From sequence record NC_019411.1: a stretch of 64,000 nucleotides of DNA, one strand, 5' to 3'. The translations under genes and the position numbers were made by a program. Below are positions 1 through 64,000 of the stretch, in pieces (the stretch's first letter is position 1; every line of letters begins with the position of its first letter). Below the pieces are notes generated by a model. The model searched no databases, was not told where the DNA came from, and worked only from the letters and a program-made list of their open reading frames with translations.

Positions 1-630
1 GACGACAGGCTGATCACCTCGGAGATAGAGGGGATGGCGCGGGTGGCCGTCCTTGGACTTCCCAAGGCACTTGACCTCGACCCCGGTGATTTCCGCCTGC
101 TGGACCGCGCCATAATCCTGATCCTTGAACTCTCCATGCACGCCCCAGGCGGCGATCACGTCGGCGCCGGCGGTCATGGCATATTCGAACACGTGCTGGA
201 GGACGCGGGCGTTCATCGGCCCGATCGGGTCCTCGGCCGCCTTCATCGCCGCCGGAGAGGGCGAGCGAAAGGCGAAGAGATTGGCGACGATGATCCCGCC
301 ATAGTCATCCCGACGCGCAAAGCCCATGCAGCGGCGGATCGTCGGATCGTCCAGCCGCGCCGTCGCGGTCGACGGGTTCAGCATCAGGAAGATCAGCAGC
401 GGCTTGCCGGGGTCCCAGACCCGCATGAGGAGGTAGCGGAAGGTCTCGCACCGCGACAGCAGGGCGGCTTTGATCACGCCCTCCTCCACCACCGCGTCGC
501 CGTAGACGTCGGTCAGGTCGGGATCGAACACGGCCTCCAGCGAGGTTCCGTCCAGAACCTGGAGCAGGCCTTTCCAGGTGGCTTCCGCCACGTCGGCGTC
601 GATCTGGAGTGCTGTCGTCATTCCTGACAT
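1..630 (-). CDS. DUF1643 family protein (3' end runs off window)
   Basis: Hand translation: MSGMTTALQ...SRCETFRYLLMRVWDPGKPLLIFLMLNPSTA...DDPTIRRCMGFAR...VANLFAFRS...GHPRHPLY; classic DUF1643 motifs; absent from ORF track because no stop in window. Confidence 0.85.
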   Translation of the reverse strand, partial: MSGMTTALQIDADVAEATWKGLLQVLDGTSLEAVFDPDLTDVYGDAVVEEGVIKAALLSRCETFRYLLMRVWDPGKPLLIFLMLNPSTATARLDDPTIRRCMGFARRDDYGGIIVANLFAFRSPSPAAMKAAEDPIGPMNARVLQHVFEYAMTAGADVIAAWGVHGEFKDQDYGAVQQAEITGVEVKCLGKSKDGHPRHPLYLRGDQPVV

Positions 631-660
631 TTGCCCTGAAACGCCAGGGCCTGTCAACGC
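628..660 (-). promoter_or_regulatory. Sigma70-type promoter P1, probably leaderless
   Basis: TTGACA (652-657) with weak -10 (GCAAAT) ending just before ATG 630/621; follows a terminator. Confidence 0.5.
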
Positions 661-661
661 T

Positions 662-698
662 TGAAATCAAAAGGGCCGCCCCAGCGGGGCGGCCCTTT
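662..698 (-). terminator. Rho-independent terminator
   Basis: Perfect 13-bp IR AAAGGGCCGCCCC-3 nt-GGGGCGGCCCTTT followed on minus strand by TTTTGATTT. Confidence 0.9.
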
Positions 699-919
699 CT
701 CGATCTTGTCGAACTTCGCCGATCCGAAACCGGGGCTTCCCGGCGACCGCCTCGGAGTTCGACCTTGTAGCGCCTCTAACGCTTGCCCCGCATCGCGGCT
801 TGGGAGCACCGAGCCTTGACGCTGATCTAGTGGGCGGCAGGTGATCGCGGCGGTCATTGCCTCCTTCAAGGGCGAGGCCCTCTCATGCCCGCGCAGCTTA
901 GGCGGCGGCGCGGATCACG

Positions 920-1303
920 TCAATCCCCCGGATAGCTGGCGCAGACCTCGCGCAGGATCGAGCGCAGCGGCTCGCCCGGCACCGCCAGGGGCTTGAGCTT
1001 GCGGCTCTCGTCCCAGGCCATGGCGTTGGCGTGCAGGAGCCAGAGGACGAAGGCGCGCAGGTCCTTGGCCCCGTCGGGCAGCGGGATGGCGCGCGCGGTG
1101 GGGACGTGGAAGACTCGCCCATCATCCGTGTACGCGAGAACCTCGTCGAGCACCGTGGCCCGCTTCTTGGCCTCGGCGAGGACAGCGACACCTTTCTGGA
1201 ACTCACTGACCTGGATGAGCGCCCGACGCTCCTTAGGGAAGTGGGTCTTGGTCCACCAGGAGGGCTTGCTGTTTGAGGACACGGTTACGCTCCAGGAGGG
1301 CAC
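920..1303 (-). CDS. Hypothetical protein (start uncertain, possibly GTG 1282)
   Basis: ORF with phage-like codon usage in gene-dense strand. Confidence 0.65.
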   Translation of the reverse strand: MPSWSVTVSSNSKPSWWTKTHFPKERRALIQVSEFQKGVAVLAEAKKRATVLDEVLAYTDDGRVFHVPTARAIPLPDGAKDLRAFVLWLLHANAMAWDESRKLKPLAVPGEPLRSILREVCASYPGD

Positions 1304-1496
1304 GCAGCGAGGGGATGTCGCCGTCCGCCATCTGGTAGAGGCGGACGAACTCGTCGTAGTCGTACTCGTTGATGAGGTCCCGCATCGCCTGCGGGAGCTT
1401 GTCGATGGTCTTGAAGAGCCGGCGCCGATAGCGCTGGGCCTCCATGCGCCGGCGGATGGCGGCGTGGCGCGTCTTGGCCGCCCGAACGCGCCGCAT
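1233..1496 (-). CDS. Hypothetical protein (MRRVRAAK...)
   Basis: ATG overlaps TGA of upstream gene. Confidence 0.7.
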   Translation of the reverse strand: MRRVRAAKTRHAAIRRRMEAQRYRRRLFKTIDKLPQAMRDLINEYDYDEFVRLYQMADGDIPSLRALLERNRVLKQQALLVDQDPLP

Positions 1497-2005
1497 CAGG
1501 CCGCCGGGGCGATCCAGTCCTCGCGGTCGTCGGCGTAGAGCACCGCCGCCAGCTTCCCCGTGCCGATGTCGCACTTGGCCGCCGCCTCGACCGCCTGGGG
1601 CGCGGTGGCCCCCATGTGGAGCGCGCCCAGGGCCGACCACGTGCCCGAGCCGAAGGCGTAGAACGGCGCGCGCATGGTGTAGGCCGGCGCGCCGCTCTCG
1701 AACCGCAGGCAAAGACCATCGGGCAGGATGATGTAGCCGTTGGTCTCCTTGTCCGGCTTCTCGGGGCGCCCCATGTCGCAGTAGGCGTCGCGCCCGCCGC
1801 TGGCCAGCCACTCGTCGAAGGCCGGCGAGCGCACCCAGTCGTTGAAGATTTGGACGTAGGCCGATTCGCCCGCCGCGCCGAACAGCAGCGTGCCGCCAGG
1901 ACCCTTGCGCTTGCCGATCTTCTGGACATTCCCGCAGGGCGTCCAGAGGTCGAGAACCCGAGCATCGGCGGCCAGCACGCCGTCGCGATAGACGATACAC
2001 GTCAT
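1496..2005 (-). CDS. Proteasome beta/HslV-like Ntn-hydrolase peptidase
   Basis: M-T-CIVYRDGVLAAD N-terminus (Thr1), downstream QKI Lys, FGSG...ALGAL..GAT..QAVEAA..CD..TG. Confidence 0.7.
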   Translation of the reverse strand: MTCIVYRDGVLAADARVLDLWTPCGNVQKIGKRKGPGGTLLFGAAGESAYVQIFNDWVRSPAFDEWLASGGRDAYCDMGRPEKPDKETNGYIILPDGLCLRFESGAPAYTMRAPFYAFGSGTWSALGALHMGATAPQAVEAAAKCDIGTGKLAAVLYADDREDWIAPAA

Positions 2006-2035
2006 ACGTCCAAACTCCTCAAAAGCAACTTCAGA

Positions 2036-2728
2036 TCAGCGCGGGGCTTGCGGCAGGCGCTTGGCCGCCGGGTTCCGGGCCGAGCCCGTGGTCGGACCCG
2101 CCAGACGCCCGACCTTCTCGGCCTTGAAGCCCTCGGGGCGCAGGGGCGTGCGCGACTTGCCCGACGCGGCGGACCGCTCCTTGACGAGGTCATCGCCGCC
2201 CTGGGTCTGGGGCGTGGCGCCCTTGATCACGCCGCCCTTGCGGTTGACGTTCGGGGCGTTGACCGACTGGACCTGCCCGTTGGCGCCGGCCGCGATCTGA
2301 CGCGTCGTCAGATCGACCAGGGCGTCGGCGAAGGCCGACAGCAGGGCCAGGGCGGAGTCCTCGACCGGCTTGGCCGAGACGCCGGTGAAGCCGGTGTCCT
2401 CGTGCTTGGCCTTGCCGCTGATCCGCACCGAGATCAGCCGGGTCTTCTTGTTGCGGAACAGGCCCGAGACCTCCTCGCGGGTCGAGACGTCGACGCGGGC
2501 GCCGGGCGCGACCGTTTCCAGAAGGGCCAGGGTCGCGTAGTAGCTGTTGACGAAATTAAGGGCCGCGCCCTTGGGATGGCCGACGGCGGCGGCGATCTTG
2601 GCGAAGCCGTTGTCGATCACGGTGCTGGCGAGGCTGGTCGGATAGGACTCGGTCAGCAGATTGTTGACCTGGGTCTTCAGGGTCTTCAGTTGGTTGATGT
2701 CCAGGGTGAGGGCGCGCTTGGCGACCAT
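2036..2728 (-). CDS. Hypothetical protein, basic C-terminal tail
   Basis: ORF with AGGAGA SD. Confidence 0.8.
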   Translation of the reverse strand: MVAKRALTLDINQLKTLKTQVNNLLTESYPTSLASTVIDNGFAKIAAAVGHPKGAALNFVNSYYATLALLETVAPGARVDVSTREEVSGLFRNKKTRLISVRISGKAKHEDTGFTGVSAKPVEDSALALLSAFADALVDLTTRQIAAGANGQVQSVNAPNVNRKGGVIKGATPQTQGGDDLVKERSAASGKSRTPLRPEGFKAEKVGRLAGPTTGSARNPAAKRLPQAPR

Positions 2729-2738
2729 GGTCTTTCTC

Positions 2739-3275
2739 CTAGTCCTGCTCGTCGATCTGGCGAGCGCGTTGAGTGTTACCGTGGCGATAATCGTTCCAGT
2801 GGTCCATCTTGACGAACTTCCCGCCCACCGTGCGTTGGACGAAAATCCCGTCCGGGGAGACCAGCCCGTATTTCTCGTCCGCCTCGTTGATCATGCGGAA
2901 GAACTCCGCCTGCCAGGGGATCGGCATCTCCTGGAGCGACACGCGCGGCAGGCAGAGCCAGGAGGCGTAGGAGAGCCCGAAGAAGTAGCTCGACGGGGTG
3001 TCATGCAGCGGCACGTCGCCGGCGTAGTGCGTCACGTGCCCGGTCTTAGGATCGCGCGTCGAATGGCTCCAGGCGGCCCAGAGGTCGCGGCGGCTGGCCT
3101 CGGCGTCGGCCTGACCCCGGATGATCGCCTGGACGTCTGGCGTATAGCCCGAGAAGGCGGTGGTGTCGTTCTCGTCCAGGCAGTCGGCCAGGGCCGCGCG
3201 CAAGGCCGATCGCAGCTTGTCCTCGGTCAAGGTCGCGTCGGCGGCGATCTGGGCGATACGGTCGCGGAAGGTCAT
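2739..3275 (-). CDS. Hypothetical protein (MTFRDRIAQ...)
   Basis: ATGA overlap with upstream gene. Confidence 0.75.
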   Translation of the reverse strand: MTFRDRIAQIAADATLTEDKLRSALRAALADCLDENDTTAFSGYTPDVQAIIRGQADAEASRRDLWAAWSHSTRDPKTGHVTHYAGDVPLHDTPSSYFFGLSYASWLCLPRVSLQEMPIPWQAEFFRMINEADEKYGLVSPDGIFVQRTVGGKFVKMDHWNDYRHGNTQRARQIDEQD

Positions 3276-3700
3276 TGGCAGACGTCCTTGGCGTCGCGCG
3301 CGGTCACGGGCGACATGTAGGTGTCGGGGTCCCAGGCGCCGGGCGTGCTGCCGCCATAGACATAGTCGCCCGGCGCGGGCGGCGTCATCGACCCGCCGTT
3401 GCTGGCGACCTTGCCCGGATTGGCGTAGGCCGAGAGCCACAGGCGCCCGTCGCTGCCGCGCAGGACGAATTGGCCGTTCTGGCGGCAGACGCGAGCGATG
3501 GTCATGCGCCATGCGTAGTTGAGCTTGGCCTTCTTGGCGGCCTCGTCCCGCAACCACTGCTCATGCCCCAGACGCGCCCAGCGCGCCTTCTTGGCCACGA
3601 GGTCCTTGTGCTCCTGCGACCAGAGGGGGTGGTTGTACTCGTCGCACGCCGAGAGGCTGATCCCGGCGACGACGAGCAGGAGGAGAGCGCCGCGCCGCAT
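3272..3700 (-). CDS. Putative lipoprotein
   Basis: MRRGALLLLVVAGISLSA-C: signal peptide with lipobox LSAC. Confidence 0.75.
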   Translation of the reverse strand: MRRGALLLLVVAGISLSACDEYNHPLWSQEHKDLVAKKARWARLGHEQWLRDEAAKKAKLNYAWRMTIARVCRQNGQFVLRGSDGRLWLSAYANPGKVASNGGSMTPPAPGDYVYGGSTPGAWDPDTYMSPVTARDAKDVCQ

Positions 3701-5130
3701 CAGGCGATCTCGTAGCCGGCCGCGACCCGCTCGCGGATTTGGTCCAGGGTCGCCGGCTCCAGCACCTTGCCGGTGTTGAAGACCTCGTCCAGCAGGTCGT
3801 GCTCGATGACGTCGCCCTCGTGGACCGTGATGGTCTCGAAGCGGCCGTCCTCGGTCGTCACCAGGGCCAGCTTGCCCTTCTTGGAGACCTTGCCCGGATC
3901 GGTGATCGGGTCCTTGTAGATTTCGACCCACTCGCCGTTGATCTCCTGGGCCGAGGACTTCATCGCCCACTTGTTGGTGTCGCGGTCCAGGTCGCCCGTC
4001 GCCAGACCGCCGCCGGCGGCCGTGATGATGCTGTCGGGCGCGACGCCGATGTTGCGGGCCAGGATGAACGGGTCCATGTGGGTGTTCTCGTTCATGCCGT
4101 CGCCCTGGAGGACCTTGGCGCCCAGGTTCAGCACGTCCAGGCCGTGGCTGTTCTTCTGGGTCCCGAAACCGGCGGCCAGGGTCTGGACGACCGGCGGGAT
4201 GACCTTGAAGAGGTCGCCCGAGTCCGGGCGGCAGACCGGGGTCAGGTTCTTGTTGGCGATCAGTTCCTTGCGCTCGGTCAGCTTGCCGGCGAAGCGGAAG
4301 ATGTCCCAGGTGTCGCCGACCAGCGAGACGATCGAGCCGGGAGGCGCCTTGTTCAGGCAGTGGTCGATATAGTCGTCGTCGTTGTCGCGCCCGAACGCGC
4401 ACGAGATCGAGTGCTCCGAGGCCAGGACCGAATAGCCCGACATCTCGCTGAAGTAGTTGATGTTCGCCGCCCGCACGCCGGGGACGTTGTCCGAGCCCTG
4501 GAAGTGGAAGAGGTGGGCGATGCCGGCCAGAACCGAGTGGTCATAGCCCATGGTCCCGCGCGAGGAGAAGTCGAGGAAGGCGAACGGCGACATCGGGGTG
4601 TCGCTATTGGCTTCCCAGAAGCTCTTGATCCGCGTGGCGATGCCGTTGACGCGCGCGGCGATCGTCGAGGCCGTCCAGACGTCGCGCAGGATCATGGTCT
4701 CGAAGTAGGAGGTCAGCCAGGGCAGGCGCGGGTCGAGGTTCTCGACCGAGATCAGCGCGTTGCGGATCGGGATCATCACGCCCTCGGGCGCGGCCTTGAT
4801 CCGCAGCGGGAGATAGCCGCCGTACTCGTTCAGGATGATCTCCCAGCCGTCGCGGTTGAACGGCAGGCCGTGGGCCGGCACGAACGCGGCCATCTCCTCG
4901 ACGTCGGCGCGGGTGACCGGCTTGCCGAGCTTCTGGAAGAGCAGGCGCTGGAACGCCGCCAGCATCACCTTGGGATAACGCCCGCCCCGGCTCTCGATGT
5001 AGCTGTAGACGGTGGTGCAGCCGTCGCGATAGAGCACCCAGTGCCCCAGCTTGTAGCTGTCGGTGTCGGCGATCAGGTTATAGGTCTCGACGGGCGGCGT
5101 GCCGTCCCAGTTGGCGAGGTCAAAGGCCAT
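3700..5130 (-). CDS. nadV: Nicotinamide phosphoribosyltransferase (Nampt)
   Basis: DTDSYKLGH, DFSSRG, ASEHS, RPDSGD, QGDG motifs; 476 aa. Confidence 0.93.
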   Translation of the reverse strand: MAFDLANWDGTPPVETYNLIADTDSYKLGHWVLYRDGCTTVYSYIESRGGRYPKVMLAAFQRLLFQKLGKPVTRADVEEMAAFVPAHGLPFNRDGWEIILNEYGGYLPLRIKAAPEGVMIPIRNALISVENLDPRLPWLTSYFETMILRDVWTASTIAARVNGIATRIKSFWEANSDTPMSPFAFLDFSSRGTMGYDHSVLAGIAHLFHFQGSDNVPGVRAANINYFSEMSGYSVLASEHSISCAFGRDNDDDYIDHCLNKAPPGSIVSLVGDTWDIFRFAGKLTERKELIANKNLTPVCRPDSGDLFKVIPPVVQTLAAGFGTQKNSHGLDVLNLGAKVLQGDGMNENTHMDPFILARNIGVAPDSIITAAGGGLATGDLDRDTNKWAMKSSAQEINGEWVEIYKDPITDPGKVSKKGKLALVTTEDGRFETITVHEGDVIEHDLLDEVFNTGKVLEPATLDQIRERVAAGYEIA

Positions 5131-5144
5131 GATGAGGTCCCCCT

Positions 5145-6386
5145 TTAAGCGTTGAGGCTGAGCATGCGGTCCACGATGAAGGCGTGGTCCTCGAAGGTGT
5201 CGCCGGGGTCGATCTCCGAGATCGGGTCCCAGTCGGCGGCGGCGGCGTCGTCATGGCCCTGCACGTGCGGCAGACCCAGGCCCAGCGGCGGGGGCGGCAG
5301 GACGAAGTGGTAGGCCGTGGAGATGATGTGGGCGCGGCGCGAGCGGTGCGGGTCGTCGAACACCTGCGGATCGCCGATCTGATAGCGGCGCAGCAGGTGC
5401 ATCGCCTTCAGTACGCAGTCGGGCGCCGGCGGGGCGGCGGACTTGGTCTTCTCGGCCGCCTTGCACGCTTCCAGCCACGCGCGGTACTCCGGCAGATGGG
5501 CGGGCGGGATGAACAGCGCCGTCTCCTCGATCACCTCGCGCAGGCAGTTGTCCATCAGCGAGCGACCGGCGTTGACGAAACCGCCCGGCAGGGCTTTCAT
5601 CCCAAAGCCCTCGGGGCCGCCGCGCCGGATGCGCAGGATGTGGCCGGCGCACTCGACGACCGCGTCCACCGCCAGGAAGGGGCCAGCGCCCCAGCGTTCG
5701 CGATAGGCGTCCTCGGCCTTCTTCTGCGACATCAGATAGGCGTATTCCGGGCGGTCCCGGAACCGTTCCAGGAAATCGATCGTGCTCGGGTAGAGGAGAT
5801 CGGTCCAGGCGTAGCCGTTGTCGCTCCACGAGGTGTCGCGGAAGTTGACGGCGCCGGCGAAATAGGCCTTGCGCAGGGCGGTGGCGTTGACCCCGTTGTC
5901 CTCGACCGGGGTGTAGGGCCATTGCGGGAACCACGTCAGATATTCGCTGGTGGCGTCGCGGATGTTGCCGATCAGGGTGACGCGCGGACGCAGGACCTTG
6001 GAGGCGTTCTTGACGTGCTGCTGGACCTGGGCGATCCACTCGTTCTTCCCGTAGGGGCCGGTGTCATTGAGCGCGATCACCTCGGTGCGGCTCAGGAGGT
6101 CGAGCACGAGGGCGGCGTGATCGTCCACTCGGCTCTCGACGGTCTCGGCCTCGCGGCCGGCGTCGGCCTCTTCCTGGGCCAGATCGCTGAGCCCGTTCAG
6201 GATCATCTCCTGGCGTTCGCGGAAGGTGAAGGGATTGCGGGTGTCGCGGGCGAGATTGGCCGAACCGACGAACCACAGGACCTTGCGGGCCTTGCGGCGC
6301 GCGGCCTGGAAGAGGCGGAAGTGACCCATCCTGGTCACCAACTGCCCCCGCGTGATCAGCACCGCGATGTCGTATTCGAAGTCCAC
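5145..6386 (-). CDS. Bifunctional NMN adenylyltransferase / Nudix ADP-ribose pyrophosphatase (NadM-Nudix)
   Basis: N-terminal TRMGH (HxGH-like), GSAN...RNPFTFRERQEMI; C-terminal Nudix box LPGGFV...NCLREVIEET, R.HIISTAY, DDAAAADW, FEDHAFI. Confidence 0.9.
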   Translation of the reverse strand: MDFEYDIAVLITRGQLVTRMGHFRLFQAARRKARKVLWFVGSANLARDTRNPFTFRERQEMILNGLSDLAQEEADAGREAETVESRVDDHAALVLDLLSRTEVIALNDTGPYGKNEWIAQVQQHVKNASKVLRPRVTLIGNIRDATSEYLTWFPQWPYTPVEDNGVNATALRKAYFAGAVNFRDTSWSDNGYAWTDLLYPSTIDFLERFRDRPEYAYLMSQKKAEDAYRERWGAGPFLAVDAVVECAGHILRIRRGGPEGFGMKALPGGFVNAGRSLMDNCLREVIEETALFIPPAHLPEYRAWLEACKAAEKTKSAAPPAPDCVLKAMHLLRRYQIGDPQVFDDPHRSRRAHIISTAYHFVLPPPPLGLGLPHVQGHDDAAAADWDPISEIDPGDTFEDHAFIVDRMLSLNA

Positions 6387-6814
6387 TATCGCTTACCCCT
6401 CATTCTGAAGCCGGGCCGGATGCGCCGGATCGGCTTGTTCTCGTCCAGGGAGCGACCCCCATAGCCGCTCAACTCGCTGAAACCGTTCATGCGCACCGCG
6501 AACCGGCGCGTCTTGACGGTCAACTGGTCGCGCTCGAAACCGCGCTCGACCAGCGTCAGGTCGATGACGTCGCCGAACACCTCCCCGTGGAAGATGCGCC
6601 GCCGCGCCCAGGCGATCGCCGCCCCGAGGTGCGGAAATTCCCGGTGCCGCTCGGAGTCCCGGATCGAGACGCCGTCGGCATAGCTGGCGTCGACCCAGTC
6701 CAGTTTGACCTCGCGGCGCGGCGCGGTCACCTTCTTGAACTCGATCGGCGGCGACGGTTGGCCCAGGCCACCCGTCTCGATGTCAAAAACCGCGTAGGTG
6801 ATTGTCTCCGTCAT
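6386..6814 (-). CDS. Hypothetical protein
   Basis: ATG 6814 directly after promoter P2; TAG overlaps GTG of NadM-Nudix. Confidence 0.7.
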   Translation of the reverse strand: MTETITYAVFDIETGGLGQPSPPIEFKKVTAPRREVKLDWVDASYADGVSIRDSERHREFPHLGAAIAWARRRIFHGEVFGDVIDLTLVERGFERDQLTVKTRRFAVRMNGFSELSGYGGRSLDENKPIRRIRPGFRMRGKR

Positions 6815-6855
6815 GCCTCGCGACACTACGCTTTGGGTTCTTGTATTGTCAACAC
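6815..6855 (-). promoter_or_regulatory. Promoter P2 (near-leaderless)
   Basis: GTG-TTGACA-18 nt-TAGTGT-8 nt-ATG. Confidence 0.75.
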
Positions 6856-6856
6856 A

Positions 6857-7330
6857 TCACTTCAGGAGCTTGAGGGCCGGGGCGTGATATTTGAACCCCG
6901 CCTCGCTGATCGGCCCCACGCCCACGAAGGTGATGGTCGGCTTGCCGAACACCGTGCGGCCCGCGTCGAGGACGAGGGTCGCGCCGGCATGGTCGCGGAA
7001 CCGCTCATAGAGGGCTTCCAACTCGGCGTTGGTCCCGGCGTGGAGCGCGATCTTCACGGCCGACTGCGAGTAGCGGTATTGCCGCGCGATCCTGGGGAAC
7101 CGCTCCATGGCGTCCCACCACGCATGGAGGTAGGCGTGGCCGGCCTGAGCCGCGAGCTTGCCCAGGTTGAGGGATTTCTCGTCCGGCTTGCGGCGGTTCT
7201 TGGCCACGGTCATCGCGTCGAGCGCTTCCTGGCTCACGACGGCGTAGAGGCGCAGTTCGGCCTTAGGCTTGCCGGCGAAGACCGCCATCAGAGAGTCCCA
7301 GGCGTTGCGCCAAGCGTCGATCACGTTCAT
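6857..7330 (-). CDS. pth2: Peptidyl-tRNA hydrolase type 2 (Pth2) family protein
   Basis: LYAVV...GKLAAQAGHA...KIAL...LVLDAGRTVFGKPTITFVGVGP, hallmark PTH2 motifs. Confidence 0.85.
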   Translation of the reverse strand: MNVIDAWRNAWDSLMAVFAGKPKAELRLYAVVSQEALDAMTVAKNRRKPDEKSLNLGKLAAQAGHAYLHAWWDAMERFPRIARQYRYSQSAVKIALHAGTNAELEALYERFRDHAGATLVLDAGRTVFGKPTITFVGVGPISEAGFKYHAPALKLLK

Positions 7331-7770
7331 GAAAAGCGGCTTTCGTAGGAGGCCTCCAGGGCGATCGCCGCGTCGAAGGCGACGTCGATGAGGTCCTCGT
7401 GCATGAGAACATCGAAGGAGCGGTCGACCCGGAGGGCGAACTGGGCTTCCATCGAGCGGTTGAAGGCCAGGAGGTCCTTGTGGAGCCCTGCCATGCGGTC
7501 CAGGAGCTTGATCGCGTAGACGTCCGGCCCGAAGGTCCCTCGCGTCTGATGCAGGCGCTTCTTGACGTCGTTGATCGTCTCCCAGGACTTGACCTTCAAG
7601 TCCTCCATGAGGTCGGCCTGCTGCTCGACCCGGATCAGGTGACGCAGCAGCCGCCGGAGCCGGGCCTGGATTTGATCAGGCGGGGCCGACGGCGGAGGAG
7701 CGCGACACTCCTCCGCCTCGGTGGCGATCATCTGACGCGCCCGGTTGACGCAGTCGAGGATCGAAGCCAT
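7327..7770 (-). CDS. Hypothetical protein
   Basis: Coupled ORF. Confidence 0.7.
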   Translation of the reverse strand: MASILDCVNRARQMIATEAEECRAPPPSAPPDQIQARLRRLLRHLIRVEQQADLMEDLKVKSWETINDVKKRLHQTRGTFGPDVYAIKLLDRMAGLHKDLLAFNRSMEAQFALRVDRSFDVLMHEDLIDVAFDAAIALEASYESRFS

Positions 7771-8195
7771 CAGCCCTCGGCGGCCGGCGCTTCCGGCTCA
7801 GCGGTGGTCTTGCCCTTGCCCTTGCTCGCCGGCGCGGCCTGGGCTTCTTCCGCCGCCGGCTCGGCGATGGGCGCGGGGGCTTCCACCACCGGTTCGGCGT
7901 CCGCAGCCGCCTCGACCGGCGTGTAGTCGGCCTCGAACGCGGCCGGCTTCAGGATGGCGATCTCGTAGGCGTCCTCGCCGCGCGGGATGCGGACGATGTA
8001 GTCGTCCTGGGTCGCCGAGGCGATCTGGCCGTTGATCGGGACCAGGAGCTTGCCGACGGCGTCCTTGCCGACGTGCATGGTCCCCATGGCGGTGTAGCCC
8101 GAGTGCTGGGTCAGCCACGCCGGCAGGTCTTCCAGGCGCTGGAAGCTGTACTGGACGGCGTCCACGGTCACCGGTTGGCGGATATACTGGGTCAT
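7770..8195 (-). CDS. Conserved phage hypothetical (RQPVTVDAVQY...DDYIVR) with Ala/Glu/Pro-rich tail
   Basis: Resembles common phage KPVVIEA.Q...GDYIV family. Confidence 0.7.
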   Translation of the reverse strand: MTQYIRQPVTVDAVQYSFQRLEDLPAWLTQHSGYTAMGTMHVGKDAVGKLLVPINGQIASATQDDYIVRIPRGEDAYEIAILKPAAFEADYTPVEAAADAEPVVEAPAPIAEPAAEEAQAAPASKGKGKTTAEPEAPAAEG

Positions 8196-8794
8196 GCGGT
8201 CTCCTGCTGGAGGTTAGCCGGCGCCGGAATGGCGTCGGAAAGGGCTTGCTCGACCAGGGTCAGGATGTCCGTGACGAGCTTGGGATTGAGGTCGGGCTCG
8301 GTGAGCGCGGCGGCCAGGGCGTTGATCCGGAACCACGTCGGGTCGGCGTGCGGGATCAGATTGAGGTTATGCAGGTGCAGCAGCGTCGAGCCGTGGGAGG
8401 CGGTCCGCTCCGAAAGCTCGCGCAGCACGCGGGCGCCGGCGAGTTGGTCGGCCAGGACCTTGATCACGCTGCCCGAGGGAGCCAGGAGCAGGCGCATCCA
8501 GTCGCCGTTCGGATCGTCGGCTTGGCGCAGGTCCGGATGGTCCAGCGTCTTGCCCCAGATCACCTCGTGCGCCTTGGCGGCCAGCGAGCGGCGGTGGCGG
8601 GCGAGGTCTTCGGCGTCCTTGGCGGCGCGCAGGCTGGAAAGCATCGTGGCGATCAACACCGAGGGAAAGAGCGCGACGACAAAGAACGCGGCGCGCTCAA
8701 GTGGCGAGGCGTGCGAAGCCACGATATTCATGGCCGTGCCGATCAGCACCGTCGGATAGATCAAGCCGCCGTGGCGCTGGATGAACGAGATCAT
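8192..8794 (-). CDS. Membrane protein, two N-terminal hydrophobic segments
   Basis: Hydrophobic helices; first gene after P3. Confidence 0.75.
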   Translation of the reverse strand: MISFIQRHGGLIYPTVLIGTAMNIVASHASPLERAAFFVVALFPSVLIATMLSSLRAAKDAEDLARHRRSLAAKAHEVIWGKTLDHPDLRQADDPNGDWMRLLLAPSGSVIKVLADQLAGARVLRELSERTASHGSTLLHLHNLNLIPHADPTWFRINALAAALTEPDLNPKLVTDILTLVEQALSDAIPAPANLQQETA

Positions 8795-8869
8795 GAAAAG
8801 GGCCTCCGGCGTTGTCGTCTAAGGCCCTTCTAGCGAGTCGGTGTCAGGCTGTCAACACATGTCAGCCAA
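8795..8869 (-). promoter_or_regulatory. Promoter cassette P3
   Basis: TTGGC-9-TTGACA-17-TAGAAG-7-GACGACAACG-CCGGAGG-ATG. Confidence 0.9.
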
Positions 8870-8871
8870 GA

Positions 8872-9483
8872 TCAGGCGGCGTTCGTCACCAGGGTTTCCA
8901 GGCGATCAAAGCCCAGATCGAGGCGACCCCACATCGACGAGGGCGTATGCGGCTTGACCACCTCGGTGAACCGCGCGCGCTCCTTCAGATACATGCGGGC
9001 CATGGGGATGTTCGGCTGGCCGGTCGCCGGGTCCTTGATCGAGGCCTCGACATTGGCGATCCGGTCGGCGAGCTTGAGGATGCAGGCCTTGGGGTGCTCG
9101 CCCAGCTTGCGATAGATGTCCTCGTTGCGGGCCTTGCGGTTGGGGCCGATGCCCGAGACCGCCCAGACCAGCGCCGCGACGTCCTCGCCGAACTTTTCCT
9201 TGATCATCTCCAGCCGCTGCTCGGGCGTCATGTCGAGATGGGTGTCCTCGATCACGTCGTGCAGCTTGGCGGCGGCCGTCCAGGTAAAGCCCAGGAAGCC
9301 GTAGTCGTCGAGGATGCGCTCGACCTTCTGGAGATGGTAGAGATAGGGCTGGCCGGCGTACTGCTGGTCCCCGTGGGCGGCGATGGCGAATTCCGTCGGG
9401 TCTTCCTGGCGCAGCGGCGCGCCCGGCGCCGTCGGAAGGCCCGTCAGGATGGAGGCGAGTTGGTCGAGCGAGGCGTCAGACAT
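8872..9483 (-). CDS. RelA/SpoT-type HD-domain hydrolase (small alarmone hydrolase/Mesh1-like)
   Basis: FAIAAHGDQ..AGQPYLYHL..V...AAAKLHDVIEDT...KLADRIAN. Confidence 0.85.
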   Translation of the reverse strand: MSDASLDQLASILTGLPTAPGAPLRQEDPTEFAIAAHGDQQYAGQPYLYHLQKVERILDDYGFLGFTWTAAAKLHDVIEDTHLDMTPEQRLEMIKEKFGEDVAALVWAVSGIGPNRKARNEDIYRKLGEHPKACILKLADRIANVEASIKDPATGQPNIPMARMYLKERARFTEVVKPHTPSSMWGRLDLGFDRLETLVTNAA

Positions 9484-9889
9484 GGGGCTTCTCGGAGATC
9501 GGGGTGAAGACTTCCAGGCCGTCGACGATCTGCATCAGATGCGTCGGCGGGTGGGCGGGATTGTAGCGGATGTAGCCGGCGAGGCCGCCGTCGATCATCG
9601 CCCCGCCCCGCTCCTTGTAGTCGTGCCGGAAGCGCGAGACCAGGAATGAGCCGTCGGGCATCTCGATCGCCGAGAACTGGGCCTGTCGGATCGAGGCCGC
9701 CGAGGTGATGTAGAGCCCGCCGCCTAGCGGATGGGTGAAGAGCCCGAAGTAGTTGTCGTGGCCCTTCTCGCGGTCCGGCGTCTCGGTGTAGAAGACGTGG
9801 AACGGCCCCTCGCGGTCGGGCAGGTCGTAATAGCCGACGTACTTGGCTTTGTAGTGCTTTTCGGCCCCGGCGATGTTGATGCTGCTCAT
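9476..9889 (-). CDS. Hypothetical protein (MSSINIAG...)
   Basis: ATGA overlap; SRFRHDY...IDGG.GY motif of a common phage family. Confidence 0.75.
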   Translation of the reverse strand: MSSINIAGAEKHYKAKYVGYYDLPDREGPFHVFYTETPDREKGHDNYFGLFTHPLGGGLYITSAASIRQAQFSAIEMPDGSFLVSRFRHDYKERGGAMIDGGLAGYIRYNPAHPPTHLMQIVDGLEVFTPISEKPHV

Positions 9890-10389
9890 GCGACCCTCAG
9901 GAATTCTCCCCAGGCGGGGAGGGCGTGCTTCAGATAGGCGGCGTGCGCCTCGTCCGGCGTCGTGTAGCACCCGAGATAGCGGTACACCCCGTTGATCGTG
10001 ACCTGGGCCTGGAACGGCTTCGTCTTGCTCCGGCTCTTGGTCACGCCCTTGGGAAGCGCGCCGACGTTCGGGCGGTTCACGAGGTTCTGGGACCGCGTCG
10101 CCTTCCGGAGGTTCTTGATCCGATTGTTGCGCCGGTTCAAGTCCTTGTGGTCGACGTCGTGATCGGGCATCACCCCGTGATGGATCGCCCAGGCCACCTT
10201 GTGGGCGGCGATCTGAATTCGCCGGCCGCCATAGGAGACCTTCATCACCCGATAGCCGTCCTTGGTCACCGAGCCGCAGCGCTTGCGGGACTTGGAGCCC
10301 CGCACGGTGATGGCGCCGGTGGCGGGATCGTACTTGTAGCGCGCCCGGAGGAAGTCGACCGGGATCGAAAACTCTGCATCCCCCGACAT
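9886..10389 (-). CDS. HNH endonuclease with C-terminal AP2 domain (homing-endonuclease type)
   Basis: AHKVAWAIHHG...VDHKDLNRRNNRIKNLR..T.SQN; KGV...FQAQVTING..RYLGCY.T..EAHAAY. Confidence 0.88.
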   Translation of the reverse strand: MSGDAEFSIPVDFLRARYKYDPATGAITVRGSKSRKRCGSVTKDGYRVMKVSYGGRRIQIAAHKVAWAIHHGVMPDHDVDHKDLNRRNNRIKNLRKATRSQNLVNRPNVGALPKGVTKSRSKTKPFQAQVTINGVYRYLGCYTTPDEAHAAYLKHALPAWGEFLRVA

Positions 10390-10393
10390 AGGA

Positions 10394-10633
10394 TCAGTCC
10401 TTCTGGGCGTGCCGCTTGAAGAGGAGGTAGAAGCCGTAGGCGACGAGCACCGGAATCCAGAGCAGGATCAGGGCCACGGTCTGACCGAGGGTCATGAGGA
10501 AGAACGCGGCCTTCCAGTCGTTGTTGTACTGGTTGTCGCGCACCGCATGGACTTTCGGATAGTCGATCGCATAGCGGTAGCCGGCGCGCGCGAGGCCCAG
10601 AAGCAGGCCGATGATGAAGTAGAGATCGGTCAT
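10394..10633 (-). CDS. Small membrane protein
   Basis: Two hydrophobic segments. Confidence 0.7.
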   Translation of the reverse strand: MTDLYFIIGLLLGLARAGYRYAIDYPKVHAVRDNQYNNDWKAAFFLMTLGQTVALILLWIPVLVAYGFYLLFKRHAQKD

Positions 10634-10636
10634 GGC

Positions 10637-10903
10637 TTACTTCTCCGAGGCCTCGATCATCTTCTGGGCGCCGGCGTTCAGCTTCTTGCGCAGGAGCCAG
10701 AAGACCGGAATCCAGAACAGGGCGAACAGGCTGGCGGGCCAGAGGGCGCCGAGGACCAGACCGGTGATGAAGACGAACCAGCCGTAGATGCCGAATTCGT
10801 CGAGGGTCCTGATCCCCATCTCGCGGACGAAGGTCGGGACGATGGTCGCGCCGGCGACCCACCATCCGATGGCCAGGAAAAGGCCGACGAGCCAGTAGAA
10901 CAT
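10637..10903 (-). CDS. Small membrane protein
   Basis: Two hydrophobic segments. Confidence 0.7.
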   Translation of the reverse strand: MFYWLVGLFLAIGWWVAGATIVPTFVREMGIRTLDEFGIYGWFVFITGLVLGALWPASLFALFWIPVFWLLRKKLNAGAQKMIEASEK

Positions 10904-11205
10904 CAGGGTTGTTCCTTCTCAAGACCCACGTCGGGGTCGTATTTCAGGATGACGCCGTCCTCGTTCCGGTGCTCCATCAGCGGGAACCCCGAGACGAACT
11001 GCGGCACGAAGAGGTCGCGTCGCGGCTGCTGGAGCCAGATCAGGCCGGTCTCGGCGACCACCGCGCGCTCGGCCGGGGTAAGCTCCCAGCAGGAGATCAC
11101 GCCCTCGGGGCCGGTGTAGGTGTGGAGGGGCGCGACCGTGTCCTCGTTCCCCGGAGCGGGGTTCCAGACCTTGTTGGCGCCGGCGAAATTACGAGGAACG
11201 GCCAT
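10903..11205 (-). CDS. Hypothetical protein
   Basis: ISCWELTPAERAVV..TG.IWL motif of a phage family. Confidence 0.7.
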   Translation of the reverse strand: MAVPRNFAGANKVWNPAPGNEDTVAPLHTYTGPEGVISCWELTPAERAVVAETGLIWLQQPRRDLFVPQFVSGFPLMEHRNEDGVILKYDPDVGLEKEQP

Positions 11206-11440
11206 CGGCGTTCTTGCCCTTGTTGACGAAATACCAGATCGCCAGGGCGATCAGGAAGCCGGGGACGCCCAGCGGCCATGCGATGGCCATGCCCAGCGCG
11301 GTGAAGAAGCCCAGCGCCACCGCGCCCGCCGCGTCGGCGAGCTTCAGGACCCCGGTGCGGCTTTCGTGCTTGATCGTCCAGATGGTCGCGACAAGGCCGC
11401 TGACCACGCCCAGGATGATCGAGAAGATGATGTAATTCAA
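11189..11440 (-). CDS. Small membrane protein (TTG start, MNYIIFSIILG...)
   Basis: TTG overlaps upstream TGA; two hydrophobic segments. Confidence 0.65.
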   Translation of the reverse strand: MNYIIFSIILGVVSGLVATIWTIKHESRTGVLKLADAAGAVALGFFTALGMAIAWPLGVPGFLIALAIWYFVNKGKNADGRSS

Positions 11441-11820
11441 AGCAGACCCGCCGCCTGCTTGGCGGCCTCCTTGGCGCGGACCTTGTCGGGAGACAGGCTC
11501 TTCACGCGGTTGATCTCGTCGGCCTCGCAGCCGTCGGCGCTGATGCCGAGATTTTCGCAGAGGGTGTAGAGCGACAGCAGCAGCCCGCCGACCTCTTCCT
11601 TGACCTCGCCGACCGGCCGGCTGTAGGTCCAGTGCGCCTGCCGGATCACGTCCTCCAGGCTCAGGCCCTGGGTCTGGACGAGTTCCATGCACTCCTCCAG
11701 GGTGCGGAAGGCCTGGATGCGCCGGTTGAAGACGCGGCCCGTCAGGACCTCCTCGACCCACTTCCAGCACCACGTCTGGCGCTTGGCCCGGTGCTCATGA
11801 CAGGCGTCGACCTCGGTCAC
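11437..11820 (-). CDS. MazG-like NTP pyrophosphohydrolase
   Basis: RTLEECMELVQ...RPVGEVKEEVGGLLLSL..LC; GTG start with GGAGA SD. Confidence 0.6.
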   Translation of the reverse strand: MTEVDACHEHRAKRQTWCWKWVEEVLTGRVFNRRIQAFRTLEECMELVQTQGLSLEDVIRQAHWTYSRPVGEVKEEVGGLLLSLYTLCENLGISADGCEADEINRVKSLSPDKVRAKEAAKQAAGLL

Positions 11821-11963
11821 GATTTTCTCCAGTCGAACAGCGCCCAGAAGGCTTGGCGGGTGTCCCTGGTCCAGGACCAGGGACGGATCGCCAGGATGGA
11901 AAGGACGAGGGCGGCGGCGAGATAGATCAGCGCCGCCCGCGCCACGATGTCGAGGAATCCCAT
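11817..11963 (-). CDS. 48-aa membrane peptide (MGFLDIVARAALIYLAAALVLSILAIRPW...)
   Basis: Hand translation; fills gap between rtcB and MazG-like gene; GTGA overlap. Confidence 0.6.
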   Translation of the reverse strand: MGFLDIVARAALIYLAAALVLSILAIRPWSWTRDTRQAFWALFDWRKS

Positions 11964-11966
11964 GGC

Positions 11967-13199
11967 CTAGCCCTTCACGCAGAGGACTTGCTTGAGGGTG
12001 TGGACGATGTCCACGAGGTCCTTCTGGGCCTCCATGACCGCGTCGATGTCCTTGTAGGCCATCGGGATTTCGTCGATCACGCCGGCGTCCTTGCGGCACT
12101 CCACGCCCTCGGTGGCCTTGATCTGGTCCTCCAGGGTGAAGGTCGCCTTGGCCTGGGTCCGCGACATCGTCCGGCCCGCGCCGTGCGAGCACGAGCAGAA
12201 CGAGTCCGCGTTGCCCTTGCCGCGCACGATGTAGGACTTGGCCCCCATCGAGCCGGGGATGATCCCGAACTGGTCCTTCTGCGCCGACACCGCGCCCTTG
12301 CGGGTCACGAAGACCCACTCGTCGAAGTGGAATTCCTTCTGGACGTAGTTGTGGTGGCAGTTCACCGCTTCCTTGTCCGTCTTGAACGGCGGCAGGCCCG
12401 ACGCTCGCATGGCCTCCAGGACCCGGACCATCATCATCTCGCGGTTGATCCGCGCGAAGTCCTGGCCCCAGGCGACGGCTTCCACGTAGTCGTGGAACTC
12501 CGGCTCGCCTTCGCAGAGCCAAGCAAGGTCCTTGTCCAGCGGCTTACGCCCGTCACGGCGCAGCATCATCTCCTTGGCCTTCTCGATGAAGATGCGGCCG
12601 ATGGTGTTGCCGACGCCGCGCGAGCCCGAGTGGAGCATCACCCAGACGCGCTGGTCCTCGTCGAGGCAGACCTCGATGAAGTGGTTGCCGCCGCCCAGGG
12701 TGCCCAGTTGGACCACGCTGTTGGCGTTCTTCAGCGCCGGGTACTTCTCGCAGAGCTTGTCGAACCGCGCCTCCAGGCCCGAGTCGACCCACTTGCGCAG
12801 GATCGAGTTGGGGATGCCGCTGCGCCCGTTCCAGCCGCCCGACGGACCCGGCCCGCCGTGCGGGACGGCGTGCTCGATCAGCGAGCGAAGCTTGGCGAGG
12901 CTGTCGGGAAGGTCCGACGCGGTCAGGCTGGTGCGGACCGCCATCATGCCGCAGCCGATGTCGACGCCGACGGCGGCCGGGATGATCGCGCCCTTGGTCG
13001 GGATCACCGAGCCCACGGTCGAGCCGATGCCCATGTGGACATCCGGCATCAGGGCGACATGCGAGTGAATGAAGGGCAGGGCCGCGAGGTTGTGGGCCTG
13101 GACCTGAGCCGGTTGCTCGAAGTTCACGCCGCGAACCCAGGCCTTGATCACCCCGCCATTCCAGCCGTTGATCTCTTCGTAGTGGGTCTCGGCGGACAC
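11967..13199 (-). CDS. rtcB: RtcB RNA 2',3'-cyclic phosphate ligase
   Basis: ALMPDVHMG.G..VG, VGVDIGCGM, GTLGGGNHFIE, HSGSRG.G, HHNY, RKGA, IIPGSMG, SHGAGR.MSR, DEIP.AYKDI. Confidence 0.97.
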   Translation of the reverse strand: MSAETHYEEINGWNGGVIKAWVRGVNFEQPAQVQAHNLAALPFIHSHVALMPDVHMGIGSTVGSVIPTKGAIIPAAVGVDIGCGMMAVRTSLTASDLPDSLAKLRSLIEHAVPHGGPGPSGGWNGRSGIPNSILRKWVDSGLEARFDKLCEKYPALKNANSVVQLGTLGGGNHFIEVCLDEDQRVWVMLHSGSRGVGNTIGRIFIEKAKEMMLRRDGRKPLDKDLAWLCEGEPEFHDYVEAVAWGQDFARINREMMMVRVLEAMRASGLPPFKTDKEAVNCHHNYVQKEFHFDEWVFVTRKGAVSAQKDQFGIIPGSMGAKSYIVRGKGNADSFCSCSHGAGRTMSRTQAKATFTLEDQIKATEGVECRKDAGVIDEIPMAYKDIDAVMEAQKDLVDIVHTLKQVLCVKG

Positions 13200-13204
13200 G
13201 GCGG

Positions 13205-13265
13205 GCTCCTTCTGTGGTGTCGTGATTTACGACTTTTGACCATGCTCCTCGGACGGTGTCAACAC
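13205..13265 (-). promoter_or_regulatory. Promoter cassette P4 (rtcB), variant
   Basis: GTG-TTGACA-17-TCAAAA; leader ACGACACCACAGAAGGAG. Confidence 0.6.
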
Positions 13266-13433
13266 TTCTTCAACGGCGGTGATCTGAATTTGCAGCAGAC
13301 TGGCCGCCGGGTGGCTAGGCGGAAGAAGGGCCTCGGCCTGTTTCATGGCGTCCAGGGTGTCTTCCAACGCGGCGCGGAAGGTGTTGCGCTGCTCGGTGGT
13401 GGCGCGGACGGCGGAGGGAAATTCGAAGATCAT
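13227..13433 (-). CDS. Hypothetical protein
   Basis: Short ORF; 3' end contains P4. Confidence 0.6.
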   Translation of the reverse strand: MIFEFPSAVRATTEQRNTFRAALEDTLDAMKQAEALLPPSHPAASLLQIQITAVEEVLTPSEEHGQKS

Positions 13434-13456
13434 GGGATCACCTTGAGGGGTACGCT

Positions 13457-13495
13457 AAAACGAAAAACGCCGGCGAGGATGGCTCGCCGGCGTTT
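13457..13495 (-). terminator. Rho-independent terminator
   Basis: 13-bp IR AAACGCCGGCGAG-5 nt-CTCGCCGGCGTTT followed by TTTTTCGTTTT on minus strand. Confidence 0.88.
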
Positions 13496-13527
13496 CCTAG
13501 TCCAGGGCGGGGCCTAGAGCCGCCGCC

Positions 13528-14361
13528 TTACTTCACGTTGATGAACGGAACCGCGCCGGCGCCCATGGTCTGGGGCAGGTGCCCGTCCCACTTGTCGATC
13601 GCCCGCAGTTGAGCGACTTCCGGCGACGAACGGACCGATTCAGCCAGCAGACGGTTGGCTTCGGCGGTGCCGCGCGCTTCTTCGATCTTGGCGTCGGCCT
13701 CGGCCTTGGAAACCTGCACCCGCGCCTGGGCGGCCACGGTGTCGGCGTCGGCCTTGGTCTTGGCCTGGATCGAGTCGAGGATCACCTGCGGATAGCGGAT
13801 GGCGCCGATCCAGTCGAGTTGACTGATCGTCACCCCGTCCTTGGCCCACTTCTTCTGCACGGAGGCGAGCGCCTTCTGGATCACCTGCTGGCGTCCGCCT
13901 TTGTAGAGGAACTCGACCGAGACCAGTTCAGTCTCGCGGGCGATCGCCGAACGAACGTCGTTGCGGATCGGGCCTTCGAACAGTTGATCGAAGGTCAGGC
14001 GGTACTTCTTGTACAGCGCCGGCGCCGCGCCGGGCTCGACGCGCATGACGAGTTGGACGTCGGCGCTCATCGGCAGGGCGTTGTTGTCCGAGAACGTGAC
14101 TTCCTCGTTCTCGGAGCCGCGCTCGTCGGCGTCGCGGGTGTAGGTGTAGGTGCGCTGGATCGCCGGGTAGTCGACGATCTTCTCGCCCAGGCCGTTGAAG
14201 TGCATGCCCGAGGCCAGCGGCGTCGGATCGACGCCCGAGCCGCCCATGGTGCGAATCTTCACGCCGACATTGCCCGGCTCGACGGTATGGAAGCCGCAGG
14301 CCGACATGGTCGCCGCCATGCCCATCAGGGCGACGGCGGTCAGAAGGGACTTAATTTTCAA
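13528..14361 (-). CDS. SPFH/Band 7 (prohibitin-like) lipoprotein
   Basis: Lipobox MSAC; VEPGNVGV; AQARV...AEADAKIEEARGTAEANR.LAES...KWDG.LPQ. Confidence 0.9.
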   Translation of the reverse strand: MKIKSLLTAVALMGMAATMSACGFHTVEPGNVGVKIRTMGGSGVDPTPLASGMHFNGLGEKIVDYPAIQRTYTYTRDADERGSENEEVTFSDNNALPMSADVQLVMRVEPGAAPALYKKYRLTFDQLFEGPIRNDVRSAIARETELVSVEFLYKGGRQQVIQKALASVQKKWAKDGVTISQLDWIGAIRYPQVILDSIQAKTKADADTVAAQARVQVSKAEADAKIEEARGTAEANRLLAESVRSSPEVAQLRAIDKWDGHLPQTMGAGAVPFINVK

Positions 14362-14701
14362 GGGGTTGTTCCTTGTCTTGTTTCGGGGATTTGTGGAACG
14401 CTTTTGCGATGTCGCCAGCCAGCTTCATCGCGAACATCACGACCGTCGGCAGACCCAGGAACAGGACCGTGAAGGCCGCGAACGAGGCGCCGAAGAAGTG
14501 GGCTTCGGTGAGGGTCCAGGCAAAGCCCATGACGACCAGCGCGCCGGTCATGATCACGAGCATCGGATAGACCGAGAGGCGGTAGAAGAGCCCCGGAAGG
14601 CGCTTGTCCTTGAGGGCCGCGCTGGGGCCGCCCAGGGCGTTTACCAGGAAGAACACCATCAGGATCAGATAGATGGGGAAGAGCGGGAGGAAGACCCTCA
14701 T
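14351..14701 (-). CDS. Membrane protein (three hydrophobic segments)
   Basis: MRVFLPLFPIYLILMVFF... Confidence 0.7.
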   Translation of the reverse strand: MRVFLPLFPIYLILMVFFLVNALGGPSAALKDKRLPGLFYRLSVYPMLVIMTGALVVMGFAWTLTEAHFFGASFAAFTVLFLGLPTVVMFAMKLAGDIAKAFHKSPKQDKEQPLEN

Positions 14702-15441
14702 TGAGCACGTCCTTTCAGGAGCTTTTTGGCTCGACCCAGCAGGTTGGCCATGAACTCCTCGCCCAGGTCGGGGTTGATCTGCTGGTGGACGCGCTGATCG
14801 ACCGTCCGCAGGGCGTTGTAGAGTTCGCGCAGCATGGCCGTCTTCTGCTCGGTCGCGATGGCGGCCTGTTCCTCGATCGCCTCGACGATCGCGGCGACGA
14901 GGACTTCCTGGCGCACGCGCCAGCAGCCGTCGTCGCCGGCGTAGAACCACGTCGAGATGATGTTGTCGGCGCGGCTGTTGTCGGCGATCTTGCGGGCGGC
15001 GTGATAGGGGCCGTCATCGCGGCCGATCACCGTGCCTTGCGCCAGCGCCGCTTCGATGTCCTTGAAGCGCCCGGCGACCATCGGGAACCACGACTCGCGG
15101 TCCTTGAAGTCGTCGCGGGCGTTTTGGATGATGCGCAGGATCAGGGCGACGCGGGCGTCCGAGATCGGGCGGGACTCCACGAGCCGGCGCGCCGCCCATT
15201 TGACGCGTTCCAGCGGCGTGACCACCACCGGGGCGCCGGCGTCGACCAGCAGCTTGGCGACCTCGTTCTCGTAGGACTCGTACTCGCGACAGCGGGCTTC
15301 GAGGCGGCGGATCGTGGTGCGGTCCTCGATCGCCTGCTTGGTCATGTCGTCCAGGGCCTCGTGGGCTTCCCGCAGTTGCTCTTCCAGGGAAGCCACGCGC
15401 TGCACGACGCCGAGCGCCAGAGTTTCGGTCGCGTCAGCCAT
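14698..15441 (-). CDS. Hypothetical protein with N-terminal coiled coil
   Basis: TGATG coupling; MADATETLALG... Confidence 0.75.
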   Translation of the reverse strand: MADATETLALGVVQRVASLEEQLREAHEALDDMTKQAIEDRTTIRRLEARCREYESYENEVAKLLVDAGAPVVVTPLERVKWAARRLVESRPISDARVALILRIIQNARDDFKDRESWFPMVAGRFKDIEAALAQGTVIGRDDGPYHAARKIADNSRADNIISTWFYAGDDGCWRVRQEVLVAAIVEAIEEQAAIATEQKTAMLRELYNALRTVDQRVHQQINPDLGEEFMANLLGRAKKLLKGRAQ

Positions 15442-15728
15442 CAGGCCGCGAGCCCCCGCTGCTTCAAGGCGACGATCTGCTCGATCTCCTTGAGGATGTG
15501 GTCGGACAGGCGGTCGGTCCGCTCCTTGATGCCAGCCGGGACGCCGATCTTGCACTGACCGATCTCGTGCAGGCGGTCGGAGACGGCCTTCAGGTCGATC
15601 AGGGTGTCGCTGATCAGCACCTCGGCGAGGCCGATGGCCTCGGTCTGGATGGCGGCGATCCGCTGGGCGGTGGTCTGCGCCGATTGGCCCGCGACGAGGG
15701 CCAGGGCGGCGGTGTTCTTCTGGGTCAT
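15441..15728 (-). CDS. Hypothetical protein
   Basis: First gene after P5, AAGGAG SD. Confidence 0.8.
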   Translation of the reverse strand: MTQKNTAALALVAGQSAQTTAQRIAAIQTEAIGLAEVLISDTLIDLKAVSDRLHEIGQCKIGVPAGIKERTDRLSDHILKEIEQIVALKQRGLAA

Positions 15729-15734
15729 GGAGGT

Positions 15735-15790
15735 CTCCTTCGTTGTCGTCGGGCGTGACTTCTAGTTGGGTTCCTGGAGGCTGTCAACAC
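15735..15790 (-). promoter_or_regulatory. Promoter cassette P5
   Basis: GTG-TTGACA-17-TAGAAG-8-GACGACAACGAAGGAG-ATG. Confidence 0.9.
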
Positions 15791-16052
15791 TTTCGCTCAC
15801 CGGCGCGGCGCCGTAGTGCGCGACCAGGACAAGCCGGGCGCCGCAGGCGACCAGCGCGCCGCGCGCGTCGTAGATCAGCCGTCCGGCCTCCTCGCCGTTC
15901 TTGTCCAGGATGATGGCCTCCCTGGCGTAGGTCGGCTTGCCGCTCTTGCCCCGCTGGATGCGGATCGGAGGATCATCCGTGCCGCGCTTGGTGTTGCGGT
16001 CGATGACCTGCCGGTTGATGTTGAGGACGCAGGTCTTGCGGGTGATCTTCAT
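15762..16052 (-). CDS. Hypothetical protein (MKITRKTCVLNINRQVI...)
   Basis: Conserved phage family; stop codon is the TAG of the P5 -10. Confidence 0.75.
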   Translation of the reverse strand: MKITRKTCVLNINRQVIDRNTKRGTDDPPIRIQRGKSGKPTYAREAIILDKNGEEAGRLIYDARGALVACGARLVLVAHYGAAPVSESVDSLQEPN

Positions 16053-16357
16053 TTGGCGGCGGCCTCCATCCTGAGGGTGATGATTTCCTGGCGCAGGCGC
16101 TCGTTCTCGCTCCGCAGCCGTTCGAGAGGGTCGGTGATCGCCCGGACGCGCGCGTCGATCAGGGCCTTCTCCTCGGGCGAGCGCCACTGGTAGCCGTGAT
16201 AGAGGGCGCTCAGCAGGTTGACCTTGCCGCTGCCGGCGACGATCTTGCCCCGCGTCTTGAGCCATTCCGCCGCCGCCGCCTCATGCAGGAGCCAGGGCGT
16301 GGGATGCAGGGGAAGCAGGCGCGCCGGGATCGGCGCGCCATGGTGGTCCAGGATCAA
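16049..16357 (-). CDS. Hypothetical protein
   Basis: Coupled ORF. Confidence 0.7.
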   Translation of the reverse strand: MILDHHGAPIPARLLPLHPTPWLLHEAAAAEWLKTRGKIVAGSGKVNLLSALYHGYQWRSPEEKALIDARVRAITDPLERLRSENERLRQEIITLRMEAAAK

Positions 16358-17775
16358 ATCAGCGCTCCTTGGCTCGGATCGGCCGGCGCGTAGACGGCGC
16401 GGTTGATGGTGGTCTCCGGCTCGCCCGAGCGCTTGTTGGCGCCGTGACGCTTGATCGTGGCCCGGATGGCGTAGCGCTTGCCGGCCTCGGGACGGTACTT
16501 GCCGGTGTGGAAGTTCACCACCGCCGAGCCGTCGTCGCAGCGGATGGCCACGATGCAGGTCGTCTCGCCGAAGTCGTTGGTGTAGAGGTTGGTCCGCACG
16601 ACCTCGCCCACGAAGTCCACGCGCTGGCCCTCGGCGGCGTCGAGGTGCTTGGCAGGCGGGCGCTGGGGAGCGTCGGCCTTCTTGCGGGCGTCCTCCTCGC
16701 GCTCCAGGACGCGGCCGACCGACAGACCGACAGCGGCGACGATCACCCCGATGCGCTTGACCAGGACGAAATCTTCCTGGGCGAGCACCATCTTGATGTT
16801 CTCGTGGAACGGATTGCCCGGCTTCAGCGAGCGGATGTAGTCGGTGAAGCCCTCGCGGTCGAATTCCGGCTCGAAGCCCTTGTAGGAGTCGATGATCTCC
16901 TGGTTGCGCTTGTGCTCGTAGTCCGACAGGTCATAGCCCCGGTTGCCGAACATCAGCAGGCCGACATGCTTGCGCGAGTCTTCCTTGCTGTAGCCGCCGA
17001 GCCGGCGCGCCACGCGGTACGAGGTCCGCAGGAGTTCGCCCAGATCGACGTACTCCTCGCCCTTGCGCCAGCCGCCCGGATCACCCTTGAAGTTGTTCAG
17101 GTCATCCCAGAACGACAGCATGCGGACCGGATCGGCCCCCATATAGGCTTTCAGGCACGAGGCCCCGATCATCTTGATCCCGTCGGCGGTCTCGCAGACG
17201 AAGGTGTGTTTGCGGCGCTGGTTGACGCCGCAGTGGGCGCACTCGCCAGCGTGTACACGCATCCCTTCCACGACGTCGTTGGCGGTCTTGTCGACCAGCT
17301 TGAGGTAGTGCCCCGTCTTCTCGGCGGCTTCGTAGATGCCCAGGACGCGGCCCTTCTCGCCGACCATCGGCGGAACCGACAGGGTGATCTCGATGCGGCG
17401 CACCACCATGGCCTCGTCGCTCAGATAGGGCGAGGGAATGTCGACCACCTTACGCTCCAGGACCTCCAGGGTCTGGGCGCCGTGGGCGGCCCGCTTCTGG
17501 AGCTTGGCCAGCAGGCGCATGAAGCGTTCCTCGACGGCGAAGCCCATCATGAAGGTCAGGACGGCTTGGCCGTCGCGCACGCCTTCCTGGGCCTCCCACA
17601 TGGCGGTCCGGTGAGCCTCGCGCTCCTGCTCGTCCTCGAAGATCGACACGCCCCTGGCGGTCACGACCTCGACGCCGTCGACCAGCACGCTGGCCTGATC
17701 GGCGACCGTCTCGGGACGCTCGCCGTAGGTTTCCAGCATGTAGTCCTGGTAGCTGCCTTCGAATTCGCCAAACAT
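16354..17775 (-). CDS. Large hypothetical: CxxC..G.SC zinc motif and probable C-terminal OB-fold
   Basis: ECAHCGVNQRRK...IGASCL; C-terminal GQRV.F.GEV...ATIKRH...ETTINR. Confidence 0.75.
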   Translation of the reverse strand: MFGEFEGSYQDYMLETYGERPETVADQASVLVDGVEVVTARGVSIFEDEQEREAHRTAMWEAQEGVRDGQAVLTFMMGFAVEERFMRLLAKLQKRAAHGAQTLEVLERKVVDIPSPYLSDEAMVVRRIEITLSVPPMVGEKGRVLGIYEAAEKTGHYLKLVDKTANDVVEGMRVHAGECAHCGVNQRRKHTFVCETADGIKMIGASCLKAYMGADPVRMLSFWDDLNNFKGDPGGWRKGEEYVDLGELLRTSYRVARRLGGYSKEDSRKHVGLLMFGNRGYDLSDYEHKRNQEIIDSYKGFEPEFDREGFTDYIRSLKPGNPFHENIKMVLAQEDFVLVKRIGVIVAAVGLSVGRVLEREEDARKKADAPQRPPAKHLDAAEGQRVDFVGEVVRTNLYTNDFGETTCIVAIRCDDGSAVVNFHTGKYRPEAGKRYAIRATIKRHGANKRSGEPETTINRAVYAPADPSQGALI

Positions 17776-17781
17776 GATCGG

Positions 17782-17847
17782 CTCCTCTCGCTGTCGTGAG
17801 GGAGCTTGTACGGGCTCACGCCGATGCTGTCAACACTCTAACGCCAA
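17782..17847 (-). promoter_or_regulatory. Promoter cassette P6
   Basis: TTGGC-9-TTGACA-17-TACAAG-7-ACGACAGCGAGAGGAG-ATG. Confidence 0.85.
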
Positions 17848-17857
17848 CAAAGAATCG

Positions 17858-18178
17858 CTAGGCCGCGTCCTCGGGCGCTGCTTCGAGCGTCAGGGTGTAC
17901 ATGTCGTCGACCCCGATCGCCGGTTCGACCCCGACGATCACGCAGGTCCTGATCTTGCCGCTCTGGGCCTCGTAGATCACCGTGTCGCCCAGGCGCGGGC
18001 CTTGGCAGTGAACCATCACGCTGACGCGTTCGATCAGCAGGGGCTTCCTGAACCAACCGCGCTTGACCTTGCGCGGCGGCGCGATCTGGAACGTGCTGGC
18101 GTGGAGCGCGTGACCCCAGCCCTGCATCTTGGGCCGGAAGTCGAAGGTGCGCGGGCCGTTATCGAGGCGCAGGAGCAT
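17858..18178 (-). CDS. Hypothetical protein
   Basis: ORF with GAAGGA SD. Confidence 0.7.
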   Translation of the reverse strand: MLLRLDNGPRTFDFRPKMQGWGHALHASTFQIAPPRKVKRGWFRKPLLIERVSVMVHCQGPRLGDTVIYEAQSGKIRTCVIVGVEPAIGVDDMYTLTLEAAPEDAA

Positions 18179-18389
18179 GGCGGTCCTTCTCCAGGTTTCG
18201 GCGTTCGATCCGGCCGTGTCCGATCGAAGTTGACATGTCTTTGGCCTCGACCCGCGTCGGCATGTAGCCCCCGAAGAGTCGGTGAAGCGGGATGCGCCGC
18301 CACTTTGGATCGAAGCGGTACCATCGATAGCAGTTGTCGTTCCGTCGATGAGAGATCGCCAGGATCATGGGGATGATGCCCGGCGTCAC
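18159..18389 (-). CDS. Hypothetical protein
   Basis: GTGA overlap. Confidence 0.6.
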   Translation of the reverse strand: MTPGIIPMILAISHRRNDNCYRWYRFDPKWRRIPLHRLFGGYMPTRVEAKDMSTSIGHGRIERRNLEKDRHAPAPR

Positions 18390-18631
18390 GGATTGTCGCC
18401 CGACAGGACCGAGAAGGTCGCCACCGGCGTCTTGCCGTCCAGCGGATGGCCCAGGACCAGTTCGGGGTCCTCGTCGCCCTCGCGGTCCTTCCAGACCACC
18501 TTGCCGTGATAGGTCATCACGCCGGCCGGAAGGTTCTGGCTGACCAGCCGCAAGGTCTCGGCATAGACATGGGTCCAGTCGAACGGATTCACCTGGGCCG
18601 GATTGTTGGTCACGCTGACGATCAAGGGCAT
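18386..18631 (-). CDS. Hypothetical protein (MPLIVSVTNN...)
   Basis: TGATG overlap. Confidence 0.65.
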   Translation of the reverse strand: MPLIVSVTNNPAQVNPFDWTHVYAETLRLVSQNLPAGVMTYHGKVVWKDREGDEDPELVLGHPLDGKTPVATFSVLSGDNP

Positions 18632-19152
18632 CAGGAGGTCGAGCCTTTCAGATGGGTGTGGCCACGATGGAACATGGTGGCGGCTTGCTTTTCGGTCCGG
18701 CACGGCCCGAACCACAGGCTATCGCCCTGGCGGCGGGCGGCGATCCCGTATTCCCGCCGGGGTTCTTCGAGATAGGGAAGCGTCGTCAGGGCGCTCAGGA
18801 CCTCGTAGGGCGTCTCGTCCGGCTCGATCTGGTCGTCGGCCACGGCGATGTAGAAATAGAGGTCGCGGTCGGCCAGACCCAGCGGCGACTTGGCCCGGAA
18901 CGAGCGGTAGCTCGACCAGAACCAGCCTCGCCGCATCTCCAGGCCCCGGCGGACGCCGAGCAAGCCCTCCTGGGTCTCGCCCTCGGGCCAGCACCCGAGG
19001 ATCGAGGCGCTATAGGTCGCGCCCTGGGGCTCGCCGAGGTCGGCGCGGACAGCCGTCATGGCGATCGCCTTGGCCTCTTCCTCGTCGGCCGCCGCGATCT
19101 CGATCTCGGTGACCAGGGACTGGGAGACCTTGACCAGAAACCGCTCAGTCAC
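18631..19152 (-). CDS. Hypothetical protein
   Basis: Coupled ORF. Confidence 0.7.
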   Translation of the reverse strand: MTERFLVKVSQSLVTEIEIAAADEEEAKAIAMTAVRADLGEPQGATYSASILGCWPEGETQEGLLGVRRGLEMRRGWFWSSYRSFRAKSPLGLADRDLYFYIAVADDQIEPDETPYEVLSALTTLPYLEEPRREYGIAARRQGDSLWFGPCRTEKQAATMFHRGHTHLKGSTS

Positions 19153-19837
19153 GGAGACCTGCGAGTTGGAACGCCGTGGCGCCGACGGCCGCCGCCAGTT
19201 CTTGCTTCAGGTGCTCGACGTCCTCCTTCAATTCCTTGAAGTATGGCGTGTCGGCGAGCAGGTCCTGCATCTTCCAGGCCAGGGTGTAGGCCCGGTGGAC
19301 ATAGCCCGTCGGATCGTCCTCGACCATCTTGACGACGTCGATCGCCTTCAGTTCGATCAGGCCCTCGGGACCCTTGATGAACACCACGTCATGAGGCTCG
19401 ATGATCCGCACGCCGCCCGAGGCGAGGTTCTTCAGGACACGCTCGCGGTGCTCGCAGTGATCGACCACGCCGATCTCGCCGCGCAGGGCGTGCGGCGGGT
19501 TGTGGGTCACCATGACGACCCGGTCGCCCGGCTGGAACGCCCAGCGCACTTCGGGGTCGTTGAGGTGGTCGTCGACCATCTGTCGGATCGTCGCCAGGGA
19601 AGTGTGGCCGTAGCAGTCGCCGTGGAGGACGTAGTGGATGATCTTCCACTCCTTCTCGGTCGGCATCGGGATTTCCTTCCCGTCGCCGTCGCGGCCGTGA
19701 TAGTAGGCCGCCGTGCCCAGGCGATGGATGAGTTCGAAGGGCTCGCCCTCGTCGGTGACCTCCGGATGCTCGTCGAGCAGCGCGATCATCTTGGCGAGGC
19801 TGTAGGTGAGCGGTCGGGTGGCGGGGCGCTGGGTCAC
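19145..19837 (-). CDS. Hypothetical protein (MTQRPATR...)
   Basis: GTGA overlap, GGAG SD. Confidence 0.7.
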   Translation of the reverse strand: MTQRPATRPLTYSLAKMIALLDEHPEVTDEGEPFELIHRLGTAAYYHGRDGDGKEIPMPTEKEWKIIHYVLHGDCYGHTSLATIRQMVDDHLNDPEVRWAFQPGDRVVMVTHNPPHALRGEIGVVDHCEHRERVLKNLASGGVRIIEPHDVVFIKGPEGLIELKAIDVVKMVEDDPTGYVHRAYTLAWKMQDLLADTPYFKELKEDVEHLKQELAAAVGATAFQLAGLRD

Positions 19838-20718
19838 AGGTGCTTCTCCAGGCCCAGGTCGTCGATCACCGCCTGGGCGATCGCTTCCAGATTGAAGTGG
19901 CCGTCGATGACCGTGTCCTGCGCATCGTCGGCGTCGACATAGTTGGACCGCGTCGGCGCCGGGGCTTCCAGGATCGCACGCTTCAGGGCGTCGGCCAGGA
20001 TGACCGCCGGGGTCCGCTTGACCTTGGCCTTCTTGACCTTCCAGTTGAGGTCCTGGAGGCGCACGACGCGGCGATCGCCATCGACGATCTCCTTGAAGGC
20101 GCCGGCCTTGATCAGCCGCTCGACCGTGTCGTCGCTGAAATGCGGGTTGGCCTCGTCGACCGGGAAGGTTGTCCAGCAGTCCTGGCCCAGTTGGGTCAGG
20201 GTGCGCGAGGCGTTGTTCGCCGCGACGATGGCGTGGTACTCGTCGGCGAGCATGAACTGCTCGTAGCCAGGGCCGCAGAGCGTGCCCCGATCGTTCAGGA
20301 CCTCGACATAGCAGTTCTCGCCGTTCCAAGAATCGGAGAGGTAGCACTTGACCAGGGTGTAGGTCTTGCCGACGGTGTAGTTCTCGTTGCCGCCGACATA
20401 GACCGCCTGGGCGTTCTGCGGGAACGGCCAGCGATACTGCTCGTGGTCGGGATCGAACGCCTCCAGGACCTTCAGGATCGAGTCCAGGCTCACCTCGTCG
20501 GGGGTGAAGCGCTTGTACTTGCCGTCGGCGTCGCGGCCGTGGAAGAGGTCCTGGCACTCGCGCACGATGTCGTACTCGAACGGCCAGATCGCGCCACCGC
20601 GATAGTCCGAGAGGACCTTGTCGAACTCGGCGACCGAGGCGCCCGACGCGGCCATGGCAAGCAGCGTCTGGAGGATTTCGGCCGGCGGGCGGGCGTAGGC
20701 GTGGGGCTGTCGGATCAT
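19834..20718 (-). CDS. Hypothetical protein
   Basis: 294-aa ORF, typical codon usage. Confidence 0.75.
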   Translation of the reverse strand: MIRQPHAYARPPAEILQTLLAMAASGASVAEFDKVLSDYRGGAIWPFEYDIVRECQDLFHGRDADGKYKRFTPDEVSLDSILKVLEAFDPDHEQYRWPFPQNAQAVYVGGNENYTVGKTYTLVKCYLSDSWNGENCYVEVLNDRGTLCGPGYEQFMLADEYHAIVAANNASRTLTQLGQDCWTTFPVDEANPHFSDDTVERLIKAGAFKEIVDGDRRVVRLQDLNWKVKKAKVKRTPAVILADALKRAILEAPAPTRSNYVDADDAQDTVIDGHFNLEAIAQAVIDDLGLEKHL

Positions 20719-21077
20719 TGGTCCGACACCTTCGCCAGTTGCTTTTCCAGTTCGGCGCGCAGTTCGGCGGTGCTCAGGCCCAGGCGCTCCTTCATGAACG
20801 CCACCGCCTCGGCGGCGGTCTCGAACGAGCGGGTCTCGGCATCGGTGCTGTCACGCAGGCCGAGGATTTCGACCACGCCCCAGATCGTCGCCCAGGCGAC
20901 GGCGATCAAGGCCGCCACCGTGATGGCAAAGCCGAAGTTGAACTGGCGCGCGGCGCTCAGTTCCACCGCCTCGGCCGCCGTCCAGGCCACTGCGACCATG
21001 CTCACGGAGGCGAGATGGAGCAGGGCGCCCCTGCGGGTGTGGGTCGGGCGGACGGTCAGGGTCATCTTGTCTTGCAC
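20715..21077 (-). CDS. Membrane protein
   Basis: First gene after P7; two hydrophobic segments. Confidence 0.7.
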   Translation of the reverse strand: MQDKMTLTVRPTHTRRGALLHLASVSMVAVAWTAAEAVELSAARQFNFGFAITVAALIAVAWATIWGVVEILGLRDSTDAETRSFETAAEAVAFMKERLGLSTAELRAELEKQLAKVSDQ

Positions 21078-21083
21078 GAGGGT

Positions 21084-21151
21084 CTCCTCTGCGGTTGTCG
21101 TCGCCCGCCTCTTAGGCCAAGGCCGAAGCCTTGTCAACACATTCAAGCCAA
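21084..21151 (-). promoter_or_regulatory. Promoter cassette P7
   Basis: TTGGC-9-TTGACA-17-TAAGAG-6-GACGACAACCGCAGAGGAG-GTG. Confidence 0.88.
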
Positions 21152-22276
21152 CGTGACACCGAGCGTCGTGGCCATCTTCTGGAGCGCCGCGCGCTGGGTC
21201 TTGATCTGCTCGTCGAACTTGTCGAACGCGGTCAGGACGTCGGTCTCCAGCTTGCCGAGCGCTTCCCATTGCTTCTTGAGTTCGGCGCCAGCCAGTTCCG
21301 CCGCCTCGTTGCGTTCGGGGCCATAGACACGCTCGCGCATCTCGGCGACCCAGGCCCAGGGCAGGCTCAGGTCCTCGGCGACCTTCTTGTCGGTCCAGGT
21401 CCCGATGTAGCGCTGCTGGATCGTGTTGTAGTGGACGTCGAGGGCCTCGATGATCCGGCGGTTCTCGGCCGGCGTCGCCGTGCGCGGCGGATCGGCGAGA
21501 GGAACAGGCGTGGCGACGGCGGCTGCGGTGGCGGGCACGGGGGCGATCTCCGAAACAGGGTTGGGGGCGTCCGGGGCAAGCTTGCCCTGGCGGATCAGAC
21601 GGTTGCGGGCGGCGTTCTTCTGCCGCTGGGAGCGTTCCTCGGGGGTCATCGACTCCCAGTAGCGGCGAGACGCCGCGCCCTGCTTGGCGGCGGTCTCGGC
21701 CTTCTTGGCGGCGGCGCGCTCGCGGCGCGTGGCGTGACCCTTGGCGGTGGCGGCCGAGCGCTGTTCGGGGGTCATGGCGCTCTGGACCCGGCGCAGGCGC
21801 TCGGCGTCCCCGCGCCCGCTCTTGGCCTTGAGGCCGCTCTTGACCATCGCCGCCTCCACGAGGGCGGCGCCGACGGTGGTCGAGGCGTTGGCGGGATTGG
21901 GCTTGGGTTCCACGATCTCTTCCTCTGGAATGATCTCGAATTTTGAAAGGGCGTTCGAGACGGTGTAGACGGCCGCGTCGAGCAGGATGTCGTGTTGGTT
22001 CTCGGGCGGCTGCGAGGCGGCCTTGGCCAGCCCATGGCAGGCGGGGCAGACGTCCTTGGTGCGCGAGCCGCCGACGGCCCAGCCGCGCTTGCGGAACATC
22101 CTGGCGGCGAACTCCGCCGGGATATGGGGTGAGCGGGTGGTGATGGGGATGGCGTCCTCGGCCGGGCACTTGCGGCAGACGATGACGACGTGGTTCTGTC
22201 GCTTGGACAGATCGCCGTTCAGGGGACGCATCTCGACCCGGAACGCATCCCGTGTCGCCAGTTTTGTCGTGCTCAT
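21143..22276 (-). CDS. Zn-finger (CxxC...CxxC) protein with MTPE(Q/E)RS repeats and C-terminal HTH-like segment
   Basis: VCRKC...VCPAC; SAMTPEQRS / ESMTPEERS; WTDKKVAEDL..PWAWV..MRE..YGP. Confidence 0.75.
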   Translation of the reverse strand: MSTTKLATRDAFRVEMRPLNGDLSKRQNHVVIVCRKCPAEDAIPITTRSPHIPAEFAARMFRKRGWAVGGSRTKDVCPACHGLAKAASQPPENQHDILLDAAVYTVSNALSKFEIIPEEEIVEPKPNPANASTTVGAALVEAAMVKSGLKAKSGRGDAERLRRVQSAMTPEQRSAATAKGHATRRERAAAKKAETAAKQGAASRRYWESMTPEERSQRQKNAARNRLIRQGKLAPDAPNPVSEIAPVPATAAAVATPVPLADPPRTATPAENRRIIEALDVHYNTIQQRYIGTWTDKKVAEDLSLPWAWVAEMRERVYGPERNEAAELAGAELKKQWEALGKLETDVLTAFDKFDEQIKTQRAALQKMATTLGVTLA

Positions 22277-22285
22277 CTTATGGGT

Positions 22286-22525
22286 TCACCGACATGAGAA
22301 GCACACCTCATCCTCTAACTCGGACGGATCGCACCAGTGGTCGCAGACCTCGCACTTCCAGACCTTGCGGTCGAGGAAGGTGAAGAAGGCGTCCGGGGCG
22401 TCGTAGTAGCCGAACGGGAAGCCGGCGTTGTCGACGGCCTCCTGGACGTCGATCGTCGTGCCGATCATCTTTGGCGCCAGACGCAGCGCCATGGCCATCA
22501 GTTCGGGGCCGCCGGGCTCAGCCAT
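22286..22525 (-). CDS. Small Zn-ribbon protein
   Basis: C-terminal CEVCDHWC...CFSC. Confidence 0.65.
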   Translation of the reverse strand: MAEPGGPELMAMALRLAPKMIGTTIDVQEAVDNAGFPFGYYDAPDAFFTFLDRKVWKCEVCDHWCDPSELEDEVCFSCR

Positions 22526-22856
22526 GGGCCTTCGCCTTTCTCGGGCGGTTCTCGTCCCACCAGACATGCCACTCGGCCTTGGTCATCCACGGCTGCTTGC
22601 GGCGGTCGTTATAGACCCCGAGGCCCTCACGCGTGACCTGATAGCGCTTGGAGCCGCGCGTCATGAAGGGCAGGCGCTGCTCGGAGATCACGTAGCCGCG
22701 CTTCTCCAGCTTGGCCAGCGTCGCCGAGTGGTGCGAGCCGTTCGAGCCGCCGACTTCCATCGGCGTATGCCAGCGGATCGGCTCATCGCGGAAGGTTGGG
22801 ATGAGACAGCCCAGGACCTCCCAGTCGCGATCGGTGAGCGGACGCAGACGGCTCAT
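22518..22856 (-). CDS. Winged-helix-like protein
   Basis: LT.RD.EVL...SATLAKLEKRGYV...KRYQVT.EG. Confidence 0.65.
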   Translation of the reverse strand: MSRLRPLTDRDWEVLGCLIPTFRDEPIRWHTPMEVGGSNGSHHSATLAKLEKRGYVISEQRLPFMTRGSKRYQVTREGLGVYNDRRKQPWMTKAEWHVWWDENRPRKAKAHG

Positions 22857-23026
22857 CGCAGTAGCTCTCCGTCGGCGATCCGGATGTCGCTCAGGGGATA
22901 GTCCTGGAAGAAGGCGCGCAGCCGCTGGCGCAGCATCCCCTCGACAGGCTCGGCGTTGTTCAAGGTCTCGAAGAGGTCCTCGAACATCTGGCGCTCATTG
23001 GCGCGTAAGGGTCGGGTCTTCGGCAC
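22853..23026 (-). CDS. 57-aa hypothetical (MPKTRPLRANERQMF...)
   Basis: Hand translation; GTG after P8 SD AAGGAGG; ATGA overlap. Confidence 0.7.
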   Translation of the reverse strand: MPKTRPLRANERQMFEDLFETLNNAEPVEGMLRQRLRAFFQDYPLSDIRIADGELLR

Positions 23027-23031
23027 GGGAC

Positions 23032-23096
23032 CTCCTTCGTTGTCGTCATGCGGCTTCTAGGGCGACTTTACCGGATTGTCAACACATTCCAGCCAG
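23032..23096 (-). promoter_or_regulatory. Promoter cassette P8
   Basis: CTGGC-9-TTGACA-17-TAGAAG-6-GACGACAACGAAGGAGG-GTG. Confidence 0.9.
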
Positions 23097-23408
23097 CCGG
23101 GCAATGTAGTCCCGCATCGCCGCGCTGGACGCATAGCGCCATGTCCACGGGACCTGCTCGGGTCGCGCGCCGTTGAACTGGCAGAGCCAGAGAAAGGCCG
23201 CCTCGGAATGGGGCCAGTTCTCGGCGTCGGCCGAGAAACCGGTCATGCGGAAGCACGCCGCGACCTCGGCCGGCGTCAGGTTCGGGTCGCGCACGGCCTT
23301 GAGCTTGACCTTCACCTCCTCGGGCGGCGCGGGTGGCGGGGGCTCGACCTCGTAGCCGGCCTTTCGCAGGAGCTTGATCGCGGCGGCGATCTCAGGACTC
23401 GGTTTCAG
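23079..23408 (-). CDS. Hypothetical protein (possible CTG start 23408; alternative GTG 23315)
   Basis: Open frame extends upstream of GTG to a CTG preceded by GGGGAG. Confidence 0.55.
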   Translation of the reverse strand: MKPSPEIAAAIKLLRKAGYEVEPPPPAPPEEVKVKLKAVRDPNLTPAEVAACFRMTGFSADAENWPHSEAAFLWLCQFNGARPEQVPWTWRYASSAAMRDYIARLAGMC

Positions 23409-23640
23409 GTTTCCACTCCCCGCACCAGGAATTCATGTGGACCAGCGGGAATTCCGCCCAGCCGATCTGGTCGGGCGGGTTGTCCCCGTGGAAGCTGCCG
23501 CCCGTTCGCGCGGGGTGGTAGCGCGACGGGCCGACCTTGATCGAGGGCGGGAAGCGCCGGCAGTCGCCGTGCATCTGGACCGCGCCCGTCTCAAGGAAGA
23601 ATCGGCAGGTCTTGCAGGATTGACCTTCGGGCTGTCTCAT
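23392..23640 (-). CDS. Small Cys-rich protein (CxxC...C...C)
   Basis: SCKTCRFF...GDCRRFPP...FPLV...WCGEW. Confidence 0.7.
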   Translation of the reverse strand: MRQPEGQSCKTCRFFLETGAVQMHGDCRRFPPSIKVGPSRYHPARTGGSFHGDNPPDQIGWAEFPLVHMNSWCGEWKPETES

Positions 23641-23903
23641 GCGGGAACCCTGCCCGCGCTGACGGCCGCGCGCCACGCGGCGACGTCGCCCAAGAGCGCG
23701 CCGCCCAGGAAGCGGTCCTCATGGATCGGCACGTCGCCGTCGGCCAGCGCCAGCAGATCGAGTTGGGCGTCGATCCACTGCTGCTCGCTCATATAGGGCT
23801 GGTGGCGCGCCGTGGCGCGGATGCCGTATTGCAGGCGCTTGTCGTAGAGGGTGAGGCGCAGGCCCGCGTGGTCGCGCTCGATCCAGATGTCAGGCCGCTG
23901 CAT
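23637..23903 (-). CDS. Hypothetical protein
   Basis: Coupled ORF. Confidence 0.65.
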   Translation of the reverse strand: MQRPDIWIERDHAGLRLTLYDKRLQYGIRATARHQPYMSEQQWIDAQLDLLALADGDVPIHEDRFLGGALLGDVAAWRAAVSAGRVPA

Positions 23904-24921
23904 CGGCGACCTCCTCGACCTCTTCCTCGCTCGGGGCGATCGTCGAGCCCGAATATTCCTGGAGGTGGTCGACCGCCTTCTGGGCCAGCGACGCGGCGGT
24001 GAAGATGAAGCGCTTGTCGCCCTTCAGGACCTTCAGCCAGGAGGCGACATAGGAGGCGTGGTCTTCGCGGACTTCCGGGGTCAGGCCGAGGATGGCGCAG
24101 AGGAAGGCCGAGCCCAGTTCGGCGACCAGTTCCTCGGCGGCGTAGGCCTCGTCACCGAAGCGCTTGCCGAACTCGCGGTTCAGGCGGTCCTCGCGGCCGG
24201 TCCAGTGGACGAACTCGTGGCCGAGGGTGGCGTAGTAGCTCTCCTCGTCGCGGAAGGCGTCGAACTGGGGCATCTGGATGAAGTCCAGGTGCGGCGAGAA
24301 GAAGGCCCGGTGACCGCCGTGGCGCACCTCGGCGCCCGTGGCGGCGAAGAACTTCTCGACCGCCGCGTTGCGCTCCAGGACCCGCTTGGCTTCCTCGGCG
24401 GGCGTCGCCGGCGCCGGGGCGGGCTTCTGGTAGAAGCGCTCGGGCAGGCCGTCGATCTGCTCGACATTGAACACCAGATAGGACTTCAGGAACGGGATCA
24501 TCCGTTCGACGTCCTTGCCGTTGGCGTCCTTCTCGGTCTTCTTGAACTTCGAGGCGTAGACGATCAGTTCGGACTTCTCGCCCTTGCGGACCTGACCACC
24601 CAGGTCCCTGGCTTGGTTGTAGGTCATCCAGGTCGGGTTGGTGTAGCCGCGCTCCTGGGCGGCGGCCCACAGGAGGACCACGTTGATCCCGGTGTAGCGC
24701 TGGCCGGTCACCCGGCGGGGATAGATCGCCATGCCGGCCGAGGCGCCGCCGGGAGCCGACCACGGCTTCAACCAGGGACGCACGCCAGCGTCGAGCGCGG
24801 CGACGATCTTGTCGGTGATCTTCTGATAGAGGTCGACCTTCACGGTTTCGGTCGAGGCCTTGCCGGTCTCCTTGGTGGAGCGCTTGGCGGGCTTCTTCTT
24901 GGCGGCGGTGGTCTTGGTCAT
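23890..24921 (-). CDS. ardC: ArdC-family antirestriction protein (DUF1738 ssDNA-binding + zincin domain)
   Basis: YQKITDKIVAALDAGVRPWLKPW, Y.GINV..LW, WMTYNQA..LGGQVRKGEK, VFNVEQIDGL, YYATLGHE..HWTG...RLNR, YA.EELVAELGSAFL. Confidence 0.93.
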   Translation of the reverse strand: MTKTTAAKKKPAKRSTKETGKASTETVKVDLYQKITDKIVAALDAGVRPWLKPWSAPGGASAGMAIYPRRVTGQRYTGINVVLLWAAAQERGYTNPTWMTYNQARDLGGQVRKGEKSELIVYASKFKKTEKDANGKDVERMIPFLKSYLVFNVEQIDGLPERFYQKPAPAPATPAEEAKRVLERNAAVEKFFAATGAEVRHGGHRAFFSPHLDFIQMPQFDAFRDEESYYATLGHEFVHWTGREDRLNREFGKRFGDEAYAAEELVAELGSAFLCAILGLTPEVREDHASYVASWLKVLKGDKRFIFTAASLAQKAVDHLQEYSGSTIAPSEEEVEEVADAAA

Positions 24922-24925
24922 CAGG

Positions 24926-24991
24926 GCCTCCTCGTTGTCGTCGAGGGGGTTCTAGCCGGCGACCGCGACCTTGTCAACACTCTCGCGCCAG
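24926..24991 (-). promoter_or_regulatory. Promoter cassette P9 (ardC)
   Basis: CTGGC-9-TTGACA-17-TAGAAC-6-GACGACAACGAGGAGG-ATG. Confidence 0.9.
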
Positions 24992-25188
24992 TTCTTAATC
25001 GCTTGGCGTTCCGCGAAGGTGGGCTGGCGCTCCCAGCAGGCATACTGCTCCGAGCCTCGGGTACAGTTCTCACGGATGATCTCGCCATCCGCGTTGTGCA
25101 GCGGCGTGTAGGGCTTCTTCATGCAGTGCCCGAGATACTGCCCCACCCAGGGGTGCCAGAGGCGGCAGTTGCCGCAGACCTGCCTCAT
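24952..25188 (-). CDS. Small Cys-rich protein
   Basis: CGNC...GHC...C..W; stop is TAG of P9 -10. Confidence 0.65.
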   Translation of the reverse strand: MRQVCGNCRLWHPWVGQYLGHCMKKPYTPLHNADGEIIRENCTRGSEQYACWERQPTFAERQAIKNWRESVDKVAVAG

Positions 25189-25427
25189 CAGGCGCTCATT
25201 ATCGCCGCGCAGAGGATCATCACCACCAGCCCGCCGACGATCGGGCAGACGATCAGCGACATGCAGAACGTCAAGGTCGGGTGGTCGATGAAATAGAACA
25301 GGTAGGGAGGCGGTTGGGGCTGGTTATAGAGAACGGCCGCGCCCAGCGCCAGCGCGATGGCGCCGATGATCCAGGCCAGTCCATACCAGAAGGCACCCTG
25401 GAGAAGCGTTTCGACTTTCGGGTTCAT
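25188..25427 (-). CDS. Small membrane protein
   Basis: Two hydrophobic segments. Confidence 0.7.
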   Translation of the reverse strand: MNPKVETLLQGAFWYGLAWIIGAIALALGAAVLYNQPQPPPYLFYFIDHPTLTFCMSLIVCPIVGGLVVMILCAAIMSA

Positions 25428-25744
25428 CGGCGGTTGTTCTCCAGGTCCCAGATGCGGTTGCGAAGGTGACGAATGGTCTCTTCCAGGTCACGGACCTTGC
25501 GATAATGCTGATCCTCGGTTTCCTGGGTGTCGCGCCTGTAGCGCCGCTCGCGCTCGTCCATCTCCGTCCGGAGCGGATTGGGGATCACGTCATGACCGTG
25601 GGCCATGCCGTAGTTCTCGAACGAGCCCTCGATCCCTTCGGCGATGCTCCGGCGCTTTTCCAGCGGGATGCCGTTCCAGAGGTCGAAGAGACCTTCGCCG
25701 TCGAACGAGGCGTCCAGGCTTTCGAGCCAGTAGTCAGTCGCCAT
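25424..25744 (-). CDS. Hypothetical protein
   Basis: Coupled ORF. Confidence 0.7.
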   Translation of the reverse strand: MATDYWLESLDASFDGEGLFDLWNGIPLEKRRSIAEGIEGSFENYGMAHGHDVIPNPLRTEMDERERRYRRDTQETEDQHYRKVRDLEETIRHLRNRIWDLENNRR

Positions 25745-26117
25745 GATGCCCGCCCTCCCCGGCCCGGACGCATTGGATCGGGCCTCCGTCGCCCTCTTCG
25801 GTGTAGCGCACGAGACTGCCGGCCTTGATCAGCATCTGGACCGTCTCGTCGCTGACCGTGACGTCGCGCCCCGGCGGGCTCCAGGAGCGGCCGTCATCCA
25901 TCAGGATCAGACCTTCGCGCCGGATCGCCAGGGACATCGCCTGGGCCGCGCGCTGGGCGGCGCTGGTCGCGCCCTCGACCAGGACCTTGAGGTCCTCGAT
26001 CGGGAAGCACTCCAGGAACCGAGTGCGGACCTCCAGGCGCTCGGCCGGCGGCAGGCGCATGATGTCGCCCACCAGGATGTCGGCGTACTCCTCGGCGGTC
26101 TTGGGGGCGTCGGTCAT
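25734..26117 (-). CDS. Hypothetical protein
   Basis: Coupled ORF. Confidence 0.7.
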   Translation of the reverse strand: MTDAPKTAEEYADILVGDIMRLPPAERLEVRTRFLECFPIEDLKVLVEGATSAAQRAAQAMSLAIRREGLILMDDGRSWSPPGRDVTVSDETVQMLIKAGSLVRYTEEGDGGPIQCVRAGEGGHHGD

Positions 26118-26371
26118 GACTTGAGGCTCTGGCAGGCGAACGTGATCACGTCGCCGAGGGTGTTGAAATCCTCGGGGAACTGGACCGGCTCAGGGACGGC
26201 GAAGTCCTCCTCCAGGCACATCATCAACTCGATGATGTCCAGGCTGTCGAGGCCCAGATCATCTTCCAGCCGTAGCCCCTCGTCCATATCGTCGAGGGTG
26301 TACGACCGGTCGGTGATCGCATGGGCGTAGTCGAAGGTCGCCGCCTTGATCTCGTCGCGCGTGAAGGTCAC
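26114..26371 (-). CDS. acpP: Acyl carrier protein-like protein
   Basis: 85 aa, acidic; L.EDDLGLDSLDIIELMMCLEEDF...F.TLGDVI matches ACP incl. phosphopantetheine Ser in DSL. Confidence 0.85.
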   Translation of the reverse strand: MTFTRDEIKAATFDYAHAITDRSYTLDDMDEGLRLEDDLGLDSLDIIELMMCLEEDFAVPEPVQFPEDFNTLGDVITFACQSLKS

Positions 26372-27102
26372 GGCTCTCCCCCTGGTGTCGTTTCGGCGCT
26401 TCTAGCCCTCCCAAGCAGAGCCGTCAACACATCAGCGCCACGCCAGACCCAGGATAGGCTCAGGATGAGGTCGCGGTCCTCGTAGGCGGCGCTGCGCCCG
26501 GTGATCACCTTGATCGCCGAGAGCGGGCCAAACCGCCAGAAGATGACCGTGCGCGAGTCGTTACGGCCCGGCAGATGCTCCAGCAGCACGCGGCGCTTGA
26601 TCGCCAAATGTCGCTGCTCCCTGTGGAGGACGAGCGCGACCTTGCGCGTCGGGTCAGACCCGAACCACCGGCGCCAGTAGCCCGGATTGTCGATGTTGTC
26701 GAACAGCCGGCCGATCCGCTTGCTGACGGGGCGAAGCCCAGGCTCGCGCCGGCGCACGCTCAGCGGCGGAAAGGTGCAAGGCGGCCACTCCGGAAGCAGG
26801 CGCAGGCGCAGCCTCCGGAATTCCCACGCCGGCATGGCGTTGTCCTTGGTGTTGTTGCACGCCACGCAGGCCGCCGCCAGATTGCTCTCGTGGTTCGATC
26901 CGCCCTCGGCCCTAGCCTCCAGGTGCTCGATCGTCACCTCGTCGGGCTCCAGCTTGCCACCGCCCCGGCCGATCCGCCGGCGATAGGCCATCTGCCCCGT
27001 GCAATAGGTGCAGAGGCCACCCGCCTCCAGGAAGAGGCGGTGGCGGCGGTTCGGCGCGGCGGGCGGTAGCGGGTCCTGGACCAGCACCTCAGATGAGGAC
27101 AT
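26368..27102 (-). CDS. HNH endonuclease
   Basis: CTYC...TIEHL..R..GGSN..SNLAAAC..CN..K. Confidence 0.85.
   Translation of the reverse strand: MSSSEVLVQDPLPPAAPNRRHRLFLEAGGLCTYCTGQMAYRRRIGRGGGKLEPDEVTIEHLEARAEGGSNHESNLAAACVACNNTKDNAMPAWEFRRLRLRLLPEWPPCTFPPLSVRRREPGLRPVSKRIGRLFDNIDNPGYWRRWFGSDPTRKVALVLHREQRHLAIKRRVLLEHLPGRNDSRTVIFWRFGPLSAIKVITGRSAAYEDRDLILSLSWVWRGADVLTALLGRARSAETTPGGEP
26376..26441 (-). promoter_or_regulatory. Promoter cassette P10 (ACP), inside HNH 3' end
   Basis: GTGGC-9-TTGACG-17-TAGAAG-ACGACACC-GGGGGAG-GTG. Confidence 0.75.
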
Positions 27103-27535
27103 AGCCGTCCTTGCCGTTGTCGAAGATCAGATCGGAGAAGCGCAGCGTCTCCAGGGCGGTGTTGAAGGCCGCCTCGGAGCCACCCACCCGCGCCCAGACC
27201 GTGCGTCCGCCCATGACGACATGGAAGAGGTCCGGCGCCGTCTGGGAGCGCACCACCGAGGCGGCGTTGTCGACCAGCACCCGATAGGCCGCGCCGGCGA
27301 CCGTCAGGCGGTCGCGCGTGTCGAGCAGGCCCAGACCCCGCAGGTCGGCGAGATAGTCGCTCAGCCCCTGCACCGTGACGCCGGCCGCCAGGGCAAGCGT
27401 GGTCGGGTTGGTGTTGGCGCCCAAGGCCTTAAGGACCTCGACCCGGCGCAGGATCGCCTCCTCGCGGGTCTCGACCTCGATCTGGTCGTCGGTCTTCTGG
27501 GCGCCCTGAATGGTCTTGCGCAGCGGTTGCAGCAT
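27089..27535 (-). CDS. Winged-helix-like protein
   Basis: TLALAAGVT...LSDYLADLRGLGLL...LT.AG. Confidence 0.6.
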   Translation of the reverse strand: MLQPLRKTIQGAQKTDDQIEVETREEAILRRVEVLKALGANTNPTTLALAAGVTVQGLSDYLADLRGLGLLDTRDRLTVAGAAYRVLVDNAASVVRSQTAPDLFHVVMGGRTVWARVGGSEAAFNTALETLRFSDLIFDNGKDGYVLI

Positions 27536-27544
27536 GGTCGATCC

Positions 27545-27928
27545 TTAACGAATGAGGCTCCAGGCCTCTTGGGTTTTGCCGTAGGGTTCGGGGAAGATAT
27601 AGCCCCGGTGGTGGAGGTCGGCCAAGATCGCCTCGGTGTGCGGAAGGTAGGCCTCTTCGCTCCCGGTATAGGGCGTCTCCTGGTTCCTGGCTCGCCAGAA
27701 GAGGCGGTGGTTCAGCCGCAGAGCCGTGCGCTCGAACGCTCGGCGCGGATTGATCTCGCAGGCCAGGATGTGGCAAATCCAGCCCGCCTCGGTGTGGCGC
27801 ACCCGCCCGCCCTGCAAGGCGAAGAAGCCCTCGTCCTTAAGCGCCATGAACTCCGCCTGGAGTTCCGGCAGGAAGCGCACGAGGCGCCCGAACGCGTCAT
27901 GGAAGACGACGACGCGGCGATCATACAT
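27545..27928 (-). CDS. Hypothetical protein
   Basis: Coupled ORF. Confidence 0.7.
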   Translation of the reverse strand: MYDRRVVVFHDAFGRLVRFLPELQAEFMALKDEGFFALQGGRVRHTEAGWICHILACEINPRRAFERTALRLNHRLFWRARNQETPYTGSEEAYLPHTEAILADLHHRGYIFPEPYGKTQEAWSLIR

Positions 27929-28280
27929 CGGCTTGATAGCCCAGGAACGGGCGCAGAAAGCCCATCAGGTCCTTGTCGATGCGGATCGCCTTGAGTTCCG
28001 AGCAGCGGGCGTTCTCGGCGACGGTGCGCAGCCACTTCGCCCGCTCGTAATAGGTCGGGGCATGATCCCACCAGCGATAGCTGCTCTGGCGGATAGCCTC
28101 GGCTTCCTTCTCGGTCGGCGGGCGTCGCTTGAAACGCCACCACGGCCCGTCCTGGACGGTGTCCACCGTCATGATCTTGGCCAGGGTCTCGTTGCGGGTC
28201 GCATCGCCCAAGGCCTGCGCTTCCTCGGCCGCCTTGAGAGCGGCTTCGAGCAGGACGAGGCGATCGACTTCGGCGGACAT
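27921..28280 (-). CDS. Hypothetical protein (MSAEVDRL...)
   Basis: Trimmed start. Confidence 0.7.
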   Translation of the reverse strand: MSAEVDRLVLLEAALKAAEEAQALGDATRNETLAKIMTVDTVQDGPWWRFKRRPPTEKEAEAIRQSSYRWWDHAPTYYERAKWLRTVAENARCSELKAIRIDKDLMGFLRPFLGYQADV

Positions 28281-28282
28281 GC

Positions 28283-28552
28283 TCACTTCAGCTTCTCCCC
28301 AATATAGACGTCCAGGAACCGCGCTTGCGCATCTTGGTCCTGGAACATCCAGATCGCGTACTTGGTGCGCGGGAACGGCTGGCGGAAGAACTCCACCGGG
28401 CCAAGGAGGTCCTTGGCGCCGTGCGGCGTCGGCGCGACCAGCGGCGTCTTGACCACGAACGGGAAGCGTTCGAGGCGCTTGATCACCGCCATCGAACAGT
28501 CGCGCTCGCGCGTCGTCTTTTCGGGCAGGTCGCGGGTCCAGGTCGTGGTCAT
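28283..28552 (-). CDS. Hypothetical protein
   Basis: TGATG coupling. Confidence 0.7.
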   Translation of the reverse strand: MTTTWTRDLPEKTTRERDCSMAVIKRLERFPFVVKTPLVAPTPHGAKDLLGPVEFFRQPFPRTKYAIWMFQDQDAQARFLDVYIGEKLK

Positions 28553-28851
28553 CAGGCTTGCACCTCGAAGGCGTTGATCTTGTGGGCGTCATACCACCAG
28601 CGCCGGCCCTGACAGGCCTTGCAGGTGACGTCGTCCCAGCCCTCGGCGAAGGCGAGGGGCTTGAGGGTATGGGCCGGCACCGTCTTGATCGTCGAGCGCA
28701 CCCCGCCGTTCTTCAGGTAGGCGGTGCGGCCATGGACCGTCTCGGGCACGGCGATCGTCTTGTCCGGCGACCAGCGATTGCAGACCGTGTAGCGCCCTTC
28801 GCCGCCGTTGCGGAACGGGCGCGGGGCATGGGCGGTGGCGGGCTTAGACAC
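28552..28851 (-). CDS. Hypothetical protein with CxxC
   Basis: VTCKAC. Confidence 0.65.
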   Translation of the reverse strand: MSKPATAHAPRPFRNGGEGRYTVCNRWSPDKTIAVPETVHGRTAYLKNGGVRSTIKTVPAHTLKPLAFAEGWDDVTCKACQGRRWWYDAHKINAFEVQA

Positions 28852-29002
28852 GGGCCTTCTCCGAGGTCCGGATGATCAGGGCGACCAGCAGGATCGCGAT
28901 GATCACCGCCGTCGTCATCGGGGGCTGGCGATTGTAGCCGTCGATGAAGCCAAGCACGGTCCCCGCCAGCATCGCCGCCCCATAGGCGCTCCAGAACTTC
29001 AA
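28844..29002 (-). CDS. Small membrane protein (TTG start)
   Basis: TTGA overlap; two hydrophobic segments. Confidence 0.6.
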   Translation of the reverse strand: MKFWSAYGAAMLAGTVLGFIDGYNRQPPMTTAVIIAILLVALIIRTSEKARV

Positions 29003-29586
29003 GCCTCGATCTCCTCGAACCGCCCATCCATGAATTCGGCCTCGCGCCGCCCCCACATCTGGCCCTCGGCATCGAGGTAGGTCAGCAGGGTCTCGTCATC
29101 GAGCACCGGGGTCTCGCACTGGATGCGGATCGTCCCGACCAGGGCGTATTCGCCGCCGCGCTTCTTGTGGCGGAAGCGCCGCATGCCGCGCGGAAGCTCC
29201 GCCAGGAAGGCCTTCAGGGCGTCCGCCACCTTGGCGACGCCGTGCGGGAAGTGCGAGCCCGGCCCGCGCACCCATTGATAGATCGTCGCCAGGGCGAAGC
29301 GCCCGGCGGCGATCTCGCCCGTGGGGTCCTTGCGGATCATGTCCGGCGCGTAGTCTTCGAGATAGTTCGTTCCGAGGATCGCCATGCAGCGGGCCTCCTC
29401 CACCGAGGTCGGCAGACGCAGGTGATCGCGATCCAGGCGGTCGGCCTCGGCGAGCGACTTGATCACCCCGACCAGGATCGCCGCCTTCTCGGCGTGCCAC
29501 TGCCGGCCACCGGGCTCTGCGGCGCGCTCGGCGTGGTAGAGGTGGTAGTCCAGTATCTCGTGGACGTCTTCGCTCTGGCGGGACAT
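28999..29586 (-). CDS. Hypothetical protein with C-terminal DUF1653-like segment
   Basis: RRFRHKKRGGEY.LVG...TY...WGR...EF.DGRF. Confidence 0.7.
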   Translation of the reverse strand: MSRQSEDVHEILDYHLYHAERAAEPGGRQWHAEKAAILVGVIKSLAEADRLDRDHLRLPTSVEEARCMAILGTNYLEDYAPDMIRKDPTGEIAAGRFALATIYQWVRGPGSHFPHGVAKVADALKAFLAELPRGMRRFRHKKRGGEYALVGTIRIQCETPVLDDETLLTYLDAEGQMWGRREAEFMDGRFEEIEA

Positions 29587-29591
29587 AAGGT

Positions 29592-29647
29592 TCCTTCCGT
29601 TGTCGTCACCCGCGACACTAGATGGTCGCGGGTGCGCGTGTCAACAC
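29592..29647 (-). promoter_or_regulatory. Promoter cassette P11
   Basis: GTG-TTGACA-18-TAGTGT-7-GACGACAACGGAAGGAA-ATG; -10 sits in the loop of a 10-bp IR. Confidence 0.85.
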
Positions 29648-29648
29648 T

Positions 29649-30164
29649 TCACGTCAGAGCTAGACGGCGACGATAGAACAGGCGCCGGCCGTTGAAGAAC
29701 AGACGGATGCGGAATTCCTCGTCGAGGGTCCCGATGTCGAGGCTAAAGCCCAGGAGGCCCAGGCTGACATAGGCATGGCGCCCGAAGCTCCCCGGAATGG
29801 CGTCCATGCCGCCGGCGACGAACCGGATGAGCCAGAGCCAGCCCAGGTCGAATCGCTTGAAGCCCTGCCATTCGATCGAGCGCCAGGAGAAGCCGCCGCC
29901 CAGCAGGGTGATGTCGATGTCCAGGTTCCAGCCGTCGGCCAGCGGATCGCGGCGGCGGTGGTAGCGCAGGCGCAAGAAGCCGCCGTCGAGGTCGAAGTTC
30001 GGGATCACGCCCAAGGCCAGACGGCGCAGACGCGCCAGAACGTAGCCGACCGGGAAGATCACCAGGGCGTAGAGACTCAGGAGGAAGACCAGGGCCACGG
30101 CGCACCACAGGCCATGCCAGAAGAACCCGAGCATCATCCCAAGCTTTGGCGAATGGTCAGGCAT
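29649..30164 (-). CDS. Membrane-anchored hypothetical protein
   Basis: N-terminal hydrophobic helix, aromatic-rich C-terminus. Confidence 0.65.
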   Translation of the reverse strand: MPDHSPKLGMMLGFFWHGLWCAVALVFLLSLYALVIFPVGYVLARLRRLALGVIPNFDLDGGFLRLRYHRRRDPLADGWNLDIDITLLGGGFSWRSIEWQGFKRFDLGWLWLIRFVAGGMDAIPGSFGRHAYVSLGLLGFSLDIGTLDEEFRIRLFFNGRRLFYRRRLALT

Positions 30165-30166
30165 GG

Positions 30167-30805
30167 TCAGGTCCCCTTGGCGAAGTCACCGGCCCGGCCG
30201 ATGACATGGAAATAGGCGTAGGCCTCGCCGGGCGTGTGCCGGTCGCGATTATCGACGACCGGGAGGTCCTCGGCGTAGCGGGCGAACCACGCGGCCTTGC
30301 GCGCCGCCCAGGCGGCGGGGTCCTCGTCGTGATCCCAGCCGAACAGTCCGCGCCCATTTTCCCGACCCTTGCGCAGGTGGGCCACTGGCTGGTTGGTCCC
30401 GATGTAGCGGGTGTAGGCCTCGGGCGCTTCGCCGTGCTGGGTCGGGCGGCCGTCGCCATGGTGGTCGACGAAGGCCAGATCGTTTTTGGAGAGGTCCTGG
30501 GCGATCCAGCCGCGACGGTCCTTGACGAAGGGATCGACCAGGATGGTGATCTCGCGATAGATGTTCGCGCCGACGATCATGGCCCAGGCCTCGTTATCGG
30601 CACGTTCCTTGCCGCCATCGCGCAGGGAGATCAGGTAAGCGCAGCCGTCCTGGATGGACTTGCCCTCCAGGAGGGCCGCCCAGTTCATGCAGATGTCGCC
30701 CCACTTCTTGGCGGCCAGGACGTCCCAGGCGGTGCGCTGCTTGGCGTCGCGGTCATAGTAGACCTGGGCGGCGGCGCGCAGGTGGTCGGAGAAAGTCTGG
30801 GTCAT
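30167..30805 (-). CDS. Hypothetical protein
   Basis: ATGA overlap. Confidence 0.75.
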   Translation of the reverse strand: MTQTFSDHLRAAAQVYYDRDAKQRTAWDVLAAKKWGDICMNWAALLEGKSIQDGCAYLISLRDGGKERADNEAWAMIVGANIYREITILVDPFVKDRRGWIAQDLSKNDLAFVDHHGDGRPTQHGEAPEAYTRYIGTNQPVAHLRKGRENGRGLFGWDHDEDPAAWAARKAAWFARYAEDLPVVDNRDRHTPGEAYAYFHVIGRAGDFAKGT

Positions 30806-31452
30806 CGAGCCTCCTGCAAGCGATAGAGAATGTCGCGGGCCTTGTCCTCCTTGGCGAAGCGGCCTTTGATCGACTTGGCGCCGGCGGCCTCCTTGAGGAG
30901 CTTCGCCGCCGCGATGAGTTGTTCGGCTTCGGCCAGGAGTTTGGTCGACTGGGTCGTGTCGCCCCGCAAGGCCTGCTCCTCGATGACGTCGCCCGTGCGG
31001 ATGTCCACGATCCGGAACTTCGTCGGGTAGCCCGTCGAATCACAGGGGTCCTCGTTGACCATGTAGGTCAGCCATGCCCTGGCCTCCTTGAGGGAGGAAA
31101 TCGGCCCAGAGTGGTTGCCCCACCCGGCCTTATTATGCCCGTGACGAGGGCGGTAGGATTCGACCTGAAAGGTGGGGATTTCTCGGCCGTCCTCGGTCGC
31201 CTTCTCCCCCGCCATGGAGGCGGGGTAGACCACCAGACCCGTGCGGATGTCGATGACCCGCCAGGACCGGTCGTCCGTCTTGCCGACGCCGCAGTCGACG
31301 TCCAGGGCGGCTTCGGTCAGGTTGGGGAATTTGGAGTGGAGCTTCCACGTCCGCTCGGCGTCTGGAATCGACGCCCGGTTGCCGTAGTAACGGTTGTTCG
31401 GAAGGGGATAGAACCCCTGGAGCCAGAACGGATCGTGAGCCTGGGCGCTCAA
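30802..31452 (-). CDS. Hypothetical protein with internal repeat (RVIDIRTG / RIVDIRTG)
   Basis: TTGA overlap; duplicated motif. Confidence 0.7.
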   Translation of the reverse strand: MSAQAHDPFWLQGFYPLPNNRYYGNRASIPDAERTWKLHSKFPNLTEAALDVDCGVGKTDDRSWRVIDIRTGLVVYPASMAGEKATEDGREIPTFQVESYRPRHGHNKAGWGNHSGPISSLKEARAWLTYMVNEDPCDSTGYPTKFRIVDIRTGDVIEEQALRGDTTQSTKLLAEAEQLIAAAKLLKEAAGAKSIKGRFAKEDKARDILYRLQEAR

Positions 31453-31739
31453 CGGTGATCCTCGCGCTTGAAGCGGCCGTTCTCGTCATAGCGATCGGGA
31501 TTGGCGCCGGGGGCGTGGAAGCCCGCCATCGAGCCGATCTCCATGGCCGCGCGCTGCGCCGGCGTGACGCCCATGCGCTGGTTCATGGCGGTGACGGCGG
31601 CCTCGCCCTGGACCCCGTAGTCGGTCGCGTAGTAGCCGGTCTCATCCTTCTTCAGGATGACCGTCTCGCCCGTCTCGATGTTGATCGAGTAGCAGAGGTC
31701 GGGCAGGGCCGCGAGATTGATCTGGCGTTGGGTCAGCAT
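31449..31739 (-). CDS. Conserved mobile-element hypothetical
   Basis: LPDLCY...TGE...ETGYY...N.RMGVT..Q..AM..GSM.G...PGA.P..YDENG. Confidence 0.75.
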   Translation of the reverse strand: MLTQRQINLAALPDLCYSINIETGETVILKKDETGYYATDYGVQGEAAVTAMNQRMGVTPAQRAAMEIGSMAGFHAPGANPDRYDENGRFKREDHR

Positions 31740-31744
31740 GGAGG

Positions 31745-31811
31745 CCTCCTTGTTGTCGTCGAGGATGGCTTCTAGCCGGCCCAGGTCACGTTGTCAACAC
31801 TCGACAGCCAA
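31745..31811 (-). promoter_or_regulatory. Promoter cassette P12
   Basis: TTGGC-9-TTGACA-17-TAGAAG-8-GACGACAACAAGGAGG-ATG. Confidence 0.9.
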
Positions 31812-32114
31812 GTAGACGTTGCGGCGCGGCTCATAGGGGAGATCGTTGGCGATCGCCATCAGCCAGCCGGCGTGGCAGCGCTTGGGAGCGCAGTGGCAGA
31901 CGAGATGGAAGCCCTTGAAGTTGGCCTTGACCCAGGCGACGAACGCCTCGTCCTTGGACTTCAGGGCGATGTACTTGTCGATCACTGTGTCGCGATCGCC
32001 ATCCTGACCGATGCGGAACTCGTTGCCCGCCGGGGTCCCCCGGCCGACGTACTTGGACATCGGCGGGAGATGGCCTGGGAACTCGCTTCGGCTGAGAACG
32101 CGCAGTTCGATCAT
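31794..32114 (-). CDS. DUF4326 family protein
   Basis: YVGRGTP.GN.F.IG.DGDRD.VI.KY...L.CHCAPK.CH..L..IAN. Confidence 0.85.
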   Translation of the reverse strand: MIELRVLSRSEFPGHLPPMSKYVGRGTPAGNEFRIGQDGDRDTVIDKYIALKSKDEAFVAWVKANFKGFHLVCHCAPKRCHAGWLMAIANDLPYEPRRNVYLAVEC

Positions 32115-32755
32115 GCCGCCCGGCTCTCCACGTAGTCGGCGAGGATCGCCAGGGTGTCCTCGGCCGAGGTGTGGAGGATCGAGAAGCCCCCAGCCCGGTT
32201 CCAGGCCACGCAGTTGGCGACGCGGTCGTCGATCAGGATTTGGTGGTCGGAGTGCTTGCGGTGCATGAATTCCTGCTTCTTGGCCGAGGTCGTGCAGATG
32301 AAGCGGTGGTCCTCGATCCGGATGCGATCGGGCACCATGCCGGCCACGGCCTCGTCCCCGGAGAACATCTTGGAGAACGCCTCGGGCAGAAGCGTCTCCT
32401 CGATCCAGCGCCGCTTGCCATAGGCCGCGCCCAGCCAGTAGGGGTGGATCAGGAAGTCCTCGTCCGTCGCCCCGAACTTGGGCGAGGCGGTCAGGATGAT
32501 CGGATCGGCCTCGAACACCGCCGTGTAGAGGTCGACGGCGCCGGGCATGAACGGCAGGGTCTCGAAGAAGTTCGTGCCCTCGATCTTGCGGTACATCCCC
32601 TGCTTCCAGAGGTTGGCTTCGTCGTCCATCGCGTGGCTCGACTTGTTGTACTCGGGATCGGGCTCGAACCCGAGCCGGCGGATGCCCGCGTCGAAATCGG
32701 CCAGGACGCCGTCCATGTCGAGATAGATGGCGAAGTTCTTCAGGTTCATGGTCAC
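32111..32755 (-). CDS. 5'(3')-deoxyribonucleotidase (HAD/NT5C family)
   Basis: IYLDMDGVLADF, FF..L..MPGA, ILTA, K..W, ILIDDR..N...W...GG..ILH. Confidence 0.85.
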   Translation of the reverse strand: MTMNLKNFAIYLDMDGVLADFDAGIRRLGFEPDPEYNKSSHAMDDEANLWKQGMYRKIEGTNFFETLPFMPGAVDLYTAVFEADPIILTASPKFGATDEDFLIHPYWLGAAYGKRRWIEETLLPEAFSKMFSGDEAVAGMVPDRIRIEDHRFICTTSAKKQEFMHRKHSDHQILIDDRVANCVAWNRAGGFSILHTSAEDTLAILADYVESRAA

Positions 32756-32952
32756 TCCGGAAATTGCGCGTGCAGCCCCATGGCGATGCGCGCCAGTTCG
32801 TAGGCGGTCTTGGTCTCCAACTCGCGGGTCGGCGTGCGCTCGATCTTGAGTTGGTCGCTCATCATGTGGATGGCGTGGATGATGTCGCTCTTGCGCCTCT
32901 TCTCGTAGTAGCGGTGCGACGCGGTGGCGCGGATTTCGACGATCGCCATCAC
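32752..32952 (-). CDS. Hypothetical protein
   Basis: Coupled ORF. Confidence 0.65.
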   Translation of the reverse strand: MMAIVEIRATASHRYYEKRRKSDIIHAIHMMSDQLKIERTPTRELETKTAYELARIAMGLHAQFPE

Positions 32953-33311
32953 AGGGCTCCCGCGCAGGCCAGAGCCATCGCCCAGCCGCGCTCGGTCGGC
33001 TCGAAGCGGGCGATCGGCCCCTTGACGTTCGGATCGTCGGAGAAATGCGGGTCGAGCCAGCCCTTGTTGGCGTGGATCACCTCGTCGAGCGAGCGCGCCT
33101 CATAGACCAGGATTTTGCGGCCCTCGTAGTTGAGGGCGTCGGGGTACATGATCTCGACCACCGTGCAGCGGCCGACCTCCTGGCCCCGGATGAGCCTCCA
33201 GCGCGCCGGGTCGGGATCGCCCGGCGTCAGCGTCACGGGAGACTGCCCGCCGGAGAAAAGCCGCATCTTGCTGGGCTCACGCGCCGAGCGTCCGGTCGAG
33301 AACAATCGCAT
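32949..33311 (-). CDS. Hypothetical protein (MRLFS duplicated at N-terminus)
   Basis: Two in-frame MRLFS starts 45 nt apart. Confidence 0.65.
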   Translation of the reverse strand: MRLFSTGRSAREPSKMRLFSGGQSPVTLTPGDPDPARWRLIRGQEVGRCTVVEIMYPDALNYEGRKILVYEARSLDEVIHANKGWLDPHFSDDPNVKGPIARFEPTERGWAMALACAGAL

Positions 33312-33318
33312 CCCCACC

Positions 33319-33705
33319 CTAGTCTCCCAGGCCCTGCATGGCGTTGTCGCGACTGTCCTCGGCGTCGGGCCGAGACGCCAGGGCCGCCAGAAGGTCAACC
33401 GAGAGGTGGCGGTTGTAGATCGCCACGCCCTTATACTTGAAAAGCTCGCTGGCCTCGTGAATCAGCGCCCGCTCAACCGCCGCCCAGGCCGTCTGGACGA
33501 TCTCGGTGTCGGTGGCGTAGTAGGAGAGCTTCCACTTGCGCCCCTTCCACATCTCCGGCTCGCCGGTGACGGTGTTGACCCCGTCCTTGCAGACGATCTG
33601 GAGCCAGACCTCCGTGCGGCTGGTCCCGAGTCGGAACTCGAAGCCAGGATAGCTCAGGCGGTCGACGATGGTGCGGATCGATTGGGCGCTGCGACGATTC
33701 GCCAT
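33319..33705 (-). CDS. Conserved phage hypothetical
   Basis: W.GRKW.LS...T..EIVQTA..A......HEA.E.FKYKG..IY. Confidence 0.75.
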   Translation of the reverse strand: MANRRSAQSIRTIVDRLSYPGFEFRLGTSRTEVWLQIVCKDGVNTVTGEPEMWKGRKWKLSYYATDTEIVQTAWAAVERALIHEASELFKYKGVAIYNRHLSVDLLAALASRPDAEDSRDNAMQGLGD

Positions 33706-33707
33706 GC

Positions 33708-34169
33708 TCAGGGCCTCGACTTGATCAGCTTCTTCTTGCGTCGGGGCGGGCGCGGCGCGAGCGGGAAGCCGTGATCCGCGTACACGGGTTCGGGCGGCGG
33801 GGCGGGGAGGTCCGCCGGGCGTTCCAGGCTAAAGGCGTCCGCGTCGAGGTCGTAGATCGACACCCGATCGCTGTAGCCGTAGCGGTTGTCATGGTAGGTG
33901 ATCCCGACGTCTCCCAGGCTGGAGACCATGATCACCCGGCAGGCCTTGCCCTTGTAGCGGCCGTAGAGCTTCGGCATGAAGCCGGCCTCCTCGATCGCCA
34001 GGGTCTCGGTGGCGTTGCCGGCGTTCAGCGCCAGAAAGCCCCGCACGATGGCCGGCAGCTTGTAGTCGCAGATCGCGCGGCTGTTGCTGACCTCGTAGGG
34101 CATGCCGATCTTGCCCTCCATCAAGGCGCCCAGGACCTCGGCGTCGCTCAGGGTTTCAGTCTCGGCCAT
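33708..34169 (-). CDS. Hypothetical protein (MAETETLS...)
   Basis: Trimmed start. Confidence 0.7.
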   Translation of the reverse strand: MAETETLSDAEVLGALMEGKIGMPYEVSNSRAICDYKLPAIVRGFLALNAGNATETLAIEEAGFMPKLYGRYKGKACRVIMVSSLGDVGITYHDNRYGYSDRVSIYDLDADAFSLERPADLPAPPPEPVYADHGFPLAPRPPRRKKKLIKSRP

Positions 34170-34425
34170 AGGTGATCCTGTACGGGAGCCCGCCGACGCA
34201 GATTTTCCCGCGTCGGCCGTCGGCGGTGGTGAAGCGGAAGCCCTGGCGGCTCTTGGTGCCGGCGCAGGACCACCATGCGCGGTGGAAGCTGACGACCTCG
34301 ACGCCGGTGTCGCGCTCGACCAGATGTCGAGCATGACGTCCCTCCCAGGTGTAGGCCCAGACCCCGATGGCGAAGAAGACCAGAGTCAGGGAGCCATAGA
34401 CGGCCCCTTTGACATAGTCCTCCAT
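34156..34425 (-). CDS. Membrane-anchored hypothetical
   Basis: N-terminal TM helix; C..C pair. Confidence 0.65.
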   Translation of the reverse strand: MEDYVKGAVYGSLTLVFFAIGVWAYTWEGRHARHLVERDTGVEVVSFHRAWWSCAGTKSRQGFRFTTADGRRGKICVGGLPYRITYGRD

Positions 34426-34802
34426 CAGGCCGCCACGAGCCCGGTGATCACGTCGGTGACGATGCGACGCTTCTCGGCCGGCATGCCCGCCAGCGCCAGG
34501 ATCGTCTTGGCGCCGATCTCGGCGACGGCGGTCTCGACGTCGGCCCGGCCGTCGGTCAGGAACGCCGGATCGTCGACCGGCGGATAGAAATGCCCGATGT
34601 CCTTCTTCAGGAACTGGGCCGCCTCATAGAGCTTCGAGGACGAGATGCGGTTATGCCCGCGCTCGTATTTCTGGACCTGCTGGAAGGTCACGCCGATCGC
34701 CTCGGCGAGTTGGCCTTGCGAGAAGCCGGCCGTCTTGCGGGTGTCGCGCAGCTTGCGCCCCACATAGACGTCGACGGGGTGCGGGGTCTTGTCGTCAGCC
34801 AT
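34425..34802 (-). CDS. XRE-family HTH transcriptional regulator (alphaproteobacterial type)
   Basis: PHPVDVYVGRKLR..R...G.SQ..LA..IGVTFQQVQKYERG.NRIS.SKL. Confidence 0.92.
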   Translation of the reverse strand: MADDKTPHPVDVYVGRKLRDTRKTAGFSQGQLAEAIGVTFQQVQKYERGHNRISSSKLYEAAQFLKKDIGHFYPPVDDPAFLTDGRADVETAVAEIGAKTILALAGMPAEKRRIVTDVITGLVAA

Positions 34803-35781
34803 GAGCGGCTTCCTCCTTCTGCTTCTTGGACCGCAGGTCGCGGCGGTGTTTAAAGGCCGCGCGCAGGGCCTGGGTGGTGTCGTCGTGCATGCCCAGGTCC
34901 GCCCCATCGGGCGCGACCACGCTGTTCTGGAGACCGAACCGATAGCCCTCGGCCGTCAGTTCATAGACCGCCTGCTCCTCGTGCATCTGGGCGAGGTGGC
35001 GATAATATTCGGCCAGCGCCAGTTCGTAGTCGCCCAGGAAGAGGCGCGCGTTGCGCTCGACGCCGGCGACCTCGGCGCGGAAGGTCAGCAGGAACCGCCC
35101 AGGCCCGACATGCGTCAGATTGTAGCCGTGTTCGGCCAGCACCTCGTCGACGGTCTTGGTGACCGTGTAGATGTGGAAGGTGTAGACGGCTTCGATGTGG
35201 GTGTCGTCGTAGAGATACTCGGACCGGTTTTGATGCTCGCCGATGTAGGGACCCCACTTGTGGTAGCGCCAGCCGCCGGACGCGGGCTGGTGCTCACGCC
35301 GGACTTCCACCATCGAGATGAAGTAGGGCGTGTCCGGATCGTCGATCAGGTCGGGGATGCAGGCGAGAAGCTGCTCGGGGCTGTCGCAGACGCCGTAGCT
35401 TTCGACCAGATAGGGGATGCGCCTATAGCCCTCGGGGACCGGCGGGACCTCGTCCAGGTACTCGGTGTCGAGCACCTCGATCTTGTACTTGTCGTGGAGC
35501 AGCTTGATCCGCGCCTCGCGGCGGTCTCCGTCGGCCTTGATCCAGGCCCGGACCGCAGCGCTGCGTTCCTCCTCGGTCTGCCCGCGTTCGTAGGGCGGAC
35601 CCCACTTGCTGTCGAGGTCCTCGATCTTTTCGACGATCTCGTACTCGGGATTCCAGGAGCCCATCGAGTAGACGCCCTGGTGGAGGCGAATGGGCTTGCG
35701 GGCGCGGTTGTTCATTTCCGCGATCATCTTGGCGATCGGGTCGACTTCCGAGGTGGGGCGCAGGGTGATGTCGTAGAGCAT
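34795..35781 (-). CDS. Hypothetical protein
   Basis: 328 aa; GGWR.HKWG.YIG motif. Confidence 0.75.
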   Translation of the reverse strand: MLYDITLRPTSEVDPIAKMIAEMNNRARKPIRLHQGVYSMGSWNPEYEIVEKIEDLDSKWGPPYERGQTEEERSAAVRAWIKADGDRREARIKLLHDKYKIEVLDTEYLDEVPPVPEGYRRIPYLVESYGVCDSPEQLLACIPDLIDDPDTPYFISMVEVRREHQPASGGWRYHKWGPYIGEHQNRSEYLYDDTHIEAVYTFHIYTVTKTVDEVLAEHGYNLTHVGPGRFLLTFRAEVAGVERNARLFLGDYELALAEYYRHLAQMHEEQAVYELTAEGYRFGLQNSVVAPDGADLGMHDDTTQALRAAFKHRRDLRSKKQKEEAAHG

Positions 35782-36062
35782 CAGGCGGCGCCCTGGGCGA
35801 TTTCGTAGGTGATCTTCGAGACGCCGATATCGACCACGAACCGGTCGGGCGAGCCGTCGAACACGTAGTTGGCCTGACACCCGATCGGCATCATCTTGCC
35901 GTTGTCCATCCAGATCGCGTCCGGCGTGGCCTCGACCACGCCGCGCACCTGCGCCTGGGCCGGAGAAGGTTGCATTTCCACGCCGCCCACGGTGATCGCC
36001 ACGGCCGCGAGACGCGCGCCCGGCTGGTTCAACTTGGCGATCAGGTCCTGGATCGAGTTCAC
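35781..36062 (-). CDS. Hypothetical protein (MNSIQDLI...)
   Basis: GTG after P13 SD AAGGAGG. Confidence 0.75.
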   Translation of the reverse strand: MNSIQDLIAKLNQPGARLAAVAITVGGVEMQPSPAQAQVRGVVEATPDAIWMDNGKMMPIGCQANYVFDGSPDRFVVDIGVSKITYEIAQGAA

Positions 36063-36066
36063 GCGG

Positions 36067-36136
36067 CCTCCTTCTGTCGTTGTGTCGACATAAGCTCTAG
36101 CCGTGGTTTTCCGGCCTGTCAACACACAACCGCCAA
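36067..36136 (-). promoter_or_regulatory. Promoter cassette P13
   Basis: TTGGC-9-TTGACA-17-TAGAGC; leader GACACAACGACAGAAGGAGG. Confidence 0.85.
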
Positions 36137-36141
36137 GGGTC

Positions 36142-36173
36142 AAAAGAAAACCGCCGCCCCGAAGGACGGCGGT
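36142..36173 (-). terminator. Rho-independent terminator
   Basis: ACCGCCGTCC-TTCG-GGGCGGCGGT then TTTCTTTT on minus strand. Confidence 0.9.
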
Positions 36174-36199
36174 CATGACAGAGCATGTCAGGAGGGACG

Positions 36200-38323
36200 T
36201 CAGACGTCCAGAGCGAAGACCGGCGGGGAGACGTCCGGCTTCTGAATGATGAATCCCCGATCCAAGAGGGGCGGGAAGACCTGCTTGAGCACGCCGGCCG
36301 CGACCCCGGCTTCCTCGGCGATTTCGGCGAACGTGAAGGCCTCGCGCTGACCGGCGCTGGCGACAAACAGATCGTTGAGCGCCAGGATCACCGCGCCCGC
36401 CGGACTGATCTCGTAGGCCATGTCGAAATTCGGGTCTTCCGATAGCCGCAGCAGGCCTTCCGCCTCCAGGTTCGCGATGAGCGCCTTGAGTTGGTCGACC
36501 TTGACCGCGCCAAGATGGGTTTGGATTTCCCAGGGCGTCGCCGGCTCCTCGGCGCGCACGGCTTGCAGCGTCGCGATCAAGGCGATCGCCGGCATGGCCC
36601 GCACGATCATCTCGTCGCCAACCGTCAGGTCCGGGGCGTTGACCAGCAGGTCATTGATCACCGCGTCGCCGTGGGTCTCGACATAGGTCCGCAGCCGCTT
36701 GAGGGCGACCAGGAAATCGTCCTTGGTGATCGGCTCGATGCGGAAGGTCAGGAGCGGGTCGGTCGGAATCTCCGAGAAGTAGGCCCGACCCCGGTGGCTC
36801 CAGCCCTCGACCACATGCAGGAAGAGATCGATCGGCATGGCGACGGCGCCAAAGCCCAGTCGCGCATCGTCCGTCGCCTCCTCGACCTGCGCCAAGGCGT
36901 TGTCGATCGCTTCGAGCGTGAAGCCCCCGACAAGGCCGTTTTCCGCCGCGTCCAGCACGTTGGCCGCTTCTTCGGTGCCGAGCCCTTCGACGACCATTTC
37001 CGAGGCCTCCTGAGCCGTTTCCTGCGGCAGGGCGTCGGCGAGCTTGCTCATCGCCTCGGCGACGCCGCTCGTATCGAGTTCCAGCTTCAGGGCCAGCTTC
37101 TCGGGACGCGCCGAGTAGGGCACGCCCTGGATCACCACGGCGCCCAGGTCGCCGACGACGCGCTTGGTCACTTCCAGATAGGCGTAGCGCGAGGCGGCGT
37201 TGAGCAACGACAGCCGTTCGAAGACGATCTGCTGCTCCTGCTCGCGCGACAGGATGCCCGTCTCCAGGATGAACAGCGGCTCGGAGCCATCCAGCGGGGG
37301 CTTGGCCTCGCCGTCGTCTTCCGGAAGGTCCTCGTCGAAATCGGCGCCGCTGATCGGCTCGCTCTCCGGCGGGGTGAAGCGGATGCCCGGCTCGCGGGGC
37401 GGTTCGGCGGGAGTGGCGTCGTCGAGAGGCATGTCGGTCCTTTGAGGCTTGGAGGTGATGAAGAGCGTGGTGAGATCGACGTCCCAGACCCCGCGCCCGT
37501 CGGTGAAGAGCGCCATGAAGGTCCCCAGGCGCGCATCCCAGCGGATGGTCTGGATCACGCCGTTGACGTCGCCATAGACGCCGGTCGCCCCCACGAGTTC
37601 ATCGCGCAGGACCTCCGCATGGTCGTGGCACTCGCCGAGCGTCGCCGGGCGCACGGCGTGGAACGGGTATTGCTGGTAGGCGCCCGGCGGCGAGACGAGG
37701 CGGACATTGACGTAGAGCGGCCCCAGATAGGTGTGGGCGTCGCGCAGGAAGCCGACCACGGTCTCCCCGTCGTTCTGGGTCGCCACCACGGGCATGCCGG
37801 CGCAGTTAGCCGTCAGGACCGCCGGATAGTCCTGGGGATAGGCCACGGCGTACAGGTGGAGATGATCACCCCGGCGCTGGGCCTTCCAGTCGGCGACACA
37901 CCAAGCCGCCACCCGCGTGGCCCCGAACTCCGGCGTCTCCTCGATCAAGACGCCGCCGTCCGGAAGGTCCGCCTGCCCGACGTAAGGAACGACCTCGCTA
38001 TGGCTGACGCTCCAGGCGGGCTTGGGAAATTGCGGGGTGATCATGAGCTTCTCGGTGAAGGTGAGATTGATGGCGTCGGCGTAGTGAACATACGGGCCGA
38101 CCGGGGTAGTCCAGGGCGGATCACCCTTGCGGATGTCCGACAGCGGCACCGCGACGTGCCTGCCGTTGGGCTGGACGATGTCGGCCAGGATGCGCGGCGG
38201 CTGGTGCATCAGGGTCACGACGTGCCCCTCGCCCGCCTCGAAGGTGCGGCTCTTGGGCCACCAGACCTTGGACCCGGTCCAGTGGATCGACTGGATGACG
38301 AGGTCTTGTTCGGTCCCGATCAT
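36200..38323 (-). CDS. Large multidomain hypothetical, acidic centre, two C-terminal winged-helix-like segments
   Basis: 707 aa; LIANLEAEGLL...YEISPAG and TFAEIAEEAGV...LLDRGFI. Confidence 0.75.
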   Translation of the reverse strand: MIGTEQDLVIQSIHWTGSKVWWPKSRTFEAGEGHVVTLMHQPPRILADIVQPNGRHVAVPLSDIRKGDPPWTTPVGPYVHYADAINLTFTEKLMITPQFPKPAWSVSHSEVVPYVGQADLPDGGVLIEETPEFGATRVAAWCVADWKAQRRGDHLHLYAVAYPQDYPAVLTANCAGMPVVATQNDGETVVGFLRDAHTYLGPLYVNVRLVSPPGAYQQYPFHAVRPATLGECHDHAEVLRDELVGATGVYGDVNGVIQTIRWDARLGTFMALFTDGRGVWDVDLTTLFITSKPQRTDMPLDDATPAEPPREPGIRFTPPESEPISGADFDEDLPEDDGEAKPPLDGSEPLFILETGILSREQEQQIVFERLSLLNAASRYAYLEVTKRVVGDLGAVVIQGVPYSARPEKLALKLELDTSGVAEAMSKLADALPQETAQEASEMVVEGLGTEEAANVLDAAENGLVGGFTLEAIDNALAQVEEATDDARLGFGAVAMPIDLFLHVVEGWSHRGRAYFSEIPTDPLLTFRIEPITKDDFLVALKRLRTYVETHGDAVINDLLVNAPDLTVGDEMIVRAMPAIALIATLQAVRAEEPATPWEIQTHLGAVKVDQLKALIANLEAEGLLRLSEDPNFDMAYEISPAGAVILALNDLFVASAGQREAFTFAEIAEEAGVAAGVLKQVFPPLLDRGFIIQKPDVSPPVFALDV

Positions 38324-38745
38324 GCGGACGCCGCCGCGCCGGCCGGCGTCAAGCCGTAGATGGTGGGGCCGCGCGGCGACTTGCCGAGCGCGACCACTTC
38401 CAGATAGCCCATATTATTCAAAGCCTTGGCTGTTTCATGATCGGGGTGATCGTTGAAGACGTTGAGGCGCCCGCCCTCGCCCATCGCCTGGGCGGCGCGC
38501 AGAAGACTCGCCTCGGCTTCGGTCAGGGTGACCAAGGCGACGTCCTCCAGCGCCACGTCGATCACGCAGGTCTGACCCTGGTGAACGAACTCGATGATCG
38601 CCAGCCGGCGATAGGTCCCCGGCAGGACCGCGAGGCAGACGCCTCGGACCTCGACCTTCTGGCGGGCGGTGATCGGGAGATAGAGGCTCGTCTTGACGGC
38701 CTTGCCCTTGAGGGACAGATGCTCGTGCGTCGCCAGCGGGATCAT
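38320..38745 (-). CDS. Hypothetical protein with C-terminal winged-helix-like segment
   Basis: LT.AE..LL...AKALNNMGYL...YGLTPAG. Confidence 0.65.
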   Translation of the reverse strand: MIPLATHEHLSLKGKAVKTSLYLPITARQKVEVRGVCLAVLPGTYRRLAIIEFVHQGQTCVIDVALEDVALVTLTEAEASLLRAAQAMGEGGRLNVFNDHPDHETAKALNNMGYLEVVALGKSPRGPTIYGLTPAGAAASA

Positions 38746-38987
38746 GGCTCGACCTTCCGGACAGTGTAGGAGAATTCGTCGTGGACGCGACCGTCGAAAC
38801 TAGCCTCGTAGCCGGGGCCGAGTTCGGCCAGGATGCGCGCCTCGATCTCGGCGAAGTCGATGTTCGCCATCGCCTGTTCGGCCGCCCGCATCTGCTGGAG
38901 GAAGCCGTCCTTGATCTGGCGCCCCGCCTCGGTGCGGATCGGGATGTTCTGGATCGGCGGCTCGGATTTCGACAGACGCTCGCCCAT
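38742..38987 (-). CDS. Miniature family-A DNA polymerase palm-like protein (81 aa)
   Basis: [28 protein letters not shown] ~ Pol I [40 protein letters not shown] ~ motif A ADYSQIELRIMA; RVHDEF ~ motif C QVHDEL; coupled on both sides (TGATG, ATGA). Confidence 0.75.
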   Translation of the reverse strand: [81 protein letters not shown]

Positions 38988-39535
38988 CAGGCCCTCCGGC
39001 GATAGACCCGCACCGGGCGGGTGGGGAGGCGTTTCTCGGGCGGCTTGTAGGCGACCAGGGCATGGCTGATGCAGTAGACGCCTGCCTCGGCGCGGCACCC
39101 GCAATGGCCAAAGTCCGGCGAGTTCGGGTCGCCATAGGGCCAGCGGCACATTCCGCGCTTGAGTTCGGCCGTCGCGAACAGCCGCGCCGGGCGCGGCGGG
39201 ATGACCGCCGTTCCTTCGGGGACCAGGGCGAGCTTGGGCTTGGCCGGCGGAGCGGGCTTTTCGACCTTCTTGGGCTTGCGCGCCGTGGCCTTCTTGACCT
39301 TGCGGACCTGGATGCCCAGGCCGCGCGTCTTCTTGCGGCGGGCGGTCGGAGGCGGAACCTTCTCGCCCAGTTCGCCGGCGGCCTTCAGTCGGTCGGCCTT
39401 GCCGCAGACGGCGCTCTTGGTGCGCGGCACGCTCAGGCGCTGACCGATCTCCTTGGTCCCGACCGGCTCCGCCCAGAGCTTCTTGAGCAGGGCGATGTCC
39501 TCGTCCGGCCAGTCGGAATTCCGCTTCTTCACCAC
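38987..39535 (-). CDS. gcrA: GcrA cell-cycle regulator homologue
   Basis: W.DE.I..LKKLW......EI...L....TKSAV.GK..RL; C-terminal EL....CRWP.GDP...DF..CG.......YC..H...AY. Confidence 0.92.
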   Translation of the reverse strand: MVKKRNSDWPDEDIALLKKLWAEPVGTKEIGQRLSVPRTKSAVCGKADRLKAAGELGEKVPPPTARRKKTRGLGIQVRKVKKATARKPKKVEKPAPPAKPKLALVPEGTAVIPPRPARLFATAELKRGMCRWPYGDPNSPDFGHCGCRAEAGVYCISHALVAYKPPEKRLPTRPVRVYRRRA

Positions 39536-39542
39536 GCTTGCA

Positions 39543-39722
39543 CTACTCCTTGATCTCGACGCTCTTGGGCGGATTGGGATGAGGAACGAAGACCAGGGCC
39601 ACGTCCTGACCGCCGGTATAGCGCGTGCGCCGACTGTAGAGCCAGCCGCCTTCCACCGCCAACCGCTCGGTCACCTGACCATCGGCTTCGTCGATCTTTT
39701 CCCACTTGGACTTCTTAGCCAT
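39543..39722 (-). CDS. 59-aa hypothetical (MAKKSKWEKID...RLAVEGGWLY...LVFVP)
   Basis: Hand translation; GAGGGG SD; first gene of left arm. Confidence 0.75.
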   Translation of the reverse strand: MAKKSKWEKIDEADGQVTERLAVEGGWLYSRRTRYTGGQDVALVFVPHPNPPKSVEIKE

Positions 39723-39743
39723 CTTCCCCTCGAATTTGGCGGC

Positions 39744-39772
39744 ACCCTAGAGGAGCGTTCGAGTGTTGACAA
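39744..39772 (-). promoter_or_regulatory. Leftward promoter P14
   Basis: TTGTCA-17-TAGGGT on minus strand, using the first TTGACAA copy backwards. Confidence 0.65.
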
Positions 39773-39806
39773 GCACCAATGTCGCTGGCTTTCGAGTGTT
39801 GACAAG
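39758..39806. repeat. Tandem 16-nt direct repeat TTCGAGTGTTGACAAG x2 at the strand-switch point
   Basis: Identical copies at 39758-39773 and 39791-39806. Confidence 0.9.
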
Positions 39807-39851
39807 TCCGGTGCTCGTCTATAGGGGAGACCGGGACGACAACGAAAGGAG
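39785..39851 (+). promoter_or_regulatory. Promoter cassette P15
   Basis: CTGGC-9-TTGACA-17-TAGGGG-7-GACGACAACGAAAGGAG-ATG. Confidence 0.88.
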
Positions 39852-39857
39852 CCTGCC

Positions 39858-40166
39858 ATGCGCTATGTGCTCGACTATGCCGACGACCGGGACAAGCCGG
39901 TCTACACCGATTTCCAGGCCGGCGACCGCAAGGCGGCCATCGCCAAGGCCAAGCGCCTGCTCGCCAAGGCGATCAAGACCGTCGATTTCTCGCTCCACGG
40001 GGCCTACATCTTCGTCGATCCGACGGGCGTCGCCCGCGACGTCGACGACATGATCCCGTTCGGGATGCTGAGCACGATGGCCTACGCCAGCATCGTCACC
40101 CCGTCGATGATCTCGTTCGACGACCGCGACGCCAAGGCCGCGATCGCCACGAGGCTCGCCCAATGA
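39858..40166 (+). CDS. Hypothetical protein
   Basis: First gene of right arm, AAGGAG SD. Confidence 0.8.
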   Translation: MRYVLDYADDRDKPVYTDFQAGDRKAAIAKAKRLLAKAIKTVDFSLHGAYIFVDPTGVARDVDDMIPFGMLSTMAYASIVTPSMISFDDRDAKAAIATRLAQ

Positions 40167-40375
40167 TGGATCGTCAGGACGTCCAGCCCGGCTTCATCTA
40201 TCGCGGCGGCAAGAACGGAACCCTGCGTCAGATCGTGAGCTATGGGGCGACCGAGGATTTCGTCTGCTGGGCCAATCCCCACGACCGCCTGCCCTACGGC
40301 GGCTTCATCTCCACCATCTGCACGTCCAGGACGTCGTTCGCCCGCTGGGCCGACAAGATCGAGGAAGAGGTCTGA
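40163..40375 (+). CDS. Hypothetical protein
   Basis: ATGA overlap. Confidence 0.7.
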   Translation: MMDRQDVQPGFIYRGGKNGTLRQIVSYGATEDFVCWANPHDRLPYGGFISTICTSRTSFARWADKIEEEV

Positions 40376-40647
40376 TGAACACCTTCTTCCTCCGGCAGAC
40401 CAAGCGGGACGAGCAGGGTCGACGCTACTTCGAGTTCGTCGATCCTGACCTGACCCAGCGCCTCTATGTCCGCAAGCCGCCGGACGAATGGTCCGAGGGC
40501 TTCCCGATCGTCCTGGAGGACTTCGTCAATGGCAAGCCCGCCGGCTCCATCATCTGCCCGGCCGGAAAGAAGCGGGGCCACGGCTTCGCGGCCTTCTTCA
40601 AGGCCAACCCCAAGGATTTCCGCAAGCTCAAGAAAGGCCGCCTATGA
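40375..40647 (+). CDS. Hypothetical protein
   Basis: TGATG overlap. Confidence 0.7.
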   Translation: MNTFFLRQTKRDEQGRRYFEFVDPDLTQRLYVRKPPDEWSEGFPIVLEDFVNGKPAGSIICPAGKKRGHGFAAFFKANPKDFRKLKKGRL

Positions 40648-40910
40648 GGATTCCCCAGCCCGTCGAATTCACCGTGGCCGACCTCATCGCCCACCTTGCG
40701 ACCCTTCCCCAGGACGCCAAGGTTGGCGTGCGTGGCGGGTTCGGGGGCTTCCGGCCGCTCGACGAGATCGCCCCGATCGAACTCGTCACCCTCTATGGCG
40801 AGGACGAGACTGACCGGCTGACCCTGGCGACCGCCGATCCCATCGCCCAGAAGTGGATGGCCCAGGAGTCCCGCGCTGGCGAGCCCTTCACCGCCATCAT
40901 TCTCGACTAG
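40644..40910 (+). CDS. Hypothetical protein (MRIPQPVEF...)
   Basis: ATGA overlap. Confidence 0.7.
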   Translation: MRIPQPVEFTVADLIAHLATLPQDAKVGVRGGFGGFRPLDEIAPIELVTLYGEDETDRLTLATADPIAQKWMAQESRAGEPFTAIILD

Positions 40911-40918
40911 GAGGACCC

Positions 40919-41158
40919 ATGACGAACCGTGTCTGGATTGAACTCGAACCGTCCGCGACCGAGGGGCACGCCCGCGCCGCCGCCGCGTCGGCCATGCTGA
41001 AGCGCCTGGGTGTCGACGTCGGCGTCCACAAGCCGGTGTTCTGGCACGAGCGCAATGAGCGCTACTGCTTCACGCTCGACGCCTCGGGCGTCTACGTCGA
41101 GGCCGACGACCACGGCCACTGGTACAACCTCGATTTCCTGGCGGGCGCCGATGTCTGA
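40919..41158 (+). CDS. Hypothetical protein (MTNRVWIE...)
   Basis: AGGAGG SD. Confidence 0.7.
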   Translation: MTNRVWIELEPSATEGHARAAAASAMLKRLGVDVGVHKPVFWHERNERYCFTLDASGVYVEADDHGHWYNLDFLAGADV

Positions 41159-41546
41159 GGTCTTCCCGCCGATCCGCCCCCGCGAGGCCAGGGACGAGGA
41201 AATCCACGGCTTCGTCGTCCGCTACGGCTGGTTCTGGAACGTGACCCTGCTGAACGGCACGATCCTGGCCTTCGATCCCGACGATGTCGACCCCTGCCGC
41301 TACGGCGTGACGGGCAAGGACGACTTTCGCAACCTCGCCGGCGCGCCTGAGACGATCGCGGCCTACGAGTGCGTCCAGGGCTGGCACGCCAAGGCCAAGC
41401 ACCTCTCGGGCTGGACCGAACGTCACGACGACCGGCTCGAAGCCCTGCGGACGGCTTATCGCCGCCTGGAGGAGCAGCGCGAGCGCAACAGCCGCGCCCT
41501 GGAGGAGCACGGCGGCATCTTCAAGTTTCTGGAAGGTCAGGACTGA
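41151..41546 (+). CDS. Hypothetical protein (MSEVFPP...)
   Basis: Overlap coupling. Confidence 0.7.
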   Translation: MSEVFPPIRPREARDEEIHGFVVRYGWFWNVTLLNGTILAFDPDDVDPCRYGVTGKDDFRNLAGAPETIAAYECVQGWHAKAKHLSGWTERHDDRLEALRTAYRRLEEQRERNSRALEEHGGIFKFLEGQD

Positions 41547-41788
41547 TGCAGAGGACCCTCCATTCGACCGGCCAGGAACTTTCGGTCAAGTTCAAGTTCC
41601 CGAGTGAAAACCTGACCTTAACCGTGCATGCCGAACAGGACAGCCCGATGGCGTTCCTTTGGGTCGAAGGCCGCTCGGTCGACTATTTCGAGAAGCTCCT
41701 GAGCTTCGAGCCGGCCGATCTCGATCTCCTGATCGCCACCCTGTCCGAGGCGCGCAAGATGATCCGCGAGCGCGAGCCGCAGGACTGA
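41546..41788 (+). CDS. Hypothetical protein (MQRTLH...)
   Basis: TGATG overlap. Confidence 0.65.
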   Translation: MQRTLHSTGQELSVKFKFPSENLTLTVHAEQDSPMAFLWVEGRSVDYFEKLLSFEPADLDLLIATLSEARKMIREREPQD

Positions 41789-41789
41789 C

Positions 41790-42044
41790 ATGCTGACCAA
41801 GGACGAGATCACCTTCGCGGGCCTGATCAAGGCCATGGAGGACGCCCGACGCACCGCCAAGGCGGCGGGCGATCTCGTCAGCACGGCCGAGATCGACCGC
41901 TGGTTCAAGGAACACGCGCCGATCATCCGGGAGGTCCGCGACAAAGCCGAGGCCGACGAATTCGACGCTGGCGCGAGAGTGTTGACAGCCTCTGAGGAAG
42001 GGGCTAAAGACACCCTCGACGACAGCGAAAGGAGCCTGCCTTGA
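41790..42044 (+). CDS. Hypothetical protein; 3' end carries P16
   Basis: ORF track; AGGA SD. Confidence 0.65.
   Translation: MLTKDEITFAGLIKAMEDARRTAKAAGDLVSTAEIDRWFKEHAPIIREVRDKAEADEFDAGARVLTASEEGAKDTLDDSERSLP
41968..42034 (+). promoter_or_regulatory. Promoter cassette P16
   Basis: CTGGC-9-TTGACA-17-TAAAGA-7-GACGACAGCGAAAGGAG-TTG. Confidence 0.88.
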
Positions 42045-43060
42045 CCGACTTCCCGATCATCCGCGCCGCCATCTCGCCCCGCCGGGCCGCCCAGTTCGAC
42101 GCCGCCCTGGCGAACGTGAAGGCCTTCACCGAGGAAGGCGTCCTGATCAAGGCCGAGTGGAACGACATCAAGGACACGTTCAGCCGCGCGATCGCCGAGA
42201 CCTGGGACGCGTTCAAGGACAAGGAATACTACCCCCGCGCCCGCCAGGGCGAGCACGAGAACGTCGGCAAGCTCTACTGGGAGCTTCTGAGCCCCTACCC
42301 CCATGTGCTGGCCGGCTATCTGAAGAAGGTCCAGAACGCCAAGAACATCGAGCCGGCGATCCTGCGCGACTTCCCGATCGCCTTCTTCACCGAGGCCCTG
42401 CCGCTCAACGACATGCTGGTCGCCCTGAAGCCGCTGATCGGCAAGCGCGCGCCGAAGAAGACCAAGGTCCAGATCGAGCGCGAGGGCAAGGAGCGGACCT
42501 GTCAGGTCTGCGGTCGCGGCATCCTGGCCGAGAACGGCCGGATCGCCCACCACGGCTATCAGCGCCCCGGCATGGGCTATCAGACCCCCTCGTGCAGCGG
42601 CGCCCTGGAACTGCCCTTCGAGATCAGCCGCGACGCCTTGGGCGCCGACATCGAGAACCTGAAGGCCTACCGCGCCCGCCGCCAGACCTATCGCTCCGAC
42701 GTCAACCTCGAACTGGTCAGCCTGCCGGTCAAGTATCAGGTCTCCGAGCAGGACCCGCGCCGCGCGCCGGGTTTCAAGCACGTGGTCGACAAGATGATCC
42801 ACGTCACCCGCGCCGACTGGGACGCCCAGAAAGCTGAAACCCCCGAGGCCTTCGCCGGCAAGTACGGGCCGCGCAAGCCCAACTACACCTACGAGCCCTT
42901 CACCTTCGACGCCCTGAAGACCCAGGTCCTGGGCATGGTCGACGGCGAGATCGAGTTCATCACCGGCACGATCCGGGCGCAGCAGAAGCGCTATGACGAC
43001 TGGAAGCAGACGATGGAGTTCGTCGACGGCCAGTATCGGATGCTGGAGGTCGCGGCTTGA
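42041..43060 (+). CDS. Hypothetical protein with Zn-binding motif
   Basis: RTCQVC...IAHHGYQRP..G.QT.SC.G. Confidence 0.8.
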   Translation: MTDFPIIRAAISPRRAAQFDAALANVKAFTEEGVLIKAEWNDIKDTFSRAIAETWDAFKDKEYYPRARQGEHENVGKLYWELLSPYPHVLAGYLKKVQNAKNIEPAILRDFPIAFFTEALPLNDMLVALKPLIGKRAPKKTKVQIEREGKERTCQVCGRGILAENGRIAHHGYQRPGMGYQTPSCSGALELPFEISRDALGADIENLKAYRARRQTYRSDVNLELVSLPVKYQVSEQDPRRAPGFKHVVDKMIHVTRADWDAQKAETPEAFAGKYGPRKPNYTYEPFTFDALKTQVLGMVDGEIEFITGTIRAQQKRYDDWKQTMEFVDGQYRMLEVAA

Positions 43061-43245
43061 CTATCACCGCCCACGCAGAATCCGTCCTGGCGCTCCAGGC
43101 GCAGGCCGCCGACACCCTCAATCGGGTGATCGGAGAGCGCAACGCCGCCACGGGCGCGAAGAAAACGCGCCTGCGCCGCCTGACCCTGATCCTTGAAGAC
43201 GTGATGGGCGCCTGCAACGACGCCGTGGAGGAGATGCGCCGGTGA
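43057..43245 (+). CDS. Hypothetical protein
   Basis: TTGA overlap. Confidence 0.6.
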   Translation: MTITAHAESVLALQAQAADTLNRVIGERNAATGAKKTRLRRLTLILEDVMGACNDAVEEMRR

Positions 43246-43637
43246 TCTTCAGTTCCAAAACCCAGCCCCACTGCCGCTGCTGCGCCAAGCCGATCAAGAA
43301 GCACACCCGCCGCCACTATTTCGGCTCCAGGGAAGCCAAGGACAACGGCTGGTCGCTCGACCGGATCGAGACCCCGATGTCGGAGGACGAACTGCGCCGG
43401 CTGGTGAACGGTCATATCGTCTCGTTCGCCTGGAGCCACGACGTCACCTACGACGCCAACTACAAGGCCGTGCGGAAGAAGACCCACATCGCCTGGGCCA
43501 ACGTCTGGGACGGCGAGACCTACGAGGACGGTTATTTCTGCACCCTGCGGTGCGCCGCCGCGTTCGGGAGCATGGTCGCCGAGCACTATCCCGATATCCA
43601 CACCCAGGCCTACGCCGACTTCAAGGACAAGCGATGA
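43242..43637 (+). CDS. Hypothetical protein with Cys motifs
   Basis: HCRCC...YFCTLRCA. Confidence 0.7.
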   Translation: MIFSSKTQPHCRCCAKPIKKHTRRHYFGSREAKDNGWSLDRIETPMSEDELRRLVNGHIVSFAWSHDVTYDANYKAVRKKTHIAWANVWDGETYEDGYFCTLRCAAAFGSMVAEHYPDIHTQAYADFKDKR

Positions 43638-44356
43638 ACGACGAGATCAAGAGAACCCACGAGGCCTACGGGATCATCGGCTATAGCCACACCCAGGGCG
43701 ACACCGATCTGGTCGGCGTCGACTACGCCCAGGGCCACTATGTGACCCTGACGATCAAGACGGCCGTCGCCTATGAGGGCGAGACCCATGACCGCTTCCA
43801 CGGCGACAAGTACATCTGCAAGGTGGCGATGAGCGAGGTCCAGTGGGCCGCCTTCATCGCCAATCCGAACCGGGGCGACGGCGTGCCTTGCACCTTGCAG
43901 TTCTATCGCGATCCGCTGACCGGCGAGACCAAGCACCCAAAGTATCATCGCGAGCAAATGACCCGCGTCGAGCGCACCCGCGAGGCCGTCACCGCCCGCG
44001 CCAAGGCCCTGTCGACCAAGGTCAAGGAGGCCCAGGCCGAGCTTCAGAGGTTGATGGACGGCGGCCCGATCAAGAAGGGTGATCTGAAGACGCTCAAGGA
44101 CCTGCTCTACTTCGCCAACCAGGACATGGAGTCGAACCTCGGCTACTTCGTCGAGCGGGTGGAAGAGACCATCGACAAGGCGGTGGTCGACGCCAAGGCC
44201 CAAGTCGACGCCCATCTCGACTTCGTGGTTCGCGAACTGGGGGTGCGGGCTCTGGGCGCGCGGCTCCAGGAGGCCATCGACGCGGGGCATGATCCTGGCT
44301 CCGTGGGGCAGGCCCTGATCGGGCTCGTGGCGCCGCCGGAGGCAGACCCGACGTGA
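43634..44356 (+). CDS. Conserved phage hypothetical (MNDEIKRTH...)
   Basis: V.MSE.QWAAFI...N.GDGVPCTL. Confidence 0.75.
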   Translation: MNDEIKRTHEAYGIIGYSHTQGDTDLVGVDYAQGHYVTLTIKTAVAYEGETHDRFHGDKYICKVAMSEVQWAAFIANPNRGDGVPCTLQFYRDPLTGETKHPKYHREQMTRVERTREAVTARAKALSTKVKEAQAELQRLMDGGPIKKGDLKTLKDLLYFANQDMESNLGYFVERVEETIDKAVVDAKAQVDAHLDFVVRELGVRALGARLQEAIDAGHDPGSVGQALIGLVAPPEADPT

Positions 44357-44598
44357 GCCGCCGGTTCCTCAACCGCTGGGCCGAGGCGGTCGACGGCTCG
44401 CCCCAGTCCAAGCCCTTCCGGACCAAGGGCCTGTCGTTCGCCCATGCCCGCAGGACGGCGCGGGAGACCCAAGGGGTCGTCGCCGTCGAACACCAAGAAC
44501 CCGTCAGCGACGCCTCGCCCAACTGGGCGGTGATCGAGCGCTGGGAATTCTATCCCGACGGCCGTGAGCGCCGCACCCTCAAGCTGGAGACCGTCTGA
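44353..44598 (+). CDS. Hypothetical protein
   Basis: GTGA overlap. Confidence 0.65.
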   Translation: MSRRFLNRWAEAVDGSPQSKPFRTKGLSFAHARRTARETQGVVAVEHQEPVSDASPNWAVIERWEFYPDGRERRTLKLETV

Positions 44599-44599
44599 C

Positions 44600-45097
44600 A
44601 TGACCCGCAGCACCGCCGACATCATCGCCCGCATCAAGGTCCTGGAGGAGGACCCCACCGACTTCTTCGGCTTCCAGGCCAATGATCTGGTCTGCTACCT
44701 GCCGTTCGAGGCCGCCAAGCCTTGGCTGAATGAAAACGCAACGCCCGAGGTCTGGACGCCCAACGTCAACACTCCCGAGGCGATCAAGCAGGTCATCCTC
44801 GACTACATGGAGTTCGCCTGGGATAAGGCCAACAACCGGCGCGGCCTGTCGGCCGGGCGCTCGCTCGACCACATGAAGGCGTGGCTCTGGATGCTGGACG
44901 AGGACGCGGCCTGGGTCGCGGCCCTGAAGCTCTCCGACTACACCCACTACGGCAAGCCGCAGCTTCGCGCGATCTGCAAGCGTTTCGGCTGGGACTGGAC
45001 CGCCTGGGACGACGGCGCCTGGGGCAACAGCGAACACCGCGAAATCGACGTCAGGCCCGAGGACGTCCCCGAGGTCGGGATCGTCGAGCCGGCCTGA
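44600..45097 (+). CDS. Hypothetical protein (MTRSTADII...)
   Basis: Y..FAW.KA...RG.SA.RS motif; typical codon usage. Confidence 0.75.
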   Translation: MTRSTADIIARIKVLEEDPTDFFGFQANDLVCYLPFEAAKPWLNENATPEVWTPNVNTPEAIKQVILDYMEFAWDKANNRRGLSAGRSLDHMKAWLWMLDEDAAWVAALKLSDYTHYGKPQLRAICKRFGWDWTAWDDGAWGNSEHREIDVRPEDVPEVGIVEPA

Positions 45098-45104
45098 ATC
45101 TTTC

Positions 45105-45172
45105 CTGGCGCGAAAGTGTTGACAAGGTTCTGGGAACTCCTCTATACCCACGCTCGACGACAACGAGAGGAG
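45105..45172 (+). promoter_or_regulatory. Promoter cassette P17
   Basis: CTGGC-9-TTGACA-18-TATACC-7-GACGACAACGAGAGGAG-ATG. Confidence 0.88.
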
Positions 45173-45177
45173 TTCCC

Positions 45178-46938
45178 ATGGCCGAGACCATGTCCCTGAG
45201 TTTCCGGATCGAAGGCGCCGCCCTGGTGGAACGGGCGCGCGATCGCGTCATCGAAGGTAACTGGGAGCACGGCCTGCGCATCCTGGTCGAGGGCCTGCAC
45301 GGCATGTCCTACGAACTCGCGATCGACATCCTGCTCGGCAAGCACACCCTGGGCGGCTGGTCCTCGGACCCCGAGGGCGTCTATCTCACCGACCAGGACC
45401 CGGAGGACGAGACTTTCAAGCGCTACAAGGAAACCCTCGACTACCAGTTCGCCGGCGTCTTCAAGCTGGACGACGGCCGGATCATGCGCCCCTACGCGGT
45501 GGTCGACAGCTTCTCCAAGATCGACTTCGACTCTAGGGTCCGCTTCCTGCGGCTGGCCCAGGGCTCGGACCCGGTGTTCTCGCGCCCCAAGCGCTATCAC
45601 GACCCCCGCGCCGAGATCAACGGCGAGGAGATCGACTGGGCCTATCGCGCCCTGCACTACGCCGACGAGCCGACCCAGGACATCGTCCGTCTGGTCCGCA
45701 TGGAGGGCTTCCACCCCACGATCCGCGCGGCGGTCCTGTTCAAGGAAGTCCGCGACTACCCCAAGCTCCTGCTCCCGAAGGTCGAGACCGACGCCCAGAA
45801 GGCCGTCGACGTGGCGATCAAGGCCCAGCGCGGCCTCTCCAAGCGCGGGCACGTCTACGAGTATGGCGCTGGTCAGGACTTCGACAAGGAGCACTACAAG
45901 ACCACCATGGGGATCGATCAGGTCCCCACCGCGTGGTCCGTGCGCAATCCGAAGTACGTCGATCCCGACGCCAAGTTCGTGAAGGACACCCTGGCCGAGA
46001 TCGACGGCGACAAGCGCCCGGCGCCGGCCGGTGATTACGCCGGCGCCATGAACCGGATGATCAAGGATGAGATGGACGGCGGCATGGACATCAGCGCGGC
46101 CGTCGCCATGACCCAGGCCAAGATGGCGCTGCTGGGCGGCATGGCCGAGGACCCCGAGCAGCGCCTGCGGGCGATCAACGACGCCTACGCCGCCAAGTAC
46201 GAGAAGGCCGAGGGCCGCAGCGTCGAGGAGTACCGCAAGGCCATCATCGCCCAGGCCGGCGATGATTTCTTCGATCTCGCGTACACGGATGTGAACGGCA
46301 AGGACGTCGTCCTGAAGGTCCCGACCGCGCCGTTCGAGCAATGGGCGCTCTGGCGCACGGCCGGCTCCCACCTCGCCAAGCCCTGGAAGCGGGTGACCTA
46401 CACCGGCTTCAAGACGTTCGGCGATGATCCCTATCACACCGACTGGGTGCTGGGCGCTGGGCTCAATCCCGAAGATTGGCCGATCATCGAGGCCGACAAC
46501 CCGCCGCTCCATAAGGCCGCCTGGGACAAGCGCTTCCGGCTGGCCGAGGAGAAGCTGGGCGGCAACATGCGCGTCCTGCTCGGCAAGGGCTTCGTGACCG
46601 GCAAGATCGTGATGCTCAAGCCGGGCGAGGCCCTGTCACCGGGCGAGATCGGTGTGATCCGCAACGCCGGCCCCGACTACGTTCAGGCCGCCCAGAGCGC
46701 GATCGAGCACAACACCGCCTTGATCTGCGAGAACGGCGGCAGCGTCGCCCACCTCGTGGTCGAGTACCTGGACAAGCCCCTGCGCCTGACCCGGATCGAG
46801 AACGCGCGCAAGATTTTCAAGGACGGCATGACCGTCTACCTCGACTTTGACAAGTCGACGCGAGAGATCGCCAAGGGCGGCCTGGGGCCGAGCCCTGCCG
46901 ATCTTGGCCTCGACACGGAATGGGAGATTTTCGAATGA
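45178..46938 (+). CDS. 586-aa protein with C-terminal PEP-utilising-enzyme mobile (phosphohistidine swivel) domain
   Basis: G.G.V.GK....L..GEI.V....GPDY..A....ALICENGGSVAHL..........I.NA.....DG..V.LD. Confidence 0.7.
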   Translation: MAETMSLSFRIEGAALVERARDRVIEGNWEHGLRILVEGLHGMSYELAIDILLGKHTLGGWSSDPEGVYLTDQDPEDETFKRYKETLDYQFAGVFKLDDGRIMRPYAVVDSFSKIDFDSRVRFLRLAQGSDPVFSRPKRYHDPRAEINGEEIDWAYRALHYADEPTQDIVRLVRMEGFHPTIRAAVLFKEVRDYPKLLLPKVETDAQKAVDVAIKAQRGLSKRGHVYEYGAGQDFDKEHYKTTMGIDQVPTAWSVRNPKYVDPDAKFVKDTLAEIDGDKRPAPAGDYAGAMNRMIKDEMDGGMDISAAVAMTQAKMALLGGMAEDPEQRLRAINDAYAAKYEKAEGRSVEEYRKAIIAQAGDDFFDLAYTDVNGKDVVLKVPTAPFEQWALWRTAGSHLAKPWKRVTYTGFKTFGDDPYHTDWVLGAGLNPEDWPIIEADNPPLHKAAWDKRFRLAEEKLGGNMRVLLGKGFVTGKIVMLKPGEALSPGEIGVIRNAGPDYVQAAQSAIEHNTALICENGGSVAHLVVEYLDKPLRLTRIENARKIFKDGMTVYLDFDKSTREIAKGGLGPSPADLGLDTEWEIFE

Positions 46939-47231
46939 GCGAGAAGTGGCAACCGGTGGAGGAAGCCGCCAATAACCTCTCCGGCTGGAACGTGCGCTCG
47001 GCCCAGATGGCGGTCGCCGGCGGGACCCTCTATCGGACGATCGTCTCGCGCGACAGCCAGGGCGCCGCGCCGGCGGTGAGCACCACCTTCATCCCGGACG
47101 CCCCGCCGCAGTTCACCGTCCAGGTCACCGACGAGGACCTCCGGAGCCTTGCCGAGTGCAAGGACGTCGCCAGGGCGCGCAGCCTGTTCCGGGGCATCCT
47201 GAAGGCCCACGGCCTGGAGATCATCGCCTAG
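46935..47231 (+). CDS. Hypothetical protein (MSEKWQP...VAGGTLY...TFIP)
   Basis: ATGA overlap. Confidence 0.7.
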   Translation: MSEKWQPVEEAANNLSGWNVRSAQMAVAGGTLYRTIVSRDSQGAAPAVSTTFIPDAPPQFTVQVTDEDLRSLAECKDVARARSLFRGILKAHGLEIIA

Positions 47232-47456
47232 ATGCCGGTCTACGAACTCTCCGTCACCGCGATCCACCGCGACACCGTCACGATCGAGGCTGATAGCGAG
47301 GAGGCGGCCCGCGCCCGCATCCTCGAAGAAGGCTATGCCAATGGGGACGACATAAAGTCGGTTCACCACGATGTCGATCCGGAGATCGAGATCGGCGACG
47401 CGCGCGACGTGACGGACGAGCAGTGGATCATCAGCACCTCGGACGAGGAGGACTAA
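47232..47456 (+). CDS. Small acidic hypothetical
   Basis: V.IEA.SEE.A motif. Confidence 0.7.
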   Translation: MPVYELSVTAIHRDTVTIEADSEEAARARILEEGYANGDDIKSVHHDVDPEIEIGDARDVTDEQWIISTSDEED

Positions 47457-47963
47457 ATGGCCGACTTCAGCCGCGCCCGCCGCTCCATGGAGACCGCCGA
47501 CCTGATCGAACGCCTCAAGGCCCTCTACGACCTGGAGGACGCCCGCGATATCCCAGACGAGGAGACCAAGGCCGCCTTGAAGGAGGCGGTGGTCCAACTC
47601 GGCTATCTTCACGAGCAGGTCGAGTTTGGAGAGAGCCTCCAAAAGTCCTATCAGAACCTGATCAACTACTACAAGACCGACGCCCTGGCCTCGTCCCAGG
47701 AGCCGGACTTCAAGCGCGCCGCCCGTGAGCTTCATCTGATCGAGTCCTACCCGCCCAGACTGCGGCTGGCGGTCGGTGGTTTCCGTAAGGCCATGGACGA
47801 GCAGGGCTTCTTGAGTGGTGAGAATGGCCGCGCGATCAGCCGACTGATCAGCAAGCATCTCGATCATGATCTGGCGGGCGTGCTGGGCTCGGAGATTAAC
47901 TACTATACCCGCAAAGCCATCGGGGCGCTGCGGGGTCTGGCCCCCGAGGAACCCAAAGCATGA
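47457..47963 (+). CDS. Hypothetical protein
   Basis: GAGGAGG SD. Confidence 0.7.
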   Translation: MADFSRARRSMETADLIERLKALYDLEDARDIPDEETKAALKEAVVQLGYLHEQVEFGESLQKSYQNLINYYKTDALASSQEPDFKRAARELHLIESYPPRLRLAVGGFRKAMDEQGFLSGENGRAISRLISKHLDHDLAGVLGSEINYYTRKAIGALRGLAPEEPKA

Positions 47964-48532
47964 TCGATCCGAAAGCCAAACTCGCTGACCAAGTCGCCGG
48001 CCTCGGCCGTGACGGCGCTCGCCTCTGCGCCGAGGTGCAGGAACGCTGCGCCAGCAACATCGCCGACGCCGTGCTGGAATTCGTCGCCGACGCCGAGACG
48101 ATCATCGAGCGCCAGCAAAAGCGCGTCGATGAACTCCAGGTCTCGACGGCGCGGCGGATGCACGTCGAGCGGGCCTATCTGCGGGTGATCCAGGAGTTCA
48201 TCGCCGCCAAGCGCCTGCCGAGCCTGACGGCGTTCCATGATGCGGTCGGCATGCTCCAGGCCCAGACCGAGCAGATGAACGGCGACATCGAGCGGCTCGC
48301 GACCTATCTGCGCGGACTGGACCGCCGCGCCATGGACCCCAAGCTGAAGGACCTCGTGGAGCACCTGGACTTCTACATCTTCCACGAGTTGATGCGGAAG
48401 ATACACTATATCGAGCATTTCGTCCTGCGAGACGCCCGCCTCGCCCTGGTCAGCCTGACCGAGGCCGACTTCGGGCGGATAGGGCTGGGCGAGCGGCCCG
48501 AGCCCCCGGTCAGCCAGGACATGCCGTCATGA
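47960..48532 (+). CDS. Coiled-coil hypothetical
   Basis: ATGA overlap. Confidence 0.7.
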   Translation: MIDPKAKLADQVAGLGRDGARLCAEVQERCASNIADAVLEFVADAETIIERQQKRVDELQVSTARRMHVERAYLRVIQEFIAAKRLPSLTAFHDAVGMLQAQTEQMNGDIERLATYLRGLDRRAMDPKLKDLVEHLDFYIFHELMRKIHYIEHFVLRDARLALVSLTEADFGRIGLGERPEPPVSQDMPS

Positions 48533-48759
48533 TCGAGCACGTCTGGCGCCGTGATCCGCGCGGTCCCGCCTATGGCTTCCAGCGCCTGGACCTGGACGAG
48601 GCCCTGAAGATTGTCGCGGTCGAAAAGCAGGACTTCCTCCTCCATCTGGTCGCGGTCCTGCACGAGAACAACCTCCTGCGCGACGCGGACGTCATGGAAC
48701 TGCTCGGCAAGGGCTGGGCGCTCGACTCCTACGACCTCCATCACATCGAAGACGATTAG
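48529..48759 (+). CDS. Hypothetical protein
   Basis: ATGA overlap. Confidence 0.65.
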   Translation: MIEHVWRRDPRGPAYGFQRLDLDEALKIVAVEKQDFLLHLVAVLHENNLLRDADVMELLGKGWALDSYDLHHIEDD

Positions 48760-48762
48760 GCG

Positions 48763-48814
48763 TTGACAACACTTTCGCGCCAACATAGAACCGCCCTCGA
48801 CGACAACGAGGAGG
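48763..48814 (+). promoter_or_regulatory. Promoter cassette P18 (upstream element inverted into spacer)
   Basis: TTGACA-17-TAGAAC-7-GACGACAACGAGGAGG-ATG; minus strand of spacer reads TTGGC-9-TTGTCA. Confidence 0.88.
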
Positions 48815-48819
48815 CTTCG

Positions 48820-49203
48820 ATGAAGCTCGCGACCCAAGACCGCACCGATCCGCGCCTGAACATGCGCTACCGCCTCGCCAAGGCGGTGTTCTATTACGGC
48901 GGCCCGCACGAGTACCCGATCCACCTGAACGACTGGTGGAACGAGGTGACGCCGGCCGACGTCGAGGACCGCATCTCCGAACTCTGCCGCGAACTGTCCA
49001 AGCTGTCGGGCCAGACCCTGGCGCCGGCGACCTTCTACGAGCGGATGAAGCTGGGCTTCGTCGACCTCCCGGAAGTGAAGGACGAGGACTTCGCCGCCCT
49101 GTCGGAGACGACTCGCAACAACCTGCTCGCCATGCAGGACCGCTTCTCGGTCCACGGGAGCGGCTTCATGCTCTACTGGAACATCGTCAAAGAGGAGGCC
49201 TGA
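48820..49203 (+). CDS. Hypothetical protein (MKLATQD...)
   Basis: ATG after P18 SD. Confidence 0.75.
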   Translation: MKLATQDRTDPRLNMRYRLAKAVFYYGGPHEYPIHLNDWWNEVTPADVEDRISELCRELSKLSGQTLAPATFYERMKLGFVDLPEVKDEDFAALSETTRNNLLAMQDRFSVHGSGFMLYWNIVKEEA

Positions 49204-49206
49204 GCC

Positions 49207-49566
49207 TTGGATCGCAACGACCCCGCCAAGCCCCTGTGCAAGATCGCCGTCCTGGCCGGCCCCTTGTGGGAGGTCGACACCGACAACTGCGAGACCCTGC
49301 TGGTCCCGGTCAAGGATGTCCCTCACCCCTGCGCCGAGAATTTCCAGGACGAGATCGACATGGCCTTCAACATGAGCGGCGAGGCCATGGACTGGCGCCG
49401 CGTCGAGGGCTACGCCGCCGTCCTGCGCGATCCGCGCGGCGCGGACATGTCGCCCGTCGAGGGGCCGTTCGCGACCGCCGAGGAGGCTTTCGCCTACGTC
49501 AAGGACCAGTGGAGCGACCGCATCCCTGGTTCGATGGGGCTGGCGCCCTACGAGGCCCCGCAATGA
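49207..49566 (+). CDS. Hypothetical protein
   Basis: TTG start with GAGGAGG SD. Confidence 0.7.
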   Translation: MDRNDPAKPLCKIAVLAGPLWEVDTDNCETLLVPVKDVPHPCAENFQDEIDMAFNMSGEAMDWRRVEGYAAVLRDPRGADMSPVEGPFATAEEAFAYVKDQWSDRIPGSMGLAPYEAPQ

Positions 49567-49832
49567 TCAAGGTGACGCGCGGCATGACCTGGGCTGACGC
49601 CGGCCGCTGCTCCAAGACCGATTGGACCGCGTGGCTCATCCCCGCCGGCCCGCTGATCGCGGCGCTGCCCTTCGCCGCCCTGACCGGCGCGTGCCTGTCG
49701 ATCAAGGACCCGACCCACACCAATCTGGCCATCGCCTTGCTGCCCGGCGCGGCGATGCTCTTCAACGGCTGGATGGCGACGTTCGCCTTCGATCAGTTCC
49801 TGCGCGGGCGGGCCGGCGAGGAGTTGCGCTGA
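49563..49832 (+). CDS. Small membrane protein
   Basis: Two hydrophobic segments. Confidence 0.7.
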   Translation: MIKVTRGMTWADAGRCSKTDWTAWLIPAGPLIAALPFAALTGACLSIKDPTHTNLAIALLPGAAMLFNGWMATFAFDQFLRGRAGEELR

Positions 49833-49833
49833 C

Positions 49834-50262
49834 ATGAAGCTCTTCATCATCATCCTGGCGGCGATCCTGTGGCTGGGTGACACCGCCCGCGCCCAGTCCC
49901 TGCCGTTCCGCCTGACCCAGCCGCTGAACTACGGCAGTGATCTCCACTACACCGAGACGCGCGACGCGTCCGCCTCGCGCGAGCCGCTCAAGCGGGTGAT
50001 CGTCGACCTGTCGCGCTCGTCCACGGTGGTCATCGAACGGGCCTGGACCTATGCCGAACTCGCCGGCGCCCAGACGACCTGCGGCGAGATCGTCCTGAAC
50101 GGCCGCCGTCAGAGGTTCGTCCTCCAGGAAGGCCCCAAGACCGCCGTGATCGGCCCGGCGGTGCCCGCCTACTTCTGGTCGCTTGACGTGCCGGACTACC
50201 AGTTCCGCAACGCCGGGTGCCTGCGCGACCGCGCCGCCCTGATCATCCCTCCGAGGTTCTGA
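49834..50262 (+). CDS. Secreted hypothetical (signal peptide)
   Basis: MKLFIIILAAILWLGDTARA-Q. Confidence 0.7.
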   Translation: MKLFIIILAAILWLGDTARAQSLPFRLTQPLNYGSDLHYTETRDASASREPLKRVIVDLSRSSTVVIERAWTYAELAGAQTTCGEIVLNGRRQRFVLQEGPKTAVIGPAVPAYFWSLDVPDYQFRNAGCLRDRAALIIPPRF

Positions 50263-50264
50263 TC

Positions 50265-50329
50265 CTGGCGTTCTTGTGTTGACAAGGCCGGCGCCGCTGG
50301 CCTAGAACGTCGTGGACGACAACAGGAGG
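50265..50329 (+). promoter_or_regulatory. Promoter cassette P19
   Basis: CTGGC-9-TTGACA-18-TAGAAC-6-GACGACAACAGGAGG-ATG. Confidence 0.88.
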
Positions 50330-50333
50330 GACC

Positions 50334-50690
50334 ATGCCGCTCTACGACTTTCCGACCGGACCGACCACGATGGAGGACATCGAGGCGTTCGTCGCCGGCG
50401 CCCAGGCGGTGGTGACCGCCCAACTGGCCAAGGCCTTTCCCGGCGTGTCCGCGCCGGTGCTGGAGATCGCGCCGGTTCACCCGAGCAGCCAGTTCGCCAA
50501 AATCGTCGCGGTCGACGCCAGCCAGCGCTCGGCCTGGGCGTTCGTCCGGCTGGAGAACGGCCTGATCTACAAGCCCTCGTCGTGGAAGGTGCCGGCCAAA
50601 CATGCGCGTGGCACGATCCACACCGCCGCGCACGGCGCCGAGTACGTCGACTGGACCGGCCCGCGCTACGTGAAGGACCTGCGTCGATGA
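50334..50690 (+). CDS. Conserved phage hypothetical
   Basis: S.WAFV...G.IYKP.SWK.PAKH.RG.I. Confidence 0.8.
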   Translation: MPLYDFPTGPTTMEDIEAFVAGAQAVVTAQLAKAFPGVSAPVLEIAPVHPSSQFAKIVAVDASQRSAWAFVRLENGLIYKPSSWKVPAKHARGTIHTAAHGAEYVDWTGPRYVKDLRR

Positions 50691-50953
50691 GGAACTTCTC
50701 CGTTCTCCTGTCGCTGCATGACGAGCGCCGCCTCTACGTGGTCGAGGCGTCGGACCCCGGCAAGGCGGTGGCCTTCGCCAAGCGCGTGGCGGCGGCGCAC
50801 GACACCGTCGGCTCCAACTGGGAGATGGAAGTCGTCTTCCACGGCGCTTCCTACCTCGCCATGAAGGGCGCTTCCGTCAAGGTCATCGATCTGCGCTCCA
50901 GCGCGCAGGAACAGGAACCGGTGCCGCACGCTCAGCGTGGGGGTGGCTGCTGA
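50687..50953 (+). CDS. Hypothetical protein (MRNFSVLL...)
   Basis: ATGA overlap. Confidence 0.6.
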   Translation: MRNFSVLLSLHDERRLYVVEASDPGKAVAFAKRVAAAHDTVGSNWEMEVVFHGASYLAMKGASVKVIDLRSSAQEQEPVPHAQRGGGC

Positions 50954-51366
50954 TGCGCGTCGAGGACGGAAAGGCCATCGTCGATGACGTCTGGGCGGTG
51001 GTCAAGGGCCACCTGCCCGGCGCCATCCATTTCGTGCGCCTCAACTGGGCCGGTCGCCTGCTGCACGGCGGCGACATGCTCCACTACTGGGGCATCCAAC
51101 AGCCGACCCAGATTCCCGGCGTCGCCTATGTCTGGGACGACGAGACCAATGACGGCCCGCTCGGTGGCTGGATGGGTCCGGAGACCAAGATCATCGCCCG
51201 CTTCGCCGACCAGCGCCAGGGCCTGGACGTCCTGCGCGCGGCGATGGAGACCAAGGCGCGCTTCGACGCCCTGGTCCGCCAGGGCGAGGACCTGCTGCTC
51301 GCCCTCAAGGTCCAGCGTGACCAAGCCCTGTTCGCGGCCCTGACCCAGGGGGTTTCCGAGGCATGA
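50953..51366 (+). CDS. Hypothetical protein
   Basis: TGATG overlap. Confidence 0.7.
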   Translation: MRVEDGKAIVDDVWAVVKGHLPGAIHFVRLNWAGRLLHGGDMLHYWGIQQPTQIPGVAYVWDDETNDGPLGGWMGPETKIIARFADQRQGLDVLRAAMETKARFDALVRQGEDLLLALKVQRDQALFAALTQGVSEA

Positions 51367-51773
51367 GCTTTGCGATCCGCTACTTCCCCGGCCCGCGTCT
51401 GGGCTATGGCAAGGTCGTTTCCCGGCATGGGATGCACGTCCTCTTTCAGGCCTATGTCGGGAATGAGCCCCAGCCTGGGACCCTGCCCGAGGTCGTTCAC
51501 TGGGACGACATCATCGAAGGTCGCTTTGCCTCGGTCGCCAAGGTCATCCTGGCGATCGACGAATCCATGCGCTGGTTCAAGGCCCTGGAAGCCGAACGCG
51601 GCGCCGAGCAGTCCGCCGAGGTCCTCATGACGCATCTGCGGCGCTATGAGCGCGACGACTGCGAGGTTTGCCACGGCGCGCGCGGCGGGGTGCGGGGCAA
51701 CGAGAACATCGTCGATGGCAAGGTGGTCTGCGACTACTGCACCATGGATATCCTCGACGCGAGGAAAAGCTGA
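51363..51773 (+). CDS. Hypothetical with C-terminal Zn-ribbon
   Basis: CEVC.G..GG..GNEN......CDYC. Confidence 0.7.
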   Translation: MSFAIRYFPGPRLGYGKVVSRHGMHVLFQAYVGNEPQPGTLPEVVHWDDIIEGRFASVAKVILAIDESMRWFKALEAERGAEQSAEVLMTHLRRYERDDCEVCHGARGGVRGNENIVDGKVVCDYCTMDILDARKS

Positions 51774-51988
51774 TGGGGGCCTACGCCTACTGCCAGAACC
51801 CTCAGTGCGGCGCGCCACAGGATCGCCCGACGGCCCGCGAGGTCGTGGAGCGCGATCGCCGCTGCTACGCCTGCGGCAAGGCCGTCCCGGTCTATGACGA
51901 CTTGGCCGACGTCCTCGAACGGATTGAGAGCCGGATCGACGATCTGGAAGCCGAGGTCAAAGCCCTGAAGGAAGGCGGAACCCAATGA
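51773..51988 (+). CDS. Small Zn-ribbon protein
   Basis: CQNPQC...CYAC. Confidence 0.65.
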   Translation: MGAYAYCQNPQCGAPQDRPTAREVVERDRRCYACGKAVPVYDDLADVLERIESRIDDLEAEVKALKEGGTQ

Positions 51989-52386
51989 CCGCGTCACGCC
52001 AAGAGATCAAGGACGTCCTCGACCGCGTGGCGAACCTGCGCGAGCCTGACCGTGATGTCGAGCTTGCCGTCTGGAACGTCGTCAGCACCCAGGGCCGCTG
52101 GGCGTGGCACGCTCGCCACGAGACGATCCACCAGATCGCCAGCAGCGATGGGCGGTACGGCTATGGCATCTGCTCGCTGGAGCGCCTGACCTCGTCGATC
52201 AACGACGTGCTGTCGTTCGCCCACTATGCCGATCTCCATTCTCTCGAACTCCTGGAGAAGGGGCTGGCGCGGGTCAAGTTGCTTCCGCGCCATCTCTACG
52301 ACCAGGACTATGACGTCCAATTCTTCCTCTGCCGCGACATGCTCATGGTGATCCTGGAGCATTGTCTTGAGAAAGCCAGCGCATGA
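51985..52386 (+). CDS. Hypothetical protein
   Basis: ATGA overlap. Confidence 0.7.
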   Translation: MTASRQEIKDVLDRVANLREPDRDVELAVWNVVSTQGRWAWHARHETIHQIASSDGRYGYGICSLERLTSSINDVLSFAHYADLHSLELLEKGLARVKLLPRHLYDQDYDVQFFLCRDMLMVILEHCLEKASA

Positions 52387-52772
52387 GCTTCGTCTATCTT
52401 GCGATCCCCTACACCTCCCAACTGGAGGACGAGGCCGAAGCCAAGGCCGAGCGTGACGCCCGGATGGTCGAGTTCTGGAAGGCCGCCGCCTTCCTGATCG
52501 ATCGCGGCGATCACGTTGTCTCGCCCATGACCTTGGAGCCGGCCCTGGTCGCCGTGCCCGACATGCCCTACCGCTGGGAGCACTGGAAGGAATACTCGAT
52601 CAAGATGATCGGGATTTCATCGAAGCTGGTGGTCCTGCAACTGCCCGGCTGGTCGACCAGCCGGGGTGTCATCGGCGAGATGCACGCGGCGGGACAAGCC
52701 GGCATCGAGATCGAGTTCCTGACCCTTCAGACGGTCGCGACGTGGTTGAGCACCAGGGAGATTGAAGCGTGA
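52383..52772 (+). CDS. DUF1937/DUF4406-like protein (nucleoside 2-deoxyribosyltransferase-like fold)
   Basis: VYLAIPYT...V.SP...W...I.....LVVLQLPGW..S.GV..E...A...GI.I. Confidence 0.75.
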   Translation: MSFVYLAIPYTSQLEDEAEAKAERDARMVEFWKAAAFLIDRGDHVVSPMTLEPALVAVPDMPYRWEHWKEYSIKMIGISSKLVVLQLPGWSTSRGVIGEMHAAGQAGIEIEFLTLQTVATWLSTREIEA

Positions 52773-53224
52773 TCCAGTTCCTCAAGGACATCACGGGCAT
52801 CACCGCGCGCGCCGAAGCCCTGGAGCGCGCAAAAGCCAAGGCCCTGCATGCCGACCGGCTGGCCCAGGCGCGCAAGGTCGGGGAATTTCAGGTGGTGCAG
52901 GAAGACCGCAAACTCTTCCACTATCAACTGTTTCTCACCCCCTCCACGCTCGACGGGTCTTGGTTTTACCTGGGGAGCTACGGCCACATCTGTAGCCGGG
53001 TCAACGCCCACTCCTTCTCGTCTCTGGAAGAGGCCAAGGCGGCGGGCGCGGCGGCGGGCGCTCAATGCCGCGAGCGCATCTCCGGCGAGATGGAGCGCCA
53101 GCAGCAGTTCCGCAACATCTACGCCCCGCCGGAGTTCCTGGCCAAATCCGTCAACGCCTTCAAGTCGAGTGAGGACCTGCTGATCGAGGTCGCTCAGGCG
53201 GTGTCCCAGAGGTACCAGCGATGA
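52769..53224 (+). CDS. Hypothetical protein
   Basis: GTGA overlap. Confidence 0.65.
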   Translation: MIQFLKDITGITARAEALERAKAKALHADRLAQARKVGEFQVVQEDRKLFHYQLFLTPSTLDGSWFYLGSYGHICSRVNAHSFSSLEEAKAAGAAAGAQCRERISGEMERQQQFRNIYAPPEFLAKSVNAFKSSEDLLIEVAQAVSQRYQR

Positions 53225-53487
53225 GCGGCGTTGACCTGAAGTTCGACACGCTCGCCGACGCCGAGATGGCGGTCGCCCAGGCGCTCTATGAGCACTGGGT
53301 GCGGAGCGAGCGCGCTCGTCATGTAACCTGGAACCTCCCCGGCTGGGTCGAGCCGCCCGCCTGGGCGGACATGAACTGGACCGAGCGCACCCACTGGCTG
53401 GTCGAGGCCGGCCTCGTCGTCGACTGCCTGCTCGAATTCGTCAAGAACAATCCCGGCGCCTATGGAGAGAGCCATGAACCGTCGTGA
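53221..53487 (+). CDS. Hypothetical protein
   Basis: ATGA overlap. Confidence 0.65.
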   Translation: MSGVDLKFDTLADAEMAVAQALYEHWVRSERARHVTWNLPGWVEPPAWADMNWTERTHWLVEAGLVVDCLLEFVKNNPGAYGESHEPS

Positions 53488-54094
53488 ACTGATCCTGGGC
53501 GCCGGCGCGGTCGTCGCGGCCTCGGCCCTGCCGAGCGTGGTCGAGGCCGCGCGCATAAAGCCCATTCGACGCTTGCTCCTGGAGAGCGGCTTCGTCCAGC
53601 ACGAGACCTTCGCCACCTCCTGGATGGCGACCTGGACGGAAGACTCCCACGCCTCGCGGCATGCCGAGGTCGTGCGCGCCTGGATCGACGAAACGGTCCA
53701 GAGCGGCTATCTCAAGTGCGGCGGCGAGACCCTCATCCTCGATAAGCACGTGCGGCTTCCGCAGGTGGACTTCACGATCTCGCCGGCCGACAAGGTCTGG
53801 TCGCACTGGTCGGGCTGGGTCGAGGAGGAGGGGCTGAAGGTCGTCGTGCGCGTGCTCGCGTCCGATCCCCAGGTCGATGCGACCTTCGATCCGGTCTATC
53901 TGATGAAGACCCGTTGGCAGGCCGACGGGACCCAGGCCCCGGAGGAGACCCGCTACCTCGTCCGCCGCCCGCTTCTGCGCTACCACGAGGAGCGCGAGCT
54001 TCGCTACGCCCTCGGGGACACCGCCGGCTACTCGCCGAACTCGTTGGTCGAGTTCGACAATAGCTGGCTCCTGGATATGGCGAAGACCGCATGA
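53474..54094 (+). CDS. Protein with twin-arginine (Tat)-like signal peptide
   Basis: MNRRELILGAGAVVAASALPSVVEAA. Confidence 0.65.
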   Translation: MNRRELILGAGAVVAASALPSVVEAARIKPIRRLLLESGFVQHETFATSWMATWTEDSHASRHAEVVRAWIDETVQSGYLKCGGETLILDKHVRLPQVDFTISPADKVWSHWSGWVEEEGLKVVVRVLASDPQVDATFDPVYLMKTRWQADGTQAPEETRYLVRRPLLRYHEERELRYALGDTAGYSPNSLVEFDNSWLLDMAKTA

Positions 54095-54594
54095 TCCGCT
54101 CGACCGGAGAAGCGCCCGAGACCCGCGCCGGCCGTCTTGCCGAGGGCTATGCCGTGCAGAAAGCCGCGATCAAGAAGCTGCTGGACAGTCCGCCCGAGGT
54201 GGTGAACGCCCATTGGCAGCACCTGAGCGCGATGATCTGGGCGCACTGTGATCTGCGGGTCCTCGGGGAGTGGCAGGAACGGCCGGTCCGGGGCTGGATC
54301 GCCGAGCACATCAACGCCCCGTTCGACATCTGCCTTTCCCAGGACGGGAACGGCCGCACGATCAGCGATACTGATCTGGCGATCTCGATGATCTCCAATC
54401 TGCTCCCGACGGCCTCGATCGAAATTCGAAAGTGGCCTCCCGGCGGAATCCAAATGCCCTGGGAGTTGAAGCTGGACACGCGCTTCAGCGCCGGCCGCCA
54501 CCAGGGCCTTCTCTGGGGTTTCGGCCACAACATCGCCCAGGCCGCTTGGCGCGCCTATTTCAGCTACGTCAACAAGGAGCCCACCGATGTCTGA
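54091..54594 (+). CDS. Hypothetical protein
   Basis: ATGA overlap. Confidence 0.7.
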   Translation: MIRSTGEAPETRAGRLAEGYAVQKAAIKKLLDSPPEVVNAHWQHLSAMIWAHCDLRVLGEWQERPVRGWIAEHINAPFDICLSQDGNGRTISDTDLAISMISNLLPTASIEIRKWPPGGIQMPWELKLDTRFSAGRHQGLLWGFGHNIAQAAWRAYFSYVNKEPTDV

Positions 54595-54805
54595 CGTCTT
54601 CGACGAGGTCGAGCGCCGCCTGAACCGCCGGCGTCCTGGCTTCTGGATTCACAAGGTCGCCATCGCGATCATCGTGGTGATCGGCCTGTTGGTCGTCGCC
54701 GGCGCCGCCGTCCAGGTCTTCAACCCGACCCTGGCTGTCCAGTGGCAGGCCAAGCAGGACGCGGCCTATGACCGCGCCTACGAAGAAGCCCGGCGGGCCG
54801 AGTGA
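54587..54805 (+). CDS. Small single-pass membrane protein
   Basis: AAGGAG SD; one TM helix. Confidence 0.7.
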   Translation: MSDVFDEVERRLNRRRPGFWIHKVAIAIIVVIGLLVVAGAAVQVFNPTLAVQWQAKQDAAYDRAYEEARRAE

Positions 54806-55296
54806 TGGCGATCTTCGCGCCTGAATACACCTGGGAGGCGATCGGCACCGATGTCGCCGTTGGCCTGACCGAGGCGGTGATCCGGGGCGAGGCCGCGCCG
54901 GTCTGCGTCGGCTCCTCGCTGCACGCCATGGAATTCCACGTCATCTGGCGCGGCGATCTCTACCGGGCCTTCACCGGCATGGGGAGCGATCCCGACTGGA
55001 CCTGCGCCGAGAAGGGCGTGCGGGTCCCCCATCCGCTGGACGGCAAGAAGATCGACGAGATCGAGAAGGACCGGCATCGCGACGAGGAACGCTACCGCCG
55101 CGAGATCGAGACCATGCCCGGCCGGCACCTCTACATCTGCCGTAAGACCGATGACCTCCAGGACATCCTCGCCCGCATCCCGATGGACCTGCGGATGCGC
55201 CACGAGATGTCGAACATGATCACCCTCCTGGCCCGGATGATGCTGGTCCAGAACTCCACCCGCACGCTTTCCCGCTCCAAACTCGACCGGTTCTGA
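54805..55296 (+). CDS. Hypothetical protein
   Basis: TGATG overlap. Confidence 0.7.
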   Translation: MAIFAPEYTWEAIGTDVAVGLTEAVIRGEAAPVCVGSSLHAMEFHVIWRGDLYRAFTGMGSDPDWTCAEKGVRVPHPLDGKKIDEIEKDRHRDEERYRREIETMPGRHLYICRKTDDLQDILARIPMDLRMRHEMSNMITLLARMMLVQNSTRTLSRSKLDRF

Positions 55297-55297
55297 C

Positions 55298-55819
55298 ATG
55301 ACCACCCAACGCCTCGATTTCTCCAGCGACGTCAACTGGCCCCCGAAGGTCGACTTCGATCTCAAGAAGCTGCGCTACGACGTGGCGGTCGAAATCCTGG
55401 AGACCCTGTGGCCCAAGCACCGCCACGACAAGCGCCACGACCTGTCGCTGCTGGGCTCGCTCTGCAAGGTCAAGTTCGGCGCGGCGGGCTTCAAGGCCGA
55501 CGACATCAAGGAGCAGACCCTGGCGGTCATGCGCACGCTCGAAGCGGCCAACTTCGTGCGCAACGACGGCGGCGACTGGCACCTGACGGCGACCGGGGCG
55601 ATCTGGGTCCTGGTGGCCCGGACCGCGCCCTCGGGCTGGGCGACCGAGAGCGCCCTGCTCCACCACATCGAACTGGCGACCTTCCCCGCCGCCGAGATCA
55701 TCTGGGCGGTCGAGTCCTGCCCCTATTTCCACGTCCGCAAGGGAAGCCTGTTCGACGACAAGGTCTTCGATCTCCAGGCCTACCAGCAGCCGCTCGATGG
55801 ATGGAACGGATGGCGCTGA
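55298..55819 (+). CDS. Winged-helix-like protein
   Basis: TL.VMRTLE...FV.....WHLTATG. Confidence 0.6.
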   Translation: MTTQRLDFSSDVNWPPKVDFDLKKLRYDVAVEILETLWPKHRHDKRHDLSLLGSLCKVKFGAAGFKADDIKEQTLAVMRTLEAANFVRNDGGDWHLTATGAIWVLVARTAPSGWATESALLHHIELATFPAAEIIWAVESCPYFHVRKGSLFDDKVFDLQAYQQPLDGWNGWR

Positions 55820-56346
55820 CCCCCGAGGCCTGGGACAGCCTGATTCTCGACCTGCGGACCGCCGCCGAGGACAAGGACCGCGAGGCCTGGGACGACGCCG
55901 TCCAGGCTCTGGAAGCCGCCTTCGATGAGCATGTCGAGGGACCGCTGGAGAGCCATCCCAACACCCTGGCCTGGAAGAAGAGCCTCGAAGAGAAGACGCG
56001 GTTCATGGCCGGCTGGCGCCACTGGGGCGGCGGGGCGCGCGACGTCCCCGACGCCTACCGGGGCGACCCGCACTTCAACCGGGGCCGGGCCGGCGCGGCG
56101 ATCGCCCAGGACATGAGCGCCGTGAAGGACCTTGACGCGTGTCACCATCCGGTCAAGCATCGGATCGCCGGCGGGGATAATCAGGTCCTGCCGCGCCACC
56201 CGGCCGTCTACGGCTCCTACGCGGTCGAAATCTGCCGCCTCTGCCGGGGGTGGACCCTGGTTCAGCACGGGACGCCCCGGTGGCGTCCTGGTCCGTACTA
56301 TGACGCCTACGAGAAGGCGACGCGCGAGGAAGAGGAGCGCTGCTGA
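55810..56346 (+). CDS. Hypothetical protein (MALTPEAW...)
   Basis: Overlap coupling; C-terminal C.H...C..C. Confidence 0.7.
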   Translation: MALTPEAWDSLILDLRTAAEDKDREAWDDAVQALEAAFDEHVEGPLESHPNTLAWKKSLEEKTRFMAGWRHWGGGARDVPDAYRGDPHFNRGRAGAAIAQDMSAVKDLDACHHPVKHRIAGGDNQVLPRHPAVYGSYAVEICRLCRGWTLVQHGTPRWRPGPYYDAYEKATREEEERC

Positions 56347-57041
56347 TGCTCTATGTGTTCGGGGATATCCACGGCCGCCTCGACCTCCTGGAGAAGGCGC
56401 GACACGAAATCCGTGTACGCGGCGACTGCACGCAGATGATCTTCCTCGGGGACTATGTCGATCGCGGTCCCGAGAGCAAGGGCGTCGTCGAGGCCGTGAT
56501 GGCGCTTCAGGCCCAGGGCGAGATCGCCCTGATGGGCAACCACGAGGAAATGATGCTGATCGCCTGTCAGATCAAGTCCTACAACGCCATGTCCAAGCTC
56601 TGGGTGTCGAACGGCGGCAAGCAGACCCTGAAGTCCTACGGGGCCGGCGACAATGCCTGGAACGCCAAATGGGACCTGATCCCCCAGGAGCACGTCGACT
56701 GGCTGGCGCGGCTCAAGCCGATCCACGAGACGCCGGGGCGGGTGTTCGTCCACGCGGGCCTCGCGCCGGGGGTGGCGATCAAGATGCAGGAGGAGGAACA
56801 CCTTCTCTGGATCAGGGACAAGTTCCTCAACGCCTCGGCCGACCAGTTCGAAAAGCACGTCGTCCACGGCCACACCCACACCCATGCGCGCAAGAAGATC
56901 GAAGAGCCCGAGCTTCTCGCGCATCGGACCAACCTCGACACCGGGGCCTTCTACACGGGCGTCCTGGCCGTCGGGGTGTTCGACCCGGACGGCTACGGCG
57001 GACCCGAGGAGGTGCTGTTGATCCGCGAGGACGACGCATGA
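56346..57041 (+). CDS. Calcineurin-like metallophosphoesterase (Ser/Thr protein phosphatase PphA type)
   Basis: GDIHG, LGDYVDRG, LMGNHE, FVHAG, VVHGHT, NLDTGA. Confidence 0.93.
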   Translation: MLYVFGDIHGRLDLLEKARHEIRVRGDCTQMIFLGDYVDRGPESKGVVEAVMALQAQGEIALMGNHEEMMLIACQIKSYNAMSKLWVSNGGKQTLKSYGAGDNAWNAKWDLIPQEHVDWLARLKPIHETPGRVFVHAGLAPGVAIKMQEEEHLLWIRDKFLNASADQFEKHVVHGHTHTHARKKIEEPELLAHRTNLDTGAFYTGVLAVGVFDPDGYGGPEEVLLIREDDA

Positions 57042-57622
57042 TCCCCGACTTCGTCCAGAAGGCTCGCAAGCTCCTGGGCCTCTATGGGGACAAGCCGAAG
57101 GTCAAGCCGGTCGATCCCGCCGCGCCGCTGGGCGGGGCGATCGTCGGCCAGGGCTTCGGCTTCCCAGTCCCGCAGGTCCCTTCCGGGAGCAGCCACGGTG
57201 CCTTGGGCGGCCCTGGCGGCGGATCGATCCACACCGGCTCGGGTCGCGGCGTCATCATGATGGGGGCAGGCGGTGGCGGCTCGGCCCAAATCCTGGTCTA
57301 TAACGGCGCGACGACGACGTGGGCGCCAATGCCCGAGGCCGTGGTCAAGACGGTCGAGAAGCCCAAGACGCGGCCGGGTCTGACGGCGGGAGAGGACGAG
57401 GTCATCACGACCATGGTTCGCTATGGCGATGTCGAACTGGTCCTGGAGCGCGACCGCAGGTTCGCCTTCGTCCGTTTCGGCCTGGAGCTTGCCTATCCCC
57501 GCGTCTCGGGCCGGATGCTCAAGTCCTTGATCAAGAAGGGCTATCTGAAAGCTATCGAGCATGACGAGATGGGCGGGCCGCAGGTGGTGGTGGTCGTGGC
57601 GGGCAAGGTCGCGGTCTGCTGA
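57038..57622 (+). CDS. Hypothetical protein with Gly-rich centre
   Basis: ATGA overlap; C-terminal VSGRMLKSLIKKGYL. Confidence 0.65.
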   Translation: MIPDFVQKARKLLGLYGDKPKVKPVDPAAPLGGAIVGQGFGFPVPQVPSGSSHGALGGPGGGSIHTGSGRGVIMMGAGGGGSAQILVYNGATTTWAPMPEAVVKTVEKPKTRPGLTAGEDEVITTMVRYGDVELVLERDRRFAFVRFGLELAYPRVSGRMLKSLIKKGYLKAIEHDEMGGPQVVVVVAGKVAVC

Positions 57623-57628
57623 ATTTTG

Positions 57629-57693
57629 TTGGCGTTAGAACGTTGACAGCCTCGGCGTGATGTCATAAAAGCCTCCTCGACGACAACGAGGAG
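57629..57693 (+). promoter_or_regulatory. Promoter cassette P20
   Basis: TTGGC-9-TTGACA-17-TAAAAG-7-GACGACAACGAGGAGG-ATG. Confidence 0.9.
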
Positions 57694-57699
57694 GCCCAC

Positions 57700-58119
57700 A
57701 TGGCTTACGCAATTCCGGACCTGAGCACGTTCACGTTCCACGACCCCAAGGTCGAACGGTTCGCCAAGGCGATGATCTCGACGATCGAGACTGCTCAGAC
57801 CATCCTCACGGCCTTCGCCAACGATCTCGCCGACAATCCTCTTCAGGCGTTCGAGCATAGCTACGGCGCCAAGATGGCCGCCGCCCACAGGGACGTCGCC
57901 AAGGGGCTGCTCAACGAGGTTCTCGACGCGCTGCTGCACGGTCAGGACAAGACCTGGGCCTACATCGGCCAGGACCTGCGCGAGCGGCTGATGTATCGCG
58001 TGATCTACGCGGCCTCGAACCCGCCGCGCTCGACCAACGTCGAAGGCAACGACATGGCCCGCTTCGTCCTGCGCGCCGAGGCCGACATGCTCGACCGCAT
58101 GACCAAGAGCCGCTTCTGA
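57700..58119 (+). CDS. Hypothetical protein
   Basis: First gene after P20. Confidence 0.8.
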   Translation: MAYAIPDLSTFTFHDPKVERFAKAMISTIETAQTILTAFANDLADNPLQAFEHSYGAKMAAAHRDVAKGLLNEVLDALLHGQDKTWAYIGQDLRERLMYRVIYAASNPPRSTNVEGNDMARFVLRAEADMLDRMTKSRF

Positions 58120-58433
58120 TGCGGATCGTCGACTTCGCGACGTTCGTGACGCTTCCGGCTGGGACCCTCTACCAGGAGATCGACCAGTACGGGAGCCCCA
58201 TCAGCGCCCTGGCGATCCGCCACGACGTGCTGTTCGACGGCGATCGCCCGTTCGACTTCATCTACGAGGAAATCCTCTACCAGACGGCCGACGGCTTCCT
58301 GGGCGACCCGCCGAAGCTGGCCGAGTTGGGGACCAAGCGCTGGGGGCTCTTCGATGACGAGACCCTGTTCATCGTCTACGAGACGCAGGACCGCGCCCGG
58401 CTGGCCAAGATCATCCTGGGAGACGCCGCATGA
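58119..58433 (+). CDS. Hypothetical protein
   Basis: TGATG overlap. Confidence 0.7.
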   Translation: MRIVDFATFVTLPAGTLYQEIDQYGSPISALAIRHDVLFDGDRPFDFIYEEILYQTADGFLGDPPKLAELGTKRWGLFDDETLFIVYETQDRARLAKIILGDAA

Positions 58434-58651
58434 AGCCGCAGACCCAGAGGACCTTCATCCTGTCCGGCGTGGGCTTCTTCCTCGGCTTCCTGCTGGTGTT
58501 TGGCTTCATGAGCGCCACGCAGGCCTCCTACAACCGAGGCTATCGAGACGCCAAGGCCGACACGCGCCGGGACGAGCCGGCATGCTTCGTCACCGAGCGC
58601 TGCTATCTGGGCCAGGACGCCGACGGGCGGTGGTTCATCGAGCCGAAATAG
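58430..58651 (+). CDS. Small membrane-anchored protein
   Basis: N-terminal TM helix; Y.RGY.DAK. Confidence 0.7.
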   Translation: MKPQTQRTFILSGVGFFLGFLLVFGFMSATQASYNRGYRDAKADTRRDEPACFVTERCYLGQDADGRWFIEPK

Positions 58652-58717
58652 TTGGCGTTCAAGTGTTGCCAAAGCTGATCTGATCAGCTAGAACCCTCGC
58701 CGACGACAACGAGGAGG
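58652..58717 (+). promoter_or_regulatory. Promoter cassette P21
   Basis: TTGGC-9-TTGCCA-17-TAGAAC-7-GACGACAACGAGGAGG-ATG; spacer holds IR AGCTGATC-T-GATCAGCT. Confidence 0.88.
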
Positions 58718-58721
58718 CCCC

Positions 58722-58916
58722 ATGCCGCACCTGAGCAAGACGCCGTTCGACTTCGACTTCACCAGTGACGCTTTGGCGGCAACGCTGGAATTCGAGCGCA
58801 ACACGACCGAGTTCTACCGCTACGAGACAGTCTTCACATCCGGTCGTGCGGCAACTCACGTTCTCGTCATGGAAGAAGACGGGAATTTCGTCGGCTTCGT
58901 CTCGGGTGAAGCCTGA
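58722..58916 (+). CDS. Hypothetical protein
   Basis: First gene after P21. Confidence 0.75.
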   Translation: MPHLSKTPFDFDFTSDALAATLEFERNTTEFYRYETVFTSGRAATHVLVMEEDGNFVGFVSGEA

Positions 58917-59284
58917 TGCAGCACCTCGACCCCCGCATCGGCGTCCTGAACTCGGGCGTCTACTACGCCTTCGTCGACGGCTACGACAAGCCCGAGACGC
59001 GCGGCACGCTCGAAGAGGTCGAGATCGCCCTGGGCCTGCGCGCTGCGAAGCCGGCTCCGACCAAGCGCATCGTCGCCGCCCAGCCGGCCGTCAAGACCTA
59101 CTCGGTCCACATGCGGTTCGAATATCCGGGCTGGAGCTATACCGACGGCATCACCTACGAGGGCATGCTCGGTCGCACGAAGGCCGAAGCGATCCGCAAC
59201 GCCCGCGCCCAGGCCTTTGCCGACGGTCACCTCGGCGTCGGCCAGGGTCGTGTGTGGTTCAAGGCCACGGAAGAGGACGCCTAG
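58916..59284 (+). CDS. Hypothetical protein
   Basis: TGATG overlap. Confidence 0.7.
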   Translation: MQHLDPRIGVLNSGVYYAFVDGYDKPETRGTLEEVEIALGLRAAKPAPTKRIVAAQPAVKTYSVHMRFEYPGWSYTDGITYEGMLGRTKAEAIRNARAQAFADGHLGVGQGRVWFKATEEDA

Positions 59285-59518
59285 ATGAGCCGCATCCGTG
59301 TCATCGACCGCGACGGGTTCATGCAGGGCTGGGTCGACGCCCGCGTCGGCCTGCCGACCTATTCCGGCCCCGTCACCCGCTGGACCGAAAAGGGCTCGTT
59401 CTGGACCACCGGCTCGGACGGCGAGGAGCGCCTGTGGAAGGCCGGTAATCACCAGCCCTGCGTCTACAAGAGCAAGCTCCGCAAGAGCGACATCATCCAC
59501 GAGCGACGGGAGGGCTGA
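59285..59518 (+). CDS. Hypothetical protein
   Basis: GAGGA SD. Confidence 0.7.
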   Translation: MSRIRVIDRDGFMQGWVDARVGLPTYSGPVTRWTEKGSFWTTGSDGEERLWKAGNHQPCVYKSKLRKSDIIHERREG

Positions 59519-59519
59519 C

Positions 59520-59837
59520 ATGGGCCTGCTGAGCATCTATCTGACGGGCGCGGCGCTCACCGGCGTGGCGACGGGCGTCTACCTTTTCAAGTTCCGGGCG
59601 CCCGCGACGCATGAGACCTACACCACCACCTGGGGCTATGTCGAAACCGATAACGTCGCCGAGACCGGCAACCACCTGGGGGCCATCCTCCTGATGGCGC
59701 TCTTCTGGTTCGTCATGGTCCCGATGGCGACCGTCATGTTGCTCTGGCACCTCCTGGTCCGCACCGTCGACAAGGCTTGGCGCCGCCGCACGTCGCGCCG
59801 CGAGAAGACGCACGTCGGCACCCATCGCTATCTGTGA
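59520..59837 (+). CDS. Membrane protein
   Basis: Two hydrophobic segments; GGGAGG SD. Confidence 0.7.
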   Translation: MGLLSIYLTGAALTGVATGVYLFKFRAPATHETYTTTWGYVETDNVAETGNHLGAILLMALFWFVMVPMATVMLLWHLLVRTVDKAWRRRTSRREKTHVGTHRYL

Positions 59838-59852
59838 CCGCCGCCAGCCTCG

Positions 59853-59895
59853 CTGGCTTCAGTGTGTTGACGGCGCGTCGATCGCCCGCTAAGAA
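59853..59895 (+). promoter_or_regulatory. Promoter P22 (no GACGACAAC leader)
   Basis: CTGGC-9-TTGACG-17-TAAGAA. Confidence 0.75.
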
Positions 59896-59953
59896 GGGCT
59901 GACGGTCACGCTCTGGCTGCATGAATTTTCAATCCGAAAGGGGCCTTAAGTCC

Positions 59954-61984
59954 ATGGATTTCCACGTCTTTAAGACGGCTGTCGCCAAGCAGTGGGCCGC
60001 GATGACCAAGGGTGACGCGACCTTGTTCCGCGTCGACGTCGACAAGGACCTCCTGTGGTCGACCTACCTGAAGGCGTTCCCGGCCGGGACCGATCCGATC
60101 TTCCGCGAGCGCTCCGAGCACGACTGCTCGTGCTGCCGCAACTTCATCCGAAACGCCGGCGACGCCGTGGCGGTGGTCAACGGCCAGATCGTCACGATCT
60201 GGGACTGGCCGATCGAGGGCGAGCCGGCCTATCAGCAGGTCTCCCAGACCCTGGCGGCCCTGGTCCGCTCGCGCCCGGTGCGCGACATCTTCCTGCACGA
60301 CCAGAAGACCATCGGGACCGACAAGAACGTCGAGACCATGCTGGGCGGCGACGTCACCTGGAACCACTTCTTCGTCAATGTCCCCTCGCGCTTCGTCAAG
60401 AAGGGCAAGGACATCCCGACCGCGCTCCACATCCCGCGCACCGCGCAGGAGACGCTTCTGCGCGCCGTGACCGAGATCACCGACGAGGCGATCGACACGG
60501 TGCTGGACCTGATCGCCCAGAACGCGCTCTATCGCGGGGCCGAGCACAAGTCGGCGGTGGTGGCGTTCCAGAAGGCCAAGAAGACCTTCGAGGGCCTGCC
60601 GGCGGCCGACAAGGCGCTGAAGGCCTGGGTCAACGTCACCAACGGCGAAATCTGGGGCTCGGTCTCGGGCATCCGGAGCACGGTGATCGGTTCGCTGCTG
60701 GTCGACCTGTCGGCTGACGTCGACCTGGAGGACGCGGTCAAGAAGTTCGAGGCAAAGGTCGCGCCGCACAACTACAAGCGCACGACCGCCCTGGTGACCA
60801 AGAAGCAGATCGAGAACGCCAAGAAGACGATCTCCGACCTGGGCCTGACCTCGGCCCTGGAGCGCCGCTACGCCGTCCTCAAGGACGTGTCGATCAACGA
60901 CGTGCTGTTCGCCGACCGCGACGCCAAGTCGGTGATGAACGACGTCTTCGACGATCTGGCCGCCGACGTCGCCGAGAAGGCCAAGTCCTACGACAAGGTC
61001 GAGGAGGTCTCGATCGACAAGTTCCTGTCCGACATCCTCCCGAGGGTGTCGAGCGTCGAGGCCCTGGTCGAGAACCGCCTGACGAGCAATTTCGTCAGCC
61101 TGATCGCGCCGGTCGATCCGACCGCCGGCTCCCTCTTCAAGTGGGGGAACAACTTCTCCTGGTCCTATGCCGGGGAGGTGGCGGACTCGATCAAGGCCCG
61201 CGTCAAGGCGGCCGGCGGCAACGTCACCGGCGATCTCTGCTGCCGTCTGGCGTGGTTCAACTATGACGACCTCGACTTCCACATGAAGGAGCCGGGCGGC
61301 AACCTGATCTACTTCCGCCAGAAGTCCTCGCCTTACACGGGCGGGCGCCTCGACGTCGACATGAACGCCGGTGGGGGCCATACCCGCGAGCCGGTCGAGA
61401 ACATCTTCTACGGCGACCGCCGGACGATGAAGGAAGGCGTCTACGAACTGATGGTCCATCAGTACAGCAAGCGCGAGTCCAGCAACGTCGGCTTCGAGGT
61501 GGAGATCGACTACCTGGGCTCGGTCACCCGCTACGCCTACACCACGGCCCTGCGCCAGGATCAGGTCGTCAAGGTGGCGCAGTTCAAGTACAGCCACGCG
61601 CGCGGCATCGAGTTCATCTCCTCGCTCCCGGCCTCGTCGGCGAGCAAGGACGTCTGGGGCGTCAAGACCGAGACCTTCCGCAGGGTCAACGTCATCATGC
61701 TCTCGCCCAACCACTGGGAAGGCGAGCCGGGCGTGGGGAACAAGCACTGGTTCTTCATGCTGGACGGGGGCGTCAACGAGGACGGCGCCCGTGGCTTCTA
61801 CAACGAGTTCCTGAAGGACAGCCTCACGCCCCACCGTCGCGTCTTCGAGATGCTGGGGTCCAAGCTGAAGCCCGCGCCGGCGGCTGAACAACTCTCCGGC
61901 CTGGGCTTCTCCTCGACCAAGCGCGACGAACTTGTCGTGCGCGTCAAGGGGGCCTTCACCCGTACCCTCAAGATCAAATTCTAA
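59954..61984 (+). CDS. Large conserved phage protein containing a YfaP/DUF2135-like domain
   Basis: HDC.CC..FI near N-terminus; LAW.N.DDLD.H..EP.G..IYF.......GG.LDVD.N.GG.....PVENI......G.Y...VH.Y. Confidence 0.75.
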   Translation: MDFHVFKTAVAKQWAAMTKGDATLFRVDVDKDLLWSTYLKAFPAGTDPIFRERSEHDCSCCRNFIRNAGDAVAVVNGQIVTIWDWPIEGEPAYQQVSQTLAALVRSRPVRDIFLHDQKTIGTDKNVETMLGGDVTWNHFFVNVPSRFVKKGKDIPTALHIPRTAQETLLRAVTEITDEAIDTVLDLIAQNALYRGAEHKSAVVAFQKAKKTFEGLPAADKALKAWVNVTNGEIWGSVSGIRSTVIGSLLVDLSADVDLEDAVKKFEAKVAPHNYKRTTALVTKKQIENAKKTISDLGLTSALERRYAVLKDVSINDVLFADRDAKSVMNDVFDDLAADVAEKAKSYDKVEEVSIDKFLSDILPRVSSVEALVENRLTSNFVSLIAPVDPTAGSLFKWGNNFSWSYAGEVADSIKARVKAAGGNVTGDLCCRLAWFNYDDLDFHMKEPGGNLIYFRQKSSPYTGGRLDVDMNAGGGHTREPVENIFYGDRRTMKEGVYELMVHQYSKRESSNVGFEVEIDYLGSVTRYAYTTALRQDQVVKVAQFKYSHARGIEFISSLPASSASKDVWGVKTETFRRVNVIMLSPNHWEGEPGVGNKHWFFMLDGGVNEDGARGFYNEFLKDSLTPHRRVFEMLGSKLKPAPAAEQLSGLGFSSTKRDELVVRVKGAFTRTLKIKF

Positions 61985-62003
61985 CGGAAGGACCTGAAAG
62001 ACC

Positions 62004-62426
62004 ATGAGCACCGATCTCTTCGAAATCGCCGCGCGCGAGAAGTTCCGCTTCGAGAGCCCCAAAGGCCTCCTGGGCGTGGAAGAACTGTTCGACCTGCCGC
62101 TGACCAGCACCGTCGCCGGCAAGGCCAACCTGAACGACATCGCCGTCGACCTGTTCAAGCAGATCAAGGACCTCGACAACATCTCGTTCGTCACGCCCAA
62201 GAAGGTCGACCCCTCGATCGGTCAGCGCCTGGACATCGTCAAGCGGGTGATCGAGATCAAGCAGGCCGAGAACGCGGCCAAGCTGAAGACCGCCCAGGAC
62301 AAGGAAACCCTGCGCATCCTCGACGAGGCGATCGCCGCCAAGAAGTCCGAGAAGATCGCCGGCACCTCGCTGGAAGACCTGGAAGCCCAGCGCGCGGCCC
62401 TGCTCTCGGGCGGCGCCTCGGCCTAA
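62004..62426 (+). CDS. Conserved hypothetical partner of upstream gene
   Basis: FE.A.R.K.RF.S.KG.L..E.LFDLPL...LN.IA; C-terminal coiled coil. Confidence 0.75.
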   Translation: MSTDLFEIAAREKFRFESPKGLLGVEELFDLPLTSTVAGKANLNDIAVDLFKQIKDLDNISFVTPKKVDPSIGQRLDIVKRVIEIKQAENAAKLKTAQDKETLRILDEAIAAKKSEKIAGTSLEDLEAQRAALLSGGASA

Positions 62427-62452
62427 GCCTCCGGGCGGGCTGACATAGGCGC

Positions 62453-62513
62453 TTGACAACACTCTCGCGCCAACATAGAAGGGCCTCCGACGACAACGCC
62501 GGAGGCCCTTTTC
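62453..62513 (+). promoter_or_regulatory. Promoter cassette P23 (apparent P18/P3 chimera)
   Basis: TTGACA-17-TAGAAG-7-GACGACAACG-CCGGAGG-ATG. Confidence 0.9.
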
Positions 62514-62822
62514 ATGACCGAGATTAGCTGCACCACGCCGGTTCCGAATAATCCGCGCTACGTGATTGTTACCGTCGATGGTCGGAAATATCGTTTCTCA
62601 GCGGCTGAGCGACGCCGACGCGGCGATGTCGTGATCAACTATGTGCTCGGAAGTCGAAAGGGCAAATGGGGCCAGTCGACCGATTGGGTCTCCCTGCCCC
62701 AAGGCCCCAAGCGCCGGACGGTGGTCTCCTCGGCCGCCGAGTTCCTCGCTTCGTCCCCAGACATTCCGGCTGAAGAACAGTCGGTCTGGGCCGGCGTCGC
62801 CTTTGCGAACCTCGCCCAATGA
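62514..62822 (+). CDS. Hypothetical protein, lower GC than neighbours
   Basis: First gene after P23; 67 G+C in a hand-counted 120-nt stretch. Confidence 0.65.
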   Translation: MTEISCTTPVPNNPRYVIVTVDGRKYRFSAAERRRRGDVVINYVLGSRKGKWGQSTDWVSLPQGPKRRTVVSSAAEFLASSPDIPAEEQSVWAGVAFANLAQ

Positions 62823-63271
62823 CCTATCCCATCCAGATCGACCCCGCGATCCTCGCCCTGGGCGCCGCCTGGAAGGCGGCTGACATCCTGGAGCGCGACC
62901 TGCGCGCCAAATGGACCTACGACAGCCACGACCGCGCCACCTACGAGGCCTGGAAGCTCGCCGACGACGCGCGCAACGCCGCCTTCAAGGCGATGACCAG
63001 CGCCCTGCCCGATCCGGGCAAGCCGGTGTTCATCAGTCCCACCGACTGGCTGGCCCAGCAGGACAACTGGCGCACCTACTATGCGCCGGTGAAGGCCTGG
63101 AACTCGGCGCCGCACTGGAACAACTGGTACCCGTGCCTGGGCCACTATGAGTTCAACGCCCGCACCGGCGAGCACTTCTACCGTGGGGCCGAGATGTACG
63201 ACCGCTGCATCGAGGAGGCCGTCCGGCGCAATGCCGAGTACGCGGCATACTACGCCAAGAAGGCCGCCTGA
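62819..63271 (+). CDS. Hypothetical protein
   Basis: ATGA overlap. Confidence 0.75.
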   Translation: MTYPIQIDPAILALGAAWKAADILERDLRAKWTYDSHDRATYEAWKLADDARNAAFKAMTSALPDPGKPVFISPTDWLAQQDNWRTYYAPVKAWNSAPHWNNWYPCLGHYEFNARTGEHFYRGAEMYDRCIEEAVRRNAEYAAYYAKKAA

Positions 63272-63272
63272 C

Positions 63273-63521
63273 ATGACCAAGTCCGTCCAGGTCCAGCGCG
63301 GCAAGACCACCTACCACGTCACCTTCGACGAGGCCGGGCAGGTCTCGTCGATCATCGGCGTCGCGGTGGTCGGCAAGGTCCCGCGCTACAAGGGCGGGAC
63401 GCGGCGCGTCACCTATTCCGGCGCCGGCAACGGCTGGCACGCCAGCGCCGGCCGCCCCATCCCCATGCAGCTTCGCCCGATCGCGGACGAGGCGTTCCAG
63501 ATCAAGGAGGCCCAGTCTTGA
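63273..63521 (+). CDS. Hypothetical protein (MTKSVQV...)
   Basis: ATG 1 nt after upstream stop. Confidence 0.7.
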   Translation: MTKSVQVQRGKTTYHVTFDEAGQVSSIIGVAVVGKVPRYKGGTRRVTYSGAGNGWHASAGRPIPMQLRPIADEAFQIKEAQS

Positions 63522-64000
63522 GCGACTTCCAGCTTTCCGCCCAGCACCAGCGGATCGTCAACAACACGATCGACGCGCTGGACTATCTCTTCCGGCGCAA
63601 CGGCGAGCCGTCCTCGGGCGGCGAGATGCCGTTCAACCGGCTCGATCTCGGGAGCATCGCCGACAACATCTCGGCCGTCCTGGCGGTGCTCCCCAGCCAC
63701 GCCGACATCCTGACGAAGTACCTCTTCATCGCCCAGGGGCTGCTTCGCGAGATCGCCAACTACCACGCGGCCAAGCCTGACGAACTGCGCCGGATGGCGC
63801 AGGCCCTGCGCCCCTTCTACAAGACCCGCGCCGCCGCTGGTCTGTCGCCGGCGGCCCAGCAGACCCTCGATTTCATGGTCGAAGGCCTGCGCTTCCTGGC
63901 CGAGAACGACTGCGAGCCTCCGTCAGGTGGCGAGCAGATGTACAACCGCATCTCGCTTCTGAGCCGCACCGGCTCGGACGCCAAGCGCCTGCGCCAGGAG
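63518..64000 (+). CDS. Hypothetical repeat protein (runs off window)
   Basis: TTG start with AAGGAGG SD; hand translation shows two similar ~40-aa units. Confidence 0.7.
   Translation, partial: MSDFQLSAQHQRIVNNTIDALDYLFRRNGEPSSGGEMPFNRLDLGSIADNISAVLAVLPSHADILTKYLFIAQGLLREIANYHAAKPDELRRMAQALRPFYKTRAAAGLSPAAQQTLDFMVEGLRFLAENDCEPPSGGEQMYNRISLLSRTGSDAKRLRQE

What the first reader, a model, noticed from the sequence alone, without database searches (positions are those of the whole stretch)
38742..38987. 81-aa miniature DNA polymerase I: palm motifs stitched together with the fingers removed
Seen: the ORF translates to [81 protein letters not shown]. It is coupled to gcrA by TGATG and to the next gene by ATGA, which fits a maintained gene rather than debris. 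Established: E. coli Pol I has, in this order, [28 protein letters not shown], motif A ADYSQIELRIMA (D705, E710) and motif C QVHDEL (D882). All three blocks appear here in order. R4-to-D44 spacing (40) matches R668-D705 (37), but the two catalytic Asp (D44, D70) are 26 residues apart instead of 177, so the fingers and motif B are gone. Inference: a stand-alone minimal palm. It could be a decoy for defence systems that sense replication proteins, an inhibitor or mimic of host Pol I, a minimal metal-dependent nucleotidyl transferase, or one piece of a split enzyme.
Basis: partly seen in the sequence, partly recalled or inferred. Interest (0 to 1): 0.92.

Follow-up and report, generated by a model that had tools for sequence, protein, structure and literature searches.

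The report
Phage mini-protein from a polymerase fragment
A Caulobacter phage keeps a small gene whose 81-residue product is one piece of the DNA polymerase I active-site region and cannot be a polymerase; similar mini-genes occur in unrelated phages, so it probably has a job, but that job is still unknown.

Summary
The window is Caulobacter phage CcrSwift. The ORF at 38742-38987 (-) is gp228, already annotated "putative Pol I DNA polymerase" ("palm domain" in phiCbK gp221), but no paper in the library discusses it. The ORF, its translation and both overlapping junctions are exactly as described.

Residues 4-57 are clearly homologous to bacterial Pol I motif 2 ([14 protein letters not shown]..GRxIRxAF) plus motif A (Pfam 1e-11). 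The third block, DGRVHDEF, beats shuffled controls. However, it matches the Pol I strand that precedes motif 2 as well as it matches motif C, so "fingers deleted" is only one reading.

Two AlphaFold models give helix-helix-hairpin with no structural match to the Pol I palm. No fingers or motif B lie in the 64-kb window.

The gene is intact in all 26 phiCbK-like records, with dN/dS about 0.3, lower than both neighbours.

New here: stand-alone 52-79-aa ORFs with the same motif 2 + motif A core, without the tail, occur in at least ten otherwise unrelated phage-like contigs. Some proteins carry only the motif 2 peptide fused to other domains. These minis vary at positions that were invariant or nearly so in the 62 true polymerases checked.

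Best reading: a selected, non-catalytic polymerase-derived module. Its mechanism is only inferred: DNA or primer-end binding, or Pol I interference.

The parts
38742..38987 (-). Mini-PolA ORF (CcrSwift gp228, 81 aa plus stop)
   Evidence: ORF and translation. GenBank annotation 'putative Pol I DNA polymerase'. Pfam DNA_pol_A 1e-11. phrog_12116 4e-56.
38901..38984 (-). Residues 2-29: Pol I motif 2 ([28 protein letters not shown]; R4 = E. coli R668, Q13/N14 = Q677/N678, R18 = R682)
   Evidence: Aligned to Pol I. 19 of 22 residues (1-22) are invariant in six phiCbK-like phages. The core [20 protein letters not shown] is kept in all distant minis. Residue equivalences were counted from the E. coli sequence (own knowledge).
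38865..38900 (-). Residues 30-41: linker. It replaces the Pol I beta-strand that leads to motif A and is predicted helical.
   Evidence: Variable among relatives, and 5 aa shorter in BL57. It falls within the AF2 helix 20-41.
38817..38864 (-). Residues 42-57: motif A ([16 protein letters not shown]; D44 = D705, E49 = E710, R51 = R712)
   Evidence: 21 of 26 residues in 35-60 are invariant. Falls in the AF2 helix 45-56.
38745..38816 (-). Residues 58-81: lineage-specific tail, predicted beta-hairpin with H69-D70 at the turn. DGRxHDEF is invariant in 7 of 8 positions.
   Evidence: Ambiguous Pol I similarity (upstream strand 25.8, motif C 22.1, null 14.0 +/- 2.1). Hairpin predicted. Absent from all distant minis.
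38993..38997 (-). Shine-Dalgarno-like GGAGG, 5 nt upstream of the ATG, inside the end of gcrA
   Evidence: Read from the sequence.
38987..39535 (-). Upstream gene, phage GcrA-like regulator (gp229). Its stop overlaps the mini's start (TGATG).
   Evidence: Pfam GcrA 5.4e-25. Annotation. The overlap is conserved in four further phages.
38320..38745 (-). Downstream gene gp227 (141 aa, unknown function). Its start overlaps the mini's stop (ATGA).
   Evidence: phrog_11942 of unknown function. No Pfam or PDB hit.
36200..38218 (-). gp226 (672 aa, unknown function), last gene of the same minus-strand cluster
   Evidence: Annotation. phrog_12845 of unknown function.
36149..36174 (-). Intrinsic terminator closing the cluster gp230-gcrA-mini-gp227-gp226
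   Evidence: Also annotated in the GenBank record.

Best explanation
gp228 is a real, selectively maintained phage accessory gene. Its product is a non-catalytic derivative of one segment of a bacterial-type family A DNA polymerase: motif 2 plus the motif A helix. It carries a C-terminal hairpin specific to the phiCbK lineage.

It belongs to a family, not previously described as such, of 50-80-aa 'motif 2/motif A' mini-proteins that is scattered among unrelated phages. In some proteins the motif 2 peptide alone is fused to other domains.

Shown here: homology, loss of everything a polymerase needs, purifying selection, and recurrence in other phages.

Inferred: the module works through what this segment does inside Pol I, which is to hold the primer-template duplex at the 3' end through the residues equivalent to R668, Q677, N678, R682 and R690. 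On this reading it acts as a small DNA-end or primer-terminus binder. It would then compete with or block a Pol I-type enzyme on phage or host DNA, or, in the fusions, target a partner domain there. It would act early in infection, co-translated with the phage GcrA homologue.
For: Homology.

Not a polymerase:
- Only 51 of 381 Pfam positions are covered.
- NCBIfam polA scores 46 bits against a cut-off of 720.
- No fingers, motif B or further PolA piece is found in the ORF, the flanks or the whole 64-kb window.
- The N675 equivalent is N in 62/62 true PolA but is not N in 13/14 minis. S707 and L711 equivalents are likewise relaxed.

Selected:
- Intact in 26 Caulobacter phage records at 70-100% identity and 78-83 aa.
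- Synteny and both overlaps are conserved.
- dN/dS is 0.28-0.31 across three lineages, against 0.46-0.65 for gcrA and 0.59-1.07 for gp227 across those lineages. Fisher p is 3e-4 to 5e-4.
- Conservation is concentrated in the Pol I-like blocks.

Family:
- Stand-alone ORFs P0013, P0027, P0149, P0150 and P0200 sit in contigs that share no other gene with the window or with each other.
- IMG/VR loci L030, L031, L038, L039/40, L045 and L046 have no other PolA piece within 3 kb.
- All eight stand-alone minis scanned (five contig ORFs plus L030, L031, L046) score better against the phiCbK mini profile phrog_12116 than against the true-polymerase phrog_17.

DNA-binding inference:
- The invariant core of the family (P..[14 protein letters not shown]/E/R of motif A) includes the residues that contact primer-template DNA in Klenow fragment (own knowledge of the Pol I literature).
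- The short minis are basic, pI 9.5-11.4.
- The motif 2 segment is predicted unstructured on its own. This would fit (inference) folding on a ligand.
- The motif 2 peptide recurs alone as an N-terminal or internal module in L043 and L047b.

Early timing is inferred only. phiCbK tgrL (gp216), five genes downstream on the same strand, is an early gene (PMC10688885).
Against: - There is no experimental datum on this protein. The phiCbK RNA-seq table that would show its expression is truncated in the stored copy.
- The phiCbK-type minis are acidic, pI 4.9-6.1, unlike a typical DNA binder and more like a protein-binding mimic.
- In Pol I, motif 2 works inside a large scaffold. Whether 50-80 residues can bind DNA alone is unknown.
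- The tertiary structure is not reliably predicted: pTM is 0.39, and the BFVD model of the same protein superposes at TM 0.35.
- No conserved neighbour across the family points to a pathway.
- The catalytic Asp of motif A is kept in 12 of 14 minis. Pure DNA binding does not require it.
Confidence: 0.4

Rival explanations
1. Protein mimic or decoy. The mini displays the most conserved linear epitope of bacterial Pol I (LQNIPIRT..GRxIRxAF, motif A) in order to bind a protein and not DNA. That protein could be a host factor, a defence sensor that monitors or recognises PolA-type polymerases, or host Pol I itself. The mini would titrate or inhibit it.
For: - The mini resembles bacterial Pol I and not the phage's own T7-like polymerase. 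BLASTP against Swift gp120 gives E about 0.9. The best PDB hit is a bacterial Pol I.
- The phiCbK-type proteins are small and acidic, like many known phage anti-host proteins (own knowledge).
- The gene is scattered like a moron among unrelated phages.
- The motif 2 segment is predicted disordered alone, like a docking peptide.
Against: - No partner is known.
- Most distant family members are basic.
- In Pol I this segment lines the DNA cleft and is not a known protein-protein interface (own knowledge).
- No full-length PolA among 1.84 billion representatives stands out as a recent donor. The best full-length hit scores 53 bits, against 179 for self.
Confidence: 0.22
2. Cell-cycle module partner. 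In phiCbK-like phages the mini works together with the phage GcrA homologue, to which it is translationally coupled. For example, it could help push the infected swarmer cell toward a replication-competent state or modulate host replication or repair genes.
For: - The gcrA stop and the mini start overlap in every phiCbK-like phage examined.
- The tblastn search found the mini only in 26 phiCbK-like Caulobacter phage records, and CcrColossus is not among them. Gill et al. report that Colossus also lacks gcrA (PMC3556154).
Against: None of the distant minis sits next to a GcrA-like gene. Their neighbours are ORFans, a C5 methylase and a ParB-like protein. If the family has one function, it does not depend on GcrA.
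Confidence: 0.1
3. Non-functional remnant of a captured polA fragment. It would be kept open only because ribosomes must read through it to reach gp227 and gp226 (translational coupling).
For: - Tight overlaps on both sides.
- Many short 'PolA' proteins in public databases are simply frameshifted polA.
Against: - Amino-acid-level constraint is stronger than in both neighbours.
- Conservation is concentrated in specific blocks.
- Related stand-alone ORFs recur in unrelated phage contigs without any other PolA sequence nearby.
Confidence: 0.1
4. Minimal metal-dependent enzyme. D44 would pair with D70/E71 to bind Mg2+ and catalyse a nucleotidyl-transfer-like reaction.
For: - D44, E49, H69, D70 and E71 are invariant in the phiCbK-like set.
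- The tail scores 22.1 against motif C, against a null of 14.0 +/- 2.1.
- It is predicted as a hairpin with H-D at the turn, as in motif C (the motif C geometry is from own knowledge).
Against: - There are no dNTP-binding fingers or motif B anywhere.
- The tail is absent from all distant relatives.
- It matches the non-catalytic upstream strand at least as well.
- The motif A Asp is lost in P0027 and L038.
- No palm-like fold is recovered.
Confidence: 0.04
5. One piece of a split polymerase that assembles with another phage or host protein supplying the thumb, fingers and motif C.
For: - Split and truncated PolA genes do occur in phages. L022 is one example, and phrog_10285 is a 321-aa 'DNA polymerase' family that begins at this motif.
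- In L047 a motif 2-bearing ORF lies just downstream of a divergent PolA.
Against: - No complementary PolA piece lies in the 64-kb window or within about 1-6 kb of any of the stand-alone minis, as far as each contig extends.
- The phage's own T7-like polymerase is full length, with its own motif 2, motif A and motif C.
Confidence: 0.04

Closest known systems
Family A DNA polymerase (bacterial Pol I; Pfam PF00476, NCBIfam TIGR00593), palm segment with motif 2 and motif A
   Same: Residues 4-57 are homologous (E=1e-11). They align collinearly to Pol I, E. coli 668-717 by my count. The equivalents of R668, Q677, N678, R682, D705, E710 and R712 are kept.
   Different: - 81 aa instead of about 900.
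- No 5' nuclease, 3'-5' exonuclease, thumb, fingers or motif B.
- Motif C is uncertain.
- The beta-strand before motif A is replaced by a predicted helix.
- Equivalents of N675, S707 and L711, invariant or nearly so in polymerases, are substituted.
- It cannot be a polymerase.
The phage's own replicative T7-like DNA polymerase (CcrSwift gp120; phiCbK gp123)
   Same: Both are family A-derived and encoded by the same genome.
   Different: No significant pairwise similarity (BLASTP E about 0.9). gp120 has T7-type motif 2 (NRASHSNPNIAQVP) and is complete, so the mini is neither a copy nor a piece of it (Gill et al. 2012, PMC3556154).
phrog_12116 / UniRef 'DNA-directed DNA polymerase family A palm domain-containing protein' (existing database cluster of the phiCbK-like minis)
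   Same: gp228 is a full-length member (4e-56). It is named 'Pol I DNA polymerase, palm domain' in GenBank and UniRef.
   Different: In the protein search the close cluster contained only Caulobacter phages, and the database name implies a polymerase. The distant stand-alone minis and the fusions found here are not in that close cluster, yet they match the phrog_12116 profile best.
Small phage anti-host or anti-defence proteins that copy or mimic a host component (e.g. Ocr-type mimics, orphan antitoxin-like counter-defence genes such as those against DarTG1, PMC11825919)
   Same: - Small size and accessory-gene context.
- Patchy distribution among unrelated phages.
- Derived from a cellular protein part.
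   Different: No target, phenotype or structural mimicry has been shown for gp228. This resemblance is by analogy only.

Membership tests
Family A DNA polymerase (functional enzyme) | Motif A with catalytic Asp and steric-gate Glu (DYSQIELR) | tested here: met
   IDFAEIEAR aligns to motif A, with D44 = D705 and E49 = E710. The S707 and L711 equivalents are substituted.
Family A DNA polymerase (functional enzyme) | Motif B / O-helix of the fingers (RRxAKxxNFGxxYG) for dNTP binding | tested here: not met
   A Pol I profile of 323 columns matches only columns 61-125 at most (63-113 in CcrSwift). Nothing else in the ORF, its neighbours or the 64-kb window matches.
Family A DNA polymerase (functional enzyme) | Motif C (xVHDE) supplying the second catalytic carboxylate | tested here: inconclusive
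   The tail DGRVHDEF scores 22.1 against motif C and 25.8 against the strand upstream of motif 2. Both exceed all 300 shuffles. HMMER gives 3.2 bits or less. Identity is 7/15 versus 8/15.
Family A DNA polymerase (functional enzyme) | Whole-protein score above curated equivalog cut-off; thumb-palm-fingers fold | tested here: not met
   NCBIfam polA scores 46 and 44 bits against cut-offs of 720 and 600. Foldseek of two AF2 models finds no Pol I (best E 0.7-3.2). The Pfam domain cut-off is passed (44.9 > 34.3), but only 51 of 381 positions are covered.
Stand-alone motif 2/motif A mini-proteins of phages (family delineated here; phrog_12116 as nucleus) | ORF of about 50-85 aa with core [20 protein letters not shown], a 5-20-aa spacer, then D[YF]xxxExR, and no other PolA sequence nearby | tested here: met
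   Alignment. Contexts. The eight stand-alone minis scanned hit phrog_12116 best.
Stand-alone motif 2/motif A mini-proteins of phages (family delineated here; phrog_12116 as nucleus) | Substitution at polymerase-invariant positions (N675 equivalent not Asn) | tested here: met
   gp228 has Pro at this position. 13 of 14 minis are non-Asn, against 62 of 62 Asn in full-length PolA.
Split or intein/intron-interrupted polymerase gene | Complementary ORFs that encode the remaining polymerase parts close by | tested here: not met
   Six-frame profile search of the window and of all mini loci found none.
Pseudogene / gene debris | Frameshifts, variable truncation, dN/dS near 1 | tested here: not met
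   26 intact copies. dN/dS 0.28-0.31, p <= 5e-4.

The most novel reading that the evidence does not exclude
Phages of many lineages carry a portable 25-60-residue 'motif 2 module' taken from family A polymerases. It occurs stand-alone (as in gp228) or fused to other domains. It would dock onto primer termini or nicks, or onto a Pol I-dependent host process, and so block host Pol I-type repair, replication or a defence pathway that depends on it. That would be a new class of polymerase-derived, non-catalytic anti-host effector. The phiCbK version would in addition be a circular permutant, with the strand that normally precedes motif 2 moved to the C-terminus.
Probability: 0.2. Interest if true: 0.75.

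Novelty: new variant of a known kind. Interest (0 to 1): 0.55.

Why it matters
If the family is functional, databases currently mislabel dozens of 50-80-aa phage proteins as 'DNA polymerase'. These proteins would be an example of a phage exapting a fragment of an essential cellular enzyme's active site for a non-enzymatic role.

It would give a small, tractable handle on how motif 2 of Pol I recognises the primer terminus. It would also point to a possible phage strategy against host Pol I-dependent repair, replication or defence.

For phiCbK specifically, it adds a second host-derived gene, translationally coupled to the phage GcrA homologue, to the set of factors by which this model phage may manipulate Caulobacter.

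If it turns out to be inert, the practical lesson is an annotation one: a Pfam DNA_pol_A hit over 50 residues is not a polymerase.

Tried and rejected
1. Collinear reading of the tail, in which the ORF is one uninterrupted Pol I fragment running into the 'GEDIH' region after motif A. Some HMMER and tblastn alignments extend that far. However, the profile score for that region is 9.9, no better than shuffles. Rejected as unsupported, though it remains the simplest history.
2. Derivation from the phage's own T7-like polymerase. Rejected.
3. Recent capture from the host polA. No outlier donor appears among 1.84 billion representatives. The genome-contig scan returned only one unrelated bacterium, so Caulobacter polA itself was not compared.
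4. Structure-based assignment. Two AF2 runs and three Foldseek searches gave no informative match, and the tertiary fold was inconsistent.
5. Other short 'PolA' proteins in the protein database. Most are frameshifted canonical polA and were discarded.
6. Function by neighbourhood. Neighbours of the minis are mostly ORFans, and no common partner was found. gp227 and gp226 have no Pfam, NCBIfam or PDB match.
7. Expression data. The phiCbK RNA-seq supplement is truncated in the stored copy.
8. Promoter scan and CtrA-box search (TTAA-N7-TTAA). Nothing was found in this region or in the window.
9. Literature search for a described function. None was found.
Full report
**Identity of the window and the ORF.** Megablast shows that the window is Caulobacter phage CcrSwift (JX100809.1), window coordinate = record coordinate - 124000. 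The ORF at 38742-38987 on the minus strand is CcrSwift_gp228, annotated 'putative Pol I DNA polymerase'. Its phiCbK orthologue gp221 is annotated 'putative Pol I DNA polymerase, palm domain'. The resemblance to Pol I has therefore been in GenBank, UniRef and PHROGs (phrog_12116) since 2012. The genome paper (Gill et al. 2012, PMC3556154) discusses only the T7-like replicative polymerase and the GcrA homologue and never mentions this ORF. No other paper in the library discusses it.

**The observation.** A GGAGG lies 5 nt upstream of the ATG.
- Residues 4-56 match Pfam DNA_pol_A (E=1e-11, profile positions 120-170 of 381).
- They match NCBIfam polA positions 630-679 of 890.
- They match solved bacterial Pol I structures. 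The best is M. smegmatis 6vdc residues 343-394, followed by Bst, Klenow and Taq.
- This covers motif 2 (TGRLSS..PNLQNIPxR..GRxIRxAF) and motif A.
- By counting along the E. coli sequence (own knowledge), R4, Q13, N14, R18, D44, E49 and R51 correspond to R668, Q677, N678, R682, D705, E710 and R712.

**The third block.** No profile search gives a significant second hit for the tail. I built a Pol I profile from full-length enzymes returned by the exhaustive search and scanned it with the aligned tails of six phiCbK-like minis.
- Without gaps, the best match is the strand 'TGRIHTSFNQTVTA' that immediately precedes TGRLSS in Pol I (23.8). Motif C 'LLQVHDELVFEV' comes second (14.6). The shuffled maximum is 6.1 +/- 3.1.
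- With gaps, the scores are 25.8 and 22.1, against a shuffled maximum of 14.0 +/- 2.1. None of 300 shuffles reaches either score.
- The collinear region after motif A scores 9.9, which is no better than chance.
- Individual enzymes reach 8/15 identities for the upstream strand (for example 'DGRVHGEFNLT' in P0024) and 7/15 for motif C.
- The invariant D65-G66-R67, F72 and T75 are explained by the upstream strand. The invariant D70-E71 are explained by motif C.
- AlphaFold predicts a hairpin with H69-D70 at the turn. That is the geometry of motif C (own knowledge).

The tail is therefore Pol I-like above chance, but its origin is undecided. A chance or convergent resemblance cannot be excluded for a 24-residue segment.

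**It is not a polymerase.**
- Nothing else in the ORF, the flanking genes or the whole 64-kb window matches the polymerase profile.
- The phage's own polymerase (gp120, outside the window) is a complete T7-like enzyme. It has its own motifs and no significant similarity to gp228.
- Two AlphaFold runs, with 4-sequence and 26-sequence alignments, agree on secondary structure: no helix or strand in 1-19 apart from one three-residue turn in the second model, helices 20-41 and 45-56, and a hairpin at 60-78. pTM is 0.39.
- Foldseek finds no Pol I palm or any other significant PDB match.
- The BFVD model of the near-identical protein superposes at only TM 0.35. The tertiary arrangement should therefore not be trusted.

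**It is under selection.** tblastn finds the gene intact in all 26 phiCbK-like Caulobacter phage records that matched (70-100% identity, 78-83 aa), and no other Caulobacter phage record, including CcrColossus, appeared among the hits. The order small ORF - gcrA - mini - 141/154-aa gene - large gene, and both overlaps, are conserved in CcrRogue, BL57, CcrBL10 and BL64.

| Gene | dN/dS between Shapirovirus, Poindextervirus and BL57 lineages |
|---|---|
| mini (gp228) | 0.28-0.31 |
| gcrA | 0.46-0.65 |
| downstream gene (gp227) | 0.59-1.07 |

- The excess of synonymous change in the mini has Fisher p of 3e-4 to 5e-4.
- Invariant residues cluster in motif 2 (19/22), the motif A region (21/26) and DGRxHDEF (7/8). 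The linkers are free to vary.

**A wider family.** The exhaustive profile search of 1.84 billion representatives found only one close cluster, the phiCbK-like minis. Among the thousands of ordinary PolA hits it also surfaced a few short proteins with the mini's peculiarities.
- A profile search of the 5.8-billion-protein set ranked P0013, P0027, P0149 and P0150 directly after the phiCbK-like proteins. P0200 was also recovered.
- Their contigs (GC 56-72%) are arrays of small ORFan genes, often with overlapping stops and starts. They include a C5 DNA methylase, a ParB-like protein and a helicase. The mini is the only gene they share with the window or with each other.
- A scan of IMG/VR added stand-alone minis in L030, L031, L038, L039/L040, L045 and L046, in viral contigs of up to 206 kb. 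None has another PolA piece within 3 kb.
- Of 30 non-phiCbK viral loci carrying the exact [LI]QNIP[IL]RT motif, 7 are stand-alone minis and 4 are odd fusions.
- None of these relatives has the phiCbK tail. Several start just before 'P.LQNIP' and so lack the R668 equivalent.
- All eight stand-alone minis scanned (five contig ORFs plus L030, L031, L046) score better against the phiCbK mini profile than against the true-polymerase PHROG.
- The N675 equivalent is Asn in 62 of 62 full-length polymerases but not in 13 of 14 minis. The S707 and L711 equivalents are similarly relaxed. The Q677, N678, I679, P680, R682, G686, I689, R690, F693, E710 and R712 equivalents are mostly kept.
- In L043 the motif 2 peptide alone is fused to a phrog_2072 domain. 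In L047 it sits inside a 210-aa protein next to a divergent PolA.
- Most other short 'PolA' entries in the databases are frameshifted canonical polA and were discarded.

**Mechanism.** What is shown is a conserved, non-catalytic, polymerase-derived module. What it does is inference.
- The residues the family keeps are those that, in Klenow fragment and Taq, hold the primer-template duplex near the 3' terminus (own knowledge).
- The short minis are basic (pI 9.5-11.4).
- The motif 2 segment is predicted to be unstructured alone.
- It also occurs as a portable peptide in fusions.
- I therefore favour a small DNA-end or primer-terminus binder that competes with, or blocks, a Pol I-type enzyme (confidence 0.4 for the whole statement, much less for the specific target).
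- The acidic phiCbK-type proteins (pI 4.9-6.1) fit a protein-binding mimic or decoy better (0.22).
- A role tied to the phage GcrA homologue is possible for this lineage only (0.1).
- A coupling-only remnant (0.1), a minimal enzyme (0.04) and a split-polymerase piece (0.04) are disfavoured by the evidence above.
- Early expression is inferred from the neighbouring early gene tgrL (PMC10688885). The table that would show it directly is truncated in the stored copy.

**Novelty and verdict.** The Pol I resemblance of this ORF is already annotated, so the bare observation is not new.

New points from this work:
- The third block is ambiguous.
- The protein is not a palm in any tested sense.
- The gene is under purifying selection.
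- It belongs to a broader, unrecognised family of stand-alone and fused motif 2/motif A modules in unrelated phages.

I class it as a new variant of a known kind, with moderate interest (0.55). It is a genuine curiosity with a testable set of hypotheses, but no function has been shown yet.

Noticed in passing
L043:2956-3549 (+) (IMG/VR 3300046512_000131): A 197-aa protein whose N-terminus is the Pol I motif 2 peptide alone ([22 protein letters not shown]). It is fused to a phrog_2072 domain of unknown function and has no motif A.
   Followed up: partly
L047:429-2396 and 2746-3378 (+) (IMG/VR 3300033142_002623): A 210-aa ORF carries a canonical bacterial-type motif 2 ([17 protein letters not shown]). 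It lies just downstream of a divergent full-length PolA whose own motif 2 is of another type (GRLIQPQNMPR).
   Followed up: partly
L042 and L044: 2068-3156 (+): One 363-codon stop-free frame holds two PolA pieces in permuted order: the 'DIHRKTAAELFG..QRQLAKT' finger start comes before '[28 protein letters not shown]'. Whether it is a real gene or scrambled debris was not determined.
   Followed up: no
L039:3540-5087 (+) (viral contig with a mini at 2977-3177): A 515-aa protein with WGR, PARP regulatory and PARP catalytic domains is encoded about 360 bp downstream of the mini in a viral contig.
   Followed up: no
window 34425-34802 (-), CcrSwift gp223: By synteny, this HTH protein is the orthologue of phiCbK gp216 (tgrL), an XRE regulator shown to be an early gene that represses host transcription (PMC10688885). 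It lies in the next minus-strand cluster after the terminator at 36149-36174.
   Followed up: partly
L007:3171-5026 (+) (phage BL57): The large gene downstream of the mini cluster is a single 1.8-2.0-kb ORF in Swift, Rogue, BL10 and BL64. In BL57 it is annotated as two overlapping ORFs (453 and 1437 bp), which could reflect a frameshift or an annotation split.
   Followed up: no
protein database hits P0153-P0256: Dozens of 55-145-aa 'DNA_pol_A' proteins on long bacterial contigs are canonical polA fragments. They run into out-of-frame tails such as 'RRRHPRRH', so they are frameshift or assembly artefacts that could be mistaken for mini-polymerases.
   Followed up: yes
L002 vs window 40376-40911 (+ strand cluster opposite the mini operon): phiCbK and several relatives carry about 270 bp more than CcrSwift in the divergently transcribed small-gene cluster. 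There is one extra small ORF, and the megablast match is split into two pieces.
   Followed up: no
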